From an archaeon (GTDB taxonomy: Archaea; Micrarchaeota; Micrarchaeia; Norongarragalinales; UBA97), in the NCBI GenBank assembly GCA_020057405.1, contig JAGVFW010000014.1, forward strand, positions 2,867-66,866: 64,000 nt of DNA, in the 5' to 3' direction. Every line of letters starts with the position of its first letter. Positions within the stretch are counted from its first letter, which is position 1. Below, one piece after another: positions 1 through 64,000 of this stretch. Both the position numbers and the translations under genes were made by a program. The notes beneath the pieces were generated by a model. That model was not told where the DNA came from and made no database searches. It saw only the letters and a program-made list of their open reading frames with translations.

Positions 1-1084
1 CGGAACCGACATTTACACCACCAACTTCAGCGACTTGCCTGCAGGCAACTACTCACTCCAATGGTTCGCGCGCGACAGCCGCGACAACTGGAACGCCACC
101 CAAGAACGCAATTACACGGTTAACCCGGCTACCGGAACACCCACGCCAACGCCAAGCCCCACTCCCGGCGGAGGAGGCGGGGGTGGCGGAGGAGGAGGCG
201 GTGGAGGCGGAGGAGGCGGGAGCCCCAGCACGCCAACACCAACCCCCAAGCCGGGCGCCAATGGTTCAAACATCTCCCCGACGCCCCAAGTAGGCCCGAC
301 GCCAATCGGCGGCAACCGGCCCGGCGGAGTGGTCTATGACATACCGCGCATCGTCATTAACATTGGCGCAGTCAGGCGAGGCTCATTCCTCGCGTTTAAC
401 CCGACAGGGGATACCCTCACCCTTACGGCCGAAGTGACTGGCTTGGCTCGGGAACTCGTGCGCTTTGACACAACGTCGTTTACCATCTCACCCGGCCAGA
501 GCGCCGAAGTGCAGTACCGCGTGTACGGCAAGCCCACTTTTGAGCCAGGAGAGTACGACACGGCATTCATAGTCAAGACGCTTGGTGGAGAGCAGATAGT
601 CTCGACCCTGCCGGTAAGGATAGTGCTATTGAGGCGGCGCGAAAAGCTCGTCGACGTGTTCATCACCCCGGCGGCCCAGACTTTTGAGCCCGGAAGACCA
701 GTGAATGTTGGCATTGATGTTGAGAACCTGGGCGACCCGGGACGCGTTGACGCGACTTTGACTACTACCCTCTCCGACGCGGGCGGCAAGCGCGTCTACG
801 AGCTCAACGATTCAATCTCGCTTGAGACAAGCGTGCACCTGGACAAACGCCTTGACGAACAGACGTCACTGGGCCCCGGAGTCTACAAGGCATCAGCCAT
901 AGTCACCTACTTTGACCCCGGCCTGCACCAGTGGCGCCAGTCGGGCACGACGCGGCTTATTGCAATCGAGCCAGTGGCACAGCCATTCATCTGGCCCGCA
1001 GTCGCCATTTCCTTCGTCATCCTGGCGGCCCTCTTCTACATCATGCGCCGCTACTGGACCGCCCGGCGCCAAGCACGGGCGTAG
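1..1084 (+). CDS. Cell-surface protein, 5'-truncated: PT/poly-Gly linker, Ig/CARDB-like beta domains, C-terminal TM anchor
   Basis: Frame appears open from the window edge; TPTP repeats and Gly18; ends in hydrophobic helix FIWPAVAISFVILAALFYIM plus basic tail. Confidence 0.75.
   Translation, partial: GTDIYTTNFSDLPAGNYSLQWFARDSRDNWNATQERNYTVNPATGTPTPTPSPTPGGGGGGGGGGGGGGGGGGSPSTPTPTPKPGANGSNISPTPQVGPTPIGGNRPGGVVYDIPRIVINIGAVRRGSFLAFNPTGDTLTLTAEVTGLARELVRFDTTSFTISPGQSAEVQYRVYGKPTFEPGEYDTAFIVKTLGGEQIVSTLPVRIVLLRRREKLVDVFITPAAQTFEPGRPVNVGIDVENLGDPGRVDATLTTTLSDAGGKRVYELNDSISLETSVHLDKRLDEQTSLGPGVYKASAIVTYFDPGLHQWRQSGTTRLIAIEPVAQPFIWPAVAISFVILAALFYIMRRYWTARRQARA
167..220 (+). repeat. Poly-glycine tract (18 GGN codons)
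   Basis: Mixed GGC/GGA/GGG/GGT codons flanked by Pro-Thr repeats. Confidence 0.9.
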
Positions 1085-1118
1085 ACGGTTTAAAACCTTG
1101 AAAAAACACAATAAAACT

Positions 1119-1664
1119 ATGAAACCCACTCCACCGGCTAGCCCGAAGAAGGTCATCTTCATCGGCCGCTTCCAGCCGTTTCATAAGGGCCACGAGGCGG
1201 TCATCCGCGATATCGTAGGCCAGCTTGAGAAGACAGGCGGCAAGCTTACGGTAGGCATCGGCAGCGCAAACGAGAGCCGAAACGAGCGCAACCCCTTCAC
1301 GCTAGCGGAACGCAAGGTGATGCTGGAGTTGGCTCTCTCCGACATCCTCCACAAGATTGACATCATCGCAATCAATGACAAGTACGATGACGCCAAGTGG
1401 ACGGCGCAAGTAAAGTCGCTTGGCGACTTTGACGCATTCGTATCCACTAACAAAAACGTCAAACGCTGCTTGGGCAAGATCGGGGGATTGGCGAAACTCG
1501 AGCACCCCGCCCTGCTTAACCGGGCCGAAGTGCAGGCAAAACACGTCCGCCAAAAGAAAGCCCAGGGCGAGGATATCACCGACTTCGTGCACCCCAAAGT
1601 CGCAGCCTACCTAGACGAAATCAACGCCGAAAGGATAATCCGGGAAAGCGGCGCTTCCGGCTAA
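1119..1664 (+). CDS. nadM: Nicotinamide-nucleotide adenylyltransferase
   Basis: FIGRFQPFHKGH, GIGSA and NPFT..ER motifs; ATG at 1119 preferred over upstream overlapping start. Confidence 0.9.
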   Translation: MKPTPPASPKKVIFIGRFQPFHKGHEAVIRDIVGQLEKTGGKLTVGIGSANESRNERNPFTLAERKVMLELALSDILHKIDIIAINDKYDDAKWTAQVKSLGDFDAFVSTNKNVKRCLGKIGGLAKLEHPALLNRAEVQAKHVRQKKAQGEDITDFVHPKVAAYLDEINAERIIRESGASG

Positions 1665-2413
1665 AGCAGGCAAACCGGCGCCATCACGAGCTTGTGGCGG
1701 CCGGCGGCCATCTTCTTTTCAACTAGTTTTGCCGTCTTTAGCGGCGCGCCGGTCTTCTTGGCCGCCTGGGCAGGCGTCATGCAGTGGTCATTCATCTCAT
1801 GCAGCAGCTTGTCGAGCACGGCGTAAGTGACGCCCAACTCGCCCTCGTCAGTCTGGCCCCTCCAAAGGCCCGCTGTGGGCGGGGCCCGGATTATTGGGTC
1901 GGGAACGCCTAAGTAGACTGCCAGCTCGCGCACTTGCGTCTTGTACAAATCACCGATGGGAAGGAAGTCGACTCCCCCGTCGCCGTATTTCGTGAAGTAG
2001 CCAGTCAAAAGCTCGCTCTTGTTTCCAGTGCCGACAACGAGTAGGCCCAAGGAATTGGCAAAATAGTAGAGCAAGGCCATTCTCGTTCGCGGGCGCAGGT
2101 TGGCGCCGGCGAGTTTTGAGCCCGGCTTGCCCCCGGCTAGGGCAAACGACCTCAAGATTGGCGTGATGCCGACGCTTTTGTACTCTATGCCCAAGCGTTC
2201 AGCATACTTTTCGGCCTGCAAGCTAGCCTGCCAGTCCTCGTTCATCAAAAGCGCCAGCACCCGCGATTTGCCAAGCGCGCGAACGCACAGGGCTGCGACA
2301 ACGGCGGAATCAACGCCGCCGCTTAAGCCCACGACAACGCCCTTGGCGCCGGCGGACTTGACTTGGGTGCGGATGAACGCCTCTAGCTTGCGGGAAATTC
2401 CTGCGGGTTCCAT
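1661..2413 (-). CDS. nadE: NH3-dependent NAD+ synthetase
   Basis: GLSGGVDS, GTGNKSE, GYFTKYGDG, PTAGLW.GQTDE motifs. Confidence 0.95.
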   Translation of the reverse strand: MEPAGISRKLEAFIRTQVKSAGAKGVVVGLSGGVDSAVVAALCVRALGKSRVLALLMNEDWQASLQAEKYAERLGIEYKSVGITPILRSFALAGGKPGSKLAGANLRPRTRMALLYYFANSLGLLVVGTGNKSELLTGYFTKYGDGGVDFLPIGDLYKTQVRELAVYLGVPDPIIRAPPTAGLWRGQTDEGELGVTYAVLDKLLHEMNDHCMTPAQAAKKTGAPLKTAKLVEKKMAAGRHKLVMAPVCLL

Positions 2414-2436
2414 AACTTGGTTTATCGCAGCGTGCT

Positions 2437-3207
2437 TTAAAACAGTTGTTGGCCGGGCACTACGGAGAGGAAAAAGACGACTAGCGCTATTCCCCAAAGC
2501 AAGCGCAGCGTGCGGTTGGTGGAGAAGGGCACGACGAAGAGGACGAAGAGGGCATGCATGACGAAGAGGAAGGGATAAAGCAAGAGAGCCAAGAGCCGGG
2601 CGAGGAACCCGCCTTCTAGCTTGCCCCAGTAGCTGCGGTTAAGGGCCATTCGCGAGACGCGCAAGTCGGGCTTGCTTGGAAACGAGTAGATGGCAAAAGC
2701 GAAGCCCACCCAGACGGCAACGGCTCCCCAGAGCCACTCGGTGACTCCAATGCCGCTTGTCCTAATGACATTAAAGCCGTCCTGCAAGAGCCACAGTGCA
2801 AGCAGGTTGTTGATGAGTAAGGGCGCAATCGAAATTAGCACTGACGAGCTGCCGCGCACGCGCTGGTGCATGACGTGGCCCCCGCGGGGACTCCAGAACA
2901 CGACTTCGGCAACCCAGGCGCCCGAGAGTTTTGCGACAAGGTAGTGGGAGAGCTCGTGCATGATGAGGCCGGGAAAGAACCAGTAGTGCATGTTGAACCC
3001 AAGGCGCATCAGGGCATAGCCCTCGAAAACGTCCTCGTGCGCCTCGTCAAGCGACATTTCGGGCGCGGGCTGCTGTGCCGGGCTCTCTAACGCGTGGGAC
3101 TTTTCGGGCGAATGCGCCTTCTGGCCAGCGTGGTGCTCGTCGGGCGAGTGCTTCTTCTCGTCCGAATGCTTCTCGTCTTGCACTGTCGAGTGGTGCTTGT
3201 CGGCCAT
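2437..3207 (-). CDS. Membrane zinc metalloprotease-like protein (M50/DUF3267-like) with His-rich N-terminus
   Basis: PGLIMHELSH (HExxH), IAPL, PSKPD and several TM helices. Confidence 0.7.
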   Translation of the reverse strand: MADKHHSTVQDEKHSDEKKHSPDEHHAGQKAHSPEKSHALESPAQQPAPEMSLDEAHEDVFEGYALMRLGFNMHYWFFPGLIMHELSHYLVAKLSGAWVAEVVFWSPRGGHVMHQRVRGSSSVLISIAPLLINNLLALWLLQDGFNVIRTSGIGVTEWLWGAVAVWVGFAFAIYSFPSKPDLRVSRMALNRSYWGKLEGGFLARLLALLLYPFLFVMHALFVLFVVPFSTNRTLRLLWGIALVVFFLSVVPGQQLF

Positions 3208-3260
3208 GAGAGGTATTTCCTGAAGTGAGTTTATATTCGTTTGCGGGCATTAATCATTTC

Positions 3261-3578
3261 ATGGAATTCGTTTTTGCCGTGACCGGCGACAAGCAGGGCA
3301 GCCTCAAAAAAGTGCTTGAGGAAGACGCTTACGCCAAGGACTCTTTCGGCACCCTGGGCTACACGCTAAAGGAAAGCAGCTCGGTTGGGCTAAAGGGAGG
3401 CAAGTACATCGTTTTCTTCAAGACCGACGACGCTGCGCTCGCGGCAAAGCTGAAAGAGCGCCTCGCAAAAGTCGAGGGCATCGAGGAGCTTACTGGCGCA
3501 GACAAGGACGCAGTCGTAAGCGCAATCAATGCCGAGGCGGACACTGCCGCAAGCGGTTTTGGCAGCATCTTCGGCTAA
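3261..3578 (+). CDS. Conserved archaeal hypothetical protein
   Basis: Typical codon usage; C-terminal AASGFGSIFG resembles a conserved small archaeal family. Confidence 0.7.
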   Translation: MEFVFAVTGDKQGSLKKVLEEDAYAKDSFGTLGYTLKESSSVGLKGGKYIVFFKTDDAALAAKLKERLAKVEGIEELTGADKDAVVSAINAEADTAASGFGSIFG

Positions 3579-3641
3579 GTCTCAATCCCCGAATTGTTTA
3601 AATAAGATTAGCGCCTGCTTTAGCCGGGAAGTGGGCTATAG

Positions 3642-4862
3642 TTGGACTCAATACTCGTAATTGGCATCATCTTGTTTGCAGGGTTTGCCGCCAACCTTGC
3701 ATTTAGCCGCACCAGAATTTCGCAGGTCCTCCTACTCATTGCGTTTGGCCTCTTCCTTGGCTATGCCCTTGGCTTGGCAGGCACGCCCGCTGCCGCAAGC
3801 CTCGCTTCCTTCACGCCGTTTTTGGGCGCACTTGCACTCATCATCCTGCTTTTTGACGCCGGCATCACACTAGACGTCTTCATGCTAGTGCGCGTGCTTC
3901 CCCGCGCGACTGCATTCACAGTAGCAGTCTTTGCCATCACGGTTGCCGCATGCGCCTCCCTTGCGCACTTTGCGCTCGGCTGGGACTGGCTCTTGGGCGT
4001 GCTTTTGGGCGCGGCCATTGGAGGCAGCAGCTCGGAAATAGTCATGGCGATAGTGAGCAAGGCCGGCGGCGTTGGGGAGTACACGCGCTCGCTCCTTGCC
4101 CTTGACTCTGCTCTCACCGATGACTTGTCCATAATCACGGCCTTTGCCGCAGTGCAATTGCTTGCAGCCAAGGGTACAGTCAGCCTGCAGTCGGCAACCA
4201 GCCTTCTTGCCGCTGCGTTCTCAATTGCCTTGCTTGCGGGCGCCATTGCAGGCCTCGCTTGGCTTTGGGTGCTAAAGCGCCTCTCCAAAAACCACTCGAC
4301 TTACGTCCTCACACTCGCTGCCCTCTTCGTGCTCTACGGCGCAGTCCAAACAATAGGCGGAAGCGGCGGCCTCGCCGTGCTCTCATTCGGCCTGGTGCTT
4401 GGCAACGCCAAGCGCGTTGGTGACTTCTTCAAGTTTGAGGGAGGCTATGGTATGGGCGAACGCATTCCGGAATTCCACGAGGAAGTATCCTTCCTCACGC
4501 GCACTTTCTTCTTCGTCCTGCTTGGCCTGCTCATCAACCCGGCAGGGATAACGCCAGCAATTGCCGCCTTCGCTCTTGCCCTCACTGCCGCCATAGTCGC
4601 CGCGAGGTTAGTTGGCCAAAAACTCTTCCTCTCCGGCCAGCCCGACAGCCGCCTGGTCGTCATGCTCGTCCCCCGCGGCCTGGCGGCAGCAATCATCGCA
4701 GGCATGCCCGCAGCCAGGGGCATTCCCGCACCTGGATTCACTGAAACCGTCCTAGTTGTCATAGTCGCCACCAACATCATCGCAAGCGCCGGCCTCATGC
4801 TCCACCGGCCGGCAAAACCAGGCCCGCGCGTGGTGTCCGCCAGAACCGCCCGCCTCAAATAA
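3642..4862 (+). CDS. Cation:proton antiporter (NhaP/CPA1-like)
   Basis: About 12 TM helices, LFDAG, DSALTD, FFFVLLG, PRGLAA. Confidence 0.88.
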   Translation: MDSILVIGIILFAGFAANLAFSRTRISQVLLLIAFGLFLGYALGLAGTPAAASLASFTPFLGALALIILLFDAGITLDVFMLVRVLPRATAFTVAVFAITVAACASLAHFALGWDWLLGVLLGAAIGGSSSEIVMAIVSKAGGVGEYTRSLLALDSALTDDLSIITAFAAVQLLAAKGTVSLQSATSLLAAAFSIALLAGAIAGLAWLWVLKRLSKNHSTYVLTLAALFVLYGAVQTIGGSGGLAVLSFGLVLGNAKRVGDFFKFEGGYGMGERIPEFHEEVSFLTRTFFFVLLGLLINPAGITPAIAAFALALTAAIVAARLVGQKLFLSGQPDSRLVVMLVPRGLAAAIIAGMPAARGIPAPGFTETVLVVIVATNIIASAGLMLHRPAKPGPRVVSARTARLK

Positions 4863-4943
4863 GTGAGCATCTAGGACACTTGGACGCGCAACGCCAACCC
4901 AAGCGCTCTTTTTTAAAGCGGTTTCCGTAATTGCTAACGGGAA

Positions 4944-5903
4944 ATGATCCGTGCTTTCATCCACACTGGCGGGGACAAAATCAAGGAGACTAGCGACGCC
5001 GACGAGATGGCGCGCGAGATAAAGGCGGCCAAGCACACGATTTGGGTTGACTTTGAAAAGCCCACTGAGAAGGAGCTTGGCTACTTGCACTCGAAATTCG
5101 GCTTCCACCCGCTCACGCACGAGGACGTGATGCACGAGAACCAGCGGCCAAAAATCGACGATTACGACAAGTACGCCTTCATCGTCGTTCGCGGCGTTGG
5201 CGAGGGCGGCGTTGAAGACACTTCGCAGCTCAACATCTACCTTAGCCGGACTTTCATCGTCACGGTCAACAGGCGGCCGATTATGGGCGAGGAGGAAGTC
5301 ATTGCTAAAGTCAGGCGAAACCCGCTCATCCTCAAGCGCGGGCCGGACTTTGTTGCCTACAGCCTGCTTGACGCGGTTGTAGACGAGTTCTTTCCCGTAC
5401 TGCAGGACCTTGACGACAAGCTTGACGACATCGAGGACAGGATTTTCGTCAAGACCGACATCAAGACGCTAGAAAAGCTCTTCAAAATCAAGCGCCGCGT
5501 CATCGCCGTGCGCCGCGTGGCCTGGCCAATGCGCGACATCCTCAACATTCTCGCCCGCCGGGACTTCCGCTTCATCAAAGCCGACAACGCGATTTACTTC
5601 CGCGACGTATACGACCACCTCGTGCGCATTAGCGAAATGACCGACACGCTGCGCGACATGATAACAAGCGGCATGGAAGGCTACCTCAGCGTGATTAGCA
5701 ACAACTTAAACGTCATCATGAAGAAGCTCACCGCAATCACCGCACTCATCATGGTTCCGGCCCTCATCGCCGGCATTTTCGGCATGAACTTCGACAACAT
5801 CCCCGAACTGCACGGCGAGTGGGGATTCTACTGGTCGCTCGTGCTCATGTTCCTTGCGGTCGTCGCAACCTTCGCCTACCTAAAGTGGAACGACTGGGTC
5901 TAA
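4944..5903 (+). CDS. corA: Magnesium/cobalt transporter CorA
   Basis: QRPKID, YFRDVYDH, GIFGMNF signature and two C-terminal TMs. Confidence 0.95.
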   Translation: MIRAFIHTGGDKIKETSDADEMAREIKAAKHTIWVDFEKPTEKELGYLHSKFGFHPLTHEDVMHENQRPKIDDYDKYAFIVVRGVGEGGVEDTSQLNIYLSRTFIVTVNRRPIMGEEEVIAKVRRNPLILKRGPDFVAYSLLDAVVDEFFPVLQDLDDKLDDIEDRIFVKTDIKTLEKLFKIKRRVIAVRRVAWPMRDILNILARRDFRFIKADNAIYFRDVYDHLVRISEMTDTLRDMITSGMEGYLSVISNNLNVIMKKLTAITALIMVPALIAGIFGMNFDNIPELHGEWGFYWSLVLMFLAVVATFAYLKWNDWV

Positions 5904-5940
5904 GGAAAGAAGTTAATTCCTTTCGCCCCCTCAACTAGTG

Positions 5941-6008
5941 TTGTGATGACTCTAATGAGTTCAGACGCCCCCCAAAGGGCGGGTGACGACGACCTTGAGT
6001 TCTGACTT
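5941..6008 (+). ncRNA. Box C/D guide sRNA (dual guide)
   Basis: C box GTGATGA 5943-5949, 12-nt guide, D' CAGA 5962-5965, hairpin CGCCC/GGGCG, C' GTGACGA 5983-5989, 12-nt guide, D box CTGA 6002-6005. Confidence 0.85.
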
Positions 6009-6062
6009 AAAAACACATTAAATTTATATATGTGAAAATACACTGTTTTTAATGGTGATTTC

Positions 6063-6323
6063 GTGAATATCAGCATGCATTTCGAGGGTTACGTTGAGAA
6101 GATTATCGAGGCGGCACTCAAGCAGGGGATTGCCAAGACGAAGGCTGAAGCCTTGAGGCTGGGCCTGCTGGAACTTAACCAGAAGTACGGCCTAGTTGTT
6201 ACTGACATGGAGCAGCGCGAGCTCGAAATGGACTTGGCCGAATTTGACCGAATGGAAAAGCGAATTGCACAAGGAAAAACCAAGCTACACAAGGTCAAGA
6301 GCATCGACGAAATATTTACCTGA
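6063..6323 (+). CDS. Putative type II antitoxin (RHH-like N-terminus)
   Basis: TKAEALRLGL helix, acidic middle; directly upstream of a RelE-like gene. Confidence 0.7.
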   Translation: MNISMHFEGYVEKIIEAALKQGIAKTKAEALRLGLLELNQKYGLVVTDMEQRELEMDLAEFDRMEKRIAQGKTKLHKVKSIDEIFT

Positions 6324-6333
6324 GGCGATTTTC

Positions 6334-6579
6334 GTGGCTTACGAGCTTTTCTATACTGACGAATTCAAGCGAGACGCTAAAGGACTTGATCACTCAATGC
6401 AGCAACGGCTTAGAAAAGTCATTGCCAAGATATGGGAAAATCCTGAGCGCTTCAAGCACTTGGAACAAGGCGTACCACGATTCAGCGTCCGTTTTGAAGT
6501 TTATAGAGTTCTTTACAAAGTAATAAACAACCGCATAGAATTGTTGCGTGTTGGAAAGCGCGATGAAATCTACAGGTAA
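6334..6579 (+). CDS. RelE/ParE family toxin
   Basis: YELFYTDEFKRD, YRVLYKV, VGKRDEIYR; GTG start after GAGGCG. Confidence 0.85.
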   Translation: MAYELFYTDEFKRDAKGLDHSMQQRLRKVIAKIWENPERFKHLEQGVPRFSVRFEVYRVLYKVINNRIELLRVGKRDEIYR

Positions 6580-6600
6580 ACTTGCTTTGGGTCCTTTGGC

Positions 6601-7539
6601 TTAAACTGTCGCCACGCCGACTACGCGCAGGCCCTTGCCGTTTAGGTTGCAGAGCAGCATCTTTTGTTCTGGCCAGTAGGCGATTGGCTTTTCAAAAACT
6701 AGTTTCACGGGCCCCGACTTGCCGGCAGTGATGTCGGCGGCGCACTCAAGCCGGCAGGGGTCAAACTGCATTCCCGCCGAGAGGTGGAAAACCGCGCCGT
6801 TCTTCACCGGGTCGCGGCAGAATTTGGCGACTGCGAGAGTGCACGAGAGTTCCTTTGCGACACTCACGCCCTCCTTTGCGAGGATAGTGCCGCGCTCGAC
6901 GTCACCGGCGACTACGTTCTTTAGTGCCAAGCCCACGCGTCCGCCTGCGCCAGACGCTTCGACGTTCTCGTCGTTCATCTGGATGCTCTTTACCTCGACT
7001 TGCGAACCCGCGGGGTAGGCCGTGAGCTTGTCGTGGATGTGCAGTTCCCCGCTCTTGACTAAACCGAGTGCCACGCTGCCGACTCCCTTCACTTCGAAAA
7101 AGTGGTCGATTGTCACGCGAACTGGTCCGGCAACCGCGGGACTCGCCTGGGTGAGGAGAAATTCCTTTGCCTCATCCAGAGTATCGAAGAAGGGAGCGCT
7201 TGACAAAGAAGTGTTGGAAAGGATGGGCTTTAAGTCGGCTTGCGAGAGAAAAGCGGTTTTCACTCCAAGCAAGTCCGCCGCGACGATGCACTCGCCTAGG
7301 GCGGGGGTGAGTTCGTTGCCAATCACGAGGTTCCAGTCGCAAAGCGAAAGAGAATTTAGCAAGGGCGTCAGCTTGTCGGGATAGCCTGTTGGCTCGACAA
7401 CGGATAGAATCTTGCCTTGGAATACCGTGTGGTAGAAGGTCATGTCGTCGGAGCTGCCTTTTTTGCCGAAAGTGTGCGCCACTTCGGCACGCTTGTCGGG
7501 GAGTGCGCCCGTTACCGCTATGTTGAGACTGGAGTGCAT
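6601..7539 (-). CDS. SelB-like/EF-Tu domain II-III protein with degenerate GTPase domain
   Basis: GKKGSSDDMT, IDHFFEVKGVGSVALG, VKSIQM, RVGLALK; no canonical P-loop. Confidence 0.8.
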   Translation of the reverse strand: MHSSLNIAVTGALPDKRAEVAHTFGKKGSSDDMTFYHTVFQGKILSVVEPTGYPDKLTPLLNSLSLCDWNLVIGNELTPALGECIVAADLLGVKTAFLSQADLKPILSNTSLSSAPFFDTLDEAKEFLLTQASPAVAGPVRVTIDHFFEVKGVGSVALGLVKSGELHIHDKLTAYPAGSQVEVKSIQMNDENVEASGAGGRVGLALKNVVAGDVERGTILAKEGVSVAKELSCTLAVAKFCRDPVKNGAVFHLSAGMQFDPCRLECAADITAGKSGPVKLVFEKPIAYWPEQKMLLCNLNGKGLRVVGVATV

Positions 7540-7613
7540 AGTAATTCCAAAAGATTTGTCAGCAAAAGGGCTAATAAATACAGGCTTTGCGTAATTTGTT
7601 GCGGTGCCACTTA

Positions 7614-8621
7614 ATGGACGTAACCGGCGAAGTGCTGATGTTCCTGTTTTTCCTCGGCCTGTCGGCCACGTTTGGCATGACTGAAACCGCTTTTGTTTCA
7701 GTCAACCTCTTGCGCGCAAAGCGCCTCAAGATGATGAAGGCGGCGGGCGCCGAGGCGCTAGTGCGCCTGCGGGAAAACCCGCGCAACGTGCTTGCGACGA
7801 TACTTTTGTGGAACAACGCGTCAGCCGTCACCGCATCGGCAATAGCCACCCTCATTTTCACGAACGCTTTTGGCGAGCAATCGCTTATCCTCGCGGTAGG
7901 CTCGGTGACGCTCCTCCTACTCCTCTTCGGCGACATAACGCCAAAGACCTTCGCTACCGCCCACGCCGACAGGATAGCCTTGTTGGTCGCCCCATCCCTC
8001 GAAGTGCTGACGGCGATAAGCAACCCTATTGTATCGCCCCTTGAAGCAATTGCGCGCGTTCTAACCCGCTCGGGCAAGGAACTGAAAACCCCGCTTTTAA
8101 CCGAAGACGACCTTGACGCGCTCGTGCTGATTGGCGTCGAGGAAGGAACGGTTGGGCAAAACGAGGCGAGGCTGGTTCGCGACGCGCTCGACTTTAACGA
8201 CCACCTAGCCAAGCAAGTCATGACGCCTACTGCAGAAATCGAGTACTTCCCGGAAGCAATTACTGTTTCAAAGGCCCTGGCTCAGGCGACCTCGTCGCCG
8301 CACTACCGTTTTCCAGTCCGCGACAAGCATGGCAAGATAATCGGGGTTGTCACTGAAAAGGGCCTCCTTAGCGCAAGCGGCAAGGGCCTGGGCAAGGCGA
8401 GGGTGACGACAATCATGCTCTCGCCCATCATGGTTGGGAAAGACACGCCAATCAGCCACGTCTTCGAGCTATTCCAAAAACGCAACCGCCAGATGGCAAT
8501 GGTAACCAACGAACACAGCCACGTCATTGGCATCATCACCCTCGAGGACATCATCGGCAAGCTCGTCGACGACCTGCGCAACTTCGACACGCCGAGGCTG
8601 GCCTCAGGCGGGGACATCTAA
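7614..8621 (+). CDS. CNNM/CorB-like membrane protein (DUF21 plus CBS pair)
   Basis: ETAFVS, LATILLWNN, FGDITPKTFA, CBS domains with GIITLEDI. Confidence 0.9.
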   Translation: MDVTGEVLMFLFFLGLSATFGMTETAFVSVNLLRAKRLKMMKAAGAEALVRLRENPRNVLATILLWNNASAVTASAIATLIFTNAFGEQSLILAVGSVTLLLLLFGDITPKTFATAHADRIALLVAPSLEVLTAISNPIVSPLEAIARVLTRSGKELKTPLLTEDDLDALVLIGVEEGTVGQNEARLVRDALDFNDHLAKQVMTPTAEIEYFPEAITVSKALAQATSSPHYRFPVRDKHGKIIGVVTEKGLLSASGKGLGKARVTTIMLSPIMVGKDTPISHVFELFQKRNRQMAMVTNEHSHVIGIITLEDIIGKLVDDLRNFDTPRLASGGDI

Positions 8622-8636
8622 AAAGGGCAATCAGCC

Positions 8637-9542
8637 ATGAAGCTCCCCGTCGTCGCTCTTGCGGCGCTTTTTTCCCTCCTACTCGCCGGATGTGTTTCAC
8701 CCCCTGCAGCCTACGACCAGTTTTATGTCGGGTCGGACAACTTGCTGGCTGTTTCGGCCGACAGGGGACCCCTAGAGGTGACGCAAACGCCGGTCGAGTC
8801 GGCTGACGCTAACTTCAGCGTGACGAAAATTGTTTTTACAAGCGCCGACGGAAGCAAAGTGTACGCCCTCCTTGACATTCCGCTGCAAAACGGCAAGCCC
8901 GTCAGAAAAGCGCCGGCTGCAGTGTTCATGCCGGGCTTGGGTGTTTCAAAGGAGGGCGGCAACGTCGGGGTTGGCAAGGCACTCGCAGACGCGGGCTTTG
9001 TCGTAATCGTGCTTGACCAGCGCGGCGTTGGGGAAACCGGCGGTACCAGCCTGTCGCTTAACGCCGACTACGCAGAGTTTGCCGCTGGCAACTACTCGAG
9101 CCAGCACCTGATGGTGTTCGACTACCTGCGGGCGTTTGACTATTTGGCCCTTAGGCCCGAAGTAGACGCGGGCAAAATAGTTTTTACCGGAGAGAGCCAC
9201 GGCGGCAGGGTCGCGATAATGGCCGGGGCTCTAGAACCAAAAGCCAGGGGCGCACTCGTAATCAGCACGGCCGGCTATGAATTTATTTCCCCGCCGGTTG
9301 AGGCGCAGCAATACCTCGCTTCAGTGAACCCCGACGCTTACGTGGGCAAGCTAACGCCTAGGAAAATTGTCTTTCTGCATTCACCAAACGACAAGGGCGT
9401 TCCCATGGCCGACGCGAGAAGGACGTTCTCCTACGCGGACGAGCCCAAGGAGTTCATTGAAATTGCGTGCGAATTCCACGGTTACTGCACGCAAGTTTCC
9501 GGCACGGTCGTGCAAAAGGCAGGCGAGCTGGCCGCAAACTAG
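8637..9542 (+). CDS. Lipoprotein alpha/beta hydrolase
   Basis: LLAGC lipobox, DQRGVG, GESHGG nucleophile elbow. Confidence 0.85.
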   Translation: MKLPVVALAALFSLLLAGCVSPPAAYDQFYVGSDNLLAVSADRGPLEVTQTPVESADANFSVTKIVFTSADGSKVYALLDIPLQNGKPVRKAPAAVFMPGLGVSKEGGNVGVGKALADAGFVVIVLDQRGVGETGGTSLSLNADYAEFAAGNYSSQHLMVFDYLRAFDYLALRPEVDAGKIVFTGESHGGRVAIMAGALEPKARGALVISTAGYEFISPPVEAQQYLASVNPDAYVGKLTPRKIVFLHSPNDKGVPMADARRTFSYADEPKEFIEIACEFHGYCTQVSGTVVQKAGELAAN

Positions 9543-9555
9543 GGGGGAGGGCCGC

Positions 9556-9768
9556 CTAACGCTTTTGCTTTAATCGCTTTTGCGCCCTGAAACCCTCAAG
9601 CGCCTTGACGCTCTCGAATTCTATGGGCATAACCCTCCGGCCGCACTCGGCGCAAGTTACGAGCCCGAGGCCCGTGCCGCCCATCGCATCAAGAGCCGCA
9701 AAAGCGCCACCGCTAACCCACTGCAGGTTGACCGAACCGCAAGCGGGGCAGGCGCGAATTCTCTCCAC
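9556..9768 (-). CDS. Small zinc-ribbon protein
   Basis: CPACGS and CAECG motifs; fills the gap between genes. Confidence 0.7.
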   Translation of the reverse strand: MERIRACPACGSVNLQWVSGGAFAALDAMGGTGLGLVTCAECGRRVMPIEFESVKALEGFRAQKRLKQKR

Positions 9769-9842
9769 GGCATTAGTTGGGCTACGAGTGAACTTAAGGG
9801 CAAGGGTTTTTCTACTTTAGTCCCTTTATTCATCAAGTGGCG

Positions 9843-10730
9843 ATGGAACGGCTTTTCGTGGTGGGAGCCAGGCCGGCGAAGCACAGCTTGACGCCGCTAG
9901 TGTGGAACGCGATTTTTCGAAAACTTAAGATGAAGGCCCAGTACGAGGCAGTCTCGGCACCGACTTCAGAAGAACTCCACCGCGTTCTCTACCAAGCCCG
10001 CGCGGAAAAGGAAGTCGTGGGGCTCAACATCACCATGCCGTGGAAGGAGGAAGTCGCCCGCCACGTTGATAGTCTTTACGGCACTGCAAAAGCGATTGGC
10101 GCGGTAAACACGGTCAAGTGCACTGAAGGGGGCGAGCTTCACGGCTACAACACAGACGGCTGGGGGGCGGTGCACGCCCTAATGGCCGCCGGAGCCAAAC
10201 TGCGGGGCGAGACGGTCGTAGTCGCTGGCGCAGGCGGCGCTGCCAAATCAATTGTCTTTGAACTCGCCTCAGCTGGCGCACTCGTCAAGTTACACAACCG
10301 CACGGTCAGCCGCGCGATTGAGCTTGCGGGCGAGGTTAACGGTGCCCTTGGCACGGCAGTTGAAGCCGCGGGGCTTGATGACATTGACGGGAACCTCGGC
10401 GACGCGACAGTCTTTCTCAACACCACCTCGCTTGGGGCGCTTGGCGAAATGCGCGAGGCGTCAATCTTGAGTGCCAACCAAGTGCACATCTCGCGGCCAG
10501 ACTGCTTTTTCATGGACGTCGTCTACCGCCCGCGCCAAACCGCGCTCTTGACCCTCGCCGCAAGCGCGGGAAGGCCCGTCGTCTTTGGCAGCGAGATGCT
10601 CGTAATGCAGGCGGTCAAAGGATTCGAGCACTTTTTTGACCGCAAGCTACCCGAAGAATGCATTCCAACAATGCAAAGAGCGCTTGAGACCGCGCTAAGG
10701 CGCCGCGACAGGCAAGTCGAGTCCGCCTGA
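9843..10730 (+). CDS. aroE: Shikimate dehydrogenase family protein
   Basis: HSLTP, NITMPWK, GAVNT, GYNTDG, GAGGAA, NRT, DVVYRP. Confidence 0.9.
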   Translation: MERLFVVGARPAKHSLTPLVWNAIFRKLKMKAQYEAVSAPTSEELHRVLYQARAEKEVVGLNITMPWKEEVARHVDSLYGTAKAIGAVNTVKCTEGGELHGYNTDGWGAVHALMAAGAKLRGETVVVAGAGGAAKSIVFELASAGALVKLHNRTVSRAIELAGEVNGALGTAVEAAGLDDIDGNLGDATVFLNTTSLGALGEMREASILSANQVHISRPDCFFMDVVYRPRQTALLTLAASAGRPVVFGSEMLVMQAVKGFEHFFDRKLPEECIPTMQRALETALRRRDRQVESA

Positions 10731-10765
10731 GGCAATTAAAACTTGCTTTTTCCCATAATTCTTGC

Positions 10766-11806
10766 GTGAAAGTAGCCAATAAGCACTATCGCACGGTGTG
10801 GACGCAAGACGGTAGGGTCTTGATGATTGACCAAAACAAGCTGCCGCACTCCTTTGAAATAACCGCTTGCGGCACTGCCGCGCAAACGGCTAAGGCAATC
10901 AAGGACATGACTGTGCGGGGCGCCCCCGCAATCGGCGCGGCAGCCGGGTTTGCAATGGCCCAGGCGATTAGCGAGAATCCAAAGACTTCAGCCGCGGCGC
11001 GGGCAACGATTGAGTCGACCCGGCCAACTGCAGTTGACTTGTTTTACTCAACCAAGCGCGTCTTTGACGCTGCGGCTCAGGCGACCGACGGGGCAAAAAC
11101 CGCCTGGAGCGAGGCAAACGCCATTGCAGGGGAGAGCGTGGCCGCCTGCAAAGCAATCGGGGAAACCGGCCTTGACGAAGTTTTTGGCAAAAGAAAAAAA
11201 ATGCGCATCATGACGCACTGCAACGCGGGCTGGCTGGCTTGTGTCGACTGGGGAACCGCACTTGCGCCAATTTACGCCGCCAAGGCAAGCGGCCTCGAGC
11301 CGTTTGTTTACTGCACGGAGACAAGGCCGCGGGGGCAGGGCGCGAGGCTAACGGCTTTCGAGCTTTCAAACGAGGGCGTCGACCACGCCATCATCGCCGA
11401 CGGCGCTGCCGCGTGGCTGATGAAAAAAGGCGAGATTGACGCGGTCATCGTGGGCGCCGATAGGATTGCCGCCAACGGCGATACTGCAAACAAGATTGGC
11501 ACTTTCGGGCACGCCATTGCGGCAAAAGAGCACGGCCTGCCGTTTTTCGTCGCCGCACCGACATCCACAATCGACCCCGGCCTAGAGAACGGGGAAAGCA
11601 TCCCGATAGAAGAGCGGGACGAGAACGAAGTCCACCTCGTGCGCGGAGTTGATGAGGCGGGTGTGGTACGCACGGTGCGCTGGACGAACCCGGCCTCGCA
11701 CGCTAGGAACCCGGCCTTCGACGTTACTCCTGCAAGGCTCATTACGCAAATCATCACGGAGAAAGGAATTTCAACTCCTTCGCGCATCAAAGAATTGGTG
11801 GAATGA
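10766..11806 (+). CDS. mtnA: S-methyl-5-thioribose-1-phosphate isomerase
   Basis: VRGAPAIG, RPTAVDL, THCNAGWLA, ETRP..QGARLT, NPAFDVTP. Confidence 0.93.
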   Translation: MKVANKHYRTVWTQDGRVLMIDQNKLPHSFEITACGTAAQTAKAIKDMTVRGAPAIGAAAGFAMAQAISENPKTSAAARATIESTRPTAVDLFYSTKRVFDAAAQATDGAKTAWSEANAIAGESVAACKAIGETGLDEVFGKRKKMRIMTHCNAGWLACVDWGTALAPIYAAKASGLEPFVYCTETRPRGQGARLTAFELSNEGVDHAIIADGAAAWLMKKGEIDAVIVGADRIAANGDTANKIGTFGHAIAAKEHGLPFFVAAPTSTIDPGLENGESIPIEERDENEVHLVRGVDEAGVVRTVRWTNPASHARNPAFDVTPARLITQIITEKGISTPSRIKELVE

Positions 11807-11807
11807 A

Positions 11808-12425
11808 ATGCCTGAAGAATACCGCGGGCCGCGGTTTGAGTCGCGTCACACTACGGCTAGCCCCAGCTACAGCGCCAAACCGGCTATCAGGAAGACCGAA
11901 CTCGAGCAACGCAGGCTGCTTGTGGAATGCTGCCGCGAGTTCTACAAGTTCGGGCTCTCGCCCGAATATACTCACGCAGGGGGCAAAGGCACTGCGGGTA
12001 ACTTCAGTATTCGGACCAAATCGGGTTTTCTGATTACCGGCACGCCAAAGCACGCGGCTACCATCGACACCGAAGGCCTGGTCAACGTGCACGGCGGCGA
12101 GCTTGACAAAAACAAGGTCATTTCAACGGGATTGAAGCTGCCCTCAAGCGAGTCGCTCATGCACCTGGCGATTTATTCTGCCAAACCCGGGGTGGGGGCG
12201 ATAGTCCACTGGCATGATGACAAGCTGCTCGAAAAAATTCCAAAAGGCGTGGTTGAAACCGACGGGAAAGCGCCCGCTGGCACGGTAGAGTTCGCAAAGC
12301 TTGCGGCAAAAGCGGCGCAAAGCATCAAGGGGACTACGGGAGTGATTGCGCTTAAGGGCCACGGGTTCGTGGCGTTTGGAAAAGACATCGATGAAGCAAA
12401 GCGTGCGGCCCTGAAATTTTACTGA
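11808..12425 (+). CDS. Class II aldolase/adducin family protein
   Basis: AGNFSIR, PSSE..MH..IY, VHWH, LKGHG metal-binding motifs. Confidence 0.85.
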   Translation: MPEEYRGPRFESRHTTASPSYSAKPAIRKTELEQRRLLVECCREFYKFGLSPEYTHAGGKGTAGNFSIRTKSGFLITGTPKHAATIDTEGLVNVHGGELDKNKVISTGLKLPSSESLMHLAIYSAKPGVGAIVHWHDDKLLEKIPKGVVETDGKAPAGTVEFAKLAAKAAQSIKGTTGVIALKGHGFVAFGKDIDEAKRAALKFY

Positions 12426-12452
12426 CCTGGCGCGCGGCTAATTTTATGGGCT

Positions 12453-13589
12453 CTAGCGCGTGACTTCAAACTCGCGGATTTCATCAAGAAGCAACTTTGC
12501 GCTGCCTGACTCGAAGTGCGTGCGCACGGGCGAGATGAGCAAGTCGAGTTCGCGGGCAACTGCGGTTTTCAGGTCCATCGGGTGCAGCCCGCCGGCCGTA
12601 AAAGCCGCTTCGAGCTCGGCGTAGGAAGTGAATGTGAGGTCACCGCCGAACTTAGCCGGCCGCTCGACGACCAACTCGGGTTTGGCACGGAAGACCATTT
12701 CGCGCGCGTACTCGAGAACCGGGTTGCCGGCGACGATTTTCGCGGGACAATAGGCTTTTGCAAGCTTTGACGCGATCAGCTCTTTTGAGTCGTGCACGAA
12801 AATGCATGATTCGGGCTTGCTCTTGCTCATCTTGTACTTAAGCGCCCGCTCGTCCGCGTCGCTGCCGGTCACTCCCTCGTCAGAGGCGCTCGCGCTTGAC
12901 TCGCCGTCAAGGCCCAAAAGAATGCGGTGGTGGACTGCGACTGGCTTCTTGAAACCGAGCTTGTCGGCAACGTCTCGCGCAAGCATGTTAGCCTTTCGCT
13001 GGTCTAGGCCGAGCTGGCAGATGATGGGCTCATTGACTGGGTCGTCTGCAAGCTGGAAGATGTCTGCAGCCTGCATGCTGGGGTAAAAAAGCTGGGCGGC
13101 CTGGCGCAAGTCATCCCCGCCCCGCCCCGCGATGGTGAGGGCGCGCTTGGTGCGCGCTTCGCTGTGGTGCCTTGCGACTTGGAAGACCTTAAACCAGTAT
13201 TCCTTGTCTGAAACGAAGTCATCGTAATGTGAGACGACGCTGACTTTGCCTGCGGTCGGCTTTGCTGCAAAAGGCACGCCCGCAGCCTTCCAGACTTCGA
13301 CAAAGTAGTCACCGACGAGCTTGATGCGGGTTAAGTCACCCGCCATCTTCTCGTTAATCCAGGCGTAGCTGTCGGCAAGCAAGAGCTTGAAGCGCACGCC
13401 GGTTGAAAGCATTTGCTTAAGCAAAAGCGGCCGGTAGACGCCGACGGGCAAGTGCGCCACGCCGCTTGGCTCAAAACCATCGTAGGCAACGGGGTGGCGG
13501 TCGTTTTCGAACAACTGCACTAGCTCTTCCTGCGTCACGATTTCCTGCGCAAGGCCACTGACTACCCCTGCCTTCGTTATTGCGTCCAT
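12453..13589 (-). CDS. tyrS: Tyrosine--tRNA ligase (archaeal type)
   Basis: AYDGFEPSG, YPSMQAADIF, GLDQRK, KMSKS, LHPMDLK. Confidence 0.95.
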   Translation of the reverse strand: MDAITKAGVVSGLAQEIVTQEELVQLFENDRHPVAYDGFEPSGVAHLPVGVYRPLLLKQMLSTGVRFKLLLADSYAWINEKMAGDLTRIKLVGDYFVEVWKAAGVPFAAKPTAGKVSVVSHYDDFVSDKEYWFKVFQVARHHSEARTKRALTIAGRGGDDLRQAAQLFYPSMQAADIFQLADDPVNEPIICQLGLDQRKANMLARDVADKLGFKKPVAVHHRILLGLDGESSASASDEGVTGSDADERALKYKMSKSKPESCIFVHDSKELIASKLAKAYCPAKIVAGNPVLEYAREMVFRAKPELVVERPAKFGGDLTFTSYAELEAAFTAGGLHPMDLKTAVARELDLLISPVRTHFESGSAKLLLDEIREFEVTR

Positions 13590-13640
13590 GAGAACAAAAT
13601 GCACTTCCACAATTTAATAACCCCGAGTACTGCGGCTTTT

Positions 13641-14084
13641 CTACAACTTCTTCGAATAGACGTCTACTTCTTTTCCCCAAATCTGCCGCTCTAGCTTGCC
13701 GGTGTGGGAAAAGCCGAATTTTTGGTAGAGTGCCTTGGCTGCATCGTTGTCTGCTGCGACAAGCAGGTCGACGCGGGCCTTGCCGGCCGCCTTGATTTGG
13801 GCAATTGCGTGCTCCAAGAGCGCCGCCGCAATGCCCTTCCTGCGGCTTTCCTCCAAAACGGCGAGGCCGAGCACTTGGGCGCGGTCTTCCTTTAGCTCGT
13901 AGTCCAGAAAGCCGACGCAGTGGCCGTCCTCAATTGCGGCAAAATAGACTATCGCGGGGTTGGCGAGCCGAGTCTTTATCGCGGTGTAAGTGAATTGGGT
14001 GTAAGGGAAGTAGTGCGCAGTCATTGCCGCGATTGCGTAGAGGTGCTTCTCCTCTGCCTTGACTATCGAGATGGCCACTTCCAT
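13641..14084 (-). CDS. GNAT N-acetyltransferase (RimI-like)
   Basis: LAV...RRKGIA, N..A..LYQKFGF. Confidence 0.88.
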   Translation of the reverse strand: MEVAISIVKAEEKHLYAIAAMTAHYFPYTQFTYTAIKTRLANPAIVYFAAIEDGHCVGFLDYELKEDRAQVLGLAVLEESRRKGIAAALLEHAIAQIKAAGKARVDLLVAADNDAAKALYQKFGFSHTGKLERQIWGKEVDVYSKKL

Positions 14085-14172
14085 AAGACAAACCCACAAT
14101 CGCTCACTTAGTAGATTGTTTCGAATGGTTTAAGAATTGTCCTAGAGTAGTATTCCCGGAGCAGACGGCCCT

Positions 14173-14973
14173 ATGATTGAGCTACTCATTTCACCCAAGC
14201 GCGCAAAGCGCGAGCCGTGGGAACTCATGCTGCTCTCGGCTTTCTTCGTCTCCCTGGCTGTTGTCGTCAACCTCACTATCCCCTCGCTTGCAGGCGGGGT
14301 AATCACATTCGCCATGATTCCGGCCATACCACTCATCTGGATGCTTCTAGTGCGGGAGGAGAAGGACGACGAGAAAATGGCGATGCTAAAGACGCGCTCG
14401 TTCCGCTATCATTTGCCAATCATCGAGGTATTCGCATTTTTCTTCCTTGGCGCGACTATCGCCTACATGGCGTGGTACGCGGCTCTAGCCACAATCAATC
14501 CGGCCTCGGCCGACGACATGTTTGCGGCCCAGTTAAAGGAAATCAAGGTAATCGGGCTTTCTTCAAACGATGCTGCAGGCAACCTAATACAGCCGTCGTT
14601 TGCGCTGCACGTGCTTGAACACAACCTCACGGTCCTTGCATTCATGTTCATCTTCACGCTCGTCTACGGCATCGGCTCGATCTACCTTTTACTTTGGAAC
14701 GCCAGCATCATTGGCGTGTTCATCGGCTCGAAACTGACCCAGCTTGGCGTGCCGGGAATGCTTCATTCCGTGCTCGCAATATTGCCGCACGGCATCCTTG
14801 AAGTGACGGCGTACTTCCTCGCAAGCATCGCCGGCGGCATCCTAAGCTTCGCCCTCATGCACGAGCACCACAAGCGAGACGAGTTCAAGTTCATACTCAC
14901 CGACGTTGCACTAATTACAATCGCATCACTGGCGGCACTCGTCCTCGCCGCAGTGCTTGAAAGCACGGGCTAA
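14173..14973 (+). CDS. SpoIIM/DUF95 family membrane protein
   Basis: LLWNASIIG and ILPHGILE motifs, multiple TMs. Confidence 0.85.
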   Translation: MIELLISPKRAKREPWELMLLSAFFVSLAVVVNLTIPSLAGGVITFAMIPAIPLIWMLLVREEKDDEKMAMLKTRSFRYHLPIIEVFAFFFLGATIAYMAWYAALATINPASADDMFAAQLKEIKVIGLSSNDAAGNLIQPSFALHVLEHNLTVLAFMFIFTLVYGIGSIYLLLWNASIIGVFIGSKLTQLGVPGMLHSVLAILPHGILEVTAYFLASIAGGILSFALMHEHHKRDEFKFILTDVALITIASLAALVLAAVLESTG

Positions 14974-15010
14974 GCTCGTTTGTTGCGTGACTGCAAAATT
15001 TAGAAAAAGA

Positions 15011-15943
15011 CTACGCGCCCGACTCAACCGCGTAGGAAAGCAAGCCGATTGAAAACTGCGACGCGAAGGCAAGGCACGCCAGCAGGAATGCAAACGCGGC
15101 CACGCAAAGCACGAGGGCAATCAAGAGCGCGGGTAGGGACGCGCCCAAGACTCCGAACCCGGCGACTGCAAGCAAGAGCGCAAACCCGCCGACGATGACT
15201 GCCGCAAGGGCGCTTGCGATGAAGACAGCCAGCTCGGCAAGAAGAAACGCGAGAGTCGTTAGTGACCGGCGGGAAAACCGAGAGAAGCTCGCCTTAACTG
15301 CGTCAAGCGCCCCGCGGTTGTTGATGACTGCGTCAAACGGGGCGTAGAGAAATGCCATTGACAAGAAGAGTGAGGCGGCGAAATTGATGACGCTGGCCAA
15401 GGCCTTTCCTCCAGCTGTTCCGGTTGCGTCAACAACCAGGCTGACTGCAAACGACGCGAGCCCGCTTAGTATTGCAACGCCCAGCACCGGCCGGAACCTG
15501 CCGAAAGCCTGCACCCGTGCCTGCTCGATTGAACTGACGCGGTAGCGCAAGAGCTGTGCTGCGGAAGAGGCCATGAACGCGTTTACAAAAAGGCCCGTCA
15601 CTGCAAAGAGACCGAAAAGAAAGAGGCCGGCGAAGCCGAGGCCGCCAAGCGATGCGGCGAAGCTCTCGATGCCAACCTTGCCCGCAAGCAATCCCGTGAA
15701 AGAGTGCAGCGCAAAACCTGCGACAAGCACGAGTGCGGCAACGGCGAAGAAAGCATAGTAGGCCATCCCGATTTTTAGGAGCTCGCGGCGCCGGGCAAAG
15801 GCAAGGCCGAAGTTGACGGCCTCGTTGAGACTAAATGACGCCGACCGAAAGGCAAAGGTGGGGTGTGAAGAAATTGGCGCCACGGGTTTCGCTCGTCGCG
15901 ACGCGGGAATTTTCTTCGTCGGCTTTGCCGAAGCTTTTTTCAT
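15011..15943 (-). CDS. Multi-pass membrane protein of unknown function
   Basis: About 6 hydrophobic helices, basic N-terminus. Confidence 0.75.
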   Translation of the reverse strand: MKKASAKPTKKIPASRRAKPVAPISSHPTFAFRSASFSLNEAVNFGLAFARRRELLKIGMAYYAFFAVAALVLVAGFALHSFTGLLAGKVGIESFAASLGGLGFAGLFLFGLFAVTGLFVNAFMASSAAQLLRYRVSSIEQARVQAFGRFRPVLGVAILSGLASFAVSLVVDATGTAGGKALASVINFAASLFLSMAFLYAPFDAVINNRGALDAVKASFSRFSRRSLTTLAFLLAELAVFIASALAAVIVGGFALLLAVAGFGVLGASLPALLIALVLCVAAFAFLLACLAFASQFSIGLLSYAVESGA

Positions 15944-15979
15944 TGCAATTCACTTTTGGACAAAAACGCAATCCCGGGC

Positions 15980-16672
15980 TCAGGCCCTGGCGCCAGCAAC
16001 CCTATGCAACGCGCGCGTCCGCTGGTCGTGCAGGTGTGAAGCCCAGACGGAATAGTTTGGCGCAACATCGGCGTTTGGGGAGCGCCTGAGCAAGCGCACA
16101 GTCTCGTGGCCAATCGACTGGCGGGTTGTCGGAACTTCCCGCGAACGCGTAAGTACGGAAGGCTGAGACATCGGCACACGCCTTCGGGAAACAAGTGCCG
16201 CCAACGACGATGGAGTGGCGAAAGCGCCACGCGGAGGACTGGAAGCGAACTGGCGGAACTTCTCAACCGCGTAAGCCTTTAGCCAAGTGTCATTGCGGCC
16301 CATCTGGCTGATGAACGGCCTTCCCCGCTTGTCCCATTCCTCGCCAAAGCGCGGGTCGACCCACTTTGCACCTATCCTAAAGACGGTCTCCGTGCCAGTG
16401 GGCCCGAAGAGACCGGCTACGGACCCTAGCTCGTTTATCCATGCGCCAACGGATAGCGGATTTTTTCGTATAAAGCTCGCGCCCAGTCTTGGGAAAATAA
16501 GCGCACCGTTAAGCGCATCCTTAAACTCGCCTGAAATTGAGATGCTCGATGGCGCGGCGATAGCTCCGGGCCTAAGCGTAATCGTCGGAACGCCGTTACT
16601 TCCCACGGCGTAATTTCTTATCAACCGCTTGTCAATTGGCATGCTTACGGTAGAAGTCAGCTTGAGGCGCAA
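15980..16672 (-). CDS. Hypothetical basic protein (ORFan)
   Basis: Longest ORF filling the gap; start uncertain. Confidence 0.55.
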   Translation of the reverse strand: MRLKLTSTVSMPIDKRLIRNYAVGSNGVPTITLRPGAIAAPSSISISGEFKDALNGALIFPRLGASFIRKNPLSVGAWINELGSVAGLFGPTGTETVFRIGAKWVDPRFGEEWDKRGRPFISQMGRNDTWLKAYAVEKFRQFASSPPRGAFATPSSLAALVSRRRVPMSQPSVLTRSREVPTTRQSIGHETVRLLRRSPNADVAPNYSVWASHLHDQRTRALHRVAGARA

Positions 16673-16734
16673 TTAAAGCCTTTGCCACCCCCCGGCCAAG
16701 CTTTTAATCAGCGCCCTTCGTCTAATAATTGCAC

Positions 16735-18504
16735 ATGGACTTTTTCGACTTGGCGGCCGTCTTTGGCAAGCTTGAGTCAACTACAAAACGCCTCGAGCTT
16801 ACTGACGACTTGGCAAAACTATTCAAGGAAGCGGACAAGCGCGACGCCAAGGTCCTGGCCTACCTCTGCCAGGGCGTGCTTTTGCCTGACTTTCACGGGG
16901 TCGAAATCGGGCTTGGCGACAAGCTGACGGCGCAGGCGATTGCACTCGTCGCAGGCAAGCCGATAAAGGAAGTCGAGGCGAGCTACCGCAAGAGCGGCGA
17001 CTTGGGCGACACGGCGGCGTCTATGCTTGAGAAGAAAACCCAGCAAAACCTCGCCAACTCAAGTCTTTCGGTGAGGAAAGTTTACGACAACTTCTACAAG
17101 ATTGCAACCTCCGGGGGCGAAGGCAGCCAGGACACGAAAATCAAGCTCTTGGCCGAACTCCTGTCCAACTCATCGCCGCTTGAGGCAAAAGTCATCGTGC
17201 GCTTCGTCACCGGCAACCTGCGCTTAGGCATTGCCGAGCCGACAATCCTAGACGCATTAAGCACCATGGCAGTCGGTGACAAGAGCCTGCGGCCGGATCT
17301 TGAGCGCGCGTTTAACCTTCGAAGTGACCTGGGCCTTGTTGCGGAATTGTTCATCAACCAAGGAATTGAGGAAATCCACAAAATCGGGCCAGAACCATTC
17401 TTCCCCATTCGCCCCGCGCTTGCAGAGCGGCTTGAGAGCGCGGCGGCTATTGTCGAGAAGCTCGGAAGGTGCGCTGTTGAGGCAAAGTACGATGGCTTCC
17501 GCATCCAAGTGCACAAAAACGGCGACGAAGTACGCATCTACTCGCGAAGGCAGGAGCCAATGACCGACATGTTCCCAGACGTTGTGAAGGCCGTTCGCGT
17601 GCAGATTAAGGCAAAGCAATGCATTTTCGAGGGCGAGGCAATTGCCTACAATGACGCAACAGGCGAATTTTTGCCGTTCCAGGCAACCATCCAACGCAAG
17701 CGCAAGCACGGCGTTGCTGCCAAAGCCGAGGAACTTCCAATCAAGCTCTTTGCATTTGAGCTACTCTATGCCGATGGAAAAGACTTGACGCAACTGGCAT
17801 TCAAGGAAAGGCGCAGGCGGCTTGAGAAAATTGTGAAAAAAGGCGACGTGATTGCACCAGCTGACTACATACTCGTAAAAACAGGCGCGGAGCTCGAAAA
17901 GTACTTTGACACTTGCGTTGGCGCGGGCCTTGAAGGAATCATTGCAAAAGACCTGAAAGCGCCTTACACTGCCGGCGCGCGCAAGTTTGCGTGGATTAAG
18001 TTCAAGCGAAGCTACAGGGGCGCGCTTGCTGACACGATTGACGCGGTCATCGTAGGCTATTACGAGGGGAAAGGCAAGCGCACGAAGTTCGGTTTCGGTG
18101 GCGTGCTCACTGCGATTTATGATGAGGAGAACAACCGTTTCCGCACGATTGCGAAGGTAGGGAGCGGGTTTGATGAAAAAGAAATGGCGCAGTACAAGGA
18201 AATGCTCGACAAAATTTTAGTGAAGGAAAAGCCCGCCAATGTCGACTCGATCATCGGTGCGGACTATTGGGTGAAGCCACAGTTTGTTGTTACACTAAAT
18301 GCCGACGAGCTTACGCGCTCGCCAATGCACGCTGCCGCCCTCGGCAAGCTGCCGCACAAGGACGAGGGCCTCGCCCTGAGGTTCCCGCGTTTGGTGCAGT
18401 TGCGCACTGACAAGACTGCGAAGGACGCGACTACGGAGCGGGAAATTCTCGAGCTGTTCGAGCTGCAAAAGCGCGCGAGCTCGATTGTTGAGGGTGGCGA
18501 GTGA
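16735..18504 (+). CDS. lig: ATP-dependent DNA ligase
   Basis: EAKYDGFR, EGIIAK, WIKFK, LRFPR. Confidence 0.97.
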   Translation: MDFFDLAAVFGKLESTTKRLELTDDLAKLFKEADKRDAKVLAYLCQGVLLPDFHGVEIGLGDKLTAQAIALVAGKPIKEVEASYRKSGDLGDTAASMLEKKTQQNLANSSLSVRKVYDNFYKIATSGGEGSQDTKIKLLAELLSNSSPLEAKVIVRFVTGNLRLGIAEPTILDALSTMAVGDKSLRPDLERAFNLRSDLGLVAELFINQGIEEIHKIGPEPFFPIRPALAERLESAAAIVEKLGRCAVEAKYDGFRIQVHKNGDEVRIYSRRQEPMTDMFPDVVKAVRVQIKAKQCIFEGEAIAYNDATGEFLPFQATIQRKRKHGVAAKAEELPIKLFAFELLYADGKDLTQLAFKERRRRLEKIVKKGDVIAPADYILVKTGAELEKYFDTCVGAGLEGIIAKDLKAPYTAGARKFAWIKFKRSYRGALADTIDAVIVGYYEGKGKRTKFGFGGVLTAIYDEENNRFRTIAKVGSGFDEKEMAQYKEMLDKILVKEKPANVDSIIGADYWVKPQFVVTLNADELTRSPMHAAALGKLPHKDEGLALRFPRLVQLRTDKTAKDATTEREILELFELQKRASSIVEGGE

Positions 18505-18515
18505 TGTTTGGAAAT

Positions 18516-19181
18516 CTAGCTTGAGGGCGGGACGGTCCAGTTGAACGTGTGTTTGAGCCTGTGGTCAGCCGTAGTGATTATTGGATTACGCTTTAGCAGT
18601 TTTTGTGCGCTTTCCAGAAACTCGCCGTCAATTGGCCTTGGTGCGCTTGACTGTATCCACAAGAAACCAGCCGAGAGGTCTACCATCACCTTGTGGCTAA
18701 CATCGCCGACCATGGTTGTTGCTATCGCCTGGTTGAAAGGAGTTGTTGGATTGCCACTGGAATTATAGCGCAAAAGATCCTGCAAGAGCGCGCTTTCAAC
18801 TGAACGGTACACGCGGTGGGGAGCTTCAAAGTCCTTTACCGAGTGCGTAAGCCTCCGGAACCTCTTTTTAACGCCTGTGACGACCTTGCCAAAGCCTTTC
18901 GCCGGGTCGCTAGAATATCCCGATACGGCCTGGGCCAAGTGTTTTGCAAGTTCCTTTACGCGCTCGTGCCGTTCTTGCTGCGTCAGGCCCGTTTCAAGCG
19001 GGCTGTTGAGTATTTTAAAGCAGGTCCTAAGCGAATGCGTGTCGCCTTGCGGCGGTAGCACTTCGCTGAATTCAAGCTTGTAGGGATGGCGCTTGCTCAG
19101 CATATAACCAATTGGCATCAGGCGTGTCCTGCGGACTTCCTTCAAGGTAAGCTCGCGTTCTTCCTCTAGTCGCATGCACAC
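18516..19181 (-). CDS. Hypothetical protein (ORFan)
   Basis: 221-aa ORF filling the gap; no recognised motif. Confidence 0.6.
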   Translation of the reverse strand: MCMRLEEERELTLKEVRRTRLMPIGYMLSKRHPYKLEFSEVLPPQGDTHSLRTCFKILNSPLETGLTQQERHERVKELAKHLAQAVSGYSSDPAKGFGKVVTGVKKRFRRLTHSVKDFEAPHRVYRSVESALLQDLLRYNSSGNPTTPFNQAIATTMVGDVSHKVMVDLSAGFLWIQSSAPRPIDGEFLESAQKLLKRNPIITTADHRLKHTFNWTVPPSS

Positions 19182-19230
19182 AAGCTTGATGCTAAGGCCT
19201 TAAATTACTTTTGCCAAAATGTGGAGAAAA

Positions 19231-19404
19231 TCAGCGCTTGTCTTTCGACTCTTTCGCGTCTTTCTCGTATTGCTCGATGTCGCGGCGCATGAGCTCGCGG
19301 ATGTAGTCCTGGACGCTTGGGAACTTGCGTTTATCCTTAGCGTACGCTTCCAAATCCCAGTCGCCCGGGACGGTTACCAAAAAAGATTGAGATTCATTCG
19401 GCAT
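19231..19404 (-). CDS. 57-aa ribbon-helix-helix protein (CopG/CdrS-like), not in ORF track
   Basis: MPNESQSFLVTVPGDWDLEAYAKDKRKFPSVQDYIRELMRRDIEQYEKDAKESKDKR; alternating beta strand then FPSVQDYIRELMRR helix; divergent from ftsZ. Confidence 0.75.
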   Translation of the reverse strand: MPNESQSFLVTVPGDWDLEAYAKDKRKFPSVQDYIRELMRRDIEQYEKDAKESKDKR

Positions 19405-19450
19405 ATAGGCTTTCGACTCTTCTAACCCACCAATAGTCTTACCACCCCCC

Positions 19451-19473
19451 GATATTTAAGGATTTGCGCAAAT
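19451..19473 (-). promoter_or_regulatory. TATA-like box for the RHH gene with adjacent perfect 12-bp palindrome
   Basis: CTTAAATATC on minus strand 19451-19460; ATTTGCGCAAAT 19462-19473. Confidence 0.45.
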
Positions 19474-19616
19474 AGGGGAACTACGGGGGGTAAACGCCCC
19501 AAACCTCCGTCAATCGCCGAAAAGCTTGGAACCGAGACAAAACACTGCCAAAAATCTCGTAAAAGTTGTGGTGCCACGCAAAACATAGCCCAACATATAG
19601 AATCATATTACCGGAA

Positions 19617-19632
19617 TAAAAAGGTTTATAAA
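19617..19632 (+). promoter_or_regulatory. BRE/TATA promoter of ftsZ cluster
   Basis: AAAAAGG-TTTATAAA about 50 nt upstream of ATG; GAGGATGA RBS. Confidence 0.6.
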
Positions 19633-19678
19633 TTGAGCCTATGTGTGTAATGCACAACCCAACCTGAGGATGATTGCA

Positions 19679-20758
19679 ATGCTGGATGACATAATCAAGA
19701 ATGTTTTAGAGAGCCCGACCGTATCAGTCCGCAATGCTGCGGCCAATTCAGACGAAGAGAGCATCAAAGTTTCAGTCGTCGGAGTCGGCGGCGGGGGCAA
19801 CAACACGCTTAATCGACTTAAGGCACTCAACTGCAAGGGCGCCAACCTAGTTGCATTCAACACTGACCGACAGCACTTGAAGATAATGAGCGACGGCATC
19901 GAACGCCACCTCATTGGACAGTCAGTTACCCGCGGCCTCGGAGCCGGCGGATTTCCCGAAATCGGCGAGAAGTGCGCGCAGGCCGACAGGGCAATGATTA
20001 CACAGGCAATCGGCGGGGCCCACCTCGTCTTTCTTTGCGCCGGCATGGGCGGCGGCACCGGTACGGGTGCAGCTCCAGTCATCGCGCAAATCGCAAAAGA
20101 ACAGGGCGCAATCGTCGTCGCCATGGTCACCTACCCGTTCGCACTCGAGCGAGCGCGCACCCTTAAGGCCGACGACGGCCTGGCGCGCCTGCGCGAGACC
20201 TGCGACAGCGTCATCATCCTAGACAACAACCGGCTCGTCGAGCTTGTCCCGAACCTGCCACTCAACCAGGCCTTCCTCGTCGCAGACGAGATTCTGGCAA
20301 AGGCAGTTGACGGTCTCGTCTACACCATCACGCAGCCTTCCTTAGTCAACATCGACTTTGCTGATGTCCGCGCCATCATGAGCGGCGGAGACGTCGGCAT
20401 GATCGCAGTCGGCACTGGCAAGGGCAACAACCGCGTCGAAGACGCGGCCAAGGGCGTTCGCGAGAACCGCCTGCTTGACGTCGACTTTGCCGGCGCAAAG
20501 GGCGCCATCATCCACATTTCGGGCGGCACTGACCTCACCCTGGGCGACGCAATCCGCGCTGGCGAGCTTGTCACCGAACAGATTGACCCGAGCGCTTCGG
20601 TCAAGTGGGGCGCGCGCCTCGTGCCCGAGTACGACGGCACCCTCGAGATTACCGCCATTGTGACCGGGGTTAAGAGCCCGCACATCATCGGCAAGACTTC
20701 ATCGACAAAGAGCAAGCAAAAGGAAGCCGTGGCGTACGGCAACATCGAGGTCCTATGA
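19679..20758 (+). CDS. ftsZ: Cell division protein FtsZ (FtsZ2-like), copy A
   Basis: GVGGGGNN, GMGGGTGTG, YPFALERAR, NIDFADV, KWGAR. Confidence 0.95.
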   Translation: MLDDIIKNVLESPTVSVRNAAANSDEESIKVSVVGVGGGGNNTLNRLKALNCKGANLVAFNTDRQHLKIMSDGIERHLIGQSVTRGLGAGGFPEIGEKCAQADRAMITQAIGGAHLVFLCAGMGGGTGTGAAPVIAQIAKEQGAIVVAMVTYPFALERARTLKADDGLARLRETCDSVIILDNNRLVELVPNLPLNQAFLVADEILAKAVDGLVYTITQPSLVNIDFADVRAIMSGGDVGMIAVGTGKGNNRVEDAAKGVRENRLLDVDFAGAKGAIIHISGGTDLTLGDAIRAGELVTEQIDPSASVKWGARLVPEYDGTLEITAIVTGVKSPHIIGKTSSTKSKQKEAVAYGNIEVL

Positions 20759-21009
20759 GCAACATGGTCGAGAAAATCCGCATCAACGCGTCGGAACACT
20801 CGCTCGTATCCCTTGCAGGCTCGCACTTCGTCGTTGACGTGGTGCACCTCAAGGTGATTGGGCGATTGTACGAAGGAACGCTTGAAGCTGCGGACAACCT
20901 CGGCGAAGCCTTCGTGCACGTTGAGCGGTTGATTACCGACGACGTGCGCACGGCAGTCATTGAGAAGATGGTAGCGCGTGCCGTGACGCAAACGGTACAA
21001 AACGATTGA
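20755..21009 (+). CDS. 84-aa hypothetical protein coupled to ftsZ-A
   Basis: ATGA start/stop overlap; host-like codon usage. Confidence 0.7.
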   Translation: MSNMVEKIRINASEHSLVSLAGSHFVVDVVHLKVIGRLYEGTLEAADNLGEAFVHVERLITDDVRTAVIEKMVARAVTQTVQND

Positions 21010-21045
21010 AAGAAAAAAAACGTTCGGGAGAACAGGTGATTTGGT

Positions 21046-22125
21046 ATGGATTCATTGGTGCAGGAAGCGTTGAGATACAACGTACAAGAAGGAACAAAAG
21101 AAGCGCCCAAGTTGGACGCCCAGCAAGTGCGCATCTCCGTAATCGGAATTGGCGGCGCTGGAACTAATACAGTCTCCCGACTGCACCGCATGGGAATCAA
21201 GAGCGCGCACACTATCGCCCTTAACACCGATGCTAACCACTTAAAGATGATCGAGGCCGACAGGCGCATCCTGATTGGCAAGACCACCACGCGCGGCATG
21301 GGCGCCGGCGGATTTCCCGAAGTAGGCATGAAGGCAGCCGAAGCATCACGCGATGAGCTTGCCAAGATAGTCGCCAACAACGAGCTTGTCTTTATCTGCG
21401 CTGGCATGGGCGGTGGCACCGGCACTGGTGCTGCACCCGTTGTGGCCCGCCTCGCGAAAGAGGCTGGCGCAATCACGGTTGGCATGGTCACCTACCCGTT
21501 CGCACTCGAGCGCGCACGGCTTGACAAGGCCGACTGGGGCCTTGACGCGCTTCGCGAGGCTTGCGACACTGTCGTTGTCATCGACAACAACCGTCTCGTT
21601 AGCTATGTCCCCAACCTTCCCATGAACCAGGCGTTCGCAGTCGCGGACACCCTTGTTGCAAGGGCTGTGAAGGGCATTGCCGACACCGTCATGCTTCCCT
21701 CCCTCATGAACATCGACTTCGCCGACCTTCGCATGATAATGAGCGACGCCGGCGTTGCTGCAATCAGCATCGGTGAGGGCCAAGGCACTGCTCGGGTTGA
21801 GGCGGCTGTAAAAAGCACCCTCGAACACCCCCTGTTGGACGTGAATTATGCCGGTAGCAAAGGAGCGTTGATTTTGGTCAGCGGTGGCTCCCAGCTATCA
21901 CTTGGAGAAGCCGTTAGAATCGGCGAAGAAATCACTGAGGAGTTCGACAAGAACGCCTACGTGAAATGGGGTGCACGCCTCAATCCCGAGCTCGGCGACA
22001 AGATTGTTGTCACCGCAATTGTCACCGGAGTGCACAGCCCGCACATCCTAGGCAAAAACGAGATGGAGTCCCAGAAAAAAGCAGCTGCAATGAGCGGCCT
22101 GGGCCTGCACTCCATATCGTTCTAA
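21046..22125 (+). CDS. ftsZ: Cell division protein FtsZ (FtsZ2-like), copy B
   Basis: GIGGAGTN, GMGGGTGTG, YPFALERAR, NIDFADL, KWGAR; AGGTGA RBS. Confidence 0.95.
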   Translation: MDSLVQEALRYNVQEGTKEAPKLDAQQVRISVIGIGGAGTNTVSRLHRMGIKSAHTIALNTDANHLKMIEADRRILIGKTTTRGMGAGGFPEVGMKAAEASRDELAKIVANNELVFICAGMGGGTGTGAAPVVARLAKEAGAITVGMVTYPFALERARLDKADWGLDALREACDTVVVIDNNRLVSYVPNLPMNQAFAVADTLVARAVKGIADTVMLPSLMNIDFADLRMIMSDAGVAAISIGEGQGTARVEAAVKSTLEHPLLDVNYAGSKGALILVSGGSQLSLGEAVRIGEEITEEFDKNAYVKWGARLNPELGDKIVVTAIVTGVHSPHILGKNEMESQKKAAAMSGLGLHSISF

Positions 22126-22175
22126 ACTCGCGATCCCTTCCCACCACAAACAGAAGACGCTGAATAAGCGTTTGT

Positions 22176-22221
22176 GGGGGCCGATGTCTATATCGGCCCC
22201 CCTCTCTTCTGCCTTTTTTTC
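22176..22221 (+). terminator. Hairpin plus pyrimidine/T-tract after ftsZ-B
   Basis: GGGGGCCGAT/ATCGGCCCCC 10-bp stem followed by CT-rich run and T-tract. Confidence 0.6.
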
Positions 22222-22274
22222 TTCAAACCGCCACTGGGAAGTTTTTTTAACGCCACATAAGTAATGCTTGCGAC

Positions 22275-22949
22275 ATGGACCTGACTCCAATTGCCCTTGC
22301 CGCTGCCCTGACGGTCATCCACTACGCAAGCGAAGTTTACGCTGGCCACCAGGAGAAGCACCACTGGCGCATCCTTTCGTTTTCCGCAGGCGCGTTCATC
22401 ACGCTTTTGTTCCTCGAGATGATGCCGCGCGCGACTTCAGTGCCTTACGGCCTGTCGTTCATGCTGCTTGGCTTCGTGTGCTTCCACGCTGTCGAGAAGT
22501 ATGTTTACCAGCACTACCACAAGGACGAGTTGCGCAAGCGCGTGGGCGCCCTGGACACGATAGGCTTCTTTGGCAAGAACTTTCTCAACGGTTTTGTCCT
22601 CGTCATTGCCTTTGACAGCGGCACTGGCCTCGGGTACGCGCTCTTCGCCGCCCTCCTCTTGCACACCATCTCGTCATCGCTAGTGCTCTCGCACTTAGTC
22701 GAGCGAATCAAGGGCATCAAGAACCACCGCCTCCTACTAAGTTCCGGCACACTGTTGGGCGCACTTCTGGCAGTCCCACTAGGCTCAAGCAGCCTCCTTG
22801 CCACAGGCGCTTTCGCATTCATCACAGGCGAGCTTTTCTACATTGTCGCGCGCGATGTGCTGCCGCGCGACGGGGCGGGCCGGATGGTGTACTTCTCAGC
22901 GGGCGTCCTTGCAATGTACTTCCTGCTGCTGTTGGCCGGAGTTGCCTAA
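22275..22949 (+). CDS. ZIP-like metal transporter
   Basis: SFSAG...LFLEMMP, FHAVEKY, LLH, GELFYIV.RDVLP; TM helices. Confidence 0.75.
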   Translation: MDLTPIALAAALTVIHYASEVYAGHQEKHHWRILSFSAGAFITLLFLEMMPRATSVPYGLSFMLLGFVCFHAVEKYVYQHYHKDELRKRVGALDTIGFFGKNFLNGFVLVIAFDSGTGLGYALFAALLLHTISSSLVLSHLVERIKGIKNHRLLLSSGTLLGALLAVPLGSSSLLATGAFAFITGELFYIVARDVLPRDGAGRMVYFSAGVLAMYFLLLLAGVA

Positions 22950-22951
22950 AG

Positions 22952-23728
22952 ATGAGACTTGCTTTCACCGCGTTGTTGGCCTTTGCACTAGCCGCAGCTT
23001 TCGCAAGCGCGGATGCCGTGCCCAATGTCACGCTCGTCACGCCAATCGACGGCGCGAGTGTCGCCGAAGGAGTCGTGACATTCGATTGCCTGGGCTTTGA
23101 CGACGTGGGCCTAAACAGCCTGGCTTTGCTTGGCAACTGGAGCGGCAAGACTGAAGTTGTGGAAACGCGCTTTAAGCCAGCCAACAACACGGCCCAGCAC
23201 TTTACAGTCACGCTTGGCCGCGGCGTCTTTTCGTGGGACTGCCTGGCTGCAGACAGCGCGAGCCAATCCGCTTTTGCCAACAACAGCTTCACTATCTCGG
23301 CAGTGCGGCGCGTGTTTGCGGCAACTCCCGTACCGCAGGTGTTTAACCGCATCAGCCTCGACTGCCCGCCTGCCTCGCTTAACGCAAGCGCGGTCATCAC
23401 GGTGAGCAACTACAAGCAAAACGCCTTGTCGTGCACCGGCTTTGGCATCACCGCAAGCTACGCCAACGGCTCGGCCTTGCCCCAAGACGCGCTTTTGGAC
23501 CGCGGCTGCCAAGGGGGCCGACCGCGCTACGACCTGCGGTTCCCCGGGTCAGGCGACTATGTCGTTAACGCCCAGGGCAGCGAACCCGGAGTCAACGCAT
23601 CGTGCGCCATCACATTCCGCGGCCTGCCGGGCAGGCAGTCAAGGCGCGTGCCTGACTTCAACCCGCTTCTCGCACCCTTCTTTGCCCTGGCGGCACTTTT
23701 GTTGGTGAGACGTTTTGAGCGAAAGTGA
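22952..23728 (+). CDS. Secreted Ig-like protein with PEF-CTERM-like sorting signal
   Basis: Signal peptide, N-glycosylation sequons, C-terminal VPDFNP + TM + RR. Confidence 0.7.
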   Translation: MRLAFTALLAFALAAAFASADAVPNVTLVTPIDGASVAEGVVTFDCLGFDDVGLNSLALLGNWSGKTEVVETRFKPANNTAQHFTVTLGRGVFSWDCLAADSASQSAFANNSFTISAVRRVFAATPVPQVFNRISLDCPPASLNASAVITVSNYKQNALSCTGFGITASYANGSALPQDALLDRGCQGGRPRYDLRFPGSGDYVVNAQGSEPGVNASCAITFRGLPGRQSRRVPDFNPLLAPFFALAALLLVRRFERK

Positions 23729-24530
23729 AGCGAAGGTGCCAATAGCGGGCAAGCCAACAGTGGCTCCAAAACAGCCTAAGGCCCCAAAGCACGCCAGCTG
23801 GAAGGAGGACGGCGTCTTCGACTCAATTGCAAACGAGTGGGAAGAGTACCGCAGCCACCCCAACACTGCGCTCAAGTTCTTTCTCCCGCAAGTGGCTGGC
23901 GATGACGCGGTGCTTGAGGCAGGCTGCGCAAACGGCCGCAATTTGCCCCCGCTTGCTGCAAAAGCGCGCATCGTAATTGCTTTTGACATCAGCCCGGCGT
24001 TAGTCAAGTTCGCCTTGGCGCGCATCGCCGGCCTTGACAATGCAACAGCATTTAAGGGCAGCGTCACGGCAATCCCGCTGCCTGAAAGCCACTTTGACAA
24101 AATCTTCTGCCTGGCGGTCCTGCATCATCTCTCAACTCCCGAAAGCCGGGCGCAGGCGATGGCTGAGCTCTACCGCGTGCTAAAGCCCGGCGGCCTGCTT
24201 TTCGTCACTGTGTGGAACCGCCACCAAAAGAAGTTCGAAAACCTGACGCAAGCGGACGCCATAGTCAACTGGAAAAACAAGAGCGGCGAGACGGTCAAGC
24301 GATTTTACCACTTTTTTGAGGAAGACGAGTTCCGAGGCCTGGCCGAGAAGGCGGGTTTTGAGGTAAACGAGGTCTTCTACGACAAGCACAGGGGCAAGGC
24401 ACACCACGACATCACAATGCACGTCAAAGGCGCCCAGAACATTTGCGTGGTGCTGGAAAAGCCTTACCCAGGGCCGGTAAAGCCGAAAAATCTATTCCCA
24501 TCAGCTAAGGCAACCAAGCGCAAAAAGTAA
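23715..24530 (+). CDS. Class I SAM-dependent methyltransferase (Trm9/ALKBH8-like)
   Basis: VLEAGCANGRN, AVLHHL, LKPGG...VTVW, RFYHFF. Confidence 0.85.
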   Translation: MSESEAKVPIAGKPTVAPKQPKAPKHASWKEDGVFDSIANEWEEYRSHPNTALKFFLPQVAGDDAVLEAGCANGRNLPPLAAKARIVIAFDISPALVKFALARIAGLDNATAFKGSVTAIPLPESHFDKIFCLAVLHHLSTPESRAQAMAELYRVLKPGGLLFVTVWNRHQKKFENLTQADAIVNWKNKSGETVKRFYHFFEEDEFRGLAEKAGFEVNEVFYDKHRGKAHHDITMHVKGAQNICVVLEKPYPGPVKPKNLFPSAKATKRKK

Positions 24531-24694
24531 TACCGGATAAGTATATTTGGCCCTGTTTGGGCCGGCCGGACCGTTTTTCGATATATTCGGGGAGCCAAGG
24601 CGCTTTGGCCGGGCCAAAAGCAGGTTCAATTCGGGCATGGCCATACCTGACGGCTATATCGAGACAGCTGAAAAGACAAAAAATCTGCCGCTTT

Positions 24695-25996
24695 CTAGGG
24701 CGAGAGCCGCTTCTTGTCGCGCGGGAAGAAACTGGCTTCTCGGACGTTGTCGAGTCCAAGTATCTTCATCGTCAGGCGCTCGAGGCCTGCAGCTTGGCCG
24801 CCGTGGGGCGGCATGCCGTACTTGAATACCTCAAAGTAGAACTCGAAGTCTTCGGGCCGGTAGCCCTTCTTGACAAAAGCGTCCCAAAGCATAGTGTAAT
24901 TGTGGATGCGCTGGCCGCCGGTCACTATCTCGAGGCCGCGGTAAAGCAGGTCATAGCCGCGGGTAAAGCGGGCATCCTGCTCGTACGGCATGGTGTAGGC
25001 CGGCCGCTTGGAGGCAGGGTAGTGGTCAATGAAGACAAAATCGCTTCCGTGCTTCTCTTTTGCCCACGCGCAAAGCGCTTCCTCGTGCTCGCGGCCCAAG
25101 TCGGCCATGGGGTCGGGGAACGCCTTGCCCATTGACTCCATGATTTTGGGGATTTCCCAGTAGCGGACAATTGGCATCGGCAGCTTTGGCACCTGCAGGT
25201 CTGCCTTGAAGTACTCGAGGTCTTTTTGGTTTTGCTCAATCACGCGCTTGAAGATTGACTCCATCACGCCTGCTGTGACTTTCATCACGTCCTCCTCGTT
25301 GTTGATGAATCCAAACTCGAGGTCAAGGGAAATGTACTCGTTTAAGTGGAATGGCGTGTCGTGCTCTTCGGCGCGGTAGACTGGCGCGACCTCGAAGACG
25401 CGCTCAAAACCCGCGCCGACAAGCATTTGTTTGTAGAACTGGGGCGATTGTGCCAGGAAGGCCTCGCGGCCAAAGTAGACTACCGGAAAGAGGTTGGCGC
25501 CGCCTTCTGTACCTGTTGCAATGATTTTTGGAGTGTGAATCTCGATAAAGTCCTGGCTCACTAAGTACTCGCGGAAGGCCTGGCAAATGGTGTTCCTGAC
25601 GTTGAAAATGGCTTGCCTGCGCTCTCCCCTCAAGTCAAGCACGCGGTGGTCAAATCGAGTTTCAAAGGAGGATTCAGTCTTGCCTGCAACGTCAACCGGC
25701 AGCTTGCGGTCGGCAGTTGCCAAAACGGCCAACTGGGTGACTTCGAGCTCGACGCCGCCTTCCTTGACTTTCTCGTTCTTGTGCGCAATGCCCTTTAGCC
25801 AAACGACGTCCTCAAGGCCAATGTTCTTTGCCGCAGGCACGAGCGCCGGGTCCTTGACTATTGCCTGGAAGCGGCCCGACCTGTCGGCTATTGTGAAGAA
25901 AACCAGCTTGGCGAGCTCGCGGTTTGACCGCACCCACCCTGCGCACTCGACAGTGGCGCCATCGTGGTTGGCTAGCTCGGAGCTTAAAACGCGCAT
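24695..25996 (-). CDS. aspS: Aspartate--tRNA ligase (archaeal type)
   Basis: OB-fold, EGGANLF, LAQSPQFYKQ, YRAE, GGQRIH, GMPPHGG, FPRD. Confidence 0.95.
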   Translation of the reverse strand: MRVLSSELANHDGATVECAGWVRSNRELAKLVFFTIADRSGRFQAIVKDPALVPAAKNIGLEDVVWLKGIAHKNEKVKEGGVELEVTQLAVLATADRKLPVDVAGKTESSFETRFDHRVLDLRGERRQAIFNVRNTICQAFREYLVSQDFIEIHTPKIIATGTEGGANLFPVVYFGREAFLAQSPQFYKQMLVGAGFERVFEVAPVYRAEEHDTPFHLNEYISLDLEFGFINNEEDVMKVTAGVMESIFKRVIEQNQKDLEYFKADLQVPKLPMPIVRYWEIPKIMESMGKAFPDPMADLGREHEEALCAWAKEKHGSDFVFIDHYPASKRPAYTMPYEQDARFTRGYDLLYRGLEIVTGGQRIHNYTMLWDAFVKKGYRPEDFEFYFEVFKYGMPPHGGQAAGLERLTMKILGLDNVREASFFPRDKKRLSP

Positions 25997-26117
25997 TGTA
26001 ATCAGAAAAGTAGTGTCGCTAAACGCTTTTAAAACGCTTTAGCGGGCTGCTTGTGAAGCGGCCAGCTTGAACACAACTCCCGCTTTCAATTAAGATAGTT
26101 TTTTATTCTGCCTTGCA

Positions 26118-29100
26118 ATGATTCTCCTCGTGTTGAAGAAAGGGCACGCGCTATTAGTCTTACTTTTCTTGTTGCTGCCCAGCTTCGGCCACGCTGCGCA
26201 ATTGATTAAAAACGGCGATTTTGAGAACGGCAACGTCAATTGGGCGTTCGGCATTCCCCCAACTTCGCAAGCGGCGGTTTCTGTTGGGACTGAAGGCTGC
26301 AAGACCGGGCAGTGCCTGAAAATATTGCTTAACGGCGGGGAAAACGCTGATGCCAACCAGTTTTTGGGAGCGCTCAATCCCGGCGCTACCCTCCTAATGA
26401 TTGCCGATGCAAATGCAACAGCAGACTCGTCGCTGCTTTTGGGCGTTTACGACCGCAACTGGAGGGCAGCAAACTGCAGCGAGATAGGCAAGTTTTTGAG
26501 GCCCCAAATAATCAAGGGAGAGGGAAAGTGGCGCAAGTTCACCTACCAAGTCCAGATTCCATTTGCCGACGACTGCGGCGCCATTGACTCTTACCACAAG
26601 TGGTACGCCTATGTGTACGCAGTCATCCCTAATGCCCAAAACGCGCCAGTCTATTTTGACGACGTCACCCTTATCGAAAGGCCGTTTTTAAAAAACGGCC
26701 AATTTAAGGGGCTAACGGACTGGACTTTCACTCACGACCCGGCCAAGTCGCCTGCACTCGAATACGTCCCCGCCGGCTGCCTGCACGAAAGCTGCTACCG
26801 GATTGAGTTGAACGACGCCGAGAGGGCGAGCGTAAACCAGCCAATTGGAAAACTCTTGCCCCAAGCCCGTTATCGCCTCTCGGTATGGGCTAAAGCAACC
26901 GCCGGCTCAAACATACTAATAGGACTGTCCGACCGCGACTGGCAGGACTCTATCTGCACCACAAAGGGAAAATTCCTAAACAGCGGACCAAAAGCCGGTT
27001 CGGGCGCTTGGAAGGAATACGCATACGATGCCGACATCCCTGACAAGGACGATTGCGGCAACGACTTATCGCAGCACAACTGGTTCGCCTATATCTACGC
27101 AGTCACCCCGGCCGACGCTCCCGTTGATTTTGACGACGCTTCCCTCTCGGAAGTGCCGAAAGTCAAGAATGGCGGGTTTGAGGCCGACTTTGCTTACTGG
27201 AACAAGGACTTCGCCTCAAACGCGCAAGCCAACATCCAGATAGAAACGGTTGGTTGCCTTGGCGCAAAGTGCCTGTCAATACAGCCCAACGCGGCGCCAA
27301 ACCCATTTGTCCAACAGCAGCTGGGCGTGCTAAAGCCCGACACGGCCTACTCGCTTGAAGCAAAAGTAAAGGCCGCGACGCCTTCAACCGCCCAAGTCAC
27401 GCTCTTTGACAACGACTGGCGGGATGCAAGTTGCAGCCGCGTTGGTAAACGCTTCTCAAGCAAAGTGCTCACGCAAGGAACAGGGTGGCAGCCACTCGGC
27501 CAAGTCGTAGGCGTGCCGGCCCGAGACGACTGCGGCCCAATTGACTCGACCCACAATTGGTTTGCAGCACTCTATTCACTCAAGCCCAACGACGCCAACT
27601 CCCCGGTCATCTTTGACGAAGTCAAGTTCTACCAAACCGTTACAACCCCTACGCCCACACCAACGCCAAGCCCCTGCCCCACCTGTACCCCGACACCAAC
27701 GCCAACACCCACTCCAACGCCACCTTACTGCGGGGACACGATTTGCCAGCCTACTGAAAGCTGTTTGAGCTGCAGCGCAGACTGCGGCGCTTGCACGACG
27801 CCCACCCCGACACCCCCGCCAAACCCCGCGCTGTGCGGCAACCAACCGTGCCTTGGCGCTAAGGACACGGGAATGTACGGCTCGACCCCATGGCTGAGGA
27901 CAGGGCAAGCACCCTCAGGCGACTTTTACACTCGAACCGAAGGAATGACAACCGTAATCAGGACCTCACTCAAAGCCGAGTCTATTAGGATTAGGTACGA
28001 CGAGGTGAGGGCGGAAATCGACGAGGGCCTCAATGCAACCCCGCAAAAAAGAATAATCCTCGAAGTATACTTCTGGAACAACCTCAACGAGCAAAACTCA
28101 AAAACCGGGATGGACACCATTCCCTACTACCAAAACAAGATCAACACAATACTCGACAGGCTCAACAAGGCCGACGACTCGCCAACTACGCAGCCCGACG
28201 GCAAGATCGACAAGCTCTACGCAATCACCCTTGGCGAAGAAAACTGGATAAAGTACGGCAACAACGGGTCGGTAAACCCGGTCATGGCAAGGTATTTGGA
28301 CGAGCTTTACAAAGGAACCAAAAAGCAAGCGAAATACAAGAATCTCCAAATCTACCAATGGTACGACTACCGGCTTGGCGCCAACAACCCGTTCCCTGAG
28401 AAATATGCCGGAATTTACCCTGGCGCCGACGGATGGATAGTCGAGGAGCTAAGGCTGAACAAGGATACTTGCGGTGCTAACTGCCCCTTCGGAGACGATC
28501 CGTACCGGCGCATACTCCAAAAGTTCCTGATTACCGGCAAGCCCGTAGTTACCGAGCTTTGGGCCTCCACTACCCGACCCGACCAGTATGGAACCCCGCC
28601 ATTCTCGAAACCCAACCCAACCGTAGAAGAATACAAAGAGCAGATGTTTAGCCTCATCAAGCACCAGTTTGACACCAACCAGGAATTCAACCTGCCCAGC
28701 ACATTCTACTATTTCGCCTGCTCTCCCGCCGGAACTGACGCAGCGTGTTATCCCGGAAACGGCAAGGAACAATACGCCCGATTCACCACAACCGCAAGCT
28801 GGTTCCCCCACCCGCCTGCAAACCCGTCGCCAAACCCGCTATACGGCCTGGAAATCCAGCGGGCAATGGATGGTGAAGTCAGAAAACACATCCAAACCGC
28901 CCAAAGCAGGGCAGACAGCTTTGTCGGGTTCGCCTCGCAGCAAAAGTGGGACTCGCCTGCACTAAGCTTGCCATGCACTCAAGGTGCGCCGGAGTACGCG
29001 GACGATTTCCAGAAGAACAACCTAGTAGACACCACCAGCGGGGCGGGCGATGGCACGGGCGCGAGCGGCTTTAGGAACCTGGCGTGGGAGCCGGGCAAGC

Positions 29101-29576
29101 TCAGCGTACGCACTTTCAACAGCCAGCCCGTCAATGTTAGCATAACCTACCACTTCAAATGCCCGGCACCAGTTGACGGCGCAACGGCTATCGCCACGTT
29201 CACAGTCAACACCGCGGGACTGCTTAAGCTCGACGTTTCCCGCAACAACAAGGACTGGTGGAAGGCCGCTTCAGGCAAGAGCGGCACGCTGACTGTTGAC
29301 CTTGACGGAACCGCGATAGGCAATGACGTTTACCTGCGCGTCACCATGACCTCGCCAGACAACGACCCCACTCACCTGCCACTCACGCTTACCCGACTCG
29401 AAATTGGGCCCAAGTCAGCCGGCCGACCGCCAGGCGCACCCGGCGACGGCGGAAGCGGCGGCTCGAGTGGAGAAGGAAAGGCAAGCACGCCCGGCACACT
29501 CACTGCAAAGAAAGGCATTGGCACGGTCGTCACCGGCATTGCCGACTGGCTTCGCGGCCTCTTTCGACCAAAGTAA
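26118..29576 (+). CDS. Large secreted modular protein: three CBM4/9-like repeats, PT linker, CGD Cys motif, putative catalytic barrel
   Basis: Signal peptide; three KNGxF(E)-initiated ~160-aa repeats ending PVxFDD/E; CGDTICQPTESCLSCSADC. Confidence 0.85.
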   Translation: MILLVLKKGHALLVLLFLLLPSFGHAAQLIKNGDFENGNVNWAFGIPPTSQAAVSVGTEGCKTGQCLKILLNGGENADANQFLGALNPGATLLMIADANATADSSLLLGVYDRNWRAANCSEIGKFLRPQIIKGEGKWRKFTYQVQIPFADDCGAIDSYHKWYAYVYAVIPNAQNAPVYFDDVTLIERPFLKNGQFKGLTDWTFTHDPAKSPALEYVPAGCLHESCYRIELNDAERASVNQPIGKLLPQARYRLSVWAKATAGSNILIGLSDRDWQDSICTTKGKFLNSGPKAGSGAWKEYAYDADIPDKDDCGNDLSQHNWFAYIYAVTPADAPVDFDDASLSEVPKVKNGGFEADFAYWNKDFASNAQANIQIETVGCLGAKCLSIQPNAAPNPFVQQQLGVLKPDTAYSLEAKVKAATPSTAQVTLFDNDWRDASCSRVGKRFSSKVLTQGTGWQPLGQVVGVPARDDCGPIDSTHNWFAALYSLKPNDANSPVIFDEVKFYQTVTTPTPTPTPSPCPTCTPTPTPTPTPTPPYCGDTICQPTESCLSCSADCGACTTPTPTPPPNPALCGNQPCLGAKDTGMYGSTPWLRTGQAPSGDFYTRTEGMTTVIRTSLKAESIRIRYDEVRAEIDEGLNATPQKRIILEVYFWNNLNEQNSKTGMDTIPYYQNKINTILDRLNKADDSPTTQPDGKIDKLYAITLGEENWIKYGNNGSVNPVMARYLDELYKGTKKQAKYKNLQIYQWYDYRLGANNPFPEKYAGIYPGADGWIVEELRLNKDTCGANCPFGDDPYRRILQKFLITGKPVVTELWASTTRPDQYGTPPFSKPNPTVEEYKEQMFSLIKHQFDTNQEFNLPSTFYYFACSPAGTDAACYPGNGKEQYARFTTTASWFPHPPANPSPNPLYGLEIQRAMDGEVRKHIQTAQSRADSFVGFASQQKWDSPALSLPCTQGAPEYADDFQKNNLVDTTSGAGDGTGASGFRNLAWEPGKLSVRTFNSQPVNVSITYHFKCPAPVDGATAIATFTVNTAGLLKLDVSRNNKDWWKAASGKSGTLTVDLDGTAIGNDVYLRVTMTSPDNDPTHLPLTLTRLEIGPKSAGRPPGAPGDGGSGGSSGEGKASTPGTLTAKKGIGTVVTGIADWLRGLFRPK

Positions 29577-29636
29577 GGGCTAACCGTTTCAATACGCTTT
29601 TATTCAGCAGTTCACTGACATAACAAAGGGAACTTT

Positions 29637-32600
29637 GTGTTTGGGAAAAAAGCGCTTCTTGCGCTAGTGGCATTTCTTTTGTTACCCAGCTTCGGCCACG
29701 CCACCAACCTCTTAGCCAACGGCAATTTTGAATCACCGGGCCAGGCGCCTTGGACTTTTGGCTTTCCCCCCGGCTCGCCGGTAACGGTCGAAATCATTTC
29801 TGGCGCGGAGTGCAAGACCCCACCCTGCCTCAAGATTAGTTTAGGGGAAACTTCAGCCAATATTGCCGGCCACGCGCGCCAAGACATAACAAGCCCACTA
29901 GACCCCAGCCAGTACTACCTGCTAAGTGCACTGGCGAAAACTGCGCCAGGCGCAAAAATCCGCGTTGGCATTTATGACAACGACTGGAAGAACGCAAGCG
30001 GCAAGCGCGTGGGCAAGTTCCTCTTCACGGATTACTTCGGCAACGGCAACTGGATGCGAGTTTATCACGAACAGCAAATTCCTCTAAAGGACGACTTTGG
30101 AGAGACAACATCGGGCCACTTGTGGCGCGCCTACCTCTACGCAGTGTTGCCAAACCCAAACGCCGACCCAGTCTACTTTGACGACGCGGTCCTGGAATTC
30201 GAGTCCGAACCACAAGGCCAGCTTGACCTGGAAGAGACGCTCGATTGGAAAACGACTTGCTGGACATTCACACAAACACCGTTAAACATTAGCTGTAACC
30301 GTGACGCGCGGTTGATGGACACTAAAACCAAATTAACTGGCCAGTCGTCAATGCGCATGACGACACTTAAAACGACGACCAACAAGTACACTGGCGCAAT
30401 CAGCGTCACAAGCGACAAGCCAAACACGCTTCGGCCACACACCCGCTATAAGATAAGCGTTGCAATGCGGATTGAGGACCGCAAGTGCTACAACTACCTG
30501 GACTACGACTATCCTAGGCTTTGGAATGAAACTTACAACAAAAACACGCACGGCCTGTGGTGCGGAAAAATCGCCATGAACGTCCTTGACGACGCCGACA
30601 AGACCAACAACCTCATCCTCACACCGCCACTCACAGTGGCCCAAGCCTATCTTTCAAGCCCCAACGTCGAGTGGTTCACCCAGGACGCCATCATCGAGAC
30701 GGGCCTGGATACTACAAAATTAAGCTTCCAAATCATCCTAGACGGGTTTGACGGAAAGTTCTATATTGACAGCCTCACCGTCAAGCAAATCGACTCGGTC
30801 TTTGACTACTCCGCTGCCCTCACTCCGGTGCAAAACAGTTTTGGCGGCATGAAAATCAAGTCAACAAAAATCAATCCCATCATTGTCGAGACCAACGCCG
30901 CGCGGTTCATCTTCTCCGAAAAGGAAATAAAGGTAGAAAAAGCAGGCGCCGACCCGGCTACCCCCGGAGGCTTTTCGGCTGTCGGCAAAATCGCGTTTAC
31001 AGACACGAAAATCCTTGCCAACCCGACACTTGACACGAGCATTTCCGGAGTGGCGCAAATCAACGCAGACGGCGCGAAAATGGCAATAGGCGCCGACTCG
31101 ACGCTCACGCTAGAACTAAAAACGCCGACCAAGGTGAGAGTGAGCGGCCCCAAGCTAGCCTACCAGGTGTTTGAGGGAGGCGTAATTTTTGCAACTGACT
31201 ACACCAAGGGCTTCCTCTTCTCGCCAATGCGCGCGAAAAGCAGGATCAAGGGAATGCCCTACAATTATACCGACGAGAGGAACGTAGTTTACGACAACAA
31301 GAGACTCGCAGAACTTGGCTACAACGTCGGCACAATTGAACAAGGTTCTTACAACACGGCGGACTACACCGTCACTTACGACTTCGGCAAGGGCGACGGC
31401 TTCCTCGCACAGGCCTTCCCGCCCAAGGATTTTGACGCGGTAAAGTACTGCAAGGAACGCTCTGAAGTGACCAATCCCTTCCAGTTTTCTGACCTCCTTA
31501 ACTTCGACAACCCGTCCACAATGAAACCCTACGCAAGGGACGCAGTCAAGTATGAGGCCCAGCGAATTACCGAGCGCTACAGCGTCCCTATCATCAACCA
31601 AATTAGCTACGCCAAGAGCGACGCCAGCCCCATGATGTCATACCGGAATGTTTCCTCACCCCAATGGTACGTAAGCGAGTCATTCGCAAGACAATATCCC
31701 GCGCTCGTCACCCCCGTCCCAGTATGGCCTTTTGACGTTGCCGGGCCGACAGACATACTCAGCGAAAACCTGACGCGATTATACGCAGATACTATCCACA
31801 AAATGGGATTCGAGACAATCGCTTACATAAGCCCAGAGTTCTACCACACCAACGACATTGACAAGATCGTTGACAACATCGCTTCACTGCGTACGCGAGG
31901 CAATCTTGACGGCATTTACCTCGACGGAAGCGTCCGCTATGACCCCATGCGCGCTCTTGAACTCGCGCGAAAGACGCGAAACGAGCTTGGCCTGAGTGGC
32001 TACATCCTCCAGCACTTGTCCTGGATAAACATATTCACCCTACCCCAATCCAACCACTTTAGAGTGCCCTATGCAGACGTTTATGCAGACGCGATTTGGG
32101 CAGGCGAGGACATCAAGCTAGTTGACGACGACTCGTGGAAGTTCAACTACTGCGGCGCGACCTCAAACACGCCAACCACTCTCCTCTCAGAGGCCAGGCC
32201 CGTTGACTACACTAAAAACAAGACCTATAACCAAGAACTCACGCTCAACGCGCAGGAACAGTGGGAAAAGAGCCTCGCCTGCAACGGCCAGTTCCGAACC
32301 GCCCTGCAATACCCCGCCTACATCAACGACAGGGTTAAAGGCTACTACTTACCCTTTGACCCTGCGCCCTACTGGAAGGAATTAAACGAAAAGTGCCTGC
32401 CAATCACCTGCGGCGACCTTGTCTGCGACGTGGGCGAAAGCATTTTCTCCTGCCAGACTGACTGCGCCCCGGCCTCACAGCGTGCAACAGTCACCCAGAC
32501 GGCGGGCCTCTACGAATGCAGCGCGCCACCCTCCCAGTGGATAGTCAACGGCAAGCCACTCTACCTCATGCACTTCACCTTCGACGGCGACATCATCAGC

Positions 32601-34448
32601 GACGATGCAGACAACAACCTCAACCCGTGGCTGCTTGGCCAGAAGGAAATAACCGCGCCCAAGGCCGAAAAGAAGGACGGCAGGGGCACGTTCTACTTCG
32701 ACGGCACCGCAAGCGTCTACCGGCCGTTCTACGGCCTGCTTGAAGACAGGAACGCGTTCACTCGGGGCGGTTCTGCCGACTACTCAGTCTTCGCCAAGGT
32801 AAAGCGCGACGACAGTGCAGCTACTACCCCGCAAGTCATACTCAACATCGCGAACCCAACGAGATTCATCTTCGCAATCAAGAACAACAAGCTCGAGGCA
32901 ACCGTCGAGGAGTCCGCAGGCAACCTGAAGACCTTCTCGTCAACCAAACCAATTGATTCAAATCCAAACCAGCCAGAGTGGCACACTATTGGCTTTACCT
33001 ACAGTACAAGCGGAGAGCCCACGCTCACCATCTACATTGACGGGCAAGAGGATTCGCGCCACGCCGTCACACCCCCCGGGGCGCTTGCTGAAAACGGCGT
33101 CTACGTTCTTGGCCGGCGGACGCCAGATTCAAAGAACAACGGCTTTCGGGGCTGGCTCGACGACTTGATCGTGCTACGCTGGGCAATGCCAATCGAGCAA
33201 GTCAAGGAATACGCTAACAACGCAAACGCCAAGCTCCACTTGACTGCCGATGTAAGCTGCATCGTGGTTGAGGACGGAAAGACCAGGACTGCAAGGGATT
33301 CCGGTTCCACGGCACCGCCCACTTGCGGCGACTTCGTCTGCAGCGCGGGCGAAGACCGCTTGAGCTGCGCTGCCGACTGCTGGCCCATCTTAACTTACGG
33401 AATGTACAACACGCCAGACTGGATTTCTCGCCTGCCGATAAGCCACATCCGCACCAACTTCATAAACTTCGAGCCCGCAACAGTCAACGCGGTACTGACC
33501 AACTCGAAAGCCAAACGCATTTTCGTCAAGCTCCCGTACACGCCAAGCACATTCACTGCACAAAACAAGGCGGACTACGCGGCTTACGCCGCACTCGTGA
33601 GCCAAAAGAGCGCCGAGTTCCCAGCATTCTACTCGCTTTCAATCGACGACTTCAACACTTACTGGGACAAGAGCGGAAAAGACGCTGCGCACCTAGCGGC
33701 AATTATCACTAAAGCAAAATCAGTAAACCCCAACCTCGACTTCAGCATAACCGTCTACGAGGACAACCTCGAAGCCCGCCTCTTTGACACCATCCCCACC
33801 GCAACACGAGCAAAAGTCGGCACAGTCTTCCTCGCGCTCCACTTCCGCAAGAACGGCGAAAAGTTTGCCCAGTATGTCCAGACCGTCAAGTCGCTCTTCC
33901 CCTCAGCCAAGGTCTTCGCCCTGTCCTACGCCTACGACCGGATTGACTATGTCGGCTGCACTGGCCTCAGCACGCCAGCCTGCACGCGCGAAGAGGAAAC
34001 CGGGTTGTTCAAGCAGGTAACGCAAACCCAGGCGCAAATGCTCGCAGACGGCCAGCTTGCAGGAATTGAATTCTACCCCGCAGGCTTCGGCAACGAGGAC
34101 AAGCCCAACATACTCAAGTGGGGCAACGGCGCAGGCCAACTTAAATGCAACGACACCCCGCGGTGCATCGAAGTCACGCGCGAAATGCGCAACGATGCCT
34201 ACGGCACCCTTTGCGAGGCGCGCGGCGATTGCCAGGACCGATATGGAGGAGAAAGACCAAACCCGACCGCCTCGCCTGGCCCAGACGCTGGCACCGCAGA
34301 CAAGCCTGGAGCCGACGCAGGAAAGCCTCCAGGCGGAGACAGCAGCACGGCACCACGCGCGCCAGCCACCCAACGCGCAACCAACTTCATTAGCAACATC
34401 GTCACCGGCATTGTTGACTGGATACGCAGCGTCAGTGGGCGCAAGTAA
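29637..34448 (+). CDS. Large secreted modular protein: CBM-like, glycoside hydrolase-like barrels, LamG, two CGD Cys motifs
   Basis: Signal peptide; NLLANGNFE; LDGIYLDG; WHTIGFTY..IYIDG..FRGWLDDL (LamG); SIDDF. Confidence 0.85.
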   Translation: MFGKKALLALVAFLLLPSFGHATNLLANGNFESPGQAPWTFGFPPGSPVTVEIISGAECKTPPCLKISLGETSANIAGHARQDITSPLDPSQYYLLSALAKTAPGAKIRVGIYDNDWKNASGKRVGKFLFTDYFGNGNWMRVYHEQQIPLKDDFGETTSGHLWRAYLYAVLPNPNADPVYFDDAVLEFESEPQGQLDLEETLDWKTTCWTFTQTPLNISCNRDARLMDTKTKLTGQSSMRMTTLKTTTNKYTGAISVTSDKPNTLRPHTRYKISVAMRIEDRKCYNYLDYDYPRLWNETYNKNTHGLWCGKIAMNVLDDADKTNNLILTPPLTVAQAYLSSPNVEWFTQDAIIETGLDTTKLSFQIILDGFDGKFYIDSLTVKQIDSVFDYSAALTPVQNSFGGMKIKSTKINPIIVETNAARFIFSEKEIKVEKAGADPATPGGFSAVGKIAFTDTKILANPTLDTSISGVAQINADGAKMAIGADSTLTLELKTPTKVRVSGPKLAYQVFEGGVIFATDYTKGFLFSPMRAKSRIKGMPYNYTDERNVVYDNKRLAELGYNVGTIEQGSYNTADYTVTYDFGKGDGFLAQAFPPKDFDAVKYCKERSEVTNPFQFSDLLNFDNPSTMKPYARDAVKYEAQRITERYSVPIINQISYAKSDASPMMSYRNVSSPQWYVSESFARQYPALVTPVPVWPFDVAGPTDILSENLTRLYADTIHKMGFETIAYISPEFYHTNDIDKIVDNIASLRTRGNLDGIYLDGSVRYDPMRALELARKTRNELGLSGYILQHLSWINIFTLPQSNHFRVPYADVYADAIWAGEDIKLVDDDSWKFNYCGATSNTPTTLLSEARPVDYTKNKTYNQELTLNAQEQWEKSLACNGQFRTALQYPAYINDRVKGYYLPFDPAPYWKELNEKCLPITCGDLVCDVGESIFSCQTDCAPASQRATVTQTAGLYECSAPPSQWIVNGKPLYLMHFTFDGDIISDDADNNLNPWLLGQKEITAPKAEKKDGRGTFYFDGTASVYRPFYGLLEDRNAFTRGGSADYSVFAKVKRDDSAATTPQVILNIANPTRFIFAIKNNKLEATVEESAGNLKTFSSTKPIDSNPNQPEWHTIGFTYSTSGEPTLTIYIDGQEDSRHAVTPPGALAENGVYVLGRRTPDSKNNGFRGWLDDLIVLRWAMPIEQVKEYANNANAKLHLTADVSCIVVEDGKTRTARDSGSTAPPTCGDFVCSAGEDRLSCAADCWPILTYGMYNTPDWISRLPISHIRTNFINFEPATVNAVLTNSKAKRIFVKLPYTPSTFTAQNKADYAAYAALVSQKSAEFPAFYSLSIDDFNTYWDKSGKDAAHLAAIITKAKSVNPNLDFSITVYEDNLEARLFDTIPTATRAKVGTVFLALHFRKNGEKFAQYVQTVKSLFPSAKVFALSYAYDRIDYVGCTGLSTPACTREEETGLFKQVTQTQAQMLADGQLAGIEFYPAGFGNEDKPNILKWGNGAGQLKCNDTPRCIEVTREMRNDAYGTLCEARGDCQDRYGGERPNPTASPGPDAGTADKPGADAGKPPGGDSSTAPRAPATQRATNFISNIVTGIVDWIRSVSGRK

Positions 34449-34504
34449 GGCCCGCGGCTAAGGGCTTGCGACTGGTTTTTATTGCTTGCCGGCGGAATTC
34501 ATCT

Positions 34505-35266
34505 ATGAAGCACTTACTGGCGGCCGTATTTGCAGTATCACTATTGCTTGCAGGCTGCCTGGGCATCGGGGAGGCGCCCAACAACTTCGTCGAAGTCACG
34601 CCCAACCCCAACATCGAAGTCGTGCAATTCACCACTCCAGACAACTGGACGCTCACGGGCTTCTACTTCAAGCCAATTGGCCCCATAAACAAGAGCGTGG
34701 TGCTTCTCCACCAATTGGGTGCAGACAAGAGCTCGTGGGGCGACCTCCCGGCCACATTCCAGTACTCGGGCATCGGCGTGCTAGTCGTTGACCAGCGGGG
34801 CCACGGCGATTCTTTCATCAACGGCAGGAAAAAGAGCTACTCGACTTTCGGCCCAGACGATTTCCAGAAGATGGTTGACGACGGCGAGGCATTCGCCACC
34901 TTCTTCAAGGAACGCCGGCCGAATGACGAGATATACTTTGTCGGCGCAAGCATTGGCGCCAATGTCGCGCTCAACTACGCCGCGCGAGACAAGAATTTGT
35001 CCGGCGTGGTGATGCTTTCGCCCGGCATCGACTACCGCGGCATAGCCACTACCGGGACAATCAGCCAGTACGGCAGCAGGCCGCTTCTCCTCATCGCGAG
35101 CAAGGGCGACGAATACTCCACCCTCTCGGCAAAGCAACTCTCTGAAAAATCGCCTTCAACGCGCACCACGCTTCAGGTGGTCGAGGGAAGCGCCCATGGC
35201 ACCAACCTACTTAACGCCAACCCCGAACTCAAGCGCACGCTCGGGCAATGGATTGTAAGAAACTGA
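34505..35266 (+). CDS. Lipoprotein alpha/beta hydrolase
   Basis: LLAGC lipobox, DQRGHG, GASIGA, AHGT. Confidence 0.88.
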   Translation: MKHLLAAVFAVSLLLAGCLGIGEAPNNFVEVTPNPNIEVVQFTTPDNWTLTGFYFKPIGPINKSVVLLHQLGADKSSWGDLPATFQYSGIGVLVVDQRGHGDSFINGRKKSYSTFGPDDFQKMVDDGEAFATFFKERRPNDEIYFVGASIGANVALNYAARDKNLSGVVMLSPGIDYRGIATTGTISQYGSRPLLLIASKGDEYSTLSAKQLSEKSPSTRTTLQVVEGSAHGTNLLNANPELKRTLGQWIVRN

Positions 35267-35283
35267 GTTAGGTGAAAATAACA

Positions 35284-35931
35284 ATGGTTACCAAAATCGG
35301 CATTCTCGGCTCGGGCATGGTCGCCCAGAGCTTGGGCAATGGCTTTCTTGCCGCTGGCCACGAAGTGAAGTTGGGCACGCGCGACACCGCGAAGCTTGCC
35401 GAATGGCTGCATGCTGCCGGGCCAAAGGCTTCGGTTGGAAGTTTTGAGGAAGCGGCAAAATTTGGCGAACTGCTTTGCGTTGCCACGAAGTGGGAGGGAA
35501 CGAGAAACGCGATTTCGATGGCAGGAAAGCAGAATTTTGCAGGCAAGACCGTCATCGACGTGACTAACCCGCTTGAGTTTGGCGCCGAGGGCACTCCCCC
35601 GAAGCTGGCGTTCGGCTATCCTGACTCTGCTGGCGCCAAGGTACAGGCGCTTTTGCCCGACGCGAAAGTCGTCAAGGCATTCAACACCATCAGCGCTAAT
35701 CGCATGTGCAACGCGAAGTTCGAGGAAGGCACGGGCGACCTCTTCATTTGCGGAAACGACGCGGCCGCCAAGAAAACGGTTTCGGATATTGCGGCAGGAT
35801 GGGGCTGGAGCGTCTCGGACATCGGCGGAATCGAGGAATCGTACTTGCTTGAGGCACTCGCCATGGTGTGGATTCGGTACGGCTTTTTGAACAACCACTG
35901 GACGCACGGCTTCAGGCTATTGAAAAAATAG
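35284..35931 (+). CDS. NADPH-dependent F420 reductase-like oxidoreductase (COG2085)
   Basis: GILGSG, IDVTNP, VVKAFNT. Confidence 0.88.
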   Translation: MVTKIGILGSGMVAQSLGNGFLAAGHEVKLGTRDTAKLAEWLHAAGPKASVGSFEEAAKFGELLCVATKWEGTRNAISMAGKQNFAGKTVIDVTNPLEFGAEGTPPKLAFGYPDSAGAKVQALLPDAKVVKAFNTISANRMCNAKFEEGTGDLFICGNDAAAKKTVSDIAAGWGWSVSDIGGIEESYLLEALAMVWIRYGFLNNHWTHGFRLLKK

Positions 35932-35966
35932 TTTTGATTGAGCTGTGCAGATTTACGGTGCCCTAA

Positions 35967-36419
35967 CTACTTGCGGCGGCCTTTCTTTGCGCCGGTCTTG
36001 TCCATGCGCTTGATGCGCGTTTCGAGGTCGTCAACTTCGGTTTTTATCTCGCCTACGACGACGTCAAGCGGCTCCTTTAGGTGGGGAACGGTGTTTAGGC
36101 GAATGGAGTTTATCATGCGGTCCATCTTGTGCGTCTGCTTGTTGACCGACCGCTGGATCATCACGCTTAAGTAAATCGCCTCGATGGAGACGAGAGTAGT
36201 GAGGATGAGCAGGATTTGGGTGGCGTCGACTCCCAAGTAGTAGAGCCAGGCGAACGCAAGGAAGGCGATGGTGTGGATTAAAATCGAGAGATTCGAGCCA
36301 ATGCCGTCGCTAACGTGGTCGGCAAACTTGTCGAGATAGTCACTCACGCAATCGTGGAGGCAAGCGTGGCTTAAAATCCCATATGGTCTGGCCGTCCCGA
36401 GGGAGACTCGCATAAGCAA
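35967..36419 (-). CDS. DUF1003-like membrane protein
   Basis: FAD.V...IGS, LTTLVSIEAIYLS..I..S.N.Q. Confidence 0.75.
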   Translation of the reverse strand: MLMRVSLGTARPYGILSHACLHDCVSDYLDKFADHVSDGIGSNLSILIHTIAFLAFAWLYYLGVDATQILLILTTLVSIEAIYLSVMIQRSVNKQTHKMDRMINSIRLNTVPHLKEPLDVVVGEIKTEVDDLETRIKRMDKTGAKKGRRK

Positions 36420-36495
36420 AGGACAGCTGGATTACGATAAGCAAGAGTTTTTTAAGCCCTAAAACGTGAGCTAATGCGAGAGAGGTAGATGACAT

Positions 36496-36990
36496 ATGAA
36501 TTACACCTTCATTCGAACCGGAATGCTGCTTGGCGCAATTGCGTTGTTCTTGATGCTGCCTTCAGCGCGGGCAGACGTCTTTGACTACGATACGGGTTAT
36601 GTGACAGACTATTCGGATTCAGGTTATGATTATTCGTACGACGAATTCAGCGTGCCACCCGTGCCGTCAGACGGCCAGTCTGAAGAGCAATACGGCGAAT
36701 TTCCCCCTTTGCCAACTGAAACAGGCGGGGATGAAAGCACAATAAATGATGCCGATTCTATCGACACTCCCCCTGCGCCGCCTGGAGAATTAACGAACGA
36801 CAACGCGCCCCCAACGCCACCCGGTGAAGGCACTGGTGCGGATTCCTCCAACAACTTGCTTCCGGGCAACGCCAAGCCAACTCCCATTCGCGTCGAAGTT
36901 AGCGCAAAACCGCCGCAAGTAAGGCGCGATGCGTTCTCGTCCTTCATTAGCTCGGTAGTCAACTGGATACGTGGATTTAGGGCAAGCTAG
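36496..36990 (+). CDS. Secreted acidic Pro-rich low-complexity protein
   Basis: Signal peptide; D/Y-rich, PPxPPGE repeats; C-terminal SSVVNWIRGF. Confidence 0.75.
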   Translation: MNYTFIRTGMLLGAIALFLMLPSARADVFDYDTGYVTDYSDSGYDYSYDEFSVPPVPSDGQSEEQYGEFPPLPTETGGDESTINDADSIDTPPAPPGELTNDNAPPTPPGEGTGADSSNNLLPGNAKPTPIRVEVSAKPPQVRRDAFSSFISSVVNWIRGFRAS

Positions 36991-36995
36991 AAATA

Positions 36996-37905
36996 GAGTT
37001 TGTCCCAAAACTCTTAAAAAGCCTCGGAAAGTGGGTGTTTAACCCACTTTCACGAGGTGAGAACCGTGGTACCGGTTCTCGGTATTCCGTTGGATGACCG
37101 AGTTGTAAAAGCGTTTCGCCGCGTTTACGCGGCGGTTGGCGAGCCTTGGCGGCTCGCTAAGACAGGCAGGCCGCCTAAGCGGCGGCCTGATGAGTATGCG
37201 CTGGCGTTGTTCGCGCGGTCTTTCTGGGGTTGGACTTTCCGCGAAGCTGCCTGTATTCTGAAGGTTCCAAAAACATGCTTGCATTGGGCGAGCAAACGCT
37301 TGGCGCTCGCGTGGGTGCGAGCGCTCGTAGAGCGCACTGCGCTTGATTTGCGAGAAAAGTTTGTAGTCAAGTGCAGGATTGCAGACTCGACGGGAGTCAG
37401 CGTGCATTCGAGTGGTTTCAAGCGCCGCTTCCAGCGGCGCGCGTACTGGAAGCTGCACGCGATAGTAGACTACGCTCCATGGGCGCACAAGCTCTGGTTT
37501 TCTGTCGCGCGTGCAACGCGCGGCGCCGTTCATGATGTCGTTATCGGAAGGCGCTTGCTCGAAAAAACGCCGCCGTCAGAACTATACGCCGACAAGGCGT
37601 ACGACGACAAGAAATTCTACAAAATCGCGTTCAAGCACGGCTTTACGCCGTGCATGCAACAACGCAAAAATGCCGCACGCCGGACAGGCGTACGAGGCAA
37701 AATATGGCGGTCGTACGACGACCGCAAACGCAAGAAATACCGCGGACGCATAGAAGCCGCCTTCGGCGGCTTCGCCAACCGCTACCACTCACGCATCAAC
37801 GAACGCAAAACCAGCACGCGCCGACGCGCGTGCGAAATGTGGGCAATCACCCACAACATCAGAACACTCGCAAAAAGCCTTCAAATCTACTTATGGGACA
37901 GACTC
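36996..37905 (+). mobile_element. IS5-family insertion sequence, 910 bp
   Basis: TIRs GAGTTTGTCCCA / TGGGACAGACTC (11 of 12 match); 9-bp TSD CTAGAAATA at 36987-36995 and 37906-37914. Confidence 0.92.
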
Positions 37906-37950
37906 CTAGAAATAAGCCCAGCGACAATACCAATGCGGTTGAACAACTAG
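37057..37950 (+). CDS. DDE transposase (IS5-like)
   Basis: IADSTG, KLH, YADKAYD, RGRIEAAFG. Confidence 0.92.
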   Translation: MRTVVPVLGIPLDDRVVKAFRRVYAAVGEPWRLAKTGRPPKRRPDEYALALFARSFWGWTFREAACILKVPKTCLHWASKRLALAWVRALVERTALDLREKFVVKCRIADSTGVSVHSSGFKRRFQRRAYWKLHAIVDYAPWAHKLWFSVARATRGAVHDVVIGRRLLEKTPPSELYADKAYDDKKFYKIAFKHGFTPCMQQRKNAARRTGVRGKIWRSYDDRKRKKYRGRIEAAFGGFANRYHSRINERKTSTRRRACEMWAITHNIRTLAKSLQIYLWDRLLEISPATIPMRLNN

Positions 37951-37951
37951 C

Positions 37952-38779
37952 ATGGCATCGCCCTTCCGCGTTTACTGGTCGCAAGTGCACCCCGTCTTCA
38001 TGGTTGCCGCAATCGGCGCGACTGTCGTCGGCGGACTCTACTCCCCGATTGCCAACCTTGGAAACCTGACGATTTTCTGCGTCTGCGTTTTCGCCGCCCT
38101 CTACTTTGCGCACGTGCGCGACTCGTACGTCGACTTTTTCGAGCGCGGGGAAGACCGCTTTTCCTACATGACTAAGCAACAGGCGAAGCGCGCCATGCTC
38201 GCTTGCACGCTTGCCGTCGTTGCCTGCGGAGCCTACTTCGCACTGCAGGGATTGTGGCTTGCAGTAGGCGTCGTGTTTGCAGGCCTGCTGCTCGCGTTCT
38301 TCCACACGCCAATGGACCTCAACCCCATTGGCGCAACCGCGGGGTACCCTACGGGCCTGGCGCTTGCGGCAATAGGGGGCTTTTACGTGCAGGCGGGCGC
38401 GGTTTCAAACAAGATTGTCTTCTTCGCCGCTGCAGTGTGGCTCGTGCTAAATGGCGTGAAGATAGTTGACGACATCAAGGACTTCGAGTGGGACAGAAAG
38501 TTCGGCAAGATTGCGGCGCCAGTCTATTTTGGCAAGAAAAAGGCGAAGAAAGTCGCGGTTGCACTCGTTTTTGCCGGCGCAACGCTTGGCTTGCTTCTCT
38601 CGCTTGCCGGCGTCCTGCCGGTCTTCTCGGCAATTGCATTCCTGCCACTTTACCCGGCAGGTTACCTCTCGCTTTATCGAAATGACCGAAAGTCGCTTTT
38701 CGGCCTTGACGCCATGCTTTGGGGCACTTACGCGTTTACGGCAATACAGTTGATTGGCCTGGCGCTGCGCCTGCCTTAA
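37952..38779 (+). CDS. UbiA prenyltransferase family protein
   Basis: DSYVDF...ED and DDIKDFEWDRKFGK Asp-rich motifs, multiple TMs. Confidence 0.85.
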   Translation: MASPFRVYWSQVHPVFMVAAIGATVVGGLYSPIANLGNLTIFCVCVFAALYFAHVRDSYVDFFERGEDRFSYMTKQQAKRAMLACTLAVVACGAYFALQGLWLAVGVVFAGLLLAFFHTPMDLNPIGATAGYPTGLALAAIGGFYVQAGAVSNKIVFFAAAVWLVLNGVKIVDDIKDFEWDRKFGKIAAPVYFGKKKAKKVAVALVFAGATLGLLLSLAGVLPVFSAIAFLPLYPAGYLSLYRNDRKSLFGLDAMLWGTYAFTAIQLIGLALRLP

Positions 38780-38934
38780 GCGTATTCTGCAAGCTTTTTC
38801 TTGAGTTCCGCAATCTCCTCGTGGAGCTTGCGGTTGCGCTTGAGCGGGTCGTTAAGGGCTTCCTTCTCGAGTTCCACTAGCTTTTTCTTGAAGTTAGAAA
38901 GCCTGTGCGCCAAATCCTGTTTAGAAGCTCCCAA
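38776..38934 (-). CDS. 52-aa coiled-coil small protein, not in ORF track
   Basis: TTG start after GGTGG; MGASKQDLAHRLSNFKKKLVELEKEALNDPLKRNRKLHEEIAELKKKLAEYA. Confidence 0.55.
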   Translation of the reverse strand: MGASKQDLAHRLSNFKKKLVELEKEALNDPLKRNRKLHEEIAELKKKLAEYA

Positions 38935-39002
38935 TGAAACCACCGTCCGAAACTTCTAAGGAGCCGGGCGGTAATAAAACCCGCGCAGTAGAGGGGTTGG
39001 AG

Positions 39003-39087
39003 TGCAGGAGGGGGGATTTGAACCCCCGAACCCCTAAGGGAACAGACCCTGAATCTGTCACGTTTGACCAGGCTTCGCTACCCCTGC
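39003..39087 (-). tRNA. tRNA-Leu(CAG), no intron, CCA not encoded
   Basis: GCAGGGG/CTCCTGC acceptor, ACAGA-TTCAGGG-TCTGT anticodon arm, long variable arm, GGGGG-TTCAAAT-CCCCC T arm. Confidence 0.97.
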
Positions 39088-39152
39088 GTGAAAACTAGGT
39101 TAACTAATTGTGGTTGGAAAGGGAAATAAAAGGTAGTGCGAAGATAGTAGTA

Positions 39153-39214
39153 GAGTGATGAAACTGTCCCAGTATGAGCTAACGCTTTGATTACCGAGGT
39201 AGCTTCTGATTTTT
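39153..39214 (+). ncRNA. Box C/D guide sRNA
   Basis: C GTGATGA 39155-39161, 12-nt guide, D' ATGA 39174-39177, C' TTGATTA 39187-39193, 12-nt guide, D CTGA 39206-39209, then T5. Confidence 0.82.
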
Positions 39215-39233
39215 CGTATTCCGGCGGTTGCTT

Positions 39234-39491
39234 ATGAAAATCATTAGGGGAATTGAGCGCAGGGAAGCGGAAAAGCTGCTTGAGCCCTTTGGGTTTGAGC
39301 CTATTCCCGGCACTAGATTCTGGAACCACGGGCAGACGAAAAGGTCGGTTTCAATGCCCGCCTCGAAATCTGGCAACTTGACCCGCGGCAATTTGGAGAC
39401 GCTGCTGGCCCACGCCGAGTACGCCGAAGGCCTTACCCACGCCCAGCAAAAAATAATTAAGAGAATCAGGCAGGTAATGACTCAAAAGTGA
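39234..39491 (+). CDS. Small protein, HicA-like fold suspected
   Basis: REAEKLLEPFGF...VSMP....LTRGNLETLL pattern, lacks GSH. Confidence 0.55.
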   Translation: MKIIRGIERREAEKLLEPFGFEPIPGTRFWNHGQTKRSVSMPASKSGNLTRGNLETLLAHAEYAEGLTHAQQKIIKRIRQVMTQK

Positions 39492-39503
39492 GCACTCGCA
39501 AAC

Positions 39504-40274
39504 TCACGCTAATTTCTTGAAAAACTTCCTTAACGCCTCCTTCACTTTAGCAGTGTGCTTTCGAAGGCGATGGTCTCCTCCCTTGATTAGCGAGAGCGTT
39601 GCGTTTGGCAAGTTCTTGGCGTAAGAACTGGCGTCCTTTACTGAGACGACTTTATCGCGGTTTCCGTGGAGTATGAGCACTGGCTGCTTGACGAGTGGAA
39701 GAAAGCCCGCCATTTCGTAAGTCCACTGGTCTTCCTTGAAAGCGTAATTTAGTCGGACGACTTTTTCACCGTCCTTTAGTTCGACAACGCCCTGCGCCAT
39801 CCACTTGCTGAAATCGTAGGAGGTCGCCATCCAAGTCATTTTCTCCGGAAAGTCGTGAATTTTGTAGGGCGCGGCTATTGAGGCGACTGCGAAGACCTGG
39901 CCAAAACGGCTTGCTGCAATGAGCGCGTCAACCCCGCCCATTGAATGGCCGACGAGGCCGAACTCGTGCACTTTGCACTTGAGGAGCAAATACTCCATCG
40001 CCGCCTCGGCGTCACCAACTTGCTTGGAGTAGCTCGTTTCCTCGAACTTTCCTTTCGAGCGGCCGCAGCCGCTAAAGTCAAACCCAAGGGTAATGAAACC
40101 CAAATTTGCGACTTCCCGCATCCACGCGAGCTTGTTGGGCGTGTCGTGCCTGCCGTTAAAGCCGTGCAGGAAAACCACCGCCCTGCCGTTTGGCTTCTTG
40201 GGCGTAAAGAGCGTTCCCACAAGCCGCTCGCCGGAAGCGTTCTTGAAGGACACCTGCTTTTGAGAGATTTTCAC
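39504..40274 (-). CDS. Alpha/beta hydrolase
   Basis: LHGF, DFSGCG.S.G, GHSMGG, HG..D, GDH. Confidence 0.9.
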   Translation of the reverse strand: MKISQKQVSFKNASGERLVGTLFTPKKPNGRAVVFLHGFNGRHDTPNKLAWMREVANLGFITLGFDFSGCGRSKGKFEETSYSKQVGDAEAAMEYLLLKCKVHEFGLVGHSMGGVDALIAASRFGQVFAVASIAAPYKIHDFPEKMTWMATSYDFSKWMAQGVVELKDGEKVVRLNYAFKEDQWTYEMAGFLPLVKQPVLILHGNRDKVVSVKDASSYAKNLPNATLSLIKGGDHRLRKHTAKVKEALRKFFKKLA

Positions 40275-40336
40275 TAAGCAACTACTACGCCAAACAATCT
40301 TTTAAAAAGCAGGCACGCGGAAAGATTGTCAAAGGA

Positions 40337-40807
40337 ATGGACAAAATGGCTGGCTCAAAACTTGTCAGGAATGCGGGATGGCTTATAGCCGGGCTCGGTA
40401 CGGGCTACGCGGTAGTCAATAAATTGAGGCAACTTTCCAAAAGAAAGGCACTCAAGAATGAAAGCCTTGAAAACCTGTCGCACCTCGCTGGCGTGTTCGA
40501 GGGCGTGATGGGCTACGCGGGGTTTGAGATGACGCCCTCGTCAAAGCACTCCGCTTACTCTGGCAACAACCTGACGCACGTGGGCTACACCTACGCAACC
40601 GAGCTTTCTGAAGAAGCTCAACTCAATGCACTCAAACTAGCTAGCCAGCACTTCACCCAGGAGACTAAAAAGCACTTGGTCATTGACCACGACGAGCACG
40701 TAGCGAGAATGAACGCCGGAGGCAACGCGTATCCCATCGTAATAACACACGGCGGACAAGCGCATCGATTCAACGGCAAAACCTGGAGCCATGAAAGACT
40801 AAGATAA
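40337..40807 (+). CDS. Hypothetical protein with N-terminal hydrophobic segment
   Basis: 156-aa ORF filling the gap. Confidence 0.65.
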   Translation: MDKMAGSKLVRNAGWLIAGLGTGYAVVNKLRQLSKRKALKNESLENLSHLAGVFEGVMGYAGFEMTPSSKHSAYSGNNLTHVGYTYATELSEEAQLNALKLASQHFTQETKKHLVIDHDEHVARMNAGGNAYPIVITHGGQAHRFNGKTWSHERLR

Positions 40808-40821
40808 GGAGTTGATTTCTA

Positions 40822-41454
40822 ATGCCTGCAAAGAAAACTTCAAAAGTAAGTTCAAAAGCCGCTTCAAGGCCAGCGGCAAAGTCCGGCAACGGCCTCTCGG
40901 CAATGCCTAGGCTGTGGCTTGAGTCGCTCATTAAGCCTGCCATCACATTTAGCTCGCAGAAAGGCAACGCCGACTGGGGCCACGCTTTCCTCAACTACGC
41001 AATCGCCGGGGCCTTGGGCGGCCTCTTGGCGGCACTGCTTTACGCCGGCATCGTGGCGACAATCTTTCCGTTCGCTGGCGCAATTTCCTTCGCGTTCGTC
41101 ACCGCCATCGGCGCTGTCGCGTTTATCGTCGGCTCGCTCTTGGTTACGCTCGTGCTCTTCGTCTTCGCCAAAATCTTTGGCGGCAAGGGCTCGTTTAAGT
41201 CAATGTACTACTGCATGTCGCTTTACTCCGTGCCCCTTTCGCTAGTCTACCAGCTGCCTTTCGCGGGATGGCTTGCGGCCCTATACGGCATTTACCTCCA
41301 AGTGCTTGCCGTTCGCCAGACGCAGGAGTTTACAACCGCCAGGGCAGTCGCAACCGTGTTCATACCCCTAGTGCTTGCAGTCCTGGTCGTGCTCGTGCTG
41401 CTGCTCTTGGTTTTCGTCTCAGTAGCACAATCGGTTGCAGGCGGCATCGGCTAG
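40822..41454 (+). CDS. Yip1 family membrane protein
   Basis: LIKPAITF, AKIFGGKGSF, five TMs. Confidence 0.85.
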   Translation: MPAKKTSKVSSKAASRPAAKSGNGLSAMPRLWLESLIKPAITFSSQKGNADWGHAFLNYAIAGALGGLLAALLYAGIVATIFPFAGAISFAFVTAIGAVAFIVGSLLVTLVLFVFAKIFGGKGSFKSMYYCMSLYSVPLSLVYQLPFAGWLAALYGIYLQVLAVRQTQEFTTARAVATVFIPLVLAVLVVLVLLLLVFVSVAQSVAGGIG

Positions 41455-41468
41455 ACTGCGAGGGCAAG

Positions 41469-41897
41469 TCAGCCGCGGGATTTAAGAAACGCCTGTCCGC
41501 TAACCATGACTTTTCTGTCGCTATCGTAAGTCAGCCTCGCGGACGCTTCCTCAAAAGGCAGCCAAACCGCTTCAGTGTGCTCGCGGCTTAGGGCAAGTTT
41601 GGGGTTGCCGTCAACTTGCGCCAAGAAAAACGCGACGGTCTTGTGCACGGGGGCGCCCAGCTTCTTGAAAAAGTACGCGATTTCTTCCCTAAAGCCCTCG
41701 TCAAAGTGCAGTGAGGACGCAGGGATGCCGGTTTCCTCGGTGAGTTCGCGCAAGGCAGTCTGGCGCTCGGTCTCGCCTGCCTCGACATGGCCCTTGCAGA
41801 AGCTCCAGTGGCCTGCGCCGTAGTGCAGCACGAGGAAAAGGCGCTCGCCGGCCTCGAGGCGGTAGAGGAGGATGCCTGACGACTTTTCTTGCGGCAT
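41469..41897 (-). CDS. NUDIX hydrolase (Ap4A hydrolase-like)
   Basis: HWSFCKGHVEAGE....ALRELTEETG, LSREH. Confidence 0.9.
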   Translation of the reverse strand: MPQEKSSGILLYRLEAGERLFLVLHYGAGHWSFCKGHVEAGETERQTALRELTEETGIPASSLHFDEGFREEIAYFFKKLGAPVHKTVAFFLAQVDGNPKLALSREHTEAVWLPFEEASARLTYDSDRKVMVSGQAFLKSRG

Positions 41898-42018
41898 AAG
41901 CACTTTGCAGTGCCGCAAGAAATAAATACTTGCGCTGCACCATAGACAATTGTCGAACGCCCGCTGGTTTGGGGCTTATGCCGTATTTCGTTGTTACCCG
42001 GCGAATTGAGACAAAATC

Positions 42019-42237
42019 ATGGACCCGCAGCTAGTACTAGCACCGAAACCCCACTTCTTGGCCGCGTTGTTGATGTTTATGTTCATAACATGGATGGCAG
42101 TCGAAGACAGCCGGTTCACTAGAGGCCTGCTTATTGTGCCCATTTTCACGCTCTTCTTCTGCTTCCTAGTCTTCTACGGCATGGAAGTCAGCCTCGCGAT
42201 GGGCGGCAAGCAAAACGGCGGCACTAGCACGGCTTAA
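42019..42237 (+). CDS. Small two-TM membrane protein
   Basis: Two hydrophobic helices, ATG start. Confidence 0.6.
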   Translation: MDPQLVLAPKPHFLAALLMFMFITWMAVEDSRFTRGLLIVPIFTLFFCFLVFYGMEVSLAMGGKQNGGTSTA

Positions 42238-42265
42238 TTTGCTTTGGCAGCTCAAAAGCTTGCTT

Positions 42266-43048
42266 GTGGAAAAGATTTTCGCCAACCTCAAGCTCACGAT
42301 GGAGAGCGGCCAACCCCCGCACTTTCTCTGGCACCAAAAAGACGGCCGATACTCAAGGAAAATCGGCGGCCAGCTCATTACACTACGCGAGGAAGGCGGG
42401 CGCGTCAGGGCTAGTGCGGGCCACGAGAAACACGCGGCCGAACTCCTGCGGTCCTGTGACGACCTGCAAGAGATTTACGCAACCATTTCAACCGACGCCA
42501 CCATCAAGCGCGCCATTAGCCGTTACTCCGGCATGCGCTTGACGAAAAACGACGAGTGGGAAACTACCGTTGCCTTCCTTTGCTCGCAGAATTCCAACCT
42601 CAAGCGCATCCGCGCAAACGTGCAGGGAATGCTGGGCAACGACGGCATGGTCCTGTCGGCGCAAGCGCTTGCGAAAACAAACTTGCGCAAACTAAACCTC
42701 GGCTACCGCGAGCCCTACCTCAAGGGCACGGCTGCAATGGTCGCAGGCGGCGAGTTTGACTTTGCCGGCGTGAAGAAACTAAACTATGCCGACGCGCGCG
42801 AGGAACTCCAGGAGCTTCCGGGAGTGGGGCCCAAAGTCGCAGACTGCATCCTCCTTTACGGCTTTGGCAGGCTTGAGGCGTTTCCCAATGACGTGTGGAT
42901 TGGCAGGGCGATGTCAAAATGGTATGGCGTGTCAAGCCCGAAAAAAGTCGAGGCTTTTGTGCAACGCAGGTGGGGTCCGCTAGCAGGATACGCGCAACAA
43001 TATCTTTTCGCCTTGGCCCGCGATGAAATTTCACGACAGCGCCCCTGA
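42266..43048 (+). CDS. 8-oxoguanine DNA glycosylase (OGG1-like)
   Basis: ESGQ, FLCSQNSN..RI, LGYR, LPGVGPKVADC, FPNDVW, AGYAQQYLF; start uncertain. Confidence 0.9.
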   Translation: MEKIFANLKLTMESGQPPHFLWHQKDGRYSRKIGGQLITLREEGGRVRASAGHEKHAAELLRSCDDLQEIYATISTDATIKRAISRYSGMRLTKNDEWETTVAFLCSQNSNLKRIRANVQGMLGNDGMVLSAQALAKTNLRKLNLGYREPYLKGTAAMVAGGEFDFAGVKKLNYADAREELQELPGVGPKVADCILLYGFGRLEAFPNDVWIGRAMSKWYGVSSPKKVEAFVQRRWGPLAGYAQQYLFALARDEISRQRP

Positions 43049-43060
43049 CGCGTCAAAGAG

Positions 43061-43222
43061 CTAGTCCCACAAGTTGGGCTTGCTGTTGCGAGAATACTTC
43101 TTTGTTCGGGCAAGGATTGTTTTAGCTTGTTCGGCGGACAACGTGTTCGCTTTCTTCCAAGCTTTTGTCTGCTTGGCCCGCTGCACAAGCTCTTCGGGCT
43201 TAAGGGCATGAATTTGATCCAC
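43061..43222 (-). CDS. 53-aa basic small protein, not in ORF track
   Basis: GTG start after AGGGTG, 8 nt downstream of preceding gene; fills the gap. Confidence 0.4.
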   Translation of the reverse strand: MDQIHALKPEELVQRAKQTKAWKKANTLSAEQAKTILARTKKYSRNSKPNLWD

Positions 43223-43229
43223 GCGCACC

Positions 43230-45578
43230 CTAGGCGGGCGAGAGCTTGATTACAATCACTTCGTCAGGCACCTGGAGAGACAGCACGCTTACTGAAGGGT
43301 AGGTGGATGCCGGCTGGGCTGAAGTTCTTGGCACGTAGACTGCGGCGTCGTAGTTTGCGCCAAAAGTCAGCGTTACCGGCTCGGCGTAGGTGTTGTCATC
43401 GCTTGGCACTTCGCTCCACAAGGCGAGGAAATAGTCGCCGTTAGACTTTTGGAAGAGGGCGTGCTTGACGACCGCGGAATTGGCATCGATAGTGTAAGAG
43501 AATTTGCTTGCAAACACACTCGCGCCGGGCTCCTTGAGGAGGGAAACGAGATTCTTAAGCGCCGTGAAAGCGGGCTTAGGAGTGCCGTCGTAGTGCACCA
43601 TACCAAAGTGGTGCTGCAGGTCGGTGGCATTTGTGCCCTCATCAAGGAATTCGTAGACGTAGGCGCGCTTGTAGCCCAAGTTCATGGCACTCAAGAGCGC
43701 GCGTGGCAAGTACTTTGCCTGCACGGTCTCGGTGACAGGCGCGTGCGGGTCGTTGGCCCACGAGCTGGTGTGGTAGCCGATTTCAGTCAAGTACATTGGC
43801 TTTCCGGCAAACGGCCGGCCGCGGTTGACCATGTCCGCGTAGAGTTCGGGGCTGCCGGGGTAAAGGGGATAAGAGTGCACGTTGCCTAAACTCACCCAGG
43901 GTGTCAGGTCTCCCCAAAGCGTGCAGTTGGCGTAAATTACGCAAGTCGCGCCTATGATGGGCGTTGATGCAGTCACCGGGTCGGCGCGGAAGACCTCGAA
44001 AATTCGCTGCGTGTAGTTGCGCAGCGTGAGGACCGCGTTGGGATCCCACTTCTTGTAGTCGTACTCGTTTGGCCCCTCAATATATTCCATTGCCGCCAGG
44101 CCTATTTCTTTGAAGCGCAAGAGTGCGGCCTCGGCAGTAATCCATTGCGGCGAGATTGTCGAGCCTATCTTGACTCCATTTGCGCCCAAGTCCGCCATGC
44201 GTTGGCGGTGTGTGGCGTTTGAAGGCAGGTCGCCGTCGCGCACGTGGCGGACTCCAAGCTCAAGTAGCCGCGGCTTTAGTAGCAAGTCGTAGTTCTGGTA
44301 GGAGTTAAACGAAGTGCCGTCAGAGTAAGGCGGCTCGAAGCGGTAGCTTATGTGCACGTTGACGCCGAAGAAATCCACAAACGAGTCTGACGGTGCGGGG
44401 CTCTCCTGAAGCTGGGTGACTTGCGAAATGCCGGCCGCTTGCGAGACTTCCCCTCCGCTTAGCGCCCGCGAGTAGACCCGCACGTCGTCAAGCGTGCCGT
44501 CCCAGACTGGGGCGTAGATGACAACCCCCGGAGTGAACGGGCCATTGGCTGTTGTCGTGTGCTTGAGGCCAACGAATTTGCTTGCCAAAAGCGCGCCGTC
44601 AAGGAATATGCTGAAGCGGTTGCCGTCGTAAGTGCAGGCGACATGATGCCACTCCCCGGCAGACACTGGCGTTGGCGAAGTAGGCTCGAGGGAAACGATT
44701 TCGTTTGAGTCGGTGCGCATGGAGCATGCCCATGAGTCGGTCCACCCGCTCCAGCCGAGCTTGATTTGGGAAGGCGACCCCTTCTTCTCGATGCCGCCCA
44801 TCCATCCGTCCGGAAGGCCCGCCTGCAGGCCGGTTGCGTGCTTGAACCAGCCCATCACGGTGAAGGACCCGTCAAGGGCAAGGGACGGCGATTGCGAAAC
44901 GTTGAGGTATTTTGAGGAAGGCGAGGTGCGAAGGCCGTTGCCGCTGTGGCCGGCTACGATGTCGCTTGAGTCGCCTGAAAGGAATTTTCCGTTGTTGCCG
45001 TAAGCCGTGCCGTCAAAAACGTGGGTGGCGTTGTAGCTCTCGAAATCCCAGCTTCCCCGCAGGCTCGCGTCGGGAGTGGGCGAGGGTGAAGGCGAGGGCG
45101 TTGAGGTCGGAGAAGGTGTCGGAGTTGATGATGGGCCCGGCGTTGGCGTCGGAGTTGCTACAACTGTCGGCGTAGGCGAACCGACAGGAGTTGCGGTTGG
45201 CCTTGGCGTTGGTGATATGGAGGCCAAAGGCGTTGGCGTGAGTTGCGTGATGACGCAGAGCTCGCTTGAAACAATTGCGACGCCGGCACAGCGGGCGTGG
45301 CACTCGTTGAAATAGTTTTGCCGGTCGGAACCGCAAACCGGACGGTAGACCGCAGGGCAATCGCAATTGTCAACAAAAACTGGCGTTGGAAGCGGCGTTG
45401 GCGCGGGAGTCACGACCTGCGGTTTTGGCGTGGGAGTTGGGAGAATAGTTTTTGAGTGCGGCAACTTGCCTGCTGAAATGTCTTCAAACTGCGTCTTAAG
45501 AGCGAAAAGCGCGGCGAGAAGAAGTACGACGAGAAGCATTGCCGCTAGGCCGGAATTGACAAAACCGCGCTTAGTCAT
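43230..45578 (-). CDS. Membrane-anchored protein: Kazal-like domain, PT linker, LamG, clan GH-A glycoside hydrolase-like domain
   Basis: CPAVYRPVCGSD..Y.NEC; WHHVACTYDG; EGPNE acid/base and LTEIGY nucleophile motifs. Confidence 0.85.
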   Translation of the reverse strand: MTKRGFVNSGLAAMLLVVLLLAALFALKTQFEDISAGKLPHSKTILPTPTPKPQVVTPAPTPLPTPVFVDNCDCPAVYRPVCGSDRQNYFNECHARCAGVAIVSSELCVITQLTPTPLASISPTPRPTATPVGSPTPTVVATPTPTPGPSSTPTPSPTSTPSPSPSPTPDASLRGSWDFESYNATHVFDGTAYGNNGKFLSGDSSDIVAGHSGNGLRTSPSSKYLNVSQSPSLALDGSFTVMGWFKHATGLQAGLPDGWMGGIEKKGSPSQIKLGWSGWTDSWACSMRTDSNEIVSLEPTSPTPVSAGEWHHVACTYDGNRFSIFLDGALLASKFVGLKHTTTANGPFTPGVVIYAPVWDGTLDDVRVYSRALSGGEVSQAAGISQVTQLQESPAPSDSFVDFFGVNVHISYRFEPPYSDGTSFNSYQNYDLLLKPRLLELGVRHVRDGDLPSNATHRQRMADLGANGVKIGSTISPQWITAEAALLRFKEIGLAAMEYIEGPNEYDYKKWDPNAVLTLRNYTQRIFEVFRADPVTASTPIIGATCVIYANCTLWGDLTPWVSLGNVHSYPLYPGSPELYADMVNRGRPFAGKPMYLTEIGYHTSSWANDPHAPVTETVQAKYLPRALLSAMNLGYKRAYVYEFLDEGTNATDLQHHFGMVHYDGTPKPAFTALKNLVSLLKEPGASVFASKFSYTIDANSAVVKHALFQKSNGDYFLALWSEVPSDDNTYAEPVTLTFGANYDAAVYVPRTSAQPASTYPSVSVLSLQVPDEVIVIKLSPA

Positions 45579-45724
45579 TTTGCTTATGTGATAAGACGGC
45601 TGGCCTTTTTTTGGTTTGCGCTTGCAGGGGGGAAGCCTGCAAAGTATAATAAGCGTTCAGCGCAGCTATACTGTCTAGCGCCTTCTAGTATTCGGAGCGC
45701 TTTTTCATCTGGGGGGTGCCCGAC

Positions 45725-45970
45725 ATGTCCGACGTTGCTAAAATTGTTTCCTTCCTAGACCAGCTTTTGGACGACACTTCAGTCCCGAAGAACGTCCGCG
45801 CGTCAATAGCCGCCGCCAAGGACCGACTGCTTTCGGCAGAGGGCGGGGCGGGAGTCGCCTCGGCAATCTATTCACTCGACGAGGTAAGCAGCGACATCAA
45901 CATGCCGATGCATGCCAGGACAATCATCTGGAACATCCTCTCAGAACTCGAATCGATGAAGCGCGACTAA
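45725..45970 (+). CDS. UPF0147 family protein
   Basis: DTSVPKNVR, D.NMPMHARTIIW. Confidence 0.9.
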   Translation: MSDVAKIVSFLDQLLDDTSVPKNVRASIAAAKDRLLSAEGGAGVASAIYSLDEVSSDINMPMHARTIIWNILSELESMKRD

Positions 45971-45978
45971 GAAGCCAA

Positions 45979-46464
45979 CTAGCTTTCCGCAGTCACCACG
46001 TTCGGCATCATCCGATAATCTTCTTTTACAGTGTTTAGCACCACGTGGGTGTTGCTTGACTGCACTTTATCGATTGCGAGAATCTTTTTCACCAATCGCG
46101 AGAACTCGCTCCTTGACTTGACGCGGGCAATTACCATGCTGTCGCGCTCGCCCGTCACATCATAGACGGAAACCACGCCCGGCATTTGCGCAATCTTGCG
46201 CTGCACCTCAAGCAGGGCGCCCTTTGCAATCGTCACCTCGATTATGGCTGTGAACTCATAGCCAAGGCGCGAGTAGTCAAAGTCAGCAGTGTAGCCAAGC
46301 ACCACGCCAGACTTCTCAAGCCGGTGCAGCCGCTGGATGATTGTTGCTGGCGACGCATGAAGCTTGTCCGCGAGCTTGCGGAAACTGGTTCTTGAATCAC
46401 GGCGCAATTCCTCAAGCAAACGCGCGTCAAGCCCGTCCAACTCAACAGCCAATTGTTCAGCCAC
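45979..46464 (-). CDS. Lrp/AsnC transcriptional regulator
   Basis: LDGLDARLL..L..DSR HTH, YDVTGERD; divergent from glnA. Confidence 0.92.
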   Translation of the reverse strand: MAEQLAVELDGLDARLLEELRRDSRTSFRKLADKLHASPATIIQRLHRLEKSGVVLGYTADFDYSRLGYEFTAIIEVTIAKGALLEVQRKIAQMPGVVSVYDVTGERDSMVIARVKSRSEFSRLVKKILAIDKVQSSNTHVVLNTVKEDYRMMPNVVTAES

Positions 46465-46620
46465 CGACCAAAAACACCTCAAAAAGATAATCAAATGCAC
46501 CTATTTAACCCTTAGCACTCAACAAACGTTCAATAATCGCGTTAAAGGCAATAAATTTATTAACTAGCAGTTTCCTCAACGGCTTAGTATTTTTTAACGG
46601 TTCTTTAGGGGGGAGTCTAG

Positions 46621-48033
46621 ATGGTTGGGGATGGCATTAGTCTTCTGGAGTTTTTCAAGCGCGACAAGATTCGGTGGGTTGACCTGCAGTTCGTCGACGT
46701 CACGGGTGCGCTTCAGCACATTACCGTCCCGGCGCACACCATCGGCGAGGAGGACCTGAAAAACGGCATCGGCAAGCTCGACGGTTCCTCAATCAAGGGG
46801 TTCAAGGCCATCTTCGAGAGCGACATGATACTCATGCCGGCGGCCTCAACCTACGCGAAAATCCCGTGGGAGCCGGACACTGCCCGCGTCTTCTGCGACA
46901 TCTACGAATCGGGAGGAAAGGAGCGCTTTAGCCGCGACAGCCGATTCATGGCACAAAAGGCCGAAGCGGAACTTGCAAAGAACGGCTTTGACGTGAGCTA
47001 CTGGGGCCCCGAGGCGGAGTTCTTTGTCTTTGACGGCGTCAAGGTCGATGCCTTAACGCCGTATAAGGGTCAAAGCTACGAAATCATTTCCCGCGAGGCA
47101 GCGTGGTCAAGCGAGGGGACGAACTACCCCATCCGCTTCAAGGAAGGCTACTACCCGACCCCGCCTGTCGACACGCTCCAAGAATTCCGGCGCGTTGCGT
47201 GCAACATGCTTGAAGACGCCTTTGGCATGCGCATCGACGCGCACCACCACGAGGTCGCAACCGCCGGGCAAGTCGAGATTGACATGCACTACGACTCGCT
47301 ACTAAAGATGGCCGACCAGCTCGTCACCTACAAGTATGCAATCAAGAACGCGGCTGCCCAGATGGGCAAGATAGTGACTTTCATGCCCAAGCCCCTCTTT
47401 GGCGACAACGGCAGCGGCATGCACGTGCACCAGAGCCTGTGGGCAGCAGGGCGAAACAAGTTCTATGACGAAAGCGACAAGTACGCGCAAGTCTCGCAAG
47501 CCTGCCGATACTACATCGGCGGCATCCTCAAGCACGGCCGCGCGCTTTCGGCGCTCTTGTCACCGACAACGAACAGCTACAAGCGTCTCGTGCCAGGCTA
47601 CGAAGCGCCAATTTATTTGGCCTGGAGCAGGCGCAACCGCTCGGCAGCCGTCCGCATCCCCGCCTACCACTCTAACGAGGGTGCAAAACGCATCGAGTAC
47701 CGCTCGCCCGATCCTGCTGCCAACCCCTACGTCGCCTTTGCGGCAATGGCCGCAGCCGGCCTTGACGGCATCAAGCACAAGATTGAGCCCGGCGACCCGA
47801 TTGACGAAAACATCTGGCACCTTAGCCCGGCGAAGCGGCGCGAGCTTGGCGTGCACGAGCTGCCGGGCAGTCTTGAGGAAGCCGTTCTCGAGCTTGAAGC
47901 GAACCACAAGTTCCTTGAGCCAATCTTCACCGAGGACTTCATCATCGCCTACGCTGACCTCAAGCGCGAGGAAGCAAAGCAAAACTCGATTCGGCCGACG
48001 CCCTACGAATTCCAGCAGTACCTAGACGTTTAA
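46621..48033 (+). CDS. glnA: Type I glutamine synthetase
   Basis: DGSSI.GF, HHHEVA, FMPKP..GDNGSGMHVH, KRLVPGYEAP, RIEYRSPD. Confidence 0.97.
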   Translation: MVGDGISLLEFFKRDKIRWVDLQFVDVTGALQHITVPAHTIGEEDLKNGIGKLDGSSIKGFKAIFESDMILMPAASTYAKIPWEPDTARVFCDIYESGGKERFSRDSRFMAQKAEAELAKNGFDVSYWGPEAEFFVFDGVKVDALTPYKGQSYEIISREAAWSSEGTNYPIRFKEGYYPTPPVDTLQEFRRVACNMLEDAFGMRIDAHHHEVATAGQVEIDMHYDSLLKMADQLVTYKYAIKNAAAQMGKIVTFMPKPLFGDNGSGMHVHQSLWAAGRNKFYDESDKYAQVSQACRYYIGGILKHGRALSALLSPTTNSYKRLVPGYEAPIYLAWSRRNRSAAVRIPAYHSNEGAKRIEYRSPDPAANPYVAFAAMAAAGLDGIKHKIEPGDPIDENIWHLSPAKRRELGVHELPGSLEEAVLELEANHKFLEPIFTEDFIIAYADLKREEAKQNSIRPTPYEFQQYLDV

Positions 48034-48189
48034 CAAGAGTCAGGCAACCCCCGAGGCAAAGACAGGCGGTTAAGTCACCGCCTAGTCTCATTCAAGGACG
48101 CTTTCCAAGAAGCGTCAGTTAGCGCAAGCATTCATAACCAAGGCTAATCACAAGCGCTTTAATTCAGCTCAAGCAATATCCATACGAAA

Positions 48190-49386
48190 ATGGCATTCGA
48201 AGCAGTTACCCTGGACCTGCAGATGAGCGTGCTTTTGCTCGTCGCGATCTTGGGTTATTTGTTGTCAGTCAAGCTTGGCCACGCGGTCGTCCTCGGCGAA
48301 GTGCTCGCGGGCATAGTCTTCGGCCCGACCTTCCTAGGCATCATCACATTTAACGAATTTCTCCAAACCATGGCGTCCTTCGGTGCGATTGTGCTGCTTT
48401 TCACCGTCGGCCTTGAGACTAAACTGCGTGATGTCTACAACTTCAAGAGCCTGTGGGTCGCTCTCGGCGGAGTGACATTACCATGGATAGGCGGCTACGC
48501 AACAGCAACTCTCTTCGGCTACTCGACACTCGAGGCGGTCTTCATTGGCACTGCGCTAACCGCGACCAGCATCGCAATCACAGTCGCGGTCTTGCGGGAA
48601 TTTGGCGCCCTTGACACTGCAGTTGCAAAGACCATCATTGGCGCTGCTGTTGTCGACGACGTGCTCAGCCTCATCCTCTTGAGCGCCACAGTCGGTGCCG
48701 GAACCGGCGCACTGACGCTCGAATCATTCACTGCACCCGCATTCTACGCAATCGCATTCATCGCAATCGGCCTGATGCTAGGCACATTCTTCGCAAGCAT
48801 CCTGCGCAAGCTCGACCACCTCGTGGCTACCCGCAGCTACCCCGAAAACATCACGCTCATCGCAGCATTCGCTGTCGCCTTCGCCTACGCTACAGTCGCC
48901 GAACTAATGGGCCTTAGCGCCATTGTAGGTGCCTTCATCGCTGGCGTCAGCCTCGAACCCATCGCCAGCCGCGGCTTCCGTGAGGGCGCGCGCAACCTCG
49001 AAGCCATCTTCTCCGCAATCTTCTTCGTCTCACTGGGCGCCCTCGTCAAGATAGACCCGGCAACGCTAGTTGCAGCCGCGCCATTCGTAATCGTCCTCAC
49101 GCTAGTCGCTGCGGCGACCAAACTCGCCGGATGCTACCTGCCAGCCAGCCTCGCCGGACACAACCAAAAAGAGGCACTCGCAATCGGCGTTGGCATGATT
49201 CCGCGGGGAGAAGTCGCGCTCATCGTTGCCCTCATCGGACTTAACGCGGGCATTATCGCGCAATCGACTTACGCCATCCTCCTCTTCGTCACCATGCTCA
49301 CGACCGTCATCACGCCAATTTTCCTCAAGCCTATGTTCCCCCGCCCGCAAAAGCAATCTCGCGTTTCCGGAAAGAAGCGCAAATGA
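48190..49386 (+). CDS. Cation:proton antiporter (CPA2)
   Basis: GLET, ATSIAIT, AAVVDD, GMIPRGEV. Confidence 0.92.
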   Translation: MAFEAVTLDLQMSVLLLVAILGYLLSVKLGHAVVLGEVLAGIVFGPTFLGIITFNEFLQTMASFGAIVLLFTVGLETKLRDVYNFKSLWVALGGVTLPWIGGYATATLFGYSTLEAVFIGTALTATSIAITVAVLREFGALDTAVAKTIIGAAVVDDVLSLILLSATVGAGTGALTLESFTAPAFYAIAFIAIGLMLGTFFASILRKLDHLVATRSYPENITLIAAFAVAFAYATVAELMGLSAIVGAFIAGVSLEPIASRGFREGARNLEAIFSAIFFVSLGALVKIDPATLVAAAPFVIVLTLVAAATKLAGCYLPASLAGHNQKEALAIGVGMIPRGEVALIVALIGLNAGIIAQSTYAILLFVTMLTTVITPIFLKPMFPRPQKQSRVSGKKRK

Positions 49387-50711
49387 ACTACAACGCCGCC
49401 CTGAGGTTTCTCGACACGCTGCCAGCAGAAGGCGCCAACCTAAAGGCCAACGCCATGCGCCTCGAGCGAATGCACCTTTTGCTCAAGCTCTTGGGCAACC
49501 CGCATCGCCGCTACCAAGCCATTCACGTTGCCGGCACCGCAGGAAAGGGAAGCACGTGCGCAATCGCGGCCCAACTCTTAACCGCCCACGGCGTGCTCAC
49601 GGGCCTGCACTCCTCGCCCCACCTGCAAACCATCCGAGAGCGAATGTCAGTTGACGGCAAAAAGATTTCCGAGAGCGAGTTTGCCGCCCTAGCAACCAAA
49701 ATCGAGCCATTGTGCAAGCGCGTTGCAAAGCAACTTCCAAAGTTCGGCATTCCCACGTATTACGAAGCAACTCTCGCAATGGCATTCCAGCACTTTGCCG
49801 ATAACGGCGTGAAAATTGCGGTTGTCGAGACGGGCTTGGGCGGTGCCCTCGACGCAACTAATGTGCTAAAACCAAAAGTCGCAGTCATCACGAACGTTGG
49901 CCTTGACCACACGGAAATACTCGGGCATACAATCGCGCTTATTGCAAAAGACAAGGCAGGCATAATCAAGCGCGGCGCGATCGTGGTGACTGGCGCTAAT
50001 GGAAGCGCACTAAAAATAATTGAAAAAAAAGCACTGAAAAATCACGCGCCCATTCTACGGCTGGGCAACGAAATTCTCATCGACAGCGTTTTGTGCGATG
50101 CCAACGGCAGCACGTTCTGCCTGCACCTGCTAGGCAAGCATTTCCACAACCTGCGCTTATCGCTAGTCGGCCCTTACCAGGCGGTAAACGCCGGGCTCGC
50201 AATTGCGGCATGTAGCAAAATCATCAAGCTTGACGAAAAGAAAGTGCGAAAACCCCTCGCAACCGCATTTGTGCCTTGCCGTCTTGAAATAATGCAGCGA
50301 AAGCCGCTCGTCATTCTCGACGGGGCGCACAACCCGATGAAAGCACGCGCGCTTGCGGCAACCCTGCCACTCTTTGGGCATAAATTTGTTTTCGTCGTCG
50401 GCATTTCAGCAACAAAAGACGCGGCCGGCATCATAAGGGCGCTAAAGCCGCTGGCGGCAGAATTTATTTTCACCCGCGGGAGTGACGGGAAACGGTTTTA
50501 CCCGCCGCAGGAGCTAAAAGCGATTGCTGGAATGGGGAAAGTGGAGCCGAACTTGAGAAAGGCAGTCCCTCTTGCGCTCTCAATTGCCCTGCGCCGCAAA
50601 GTGCCCGCCTGCGTCACCGGCTCGCTTTACGTGGCGGGCGAGGCTCGGGGGTTCTGGGCAAAGGCCGCGGCTAGAAGCAGGGGGAAGGGCTTAAAGCCTC
50701 ATTACCTTTAA
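49383..50711 (+). CDS. folC: Folylpolyglutamate synthase/dihydrofolate synthase family
   Basis: HVAGTAGKGS, SPHL, ETGLGG.LDATN, DGAHNP, GSLY. Confidence 0.9.
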   Translation: MNYNAALRFLDTLPAEGANLKANAMRLERMHLLLKLLGNPHRRYQAIHVAGTAGKGSTCAIAAQLLTAHGVLTGLHSSPHLQTIRERMSVDGKKISESEFAALATKIEPLCKRVAKQLPKFGIPTYYEATLAMAFQHFADNGVKIAVVETGLGGALDATNVLKPKVAVITNVGLDHTEILGHTIALIAKDKAGIIKRGAIVVTGANGSALKIIEKKALKNHAPILRLGNEILIDSVLCDANGSTFCLHLLGKHFHNLRLSLVGPYQAVNAGLAIAACSKIIKLDEKKVRKPLATAFVPCRLEIMQRKPLVILDGAHNPMKARALAATLPLFGHKFVFVVGISATKDAAGIIRALKPLAAEFIFTRGSDGKRFYPPQELKAIAGMGKVEPNLRKAVPLALSIALRRKVPACVTGSLYVAGEARGFWAKAAARSRGKGLKPHYL

Positions 50712-50818
50712 ATGCGTTCCTAGCCTAATCACTCCAGTTTAAGGCGCGATTAAGCGCCGCAATCCACATAAGTTATTTTTCAGCCCGCATGGGTGGAATG
50801 CGTTGGGAAGTGGCAGGA

Positions 50819-52321
50819 ATGGAAAGGGAAGAGATAGTCTCTAGGCTTCGCGAGCGAAAGCTCTTGGTCGCTCCAGACGCGGTCGACCACCTCGTTGGCG
50901 AGCACGCGGGCGAGGCCGAAGAAATAATCAAGCGCATCATCGAGCGCGCAAGCGGGCCGTTTGTCTCACGCGAGTTAGTCGAAGAGACAGTCAGCGACAT
51001 GCACGAGGCCCAAAAAATCAAGAGCATCGTCGTACTCCAGCAAGCCAATTACACTCCCGCGGCAAAGGACGTCGAGGCGGACGTCAAGATCCACGACGAG
51101 TGGGATGTGACCGGCAAGAGCACGTGCACTGGCCACGTCGAGGACTTTGTCAACTACTTCCGCGACAGGCTCGCCCGCGAGAGCCACTTGCTTAAGAACC
51201 GGCCAAGCGACCTTGGCGTCACGCGCATGTCGGCACTCAAGCAGTCAATGCAAAAGAAGAACGCACGCATTGTCGGGATGGTGTGGGAAAAGCGCGTCAC
51301 GAAAAACGGCCACACCTTAATCGACATCGAGGACGAAGAGACGTCATTGCCGTGCTTCATCTCAAAGGACGCCCCTGCGGCGCTTAAGGAGGCGGCCAAC
51401 GACATCGTTTCGGACGAAGTCATTGGCTTTGACGGGTACCTTAGCAACGGCCTTTTCATCGTCAAGGAAATCATCTGGCCCGACATCCCGATTCGTGAAA
51501 AGAAGCTGGTGGAGGACGACATTGCCATTGCATTCATTTCAGACCTGCAAATCGGCAGCCGCTATTTCATGCAGGAGAACTTCACGCGCTTTCTCAAATT
51601 CATCAACGGCGATGCCGAGAAGCCGCAGGATCGCGAGTTGGCAGGAAAAATCAAGTACTTGTGCGTCGCGGGCGACGTGGTTGACGGCATCGGCATCTAC
51701 CCCGAGCAGGAAAAAGAGCTTGTAACCAAGGACGTCTACACGCAGTACGAAATCTTCTCGGAATACATGAAAAGCGTGCCAGAGCACATCCAGATCCTCA
51801 TCGGACCCGGCAACCATGATGCCGTCCGGATTGCGCAGCCGCGGCCCAGGCTGCCAAACGAGTTTACCAAAGCGTTTGAAGGGTATTCCAACATCCATTT
51901 AGTCGGCGACCCGGCCTTTTTCGAGCTGCATGGCTTGCGAACGATGATGTTTCACGGCGACGGCTTCTTCTCACTTGCGGCAAACATGCCGAAACTAAGC
52001 GGCGCGTACACCAACCCCGAGCGCGCGGCGGTTGAGATGCTCAAAAAGCGCCACCTCTCGCCCATCTATGGGGAGAACCCGGTTGTGCCTGAAAAGACTG
52101 ACTTTCTTTTCTTGCGCGAAGTGCCCGACTTAGTGCACTTTGGCCACGTTCACCACAATGGCTACGCTACTTACCGCGGCACTACGGTAATCAACAGCGG
52201 CACCTGGCAGTCGACAACCGCCTACCAGCTAAAGCAAGGCCACTTGCCAACTCCGGGACAGCTTCCCATTTACAGCGCCCGGACGGGCACGCTAAACATT
52301 CTTGATTTTGGAGGCGATTGA
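50819..52321 (+). CDS. polB: DNA polymerase D small subunit DP1
   Basis: AGDVVDGIGIYP.Q, PGNHDAVR, FHG, GHVH phosphoesterase motifs. Confidence 0.95.
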   Translation: MEREEIVSRLRERKLLVAPDAVDHLVGEHAGEAEEIIKRIIERASGPFVSRELVEETVSDMHEAQKIKSIVVLQQANYTPAAKDVEADVKIHDEWDVTGKSTCTGHVEDFVNYFRDRLARESHLLKNRPSDLGVTRMSALKQSMQKKNARIVGMVWEKRVTKNGHTLIDIEDEETSLPCFISKDAPAALKEAANDIVSDEVIGFDGYLSNGLFIVKEIIWPDIPIREKKLVEDDIAIAFISDLQIGSRYFMQENFTRFLKFINGDAEKPQDRELAGKIKYLCVAGDVVDGIGIYPEQEKELVTKDVYTQYEIFSEYMKSVPEHIQILIGPGNHDAVRIAQPRPRLPNEFTKAFEGYSNIHLVGDPAFFELHGLRTMMFHGDGFFSLAANMPKLSGAYTNPERAAVEMLKKRHLSPIYGENPVVPEKTDFLFLREVPDLVHFGHVHHNGYATYRGTTVINSGTWQSTTAYQLKQGHLPTPGQLPIYSARTGTLNILDFGGD

Positions 52322-52322
52322 A

Positions 52323-53111
52323 ATGGCATACGAAAAACAGCTGAAGGCGGCGGTCGGCGCTGCAAAAGCTGCGGGAAAAGTCTTGATGAAGCACCGGGGC
52401 GCCAAATTGTCGCTTTCGATGAAGGAAAGCAACGACTTTGCAACCCAGGCGGACTTTGAGTCGCAGGCGCTTGTGAAAAAAATGCTTGCAAAAGCTTTTC
52501 CGGACTACTCTTTTCTCGGCGAGGAAGACAAAAAGCACTCCACCGACTACCGGGGCTTCAAGTGGATTGTCGACCCGCTTGACGGCACGATAAACTACGC
52601 CCTTGGCCTGCCGTGGTTCTGCACCTCAATTGCCTTGGCGAAAGACGGCGAGCCAGTCCTTGGCGTCATCTATTCGCCAGTCTCAAAAGAACTCTTCGTC
52701 GCGGTTACTGGGGGCGGCTCGTTTCTTAACGGCAAGCGGCTTAGCGTGTCGAAAAAGCCCCTAGAGCAGCTGGCCCTCGGCTTTTCTATTTCCCACCGGC
52801 CGGAAAACTCCCGCCGGGTTGTCAAGCACCTGCCATTCCTGCACCCCATTTGCCTACGATTTAGGTGCATCGGCTCGATTGCCGAAGAAGTTTGCCACGT
52901 CGCAAGCGGCAGGTTCGGCGCGTACTATAACCTCATCTCAACGCCCTGGGATTTCGCAGCTGCGAAAGTCATTGTCGAAGAGGCAGGCGGGATTACAAGC
53001 GACTTGACGGGCAAAGCGTGGAAGCCAACGTCGCCAAACATCCTCGTCGCCAATAGCAAGCGCAGCCAAAGGCTCTTGATAGAAGCAATTGCCATGGGAG
53101 AACGGTCATGA
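52323..53111 (+). CDS. suhB: Inositol monophosphatase family protein
   Basis: GEE, WIVDPLDGTINY, PWDFAA. Confidence 0.88.
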   Translation: MAYEKQLKAAVGAAKAAGKVLMKHRGAKLSLSMKESNDFATQADFESQALVKKMLAKAFPDYSFLGEEDKKHSTDYRGFKWIVDPLDGTINYALGLPWFCTSIALAKDGEPVLGVIYSPVSKELFVAVTGGGSFLNGKRLSVSKKPLEQLALGFSISHRPENSRRVVKHLPFLHPICLRFRCIGSIAEEVCHVASGRFGAYYNLISTPWDFAAAKVIVEEAGGITSDLTGKAWKPTSPNILVANSKRSQRLLIEAIAMGERS

Positions 53112-53641
53112 GCGAAAAGCAGCCTGCAGCGGACGGCAATGAAAGCCATGCGGAGGAAGTCGAGGGAACGCCAGTCCAGCGCCACTTCTGCAGCACCACT
53201 TACGTCACGCAAAAGCAGTCCGGCGTCTTCAAGACTCTTCTCCTAATGCACAAGAAGCTCGGCGTGTGGCTCCCGCCCGGCGGGCACGTTGAGGAAAACG
53301 AGCTGCCCCACGAGGCTGCCTTGCGCGAAGTGTTTGAGGAAACCGGGTTGCGGGTGACTTTAGACGGTGGCAATGAAGGGAAGGCAATGGGCGAACGGAC
53401 GCTCTTGCTGCCGCCGGCTCACCACCTGCAGCTTGAGGAAATCGAGGCGGGCCGCCATTATCACATTGACTTCATTTATTTTGCAACCGCTCCCGACGGG
53501 GCGCAAGTGGTTGACGGGGAAAACCACGGCGACATAAAGTGGTTTGACGAGCACGAAATCCGCGCGATTGCGGAAAAAGACATGTTTGGCGAAGCGCGCT
53601 TGAATGCGCTTGAAAGCATTTGGAGGCACGACAAACACTAA
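53108..53641 (+). CDS. NUDIX hydrolase
   Basis: WLPPGGHVEENE....ALREVFEETG, H.HIDFIY. Confidence 0.9.
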   Translation: MSEKQPAADGNESHAEEVEGTPVQRHFCSTTYVTQKQSGVFKTLLLMHKKLGVWLPPGGHVEENELPHEAALREVFEETGLRVTLDGGNEGKAMGERTLLLPPAHHLQLEEIEAGRHYHIDFIYFATAPDGAQVVDGENHGDIKWFDEHEIRAIAEKDMFGEARLNALESIWRHDKH

Positions 53642-56600
53642 TGGCAGCTCCGGAAGCGGCGGCGAACAGGGAAGTCACTGTCGCCTCCCCGCGCATGAAG
53701 CTTTATCTCGGCGGCCTTAACGACGAGTTTCACCGCGCGTACGCAGTTGCAAGGCAGGCGCGCTCGAAAGGCAAGGACCCGGCAACTGACGTCGAGATAG
53801 CACCCGCAGAGGACATGGCCGCGCGCGTCGAGGGCCTCGTCGGGCCAAAGGGGATTGCCGAACGCATTCGCGAGCACATGAAAACCAAGGACCGCGAGGC
53901 AGCCGCGTTTGCAGTTGCAAAGGAGCTCATGCTCGAAGGCGGGGAAATCACCGCCCAGACTCTGCCAAGCGAGAAAGTCAGGCGCATCGAGCAGGCGGTT
54001 CGCACGGGGCTGGCTCTTGTGACTGAAGGAGTCGTCTCGGCGCCAATCGAAGGCATTTCAAGAGTGCAGGTGCGCAAGAATCCTGACGGGAGCGAATTCA
54101 TTTCAATCGGCTTTGCGGGGCCAATTCGGGGCGCTGGTGGCACGGGCCAGGCTTTTGCCCTTCTCTTGGCCGACTTTTGCAGGCAGGTTGCGCACATCGG
54201 AAACTACCGGCCCCGGCAGGATGAAGTAGAACGGTACGTCGAGGAACTGAATTTGTACGCCAGACGCACGCGCGCGGGCCAGTACGTGCCGACTGAAGAG
54301 GAAATCAAGCACATTGCAAACAACTGCGCGGTGTGCATTGACGGCGAGCCGAGCGAGGAATACGAGGTCAGCACGAAAAAAGACCTGCGCGTGACTGTCG
54401 CGGATGACACGGGCACTAAAGTCGAGATGGTGACCAACCGCGTGCGAAGCGGCGTTTGCTTAGTCATGAGCGAGGGCGTGTGCCTCAAGGCGGCTAAAGT
54501 GCTGAAAATTACGAAGAAGAACGGCCTTGACTGGCAGTGGGTTGAGAAGCTCATTAAAGTCGCGAAAAAGGACTCGATGAAGATGGAGCTAAAGCCTTCG
54601 TCAAAGTACATGGACGAGATTGTCGCCGGCAGGCCAATCTTTTCCTATCCCATGCGGCCCGGCGGCTTTCGCCTGCGCTACGGCCGCACGCCGATGACGG
54701 GCATTGCAGCAAAGGCGACGCACCCCGCGACGATGGTGGTGCTTGGAGAATTTCCGGCAATCGGCACGCAGCTAAAGGTCGAGCGGCCCGGCAAGGGGTG
54801 CGTGATTACCCCGTGCTCCGACTGCGAACCGCCCATAGTCAAGCTCGCTAATGGTGACGTCGTGCGCGTGAATAGCGCCGAGGAAGCGCGCGTTCTAGCG
54901 CCAGTGATTTCTGAGATTCTCTTCATCGGCGACTTGCTCGTCAACTACGGCGATTTTCTAAAGAGCAACCACGTGCTCGTGCCCTGCGGGTATAACGAGG
55001 AGTGGCACTCGCTTGAACTGGCGGCAAAGGGGATTGAGCTGACGCCTGCACAAGCGAGGCTGCAGCCTGCCGAAGAGGCACTCGAGCTGTGCAGGACTAA
55101 AGGCGTGCCCCTGTCACCTAGGCTGACTTTCTTTTGGAACGACGTCTCGGCACAGCAAATGCAGGAGCTGGCAAGCTGGCTTGACGCCGCGAAGTACGAG
55201 AGTTCCAAGGGGCTGCTGCAGGCAAGCATGGCGGGGCCAATTGAGGCGAAGGCCAAGCACTGCCTAGAGGAACTGGGCGTGCCCCACCGCGTGACGGAAG
55301 GCGAGATAGTCATTGGCAGGGACGAGGCGCTCGCGTTGCTCGTATCAATGGGCATGCTTGCTGCAGACGGGAGCAAAAAGGGCCTCGAACGATTTAACGC
55401 GGCGTTTGACGCGCAAAAAACGGGCTTGCAAATTATTGTTGACGCTGCCACCGTGCAAGTGCGAGACAAGTCGGGAACTTACATTGGCGCGAGCATGGGC
55501 CGACCCGAGAAAGCCAAGCCACGAAAGATGAAGCCGCCTGTGCACGCCTTATTTCCCGTTGGCCTGCACGGCGGAAAGCTAAGGAGCCTAGTGAAGGCAG
55601 TAAAGAGCATTGCCGAGGCGGATGTGAAGACGGCCGAACTGGAATTAAACTACCGCGCGTGCCCCGACTGCCAGAAGGAGACTTGGGAACTCTTGTGCGA
55701 GTCTTGCGGCGTGCACACTGTTGGTGCAAACAAGTGCTTCAAGTGCGGCAAGCTCTTTGTCGGCGAGCTTTGCTCCTGCGGTGGCGAGGGCTCACCAGCT
55801 GGCAAGCAGCCCATTTACTTGGAGCGGGCGTTTAGAAGCGCGTGCGAGCGCACCAACTGCAAGCCGGTTGAAGTCAAGGGAGTCGTCGGCCTCATTTCGG
55901 ATGCCAAGACTGCCGAGCCGCTTGAGAAGGGCGTGCTTCGCGCGGCGCACGATGTTTCAGTCTTCCGCGACGGCACCATCCGCTTTGACGCGACTGAAAT
56001 CCCGCTCACGCACTTCACTTGCAACATGGCAGGCATCACGGTAGGCCAGGCGCGCGAGCTGGGTTACGAGGAAGACGCGTTTGGCAAGCCATTAGAAGAC
56101 GAGGGCCAGTGGGTCGAGCTAAAGCCGCAGGACATGATTCTCCACGAGGACGCGGGCGAGTACCTCATGCGCACGGCGCGGTTTGTCGACGACCTCCTGG
56201 TTACTTTCTACGGCATGTCTGCGTACTACAAGCCGCAGACCGTGCGCGACATGATTGGAAAGCACGTCGTTTCGCTTGCGCCCCACACTTCAGCCGGGGT
56301 TTTATCCCGCGTCATCGGTTTTAATCAAGTTCGCGCGATTCTCGCGCATCCTTACATGCACTGCGCGTGCCGGCGAAACGCCGACGGCGACGAGCTTGCG
56401 ATAATGCTGCTCTTGGATGCGCTCTTGAACTTTTCGCTCGCCTACCTGCCCGCAAGCCGGGGCGGGAAAATGGACGCGCCCCTCGTTCTTTCAAGCGAGA
56501 TTAACCCGTCGCAAGTGGATGACGAGGTGCACGCGATGGAGTCAGTGTGGGGCTACCCGCTTGAGTTCTACGAGGCTGCGGCAAAATTCACGCCCCCGGG

Positions 56601-57123
56601 TGAAGTCAAGGTAGAGACGATTGGCCAGAGGCTTGGCACGCCGGGGCAGTTTGAGGGCATTGGCTTTACAAACACCTGCGAGTTTGAGGGGGCGCCCTAC
56701 CAGAGCGCTTACGTGCGGCTTGGGAGCATGGCCGAGAAGCTCCAAATCGAGCTTGAGTTGATGAGCAAAATCCGGGCGGTCGACACTGCGGGGGCCGCCG
56801 AGCGCATCCTGCTTTCGCACTTCTTCCCCGACATTTACGGCAACCTGCGCTCGTTTAGCAAACAGAGCTTTAGGTGCGTGGAGTGCAACTTCAAGCACAG
56901 GCGCGTGCCCCTCATTGGCAAGTGCAGAAAGTGCGGCGGCAAGCTTCTCCTCACCATCAACCGCGGTGGGGTCGAGAAGTACTTGAAATTAAGCAAGGCG
57001 GTTGCGGAGAAGTACGGCTTGCCCAACTACCTCAAGCAAAGGCTAATGCTTTTGGGGAAAGAAATCGCGAGCATTTTCGAGAACGAGCAAGTCAAGCAAG
57101 TGACGCTGGCGGAATTCGTCTAG
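53641..57123 (+). CDS. polC: DNA polymerase D large subunit DP2 (no intein)
   Basis: GGFRLRYGR, MGRPEKAK, RRNADGDE catalytic motif, C-terminal Zn finger and PIP-like QVTLAEF. Confidence 0.97.
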   Translation: MAAPEAAANREVTVASPRMKLYLGGLNDEFHRAYAVARQARSKGKDPATDVEIAPAEDMAARVEGLVGPKGIAERIREHMKTKDREAAAFAVAKELMLEGGEITAQTLPSEKVRRIEQAVRTGLALVTEGVVSAPIEGISRVQVRKNPDGSEFISIGFAGPIRGAGGTGQAFALLLADFCRQVAHIGNYRPRQDEVERYVEELNLYARRTRAGQYVPTEEEIKHIANNCAVCIDGEPSEEYEVSTKKDLRVTVADDTGTKVEMVTNRVRSGVCLVMSEGVCLKAAKVLKITKKNGLDWQWVEKLIKVAKKDSMKMELKPSSKYMDEIVAGRPIFSYPMRPGGFRLRYGRTPMTGIAAKATHPATMVVLGEFPAIGTQLKVERPGKGCVITPCSDCEPPIVKLANGDVVRVNSAEEARVLAPVISEILFIGDLLVNYGDFLKSNHVLVPCGYNEEWHSLELAAKGIELTPAQARLQPAEEALELCRTKGVPLSPRLTFFWNDVSAQQMQELASWLDAAKYESSKGLLQASMAGPIEAKAKHCLEELGVPHRVTEGEIVIGRDEALALLVSMGMLAADGSKKGLERFNAAFDAQKTGLQIIVDAATVQVRDKSGTYIGASMGRPEKAKPRKMKPPVHALFPVGLHGGKLRSLVKAVKSIAEADVKTAELELNYRACPDCQKETWELLCESCGVHTVGANKCFKCGKLFVGELCSCGGEGSPAGKQPIYLERAFRSACERTNCKPVEVKGVVGLISDAKTAEPLEKGVLRAAHDVSVFRDGTIRFDATEIPLTHFTCNMAGITVGQARELGYEEDAFGKPLEDEGQWVELKPQDMILHEDAGEYLMRTARFVDDLLVTFYGMSAYYKPQTVRDMIGKHVVSLAPHTSAGVLSRVIGFNQVRAILAHPYMHCACRRNADGDELAIMLLLDALLNFSLAYLPASRGGKMDAPLVLSSEINPSQVDDEVHAMESVWGYPLEFYEAAAKFTPPGEVKVETIGQRLGTPGQFEGIGFTNTCEFEGAPYQSAYVRLGSMAEKLQIELELMSKIRAVDTAGAAERILLSHFFPDIYGNLRSFSKQSFRCVECNFKHRRVPLIGKCRKCGGKLLLTINRGGVEKYLKLSKAVAEKYGLPNYLKQRLMLLGKEIASIFENEQVKQVTLAEFV

Positions 57124-57593
57124 AGCCCGTACCAGCGGCGGAGTGCCGCAATCGCCAAGTACCAGTGGTCCTGCGCTTCGCCCGAAAGGCCGCTTGGCTT
57201 GAACCGCGGAATCAGCATGGTGAAAACTTCGCGAAGCAGCTTGGCGTCTGCCTTGCCCTCGATTGGCGTGCTTACGGTGGCGTGGATTTGGGGGTCGTCG
57301 TCCTTGATTACTCTCTGCCAGTAGTCTTTGGCGTCGTCCTGGAAAAGGCAGGATTTTCCTAACAGCGTCGGCTCGGAGTCTTGGGGGACCGCGCCGATGT
57401 GGAGGGCCGGGCCGTTGAGCTTGTCGTGCATGATTTCAATGACTATGTCGTGCTCGTCGCGGTGGTCGAGCTTGGCGGTGAAGAAATAGACATCCCCGTG
57501 ACCGGTTTGGCTAAACGGTATGCGTTTGGGGATGAAAATCCCCTCGCGCTTTAGCAAGTCAAGCTTGAGGGCGGCAAGCGGGTGTTCGGCCAT
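57120..57593 (-). CDS. Hypothetical protein
   Basis: 157-aa ORF, convergent with polC. Confidence 0.7.
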   Translation of the reverse strand: MAEHPLAALKLDLLKREGIFIPKRIPFSQTGHGDVYFFTAKLDHRDEHDIVIEIMHDKLNGPALHIGAVPQDSEPTLLGKSCLFQDDAKDYWQRVIKDDDPQIHATVSTPIEGKADAKLLREVFTMLIPRFKPSGLSGEAQDHWYLAIAALRRWYGL

Positions 57594-57612
57594 GAAGCTA
57601 GTTTGGCCCCGG

Positions 57613-57885
57613 CTATAATTTAAGCCCTGCTAGGTGCAGGAGGATGAGGAGTCCCACGCCGGCCAGGCCCAAGACGGCCGTTACCAGCACGCTAAGAAAG
57701 TTGATTCCGATTTTGATGCCGTAGGCGCCGCCAAGCCAGTTGACGAGAATGAGTGCGATGAGGCCGATGACGGTGTTGACCAGAAGCTTGCGCAAAAAGC
57801 CGACTAGGAAAATCGTGATTGCGATGAAGGCGATTGCGATGACTAGTAGAATCCAAATCGGGATTGCGAGGAACTCAAGAACCAT
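57613..57885 (-). CDS. BofA-like small membrane protein
   Basis: LLVNTVIGL..L..VN, IGIN, LGLAGV. Confidence 0.8.
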   Translation of the reverse strand: MVLEFLAIPIWILLVIAIAFIAITIFLVGFLRKLLVNTVIGLIALILVNWLGGAYGIKIGINFLSVLVTAVLGLAGVGLLILLHLAGLKL

Positions 57886-58012
57886 CGGGTCTCATCTTCT
57901 CCTTTAGTTTTCGGTAGACTCCCATCAAAATGAAGACCGCGACGATGGCGCCGATGCCCAGGGCAAGCAGGAACCAGATTGGAATCGAGTCGAAGTTGTC
58001 AAAGAGCGCCAT
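57875..58012 (-). CDS. 45-aa single-TM protein, not in ORF track
   Basis: MALFDNFDSIPIWFLLALGIGAIVAVFILMGVYRKLKEKMRPDGS; GGTGA RBS; overlaps start of BofA-like gene. Confidence 0.6.
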   Translation of the reverse strand: MALFDNFDSIPIWFLLALGIGAIVAVFILMGVYRKLKEKMRPDGS

Positions 58013-58060
58013 TTTTTCACCAAAAAAATATTGTTGGAGCCGCTTTGGCCCCGAATGATT

Positions 58061-58231
58061 TTAGCAGTCGTGCGCCATTACGGTCTGCCTGCCGTTTGCC
58101 TTCGCGCGCGCTGCAGCTGCGCCTAGCAATGCCGCAACCTGGCGGTCAAGCGCTTCGAAAACACTGCCTGAAGTTCGCATGCCCTTCTTCTTGAAAAAGT
58201 CTCCAACTTCGCTCTTTACAACAAGTCCCAT
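58061..58231 (-). CDS. 56-aa histone-fold protein (face-to-face/alpha3-truncated type), not in ORF track
   Basis: MGLVVKSEVGDFFKKKGMRTSGSVFEALDRQVAALLGAAAARAKANGRQTVMAHDC; RxTxxxxD motif; GAGGTG RBS. Confidence 0.88.
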   Translation of the reverse strand: MGLVVKSEVGDFFKKKGMRTSGSVFEALDRQVAALLGAAAARAKANGRQTVMAHDC

Positions 58232-58356
58232 CGCAAAACACCTCGGAGAAAGGAGGGCGGGGGCGGATAAAAAGGCTTTTGGTGGCCGTTTGAGACGGTT
58301 TTTGGCAAAAAGCTCTTAAGCGCACGCCGCGAAGAATGGCTTGAGGATTAGCGCCG

Positions 58357-59013
58357 GTGTACTATAGACTCAAGGATTTCATCAACGCGAATTGGGACCG
58401 GATTCCTGCCGGTCGCAACATCAGGCGGGATCAGTGTGTGCTAAGAAAGCACGACAACCTCGTCATTACGAGGCCCACGGTGGCAGTAGTTCGAAAAGCG
58501 CGCGCCATTCGCGACTATAGGGATACCGAATTCCGCGTGATTGCGTGGCCGCACCCTTCGCTCTCGCACGAAATCGAGTTGTCGTCCAAAATCGCGGGAA
58601 ACTTTCCAGGCAGCGACGCGCCCGGAGCGATTGGCACGCTGCGCTTTTCAGTCGGGCGGTTCAAGACCCGCTTGTCGCGCCACAAGTACAAAGTGGTGAT
58701 GGAGTATGGCCAAACGCATTACAAGACGAGCCCCGAGTACCCCGGCGACCCGACGGTTAGCCGTGAGATTGCAGACGAGCACACTCGCTGGCGCCGGCCC
58801 TCGCTTGTGCACGCGATTGAGTTGGCGGCGCAGCTTGGGACCGTGTTCTTGATTGACATCAACAGCTTCGACCTCCAGCGCCACTTCCACCGCGTTCACC
58901 CCAAATTCCTGACGTCGTTTGAGAAAGACTTGAACGCGGCAGTAAAGCAGACGGGCGCGCAAATGGTCAGGGACGAAAACCACATTGTCATACGGCCGGC
59001 AAGCAAAAAGTAG
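58357..59013 (+). CDS. Hypothetical basic protein (ORFan)
   Basis: 218-aa ORF filling the gap. Confidence 0.65.
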   Translation: MYYRLKDFINANWDRIPAGRNIRRDQCVLRKHDNLVITRPTVAVVRKARAIRDYRDTEFRVIAWPHPSLSHEIELSSKIAGNFPGSDAPGAIGTLRFSVGRFKTRLSRHKYKVVMEYGQTHYKTSPEYPGDPTVSREIADEHTRWRRPSLVHAIELAAQLGTVFLIDINSFDLQRHFHRVHPKFLTSFEKDLNAAVKQTGAQMVRDENHIVIRPASKK

Positions 59014-59019
59014 TGGCCG

Positions 59020-60594
59020 CTATTCCGGCGCTTTCTCGACGCGCGTGACGGGCTCGCCTGCGTCGTCGAACTTTAGCGTGCCAGCGAAAAGCTGTCGAAT
59101 GGTGTCGGCGAGCTTCTTTGCGGGGAGGCGCACTTGCTTTGTCGTCTCGCGGTCGCGCATGGTGACGGTGTGGTCCTTTAGAGTGTCGTAGTCGATTGTG
59201 ACGCAGTAGGGGACGCCGACTTCGTCGTAGCGCGCGTAGCGCTTGCCGACAGAGCCGCTCGCGTCGTATTCTGCGCGGAACTCTTTTTTGAGTGCTTCGA
59301 AGACTTGCATTGCCTTTTCGTCAAGGCCGTTTCGCTTCATGAGGGGCAGGATGGCGATGTCTAATGGCGCGACTCCGTGCTTTAGGTGGAGGACAATAGT
59401 GCTGCCTTCGCCTGAGGCGGCAGCGGCGCCTTCGCCGAAAGCGTCGAGGAGGAGGGTGAAGATGAGGCGTTCGCTGCCGAAGGAGGGCTCGAAGCAGTAG
59501 GGAACGACTTTTGCCTTGAGTTCCTCGTCGAAGACGCTCAAGTCTGCGCCTGAGTGGGCGGCGTGTTGCTTGAGGTCAAAGTCAGTGCGGTTTGCGAGTC
59601 CCGCGAGTTCCTTCCAGCCCCAGGGAAAGTCGTATTCGATGTCCCAAGTTTCGCTAGAGTAGTGCGAGAGTTCGGTTTGGCCGTGCTTTCTGGCGCGTAG
59701 TTTGCCTGGCTTGATGCCTAAGTCGTAGAGAAAGTTGAAGCACTCGGCGAGCCAGTAGGCGTGCCATCGCGTGCCGATGAGTTTGGCGGTCAGCGCGGCT
59801 TCGAGAGTCATTATTTTGCCTGGCGAGCCTTTTTCGCGCTCGTCTTGGGTGACTAGGAGGAGCTCTTGGGCGAGCATTTGCTTGGTGAGTTGCGGGCAGT
59901 CGTTTAGTTTTTGGGGGTGGATGAAGTACTCTAGCTCCATTTGAGTGAACTCACGGGAGCGAAAGACGAAGTTTCGGGGCGCGATTTCGTTTCTGAAGCT
60001 TTTGCCGATTTGGGCGATGCCGAACGGGAGTTTGCCGCGGCTTGCCGTGAGTGCTGTCTTGAAGTTGGTGAAAATGACTTGTGCTGTCTCGGGGCGCAGG
60101 AAGGCGTCGGAAGCGGCAGTGTCTTTTGCGCCGACCTTGGTTTTGAACATGAGGTTGAAGGGTGACTTGAAGGCGAGGGAGCCCTTGCACTTGGGGCAGG
60201 CGACTTTGTGTTTTGTGAGGAGTTCTTCGAGGCTCGTGATTGAGAGGCCGTCGACGCTCTCGCCCGTTTGTTCTTCGATTAGCGAGTCGGCGCGGTAGCG
60301 CTCGTGGCACTTTTCGCACTCGACCAGCGGGTCGTTGAAGCTCTCGGCATGCCCGCTTGCTTGCCAGACTGTGGGGTGGGTGATGATGCTGCCCTCAAGG
60401 CCGGTGACGTCGAGGCGGTGCTCAACAAAGCGCTTCCACCATAAGGTCTCGACGTTGCGTTTGAGTTGCGCGCCGTAGCCGACGAAGTCGAAGAAGCCCG
60501 CGTAGCCGCCGTAGATTTCGCTGGATTGGACTATGAGCCCGCGGCGTGAGCACAAGTTAATTACTTTTTGAGCCAAGTCTGGTTCTTTAGCCAT
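59020..60594 (-). CDS. glyS: Glycine--tRNA ligase (alpha2 type)
   Basis: EIYGG, FNLMF, LRPETAQ, FRNEIAP, REFTQMELE, EPSFG. Confidence 0.96.
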   Translation of the reverse strand: MAKEPDLAQKVINLCSRRGLIVQSSEIYGGYAGFFDFVGYGAQLKRNVETLWWKRFVEHRLDVTGLEGSIITHPTVWQASGHAESFNDPLVECEKCHERYRADSLIEEQTGESVDGLSITSLEELLTKHKVACPKCKGSLAFKSPFNLMFKTKVGAKDTAASDAFLRPETAQVIFTNFKTALTASRGKLPFGIAQIGKSFRNEIAPRNFVFRSREFTQMELEYFIHPQKLNDCPQLTKQMLAQELLLVTQDEREKGSPGKIMTLEAALTAKLIGTRWHAYWLAECFNFLYDLGIKPGKLRARKHGQTELSHYSSETWDIEYDFPWGWKELAGLANRTDFDLKQHAAHSGADLSVFDEELKAKVVPYCFEPSFGSERLIFTLLLDAFGEGAAAASGEGSTIVLHLKHGVAPLDIAILPLMKRNGLDEKAMQVFEALKKEFRAEYDASGSVGKRYARYDEVGVPYCVTIDYDTLKDHTVTMRDRETTKQVRLPAKKLADTIRQLFAGTLKFDDAGEPVTRVEKAPE

Positions 60595-60695
60595 AAACGA
60601 TGCACCTTTTCCCTGCGCCTGGAATGGTCAGTGGCAGAAAAAGCTGTTTATTGGGTTAGGCGCGAAAGCGAATTTAAAGCAGGAGGGTGGGAAGG

Positions 60696-60932
60696 CTAGC
60701 GCCGTTTTTTCCTTGCCTTTAGGTATGCCGTCATTAGCTTGCTCCACACGTGAAGCACCTTGGAACTGAGCTTTCGGTTTAGTTCCACGCAGTTCTTGCA
60801 ATCTTGCGTAAATCGCCACATTTCATCTTCAGTTGCGTCAACGCTCTTGTGCTTGTCACACAAGTTCCAAGCAATTGCCAGGTTTTCAAGAGCGTCAAGC
60901 TCGTTGTTTGAGATTTCGATTTCAACTCTCAT
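60696..60932 (-). CDS. Small hypothetical protein with CxxH and CxxC
   Basis: GGTGA RBS, ATG start, LCDKH and CKNC. Confidence 0.65.
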   Translation of the reverse strand: MRVEIEISNNELDALENLAIAWNLCDKHKSVDATEDEMWRFTQDCKNCVELNRKLSSKVLHVWSKLMTAYLKARKKRR

Positions 60933-61021
60933 TCAATCACCACACTAGGTATACGACACGATGAAAATGGTTGCTTTCGGAAGTGGCTTGCCGGACAGCC
61001 GCCGCTTTAGCTTGAAGGCCG

Positions 61022-61492
61022 CTAGGCGACTCGGGTGCCGAAGTACTTGTTTAGCACAGCCGGGCCTGCGGGACTGGCGAGTAAGGTCTTGTGCCAGGTT
61101 TTTAGGTGTGGCTTGATTTCGGCGATTGTGAACTTGTAAGTTCCTTCTGCGCCCGTAAGCTTGAAAGCCAGGATTGCGTTTCTAAGCTTTTCTGCGCTGA
61201 CGAAGTGAAAGTAGTTGTTGTGGACGAGGACGACGTGGTGGGCGTCATTGTTTCTCCACGCTAAAACGCCGTCGTCAATCTTCTCAAGGCGGAGGGCAAC
61301 GCCCATGCCGTTAACTGATTTAACCTCAACTTTCTTGCCGTTTGAAAGCACAAAATCGTGGCCCTTGGCCTTTCCGGTCGAAACCGCGTTTGGCAGCATC
61401 AACTGGACCTTTTTTTCGGCAGCCCTACCCGCATTCTCAATTTGCCGCTGTATTTTTGGCGTCAATTTGGTTAGCTTTATTCTCGTTGGCAT
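61022..61492 (-). CDS. Putative PD-(D/E)XK nuclease-like protein
   Basis: GRAAE...GHDFVLSNGKKVEVKS; AGGTG RBS. Confidence 0.6.
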   Translation of the reverse strand: MPTRIKLTKLTPKIQRQIENAGRAAEKKVQLMLPNAVSTGKAKGHDFVLSNGKKVEVKSVNGMGVALRLEKIDDGVLAWRNNDAHHVVLVHNNYFHFVSAEKLRNAILAFKLTGAEGTYKFTIAEIKPHLKTWHKTLLASPAGPAVLNKYFGTRVA

Positions 61493-61554
61493 GCAAACAC
61501 CTAGCTCCCCGCCGCTTTAAATAGCTTTGACGACAATATAGTTACGAAATTTAC

Positions 61555-63363
61555 ATGGCTAAAAAGTTTGAGCGCAAGGGCAACAAGCCCGGCGGCTTCA
61601 AGGATAGAGTCGACAAGACTGGCGGAAAGTTTAAGCCCAGCGGCGGCTTCGACCGCCCTCGACCGTCTTACGGCGACAGGCCAAGCGGCGACCGCCCCCG
61701 GCCAGCTTATGGCGACAGGCCGCGCCCGTCTTACGGCGACCGCCCAGGCGGAGACAGGCCCAGGCCAACTTATGGCGAGCGGCGCGAAGGCGGTTTTGAC
61801 CGGCCTCGGCCGTCTTACGGCAGCGACCGACCGCGTCCTTCTTATGGAGACCGGCCCCGGCCATCTTATGGAGACAGGAAGCCTACTTACGGAGACCGCC
61901 GCGAGGGTGGTTTTGACCGTCCTCGACCCTCCTACGGCGACCGAGACCGGCCGCGTCCAGCTTATGGAGACCGACCCCGACCTTCCTACGGCGACAGACC
62001 CCGCCCAGCTTATGGAGACCGCCGAGAGGGTGGATTTGACCGCCCGAGGCGCGATTTTGGCGATAAGCCGCGGTTTGGCAGTGACCGACCGCGTCCGTCT
62101 TACGGCGACAGGCCGAAGCCTGCTTTTGATGCCAAGCCCAGCGTGGGCGACAAACCCAAGCCGGCGTTTGTAGCCAAGCCTGGCGTTGGCGACAAGCCGA
62201 AGCCTTTTGAGAAGCCTGACTTTAGTGATTCTGGCAGGCGCGAGTTTGAGGATAGGGAGAAGAACTTTCACGCTAGCAGCGCTCGGCGTTACGAGCGCAA
62301 GAGTTTTGACCGCAATGGCCCCAGGCGCGACTATGGCGACAAGCCGAGGTATGGCGGTGACAGGCCGCGTTATGGCGACCGGGAAGGTGGGGAAAGGCGG
62401 TCTTATGCGCCTGGCGGTAGTGGTTTTGGCGGTAGGCCGCAGAGGCGTGATTTTGATCGCGGTGGCAGTGGGCGGGCTGGTTTTGAGCGCCGCGAGTCTA
62501 GCCGCGACGAGAAGCCCAAGTTTGACCACGGTGCTAAGGTAGACCCGACGAAGACTGACTTTGGCGGAACTGGCTCTTCTCTTCAAGACAAGCGCATGGC
62601 GCTTCTACAGCGCGCGAAAGAAAGCGTGAAAGAAGCGTTTACCGGCAAGGGAGCTGCCCTGGCGCAGTCAATCCGCGCCCTAGACGACCTTGACTACACT
62701 AAAAGCCTGCTCTTCTCAAGACTCCAAGAATACTACGGCATCCACTTCCCCGAACTCAAGCTCGACAACATGGAAAGCTACGCCAAAATCGCTGCTTTGG
62801 GCGACCGAAAGGGCCTAGACGAAAAGAAACTAGCTTTCCTGGGCCACGGCAAGGCAACCCAAGTGGTTAAATTGGCTGAAAAGAGCTTTGGCTCGGACTT
62901 GACGAAGGAAGAAATGGAGTCAGTCCAAAACTTTGCAACCGCCCTAGTAACTGCGAGCGAATCGCGAGAAAAAATGGCGAAATTCATCGACGAAGAAGCC
63001 AACCGCGTCATGCCCAATGTTACTGCATTGACCGACGCCTTCCTCGCCGCACGCTTCCTCTCACTCGCCGGCTCACTCGAGAAGATGGCCCGCATGCCCT
63101 CAAGCACGATTCAAGTCATGGGCGCCGAAACCGCCCTCTTCATGCACTTGCGCTCCCACGGCAGGACTCCCCCGCCCAAGCACGGCATCATCTTCCAGTC
63201 GGCTCTCGTCAGGGGCGCTCCCCTAGAACAGCGCGGCAAGATTGCAAGGGCATTGGCTGGAAAGATTTCCATTGCGGTCAAGGCAGACGCTTACACTGGA
63301 AACTTCATCGCAGAGAAGTTGAAGAAGGATTTGGATGAAAGGCTGAAGGAGATTAGAGGCTAG
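61555..63363 (+). CDS. nop5: Nop5 (Nop56/58) C/D RNP protein with ~340-aa N-terminal low-complexity repeat domain
   Basis: QSIRALDDLD, YGIHFPEL, MPSSTIQVMGAETALF, PKHGIIFQ, RGKIARALA in the C-terminal 260 aa. Confidence 0.92.
   Translation: MAKKFERKGNKPGGFKDRVDKTGGKFKPSGGFDRPRPSYGDRPSGDRPRPAYGDRPRPSYGDRPGGDRPRPTYGERREGGFDRPRPSYGSDRPRPSYGDRPRPSYGDRKPTYGDRREGGFDRPRPSYGDRDRPRPAYGDRPRPSYGDRPRPAYGDRREGGFDRPRRDFGDKPRFGSDRPRPSYGDRPKPAFDAKPSVGDKPKPAFVAKPGVGDKPKPFEKPDFSDSGRREFEDREKNFHASSARRYERKSFDRNGPRRDYGDKPRYGGDRPRYGDREGGERRSYAPGGSGFGGRPQRRDFDRGGSGRAGFERRESSRDEKPKFDHGAKVDPTKTDFGGTGSSLQDKRMALLQRAKESVKEAFTGKGAALAQSIRALDDLDYTKSLLFSRLQEYYGIHFPELKLDNMESYAKIAALGDRKGLDEKKLAFLGHGKATQVVKLAEKSFGSDLTKEEMESVQNFATALVTASESREKMAKFIDEEANRVMPNVTALTDAFLAARFLSLAGSLEKMARMPSSTIQVMGAETALFMHLRSHGRTPPPKHGIIFQSALVRGAPLEQRGKIARALAGKISIAVKADAYTGNFIAEKLKKDLDERLKEIRG
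61642..62115 (+). repeat. Coding tandem repeat (DRPRP[S/A/T]YG)x12 with RREGGFD spacers
   Basis: Counted from translation; synonymous divergence between units. Confidence 0.9.
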
Positions 63364-63373
63364 ACGTGGTTTT

Positions 63374-63898
63374 TTGGAATCCACCAAACGAGTTTTAAGT
63401 AAAGATGAGATTAAGCGACTAGAAAAACTATTGCGCCTCTCTTTTCATAGTATTAGAAAAATAAGAGATTCGGACACGTTAGCGAGTGCAATACAGTATC
63501 CAAAAATTCCGGCTATTTTTTCGGAATCACTAATAATTCAAGCTTCAAAAAAGATTTTTGGACCTAAGTACAACGCCAAGCCTGGAGGAAAGCAATGTGA
63601 CATAGAACTTTCTTCTAAAGGAAAGCAAAAACTTAAAGTCGAAATTAAGGCTACAGGCGACAGTAGTTTCCAGTATTTTGGAGAAAAAGACATTAATGCA
63701 GACTATTTGGTTTGGGTTTCTTTTGGCAGCTACTTCAAAAAACAAAGGCCCAAAACAACTATACAAATATTGATTTTATCTCAACCGAACAAAATATTTT
63801 TTAAACCAACTAAAATAACTCTCAAAAATTTCATCAAAATAAGTAAAAAACACATCAAGACAAAGCACTATAAAAACACGGCTCAACTATTAAGTTAA
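63374..63898 (+). CDS. Low-GC PD-(D/E)XK restriction endonuclease-like protein
   Basis: SESL...CDI....KVEIKATG; AT-rich composition. Confidence 0.6.
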   Translation: MESTKRVLSKDEIKRLEKLLRLSFHSIRKIRDSDTLASAIQYPKIPAIFSESLIIQASKKIFGPKYNAKPGGKQCDIELSSKGKQKLKVEIKATGDSSFQYFGEKDINADYLVWVSFGSYFKKQRPKTTIQILILSQPNKIFFKPTKITLKNFIKISKKHIKTKHYKNTAQLLS

Positions 63899-63908
63899 AG
63901 GGAAAACC

Positions 63909-64000
63909 ATGGAAGTGCTTTCAAAACTCCGCGACGGACGAATTAATGCAGACAATATACTAATCGAGCTTACAATTAAAGAGTACCTTGAACTCGCAGA
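63909..64000 (+). CDS. Partial CDS of low-GC island (3'-truncated)
   Basis: ATG 63909, open to window end. Confidence 0.55.
   Translation, partial: MEVLSKLRDGRINADNILIELTIKEYLELA

What the first reader, a model, noticed from the sequence alone, without database searches (positions are those of the whole stretch)
61555..63363. Nop5 fused to a ~340-aa Arg/Gly/Tyr/Asp repeat domain: candidate condensate-forming C/D RNP scaffold in an archaeon
Seen: one uninterrupted ORF with a TATA-like box (CTTTAAATA at about 61515). Residues 1-342 are low complexity: 12 RPRP[SAT]YG units, three RREGGFD spacers, KPAF/GDKP repeats, then RGG/YGG/FGG motifs. The Nop coiled-coil and Nop domain follow. Repeat units differ at synonymous sites, arguing against an assembly artefact. 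Established: canonical archaeal Nop5 has a folded N-terminal fibrillarin-binding domain, while eukaryotic nucleolar fibrillarin and Gar1 carry RGG/GAR tails, and Arg-Tyr sticker patterns drive phase separation. Inference: most of the folded NTD appears replaced by an RNA-binding disordered region that might concentrate RNA-modification machinery in a nucleolus-like body. No fibrillarin gene flanks it in this window.
Basis: partly seen in the sequence, partly recalled or inferred. Interest (0 to 1): 0.85.

Follow-up and report, generated by a model that had tools for sequence, protein, structure and literature searches.

The report
Archaeal Nop5 with long disordered tail
This is a real gene for the scaffold protein of the archaeal RNA-methylating particle (Nop5) that lacks its usual enzyme-binding head and instead carries a 342-residue floppy arginine/proline/tyrosine repeat tail, a kind of appendage that recent papers describe as absent from archaeal particles of this type.

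Summary
Window 61555-63363(+) is one open 602-codon frame: residues 1-342 are an Arg/Gly/Pro/Asp/Tyr repeat region predicted disordered, and residues 343-602 are a high-confidence Nop5 coiled-coil plus Nop domain. Repeat units differ almost only at synonymous sites, and a TATA-like box lies 39 nt upstream. So the upstream ATG, not the public 406-aa GTG call, is the likely start.

The fibrillarin-binding N-terminal domain (NTD) is missing, but the tail did not replace it. The NTD is missing in every sampled genome of the class (81 of 81 by NF011121; 0 of 101 phylum genomes over the cut-off for PF21572). 67 of 102 relatives have neither NTD nor tail.

Similar tails occur at the N terminus in 13 of 102 relatives and at the C terminus in 22 of 102, with at least 14 state changes on the core tree. 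Near-identical DRPRPS[YF]G repeats decorate bacterial RNA helicases, pseudouridine synthases and rRNA methyltransferases.

Best reading: a non-specific RNA-tethering, possibly self-associating tail on the box C/D particle. Condensation is untested, and how fibrillarin is recruited is unexplained.

The parts
61516..61523 (+). TATA-like box TTTAAATA, 39 nt upstream of the ATG
   Evidence: There are 3 TTTAWATA in the window (0.94 expected), and each lies 39-45 nt upstream of a long-ORF start. That it acts as a promoter is inferred, not shown.
61555..63363 (+). Complete coding sequence of 602 codons plus stop: NTD-less Nop5 (aNOP56) with an N-terminal disordered tail
61555..62580 (+). Tail, aa 1-342: Arg/Gly/Pro/Asp/Tyr-rich low-complexity region, predicted disordered
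   Evidence: Composition and Uversky-type charge/hydropathy calculation. AlphaFold2 pLDDT is mostly below 50 with no secondary structure except aa 225-243.
61555..61602 (+). Lys/Phe-rich distal tip, aa 1-16 (M-A-K-K-F-E-R-K-G-N-K...)
   Evidence: A K/R+F cluster is found at the free end of 7 of 12 N-terminal tails and 15 of 22 C-terminal tails, against 77 of 295 interior windows. In a related metagenome contig the 2 listed differences here (codons 17 and 18) are both synonymous.
61651..62106 (+). Block of 12 D-RPRP[SAT]YG units with 3 RREGGFD spacers (aa 33-184)
   Evidence: unit positions and codon table; periods 24 and 54.
62104..62205 (+). GDKPKPAF / AKP repeats, period 42 nt, 2.4 copies
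62143..62145 (+). GTG (Val197) used as the start in the public 406-aa gene call; probably not the true start
   Evidence: P0002 is 100% identical and 406 aa long. The repeats upstream of it show protein-level constraint.
62227..62283 (+). Only predicted helix inside the tail (aa 225-243), at modest confidence (pLDDT about 67)
62329..62580 (+). Proximal R/G/Y/F/E part of the tail (aa 259-342), holding the few RGG/YGG/FGG motifs
   Evidence: 7 of 9 listed differences in related contigs at codons 327-342 are synonymous.
62596..62598 (+). Internal ATG (Met348), at the position where tail-less orthologues begin; a possible alternative start
   Evidence: No AT-rich promoter-like sequence precedes it (read).
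62581..63360 (+). Folded core, aa 343-602: coiled-coil plus Nop domain
   Evidence: Pfam Nop at aa 376-598, E 1.9e-52. NF011121 profile positions 125-377. Solved S. solfataricus and P. furiosus Nop5 chains at E about 1e-54. pLDDT 87-98.

Best explanation
The ORF encodes the single Nop5 (aNOP56) scaffold of the box C/D methylation particle of a small-genome archaeon. By the names of its nearest homologues it is a Micrarchaeota, in the DPANN group.

The protein is translated from the ATG at 61555. It consists of a 342-residue intrinsically disordered tail built mainly of D-R-P-R-P-S-Y-G units, followed by a conventional coiled-coil plus Nop (L7Ae/K-turn-binding) core. The fibrillarin-binding N-terminal domain is absent, as in the whole phylum.

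The most likely role of the tail is a non-specific, multivalent RNA-binding tether, with two tails per Nop5 dimer. It would raise the particle's affinity for, and dwell time on, rRNA and guide RNA, and may promote annealing. It may also self-associate through Arg-Tyr/Phe contacts.

Shown: the anatomy, the absence of the NTD, predicted disorder, protein-level constraint, recurrence in relatives and on bacterial RNA enzymes.

Inferred: RNA binding, any condensation, and that the particle still recruits fibrillarin.
For: Identity of the core:
- Pfam Nop, E 1.9e-52.
- NCBIfam aNOP56 profile positions 125-377, E 1.7e-78.
- Solved Nop5 chains at E about 1e-54, against Prp31 at about 5e-15.
- It is the only Nop-domain match in the genome.
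- Fibrillarin and two L7Ae-family matches are present in the genome.

Translation of the tail:
- The 12 repeat units vary almost only synonymously.
- TATA-like box 39 nt upstream.
- Related proteins begin with the same kind of K/F-rich N terminus.
- 32 of 37 listed differences in related metagenome contigs are synonymous, including 2 of 2 at codons 17-18 and 7 of 9 at codons 327-342.

Disorder:
- pLDDT below 50 over most of aa 1-342, against 87-98 in the core.
- Mean hydropathy 0.29, below the charge/hydropathy boundary of 0.45.

Recurrence:
- All 7 genomes of the same family carry N-terminal tails. One of the seven (G005) was set by hand, because its frame runs off the contig edge (see Tried and rejected).
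- Over 102 genomes, 13 have N-terminal tails, 22 have C-terminal tails and 67 have none.
- The core tree needs at least 14 state changes.

Link to RNA:
- In this genome the other Arg/Gly-rich tails sit on a DEAD-box helicase, ribosomal protein uS2, a Toprim (DnaG-type) protein and a TRAM-domain protein.
- The tail alone retrieves, at E 6e-28 to 1e-9, bacterial DEAD-box helicases (about 70 of 119 listed, by my count), RluB-type pseudouridine synthases (35), rRNA/SAM methyltransferases (7) and others. They carry nearly the same repeat unit.

Partnership with fibrillarin despite NTD loss:
- Fibrillarin is found in 40 of 41 relatives.
- nop5 lies directly upstream of fibrillarin on the same strand in 13 of the 39 genomes that have both.
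- One related protein, P0022, is a Nop core joined by a short R/G linker to fibrillarin.
- The complex prediction of core plus fibrillarin gave weak support: score 0.43, best of 3 controls 0.00. The tool's counts: the mark was reached by 58 of 80 solved complexes and 2 of 110 mismatched pairs, but at 0.60 or under by only 7 of those 80 and by both mismatches. The runs agree in at least 61% of contacts and the partner's pLDDT is at least 89. Nop5-fibrillarin complexes are solved, so the pass may come from memory.
Against: - No RNA or protein data exist. No listed sequencing run holds this organism (shares of 0.08 or less), and none is RNA.
- The low-complexity matches to bacterial tails may reflect composition rather than common descent, and E-values for such sequence are unreliable.
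- The tail is dispensable in evolution. 67 of 102 relatives lack one, and the same-genus genome G001 has a tail of quite different sequence (G 27%, R 12%).
- The tail is 12% Asp with a net charge of only +0.10 per residue, much less basic than classical RNA-binding RGG/GAR tails.
- A strict box C/D guide-RNA pattern found 0 matches in the genome. That is not evidence of absence, but activity of the particle is unconfirmed.
- Additional initiation at Met348, giving a tail-less isoform, cannot be excluded.
Confidence: 0.62

Rival explanations
1. Condensate scaffold. The tail's main function is to drive RNA-dependent phase separation that concentrates the methylation machinery in a nucleolus-like body.
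For: - 64 Arg and 39 Tyr/Phe in 342 disordered residues, regularly spaced.
- Two tails per Nop5 dimer would give multivalency. This is inferred from the coiled-coil dimer of solved Nop5.
- Several other RNA-handling proteins of the genome carry R/G tails that could co-condense.
- Bacterial RhlE tails promote phase separation (abstract of PMC11260450).
Against: - Nothing was tested here, and no predictor or assay of phase separation was available.
- The high Asp/Glu content makes the tail a near-neutral polyampholyte.
- Most relatives manage without a tail.
- The cells are presumably very small, which is my inference from the 1.22 Mb genome. The benefit of compartmentation is therefore unclear.
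Confidence: 0.2
2. Neutral low-complexity expansion. Replication slippage in a small-population symbiont produced a tolerated, functionless repeat.
For: - Tail length ranges from 0 to 342 aa and its position switches between the termini, with at least 14 state changes on the core tree.
- The same-genus tail is not alignable with this one.
- Related metagenome contigs show length variants inside the tail. One contig replaces 390 nt with 57 other letters, and another replaces 42 nt with 114.
Against: - The repeat units have diverged at synonymous sites while keeping the amino-acid unit. That indicates age plus purifying selection, not recent slippage.
- The same composition arose at either terminus and ends in a K/R+F tip.
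- The same unit is found preferentially on RNA-modifying and RNA-remodelling enzymes in bacteria.
Confidence: 0.12
3. The tail, or its first 196 residues, is not made. Translation starts at GTG 62143 (the public call) or at ATG 62596, and the upstream open frame is a by-product of GC-rich repeats.
For: - The public gene call is 406 aa.
- Other frames are also open across the repeats.
- Tail-less orthologues start at the position of Met348.
Against: - Synonymous-only variation in units that lie upstream of Val197.
- The TATA-like box is placed for the upstream ATG, and nothing AT-rich precedes the internal starts.
- The N-terminal K/F motif is shared with relatives.
- The changes at codons 17 and 18 in a related contig are synonymous.
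Confidence: 0.08
4. The tail is the substitute fibrillarin-recruiting element of an NTD-less Nop5.
For: - The NTD is missing while fibrillarin is retained.
- In P0022 a short R/G linker joins the core directly to fibrillarin.
Against: - 67 of 102 relatives have no tail. Of those among the 41 relatives searched for fibrillarin, 40 of 41 genomes had it.
- The core alone gave the (weak) complex signal.
- Low-complexity tails of the same kind sit on unrelated bacterial enzymes.
Confidence: 0.05
5. Assembly artefact: a mis-join or collapsed repeat created the long frame.
For: - The region is repetitive.
- No run holding this organism could be laid, so the assembly is unverified.
Against: - The contig is 110,851 nt long.
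- The frame is continuous from a promoter-like site into a conserved core.
- The units are not identical copies.
- Independent assemblies of relatives have the same architecture, for example G004 with 259 aa and G006 with 179 aa.
Confidence: 0.04

Closest known systems
Archaeal Nop5 / aNOP56 (solved in S. solfataricus 3ID5 and P. furiosus 2NNW, 3NMU)
   Same: The coiled-coil plus Nop domain aligns over aa 355-601 at E about 1e-54. It is the single copy in the genome, and fibrillarin and L7Ae are also present.
   Different: The roughly 125-residue fibrillarin-binding NTD is absent. A 342-aa disordered tail is added. The protein scores 264.6 bits against the equivalog cut-off of 452.
Eukaryotic Nop56/Nop58 with disordered KKE/D tails, and fibrillarin/Gar1 with GAR domains
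   Same: A long charged disordered region is attached to a core protein of the RNA-modification particle, with two copies per particle. Passages of PMC11528048 describe these regions as aiding rRNA modification and nucleolar compaction.
   Different: The chemistry differs. This tail is R/P/G/D/Y rich with 7% Lys and 1 RGG. It is N-terminal on Nop5 rather than C-terminal. The eukaryotic proteins keep the NTD. That paper states that both kinds of disordered region are absent from archaeal particles.
Prp31 (U4 snRNP), a Nop-domain protein that does not bind fibrillarin
   Same: A Nop domain plus coiled coil without a fibrillarin-binding NTD (architecture from my own knowledge). The sequence match is E about 5e-15.
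   Different: The sequence is far closer to Nop5 (E 1e-54). The genes for Nop5 and fibrillarin are adjacent in 13 of 39 relatives.
Disordered basic/aromatic tails of bacterial RNA enzymes (RhlE/DeaD-type DEAD-box helicases, RluB-type pseudouridine synthases, SpoU and other rRNA methyltransferases)
   Same: The repeat unit is nearly identical ([DE][RK]P[RKQ]x[SAT][YF]G), with E 6e-28 to 1e-9. The tails are attached to RNA-acting enzymes. RhlE tails aid RNA binding and phase separation (abstract of PMC11260450).
   Different: The host protein and the domain of life differ. Common descent cannot be told from convergence for such sequence.

Membership tests
Archaeal Nop5 / aNOP56 (NCBIfam NF011121; Pfam PF01798 + PF21572) | Nop (L7Ae/K-turn RNA-binding) C-terminal domain | tested here: met
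   PF01798 at aa 376-598, E 1.9e-52, 178.5 bits against a cut-off of 25.4.
Archaeal Nop5 / aNOP56 (NCBIfam NF011121; Pfam PF01798 + PF21572) | Coiled-coil dimerisation domain between the NTD and the Nop domain | tested here: met
   Alignment to 3ID5 residues 126-375 and 2NNW residues 130-376. Long helices at 343-395 and 451-485 with pLDDT above 87. Dimerisation itself was not tested.
Archaeal Nop5 / aNOP56 (NCBIfam NF011121; Pfam PF01798 + PF21572) | N-terminal fibrillarin-binding domain | tested here: not met
   - NF011121 profile positions 1-124 are unmatched.
- PF21572 and PF08156 give no match in the genome at E up to 10.
- My own HMM built from 95 NTDs gave only a glycosyltransferase at E 0.0085.
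- The genome is 90.6% complete, and PF21572 passes its cut-off in only 1 control genome, so a very divergent stand-alone NTD is not excluded.
Archaeal Nop5 / aNOP56 (NCBIfam NF011121; Pfam PF01798 + PF21572) | Curated equivalog score (452 bits) | tested here: not met
   264.6 bits. 0 of 81 class genomes reach the cut-off.
Archaeal Nop5 / aNOP56 (NCBIfam NF011121; Pfam PF01798 + PF21572) | Partners fibrillarin and L7Ae encoded in the genome; physical assembly into a methylating particle | tested here: inconclusive
   - The partner genes are present.
- nop5 and fibrillarin are adjacent in 13 of 39 relatives, but not in this genome.
- The complex prediction gave weak support: 0.43 against a best control of 0.00, with the counts given in the For line.
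- Assembly and activity cannot be tested with these tools.
GAR / RGG domain (as in eukaryotic fibrillarin and Gar1) | Many RGG/RG repeats, strongly basic, few acidic residues | tested here: not met
   1 RGG, 1 RG and 3 GR in 342 aa, with D+E at 16% and a net charge of +0.10 per residue. Some relatives' tails are closer to this type, with RREGG[FY] repeats.
KKE/D lysine-rich domain of Nop56/Nop58 | Lys-rich polyampholyte at the C terminus | tested here: not met
   Lys is 7.3% and the tail is N-terminal.
[DE][RK]P..[SAT][YF]G repeat tails of prokaryotic RNA enzymes (an informal group, not a curated family) | Tandem units of this motif forming a long terminal or inter-domain low-complexity region on an RNA-acting protein | tested here: met
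   12 units plus variants. 738 proteins match at E of 0.001 or better among the 8000 candidates scored. The listed ones are mostly helicases, pseudouridine synthases and methyltransferases with the same unit.

The most novel reading that the evidence does not exclude
Micrarchaeota have rebuilt the box C/D particle. Nop5 lost its fibrillarin-binding domain in the whole phylum, so fibrillarin must be held in a new way. In about a third of lineages Nop5 then gained long multivalent Arg/aromatic disordered tails, two per dimer. In this reading the tails concentrate the methylation machinery and other R/G-tailed RNA proteins on nascent rRNA in a nucleolus-like assembly. That would be an independent prokaryotic invention of the disordered-tail principle of modification particles, which recent papers treat as eukaryote-specific.
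Probability: 0.2. Interest if true: 0.85.

Novelty: new variant of a known kind. Interest (0 to 1): 0.62.

Why it matters
Passages read in PMC11528048 and PMC7194090 state that GAR and lysine-rich disordered regions are absent from archaeal modification particles, and treat them as eukaryotic additions linked to the nucleolus. This gene and its relatives show an archaeal phylum in which the particle's scaffold repeatedly acquired long disordered Arg/aromatic tails.

The phylum-wide absence of the fibrillarin-binding domain of Nop5, with fibrillarin retained and often still in the same operon, contradicts the textbook assembly scheme. It defines a concrete, testable question: how is the methyltransferase recruited?

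The public gene call appears to truncate this protein by 196 residues. Automated annotation may therefore be hiding such tails elsewhere.

Tried and rejected
- **Stand-alone NTD gene.** PF08156 and PF21572 found nothing in the genome. My own HMM of 95 NTDs gave one hit at E 0.0085, which is a family-2 glycosyltransferase. The first version of that HMM was built on a badly cut alignment and was discarded. Across 101 phylum genomes there were 4 sub-threshold PF21572 hits. The two I scanned against Pfam are small Toprim-domain proteins with a homologue next to the Toprim (DnaG-type) gene in this genome. The other two are a 434-aa and a 182-aa ORF that I did not scan against Pfam. I rejected them as an NTD, at low confidence. 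The 74-aa ORF upstream of fibrillarin has no relevant match.
- **Conserved small ORFs near nop5 or fibrillarin.** Clustering the ORFs of 59 loci showed nothing convincing besides antisense shadows.
- **dN/dS against the same-genus genome G001.** Its tail is not alignable and its gene is split over two contigs.
- **Sequencing runs.** No RNA holder is listed. 9 DNA runs hold 0.08 or less of the sampled words. The 4 runs I laid contain only short contigs of relatives at 90-99% identity, and none spans the repeats, so the assembly could be neither confirmed nor refuted.
- **Box C/D guide RNAs.** A strict C/D'/C'/D pattern gave 0 hits in the genome and 0 in 5 shuffles. The pattern is too strict to be informative. 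Rfam was not run.
- **Bacterial-type promoter scan.** Not used, because it does not suit archaea.
- **Literature.** No paper holds Nop5 + Micrarchaeota or sRNP + DPANN. The 2 papers with Nop5 + DPANN + fibrillarin do not describe this: one was read in passages and one was seen as a listing only. Searches on archaea/fibrillarin/GAR domain/phase separation and archaea/RGG/intrinsically disordered/Nop5 listed nothing on archaeal Nop5 tails, judged from titles and abstract starts. Supplements are closed. Supplementary Fig. 1A of PMC11528048, on which its 'absent from archaea' statement may rest, was not seen.
- **Tail tally, choices made by hand.** G100's N-terminal 'tail' was dropped as a hydrophobic false positive. 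G005 was set to N-terminal by hand because its frame runs off the contig edge and near-identical database proteins (P0005-P0007) have the tail. G033 (no match) and G034 and G072 (partial genes) were not included. G001 is counted in the tally but left out of the tree.
Full report
**What is there**

Window 61555-63363(+) is one uninterrupted frame of 602 codons starting at ATG. Pfam places a Nop domain at aa 376-598 (E 1.9e-52). The NCBIfam equivalog model for the archaeal C/D-particle subunit aNOP56 matches aa 352-601, but only with profile positions 125-377 of 417, and scores 264.6 bits against a cut-off of 452. Solved Nop5 chains from S. solfataricus and P. furiosus align from their residue 126 or 130 onward at E about 1e-54. 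Prp31 scores only about 5e-15. So the C-terminal 260 residues are a Nop5 coiled-coil plus Nop domain, and the fibrillarin-binding N-terminal domain (NTD) is missing.

Residues 1-342 hold 12 RPRP[SAT]YG units, 3 RREGGFD, 17 DRP, KPAF/GDKP repeats and a few RGG/YGG/FGG motifs (1, 1 and 2). The composition is R 18.7%, G 16.1%, P 13.7%, D 12.0%. AlphaFold2, run with a 74-row alignment, gives pLDDT mostly below 50 and no secondary structure in 1-342 except a helix at 225-243 (pLDDT about 67). The core scores 87-98. A charge/hydropathy calculation also places the tail on the disordered side.

**Is the tail translated?**

Openness alone is weak evidence, because other frames are open across the repeats. 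The public gene call for this protein is only 406 aa, starting at GTG 62143 (Val197). Four observations favour the upstream ATG.

1. The 12 units, all upstream of Val197, keep the amino-acid unit while using up to 6 Arg codons, 3-4 Pro codons and 2 each for Tyr and Gly. The only residue that varies is S/A/T.
2. TTTAAATA at 61516-61523 lies 39 nt before the ATG. The only two other TTTAWATA in the window lie 40-45 nt before long-ORF starts. Nothing comparable precedes the internal starts.
3. Relatives with N-terminal tails begin with a similar K/F-rich tip.
4. In short metagenome contigs of relatives at 90-99% identity, 32 of 37 listed differences are synonymous, including both at codons 17-18 and 7 of 9 at codons 327-342.

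Additional initiation at Met348 (62596), where tail-less orthologues begin, cannot be excluded.

**Context**

The genome is 1.22 Mb in 17 contigs and 90.6% complete. The nearest homologues are named Micrarchaeota or Micrarchaeia by their sources. The genome has one Nop-domain gene, one fibrillarin gene of 224 aa with no extension on another contig, and two L7Ae-family matches.

**The NTD is missing phylum-wide**

- In 81 of 81 sampled class genomes the aNOP56 model matches only from about position 87-139 onward, and none reaches the cut-off. Three further rows in that table are fragments of genes whose match is split or cut.
- In 101 phylum genomes the archaeal NTD family PF21572 reaches its cut-off in none.
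- Four faint hits were seen. The two scanned against Pfam are small Toprim proteins.
- In the window's genome PF08156, PF21572 and my own HMM of 95 NTDs found nothing credible.

The tail therefore did not replace the NTD.

Fibrillarin is nevertheless kept in 40 of 41 relatives. It lies directly downstream of nop5 in 13 of the 39 genomes that have both. One database protein fuses a Nop core through a short R/G linker to fibrillarin (P0022). It comes from a single cluster and a single contig, so it is weak evidence.

A complex prediction of core plus fibrillarin gave weak support: 0.43 against a best control of 0.00. The tool's counts are that the mark was reached by 58 of 80 solved complexes and 2 of 110 mismatched pairs, but at 0.60 or under by only 7 of those 80 and by both mismatches. 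The runs agree in at least 61% of contacts and the partner's pLDDT is at least 89. It may reflect memory of solved Nop5-fibrillarin complexes.

**Tails in relatives**

From 102 genomes with a Nop core, I scored flanks by a fixed composition rule: windows of 25 aa with at least 84% RKGPSDEYFNQ, at least 16% R+K and at least 8% G, covering 25 residues or more. The result was 13 N-terminal tails, 22 C-terminal tails and 67 without a tail (hand corrections are listed under Tried and rejected).

- All 7 genomes of the window's family have N-terminal tails (69 to 342 aa in the six whose full tail is seen; G005 was set by hand because its frame runs off the contig edge), and the window's is the longest seen.
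- Another family of the order has only C-terminal tails (5 of 5), and a third has both kinds.
- On a maximum-likelihood tree of 101 cores the states need at least 14 changes (shuffled mean 31.3). The window's family forms one N-tailed clade with support 98.
- Sequences turn over fast. The same-genus tail is G/R/F-rich and cannot be aligned with this one.
- The free end of the tails, whether N- or C-terminal, tends to be a K/R+F cluster. This is seen in 7 of 12 N tips and 15 of 22 C tips, against 77 of 295 interior windows. The N-terminal starts were chosen automatically and are crude.

**The same tail elsewhere**

Searching with residues 1-342 alone returned 738 proteins at E of 0.001 or better among the 8000 candidates scored. 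By my count of the 119 listed besides the window's own protein, about 70 are DEAD-box helicases, 35 are pseudouridine synthases with an S4 domain, and 7 are SAM- or SpoU-type methyltransferases. Three have other domains and 4 have none. Those named are from bacteria. Their low-complexity regions consist of nearly the same unit, such as GDRPRPSFGDRP, ERPSYGDRPQRS and DKPKRSYGDKP.

In the window's own genome, R/G-rich tails also sit on a DEAD-box helicase, ribosomal protein uS2, a Toprim (DnaG-type) protein and a TRAM-domain protein.

**Mechanism proposed**

The best-supported reading is an accessory, non-specific RNA-tethering tail on the scaffold of the box C/D particle, present twice per Nop5 dimer. 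Self-association or condensation is a possible further property. Shown here: the anatomy, NTD absence, predicted disorder, protein-level constraint, recurrence, and association with RNA enzymes. Inferred: RNA binding, multivalency, condensation, and continued assembly with fibrillarin.

**Comparison with the known**

The protein is a Nop5 by its core but fails two defining features of the curated family, the NTD and the equivalog score. The tail is not a GAR/RGG domain (1 RGG, 16% acidic residues) and not a KKE/D domain.

Passages of PMC11528048 state that lysine-rich and GAR disordered regions are absent from archaeal modification particles. [quoted passage not shown] My searches found no description of NTD-less or tailed archaeal Nop5. 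I therefore rate it a new variant of a known kind.

**Limits**

- There are no expression data and no reads from the source organism.
- E-values for low-complexity sequence are unreliable.
- The genomes are samples of their groups, and relatives are not independent of one another.
- A very divergent stand-alone NTD cannot be excluded in a genome that is 90.6% complete.

Noticed in passing
window 63364-64000: Directly after the nop5 stop the G+C content drops to 34%, against 56% for the window. The 174-aa ORF at 63374-63898 has no Pfam match. This may be foreign DNA sitting where relatives often have fibrillarin.
   Followed up: partly
window 61022-61492 (-): The divergent upstream neighbour is a 156-aa ORF with only sub-threshold Pfam hits (DUF6998, E 0.013). 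By eye, both it and the downstream 174-aa ORF contain D...E-x-K strings reminiscent of PD-(D/E)xK nucleases. This was not tested.
   Followed up: no
window 62143 (public start of P0002): The public gene call for this protein is 406 aa from a GTG inside the repeats, which probably truncates it by 196 residues. Gene callers may systematically cut such tails.
   Followed up: partly
G000 C11:151504-152925 (L076), C7:13228-13968 (L077), C17:28139-29644 (L078), C17:55030-55506 (L075): Four other proteins of the genome carry Arg/Gly-rich low-complexity segments. They are a DEAD-box helicase (C-terminal), ribosomal protein uS2 (C-terminal), a Toprim/DnaG-type protein (internal) and a TRAM-domain protein (N-terminal). 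All are RNA-associated.
   Followed up: partly
P0022 (513 aa, metagenome protein): A single protein joins an NTD-less Nop core, a short R/G linker and fibrillarin. This places an R/G stretch at the N terminus of fibrillarin, as in eukaryotes. It comes from one cluster and one contig, so a sequencing error is not excluded.
   Followed up: no
L144 1477-1860, L145 1498-1920; G000 C17:27792-28229: Small Toprim-domain proteins (128-146 aa) score faintly against the archaeal Nop5 NTD family (E 0.003-0.01). The one in this genome lies just upstream of the Toprim/DnaG-type gene. This is probably only a fold-level resemblance.
   Followed up: partly
L022 (G036), L019 (G020), L081 (G011) and other C-tailed loci: Where nop5 has a C-terminal tail and fibrillarin follows (for example G036 and G020), the tail-coding DNA lies between the Nop core and fibrillarin. 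Loss of a single stop codon would then create a fibrillarin with an N-terminal R/G tail.
   Followed up: no
window 61604-61647 and 62112-62503 (run X3): Contigs of close relatives (90-99% identity) replace 42 nt with 114 other letters and 390 nt with 57 other letters inside the tail. Tail length therefore varies among near relatives.
   Followed up: no
L001 (G000 C2:1-2551): Fibrillarin starts 388 nt from the end of its contig, and only a 74-aa ORF without a meaningful family match lies upstream. Its true genomic neighbours are unknown.
   Followed up: partly
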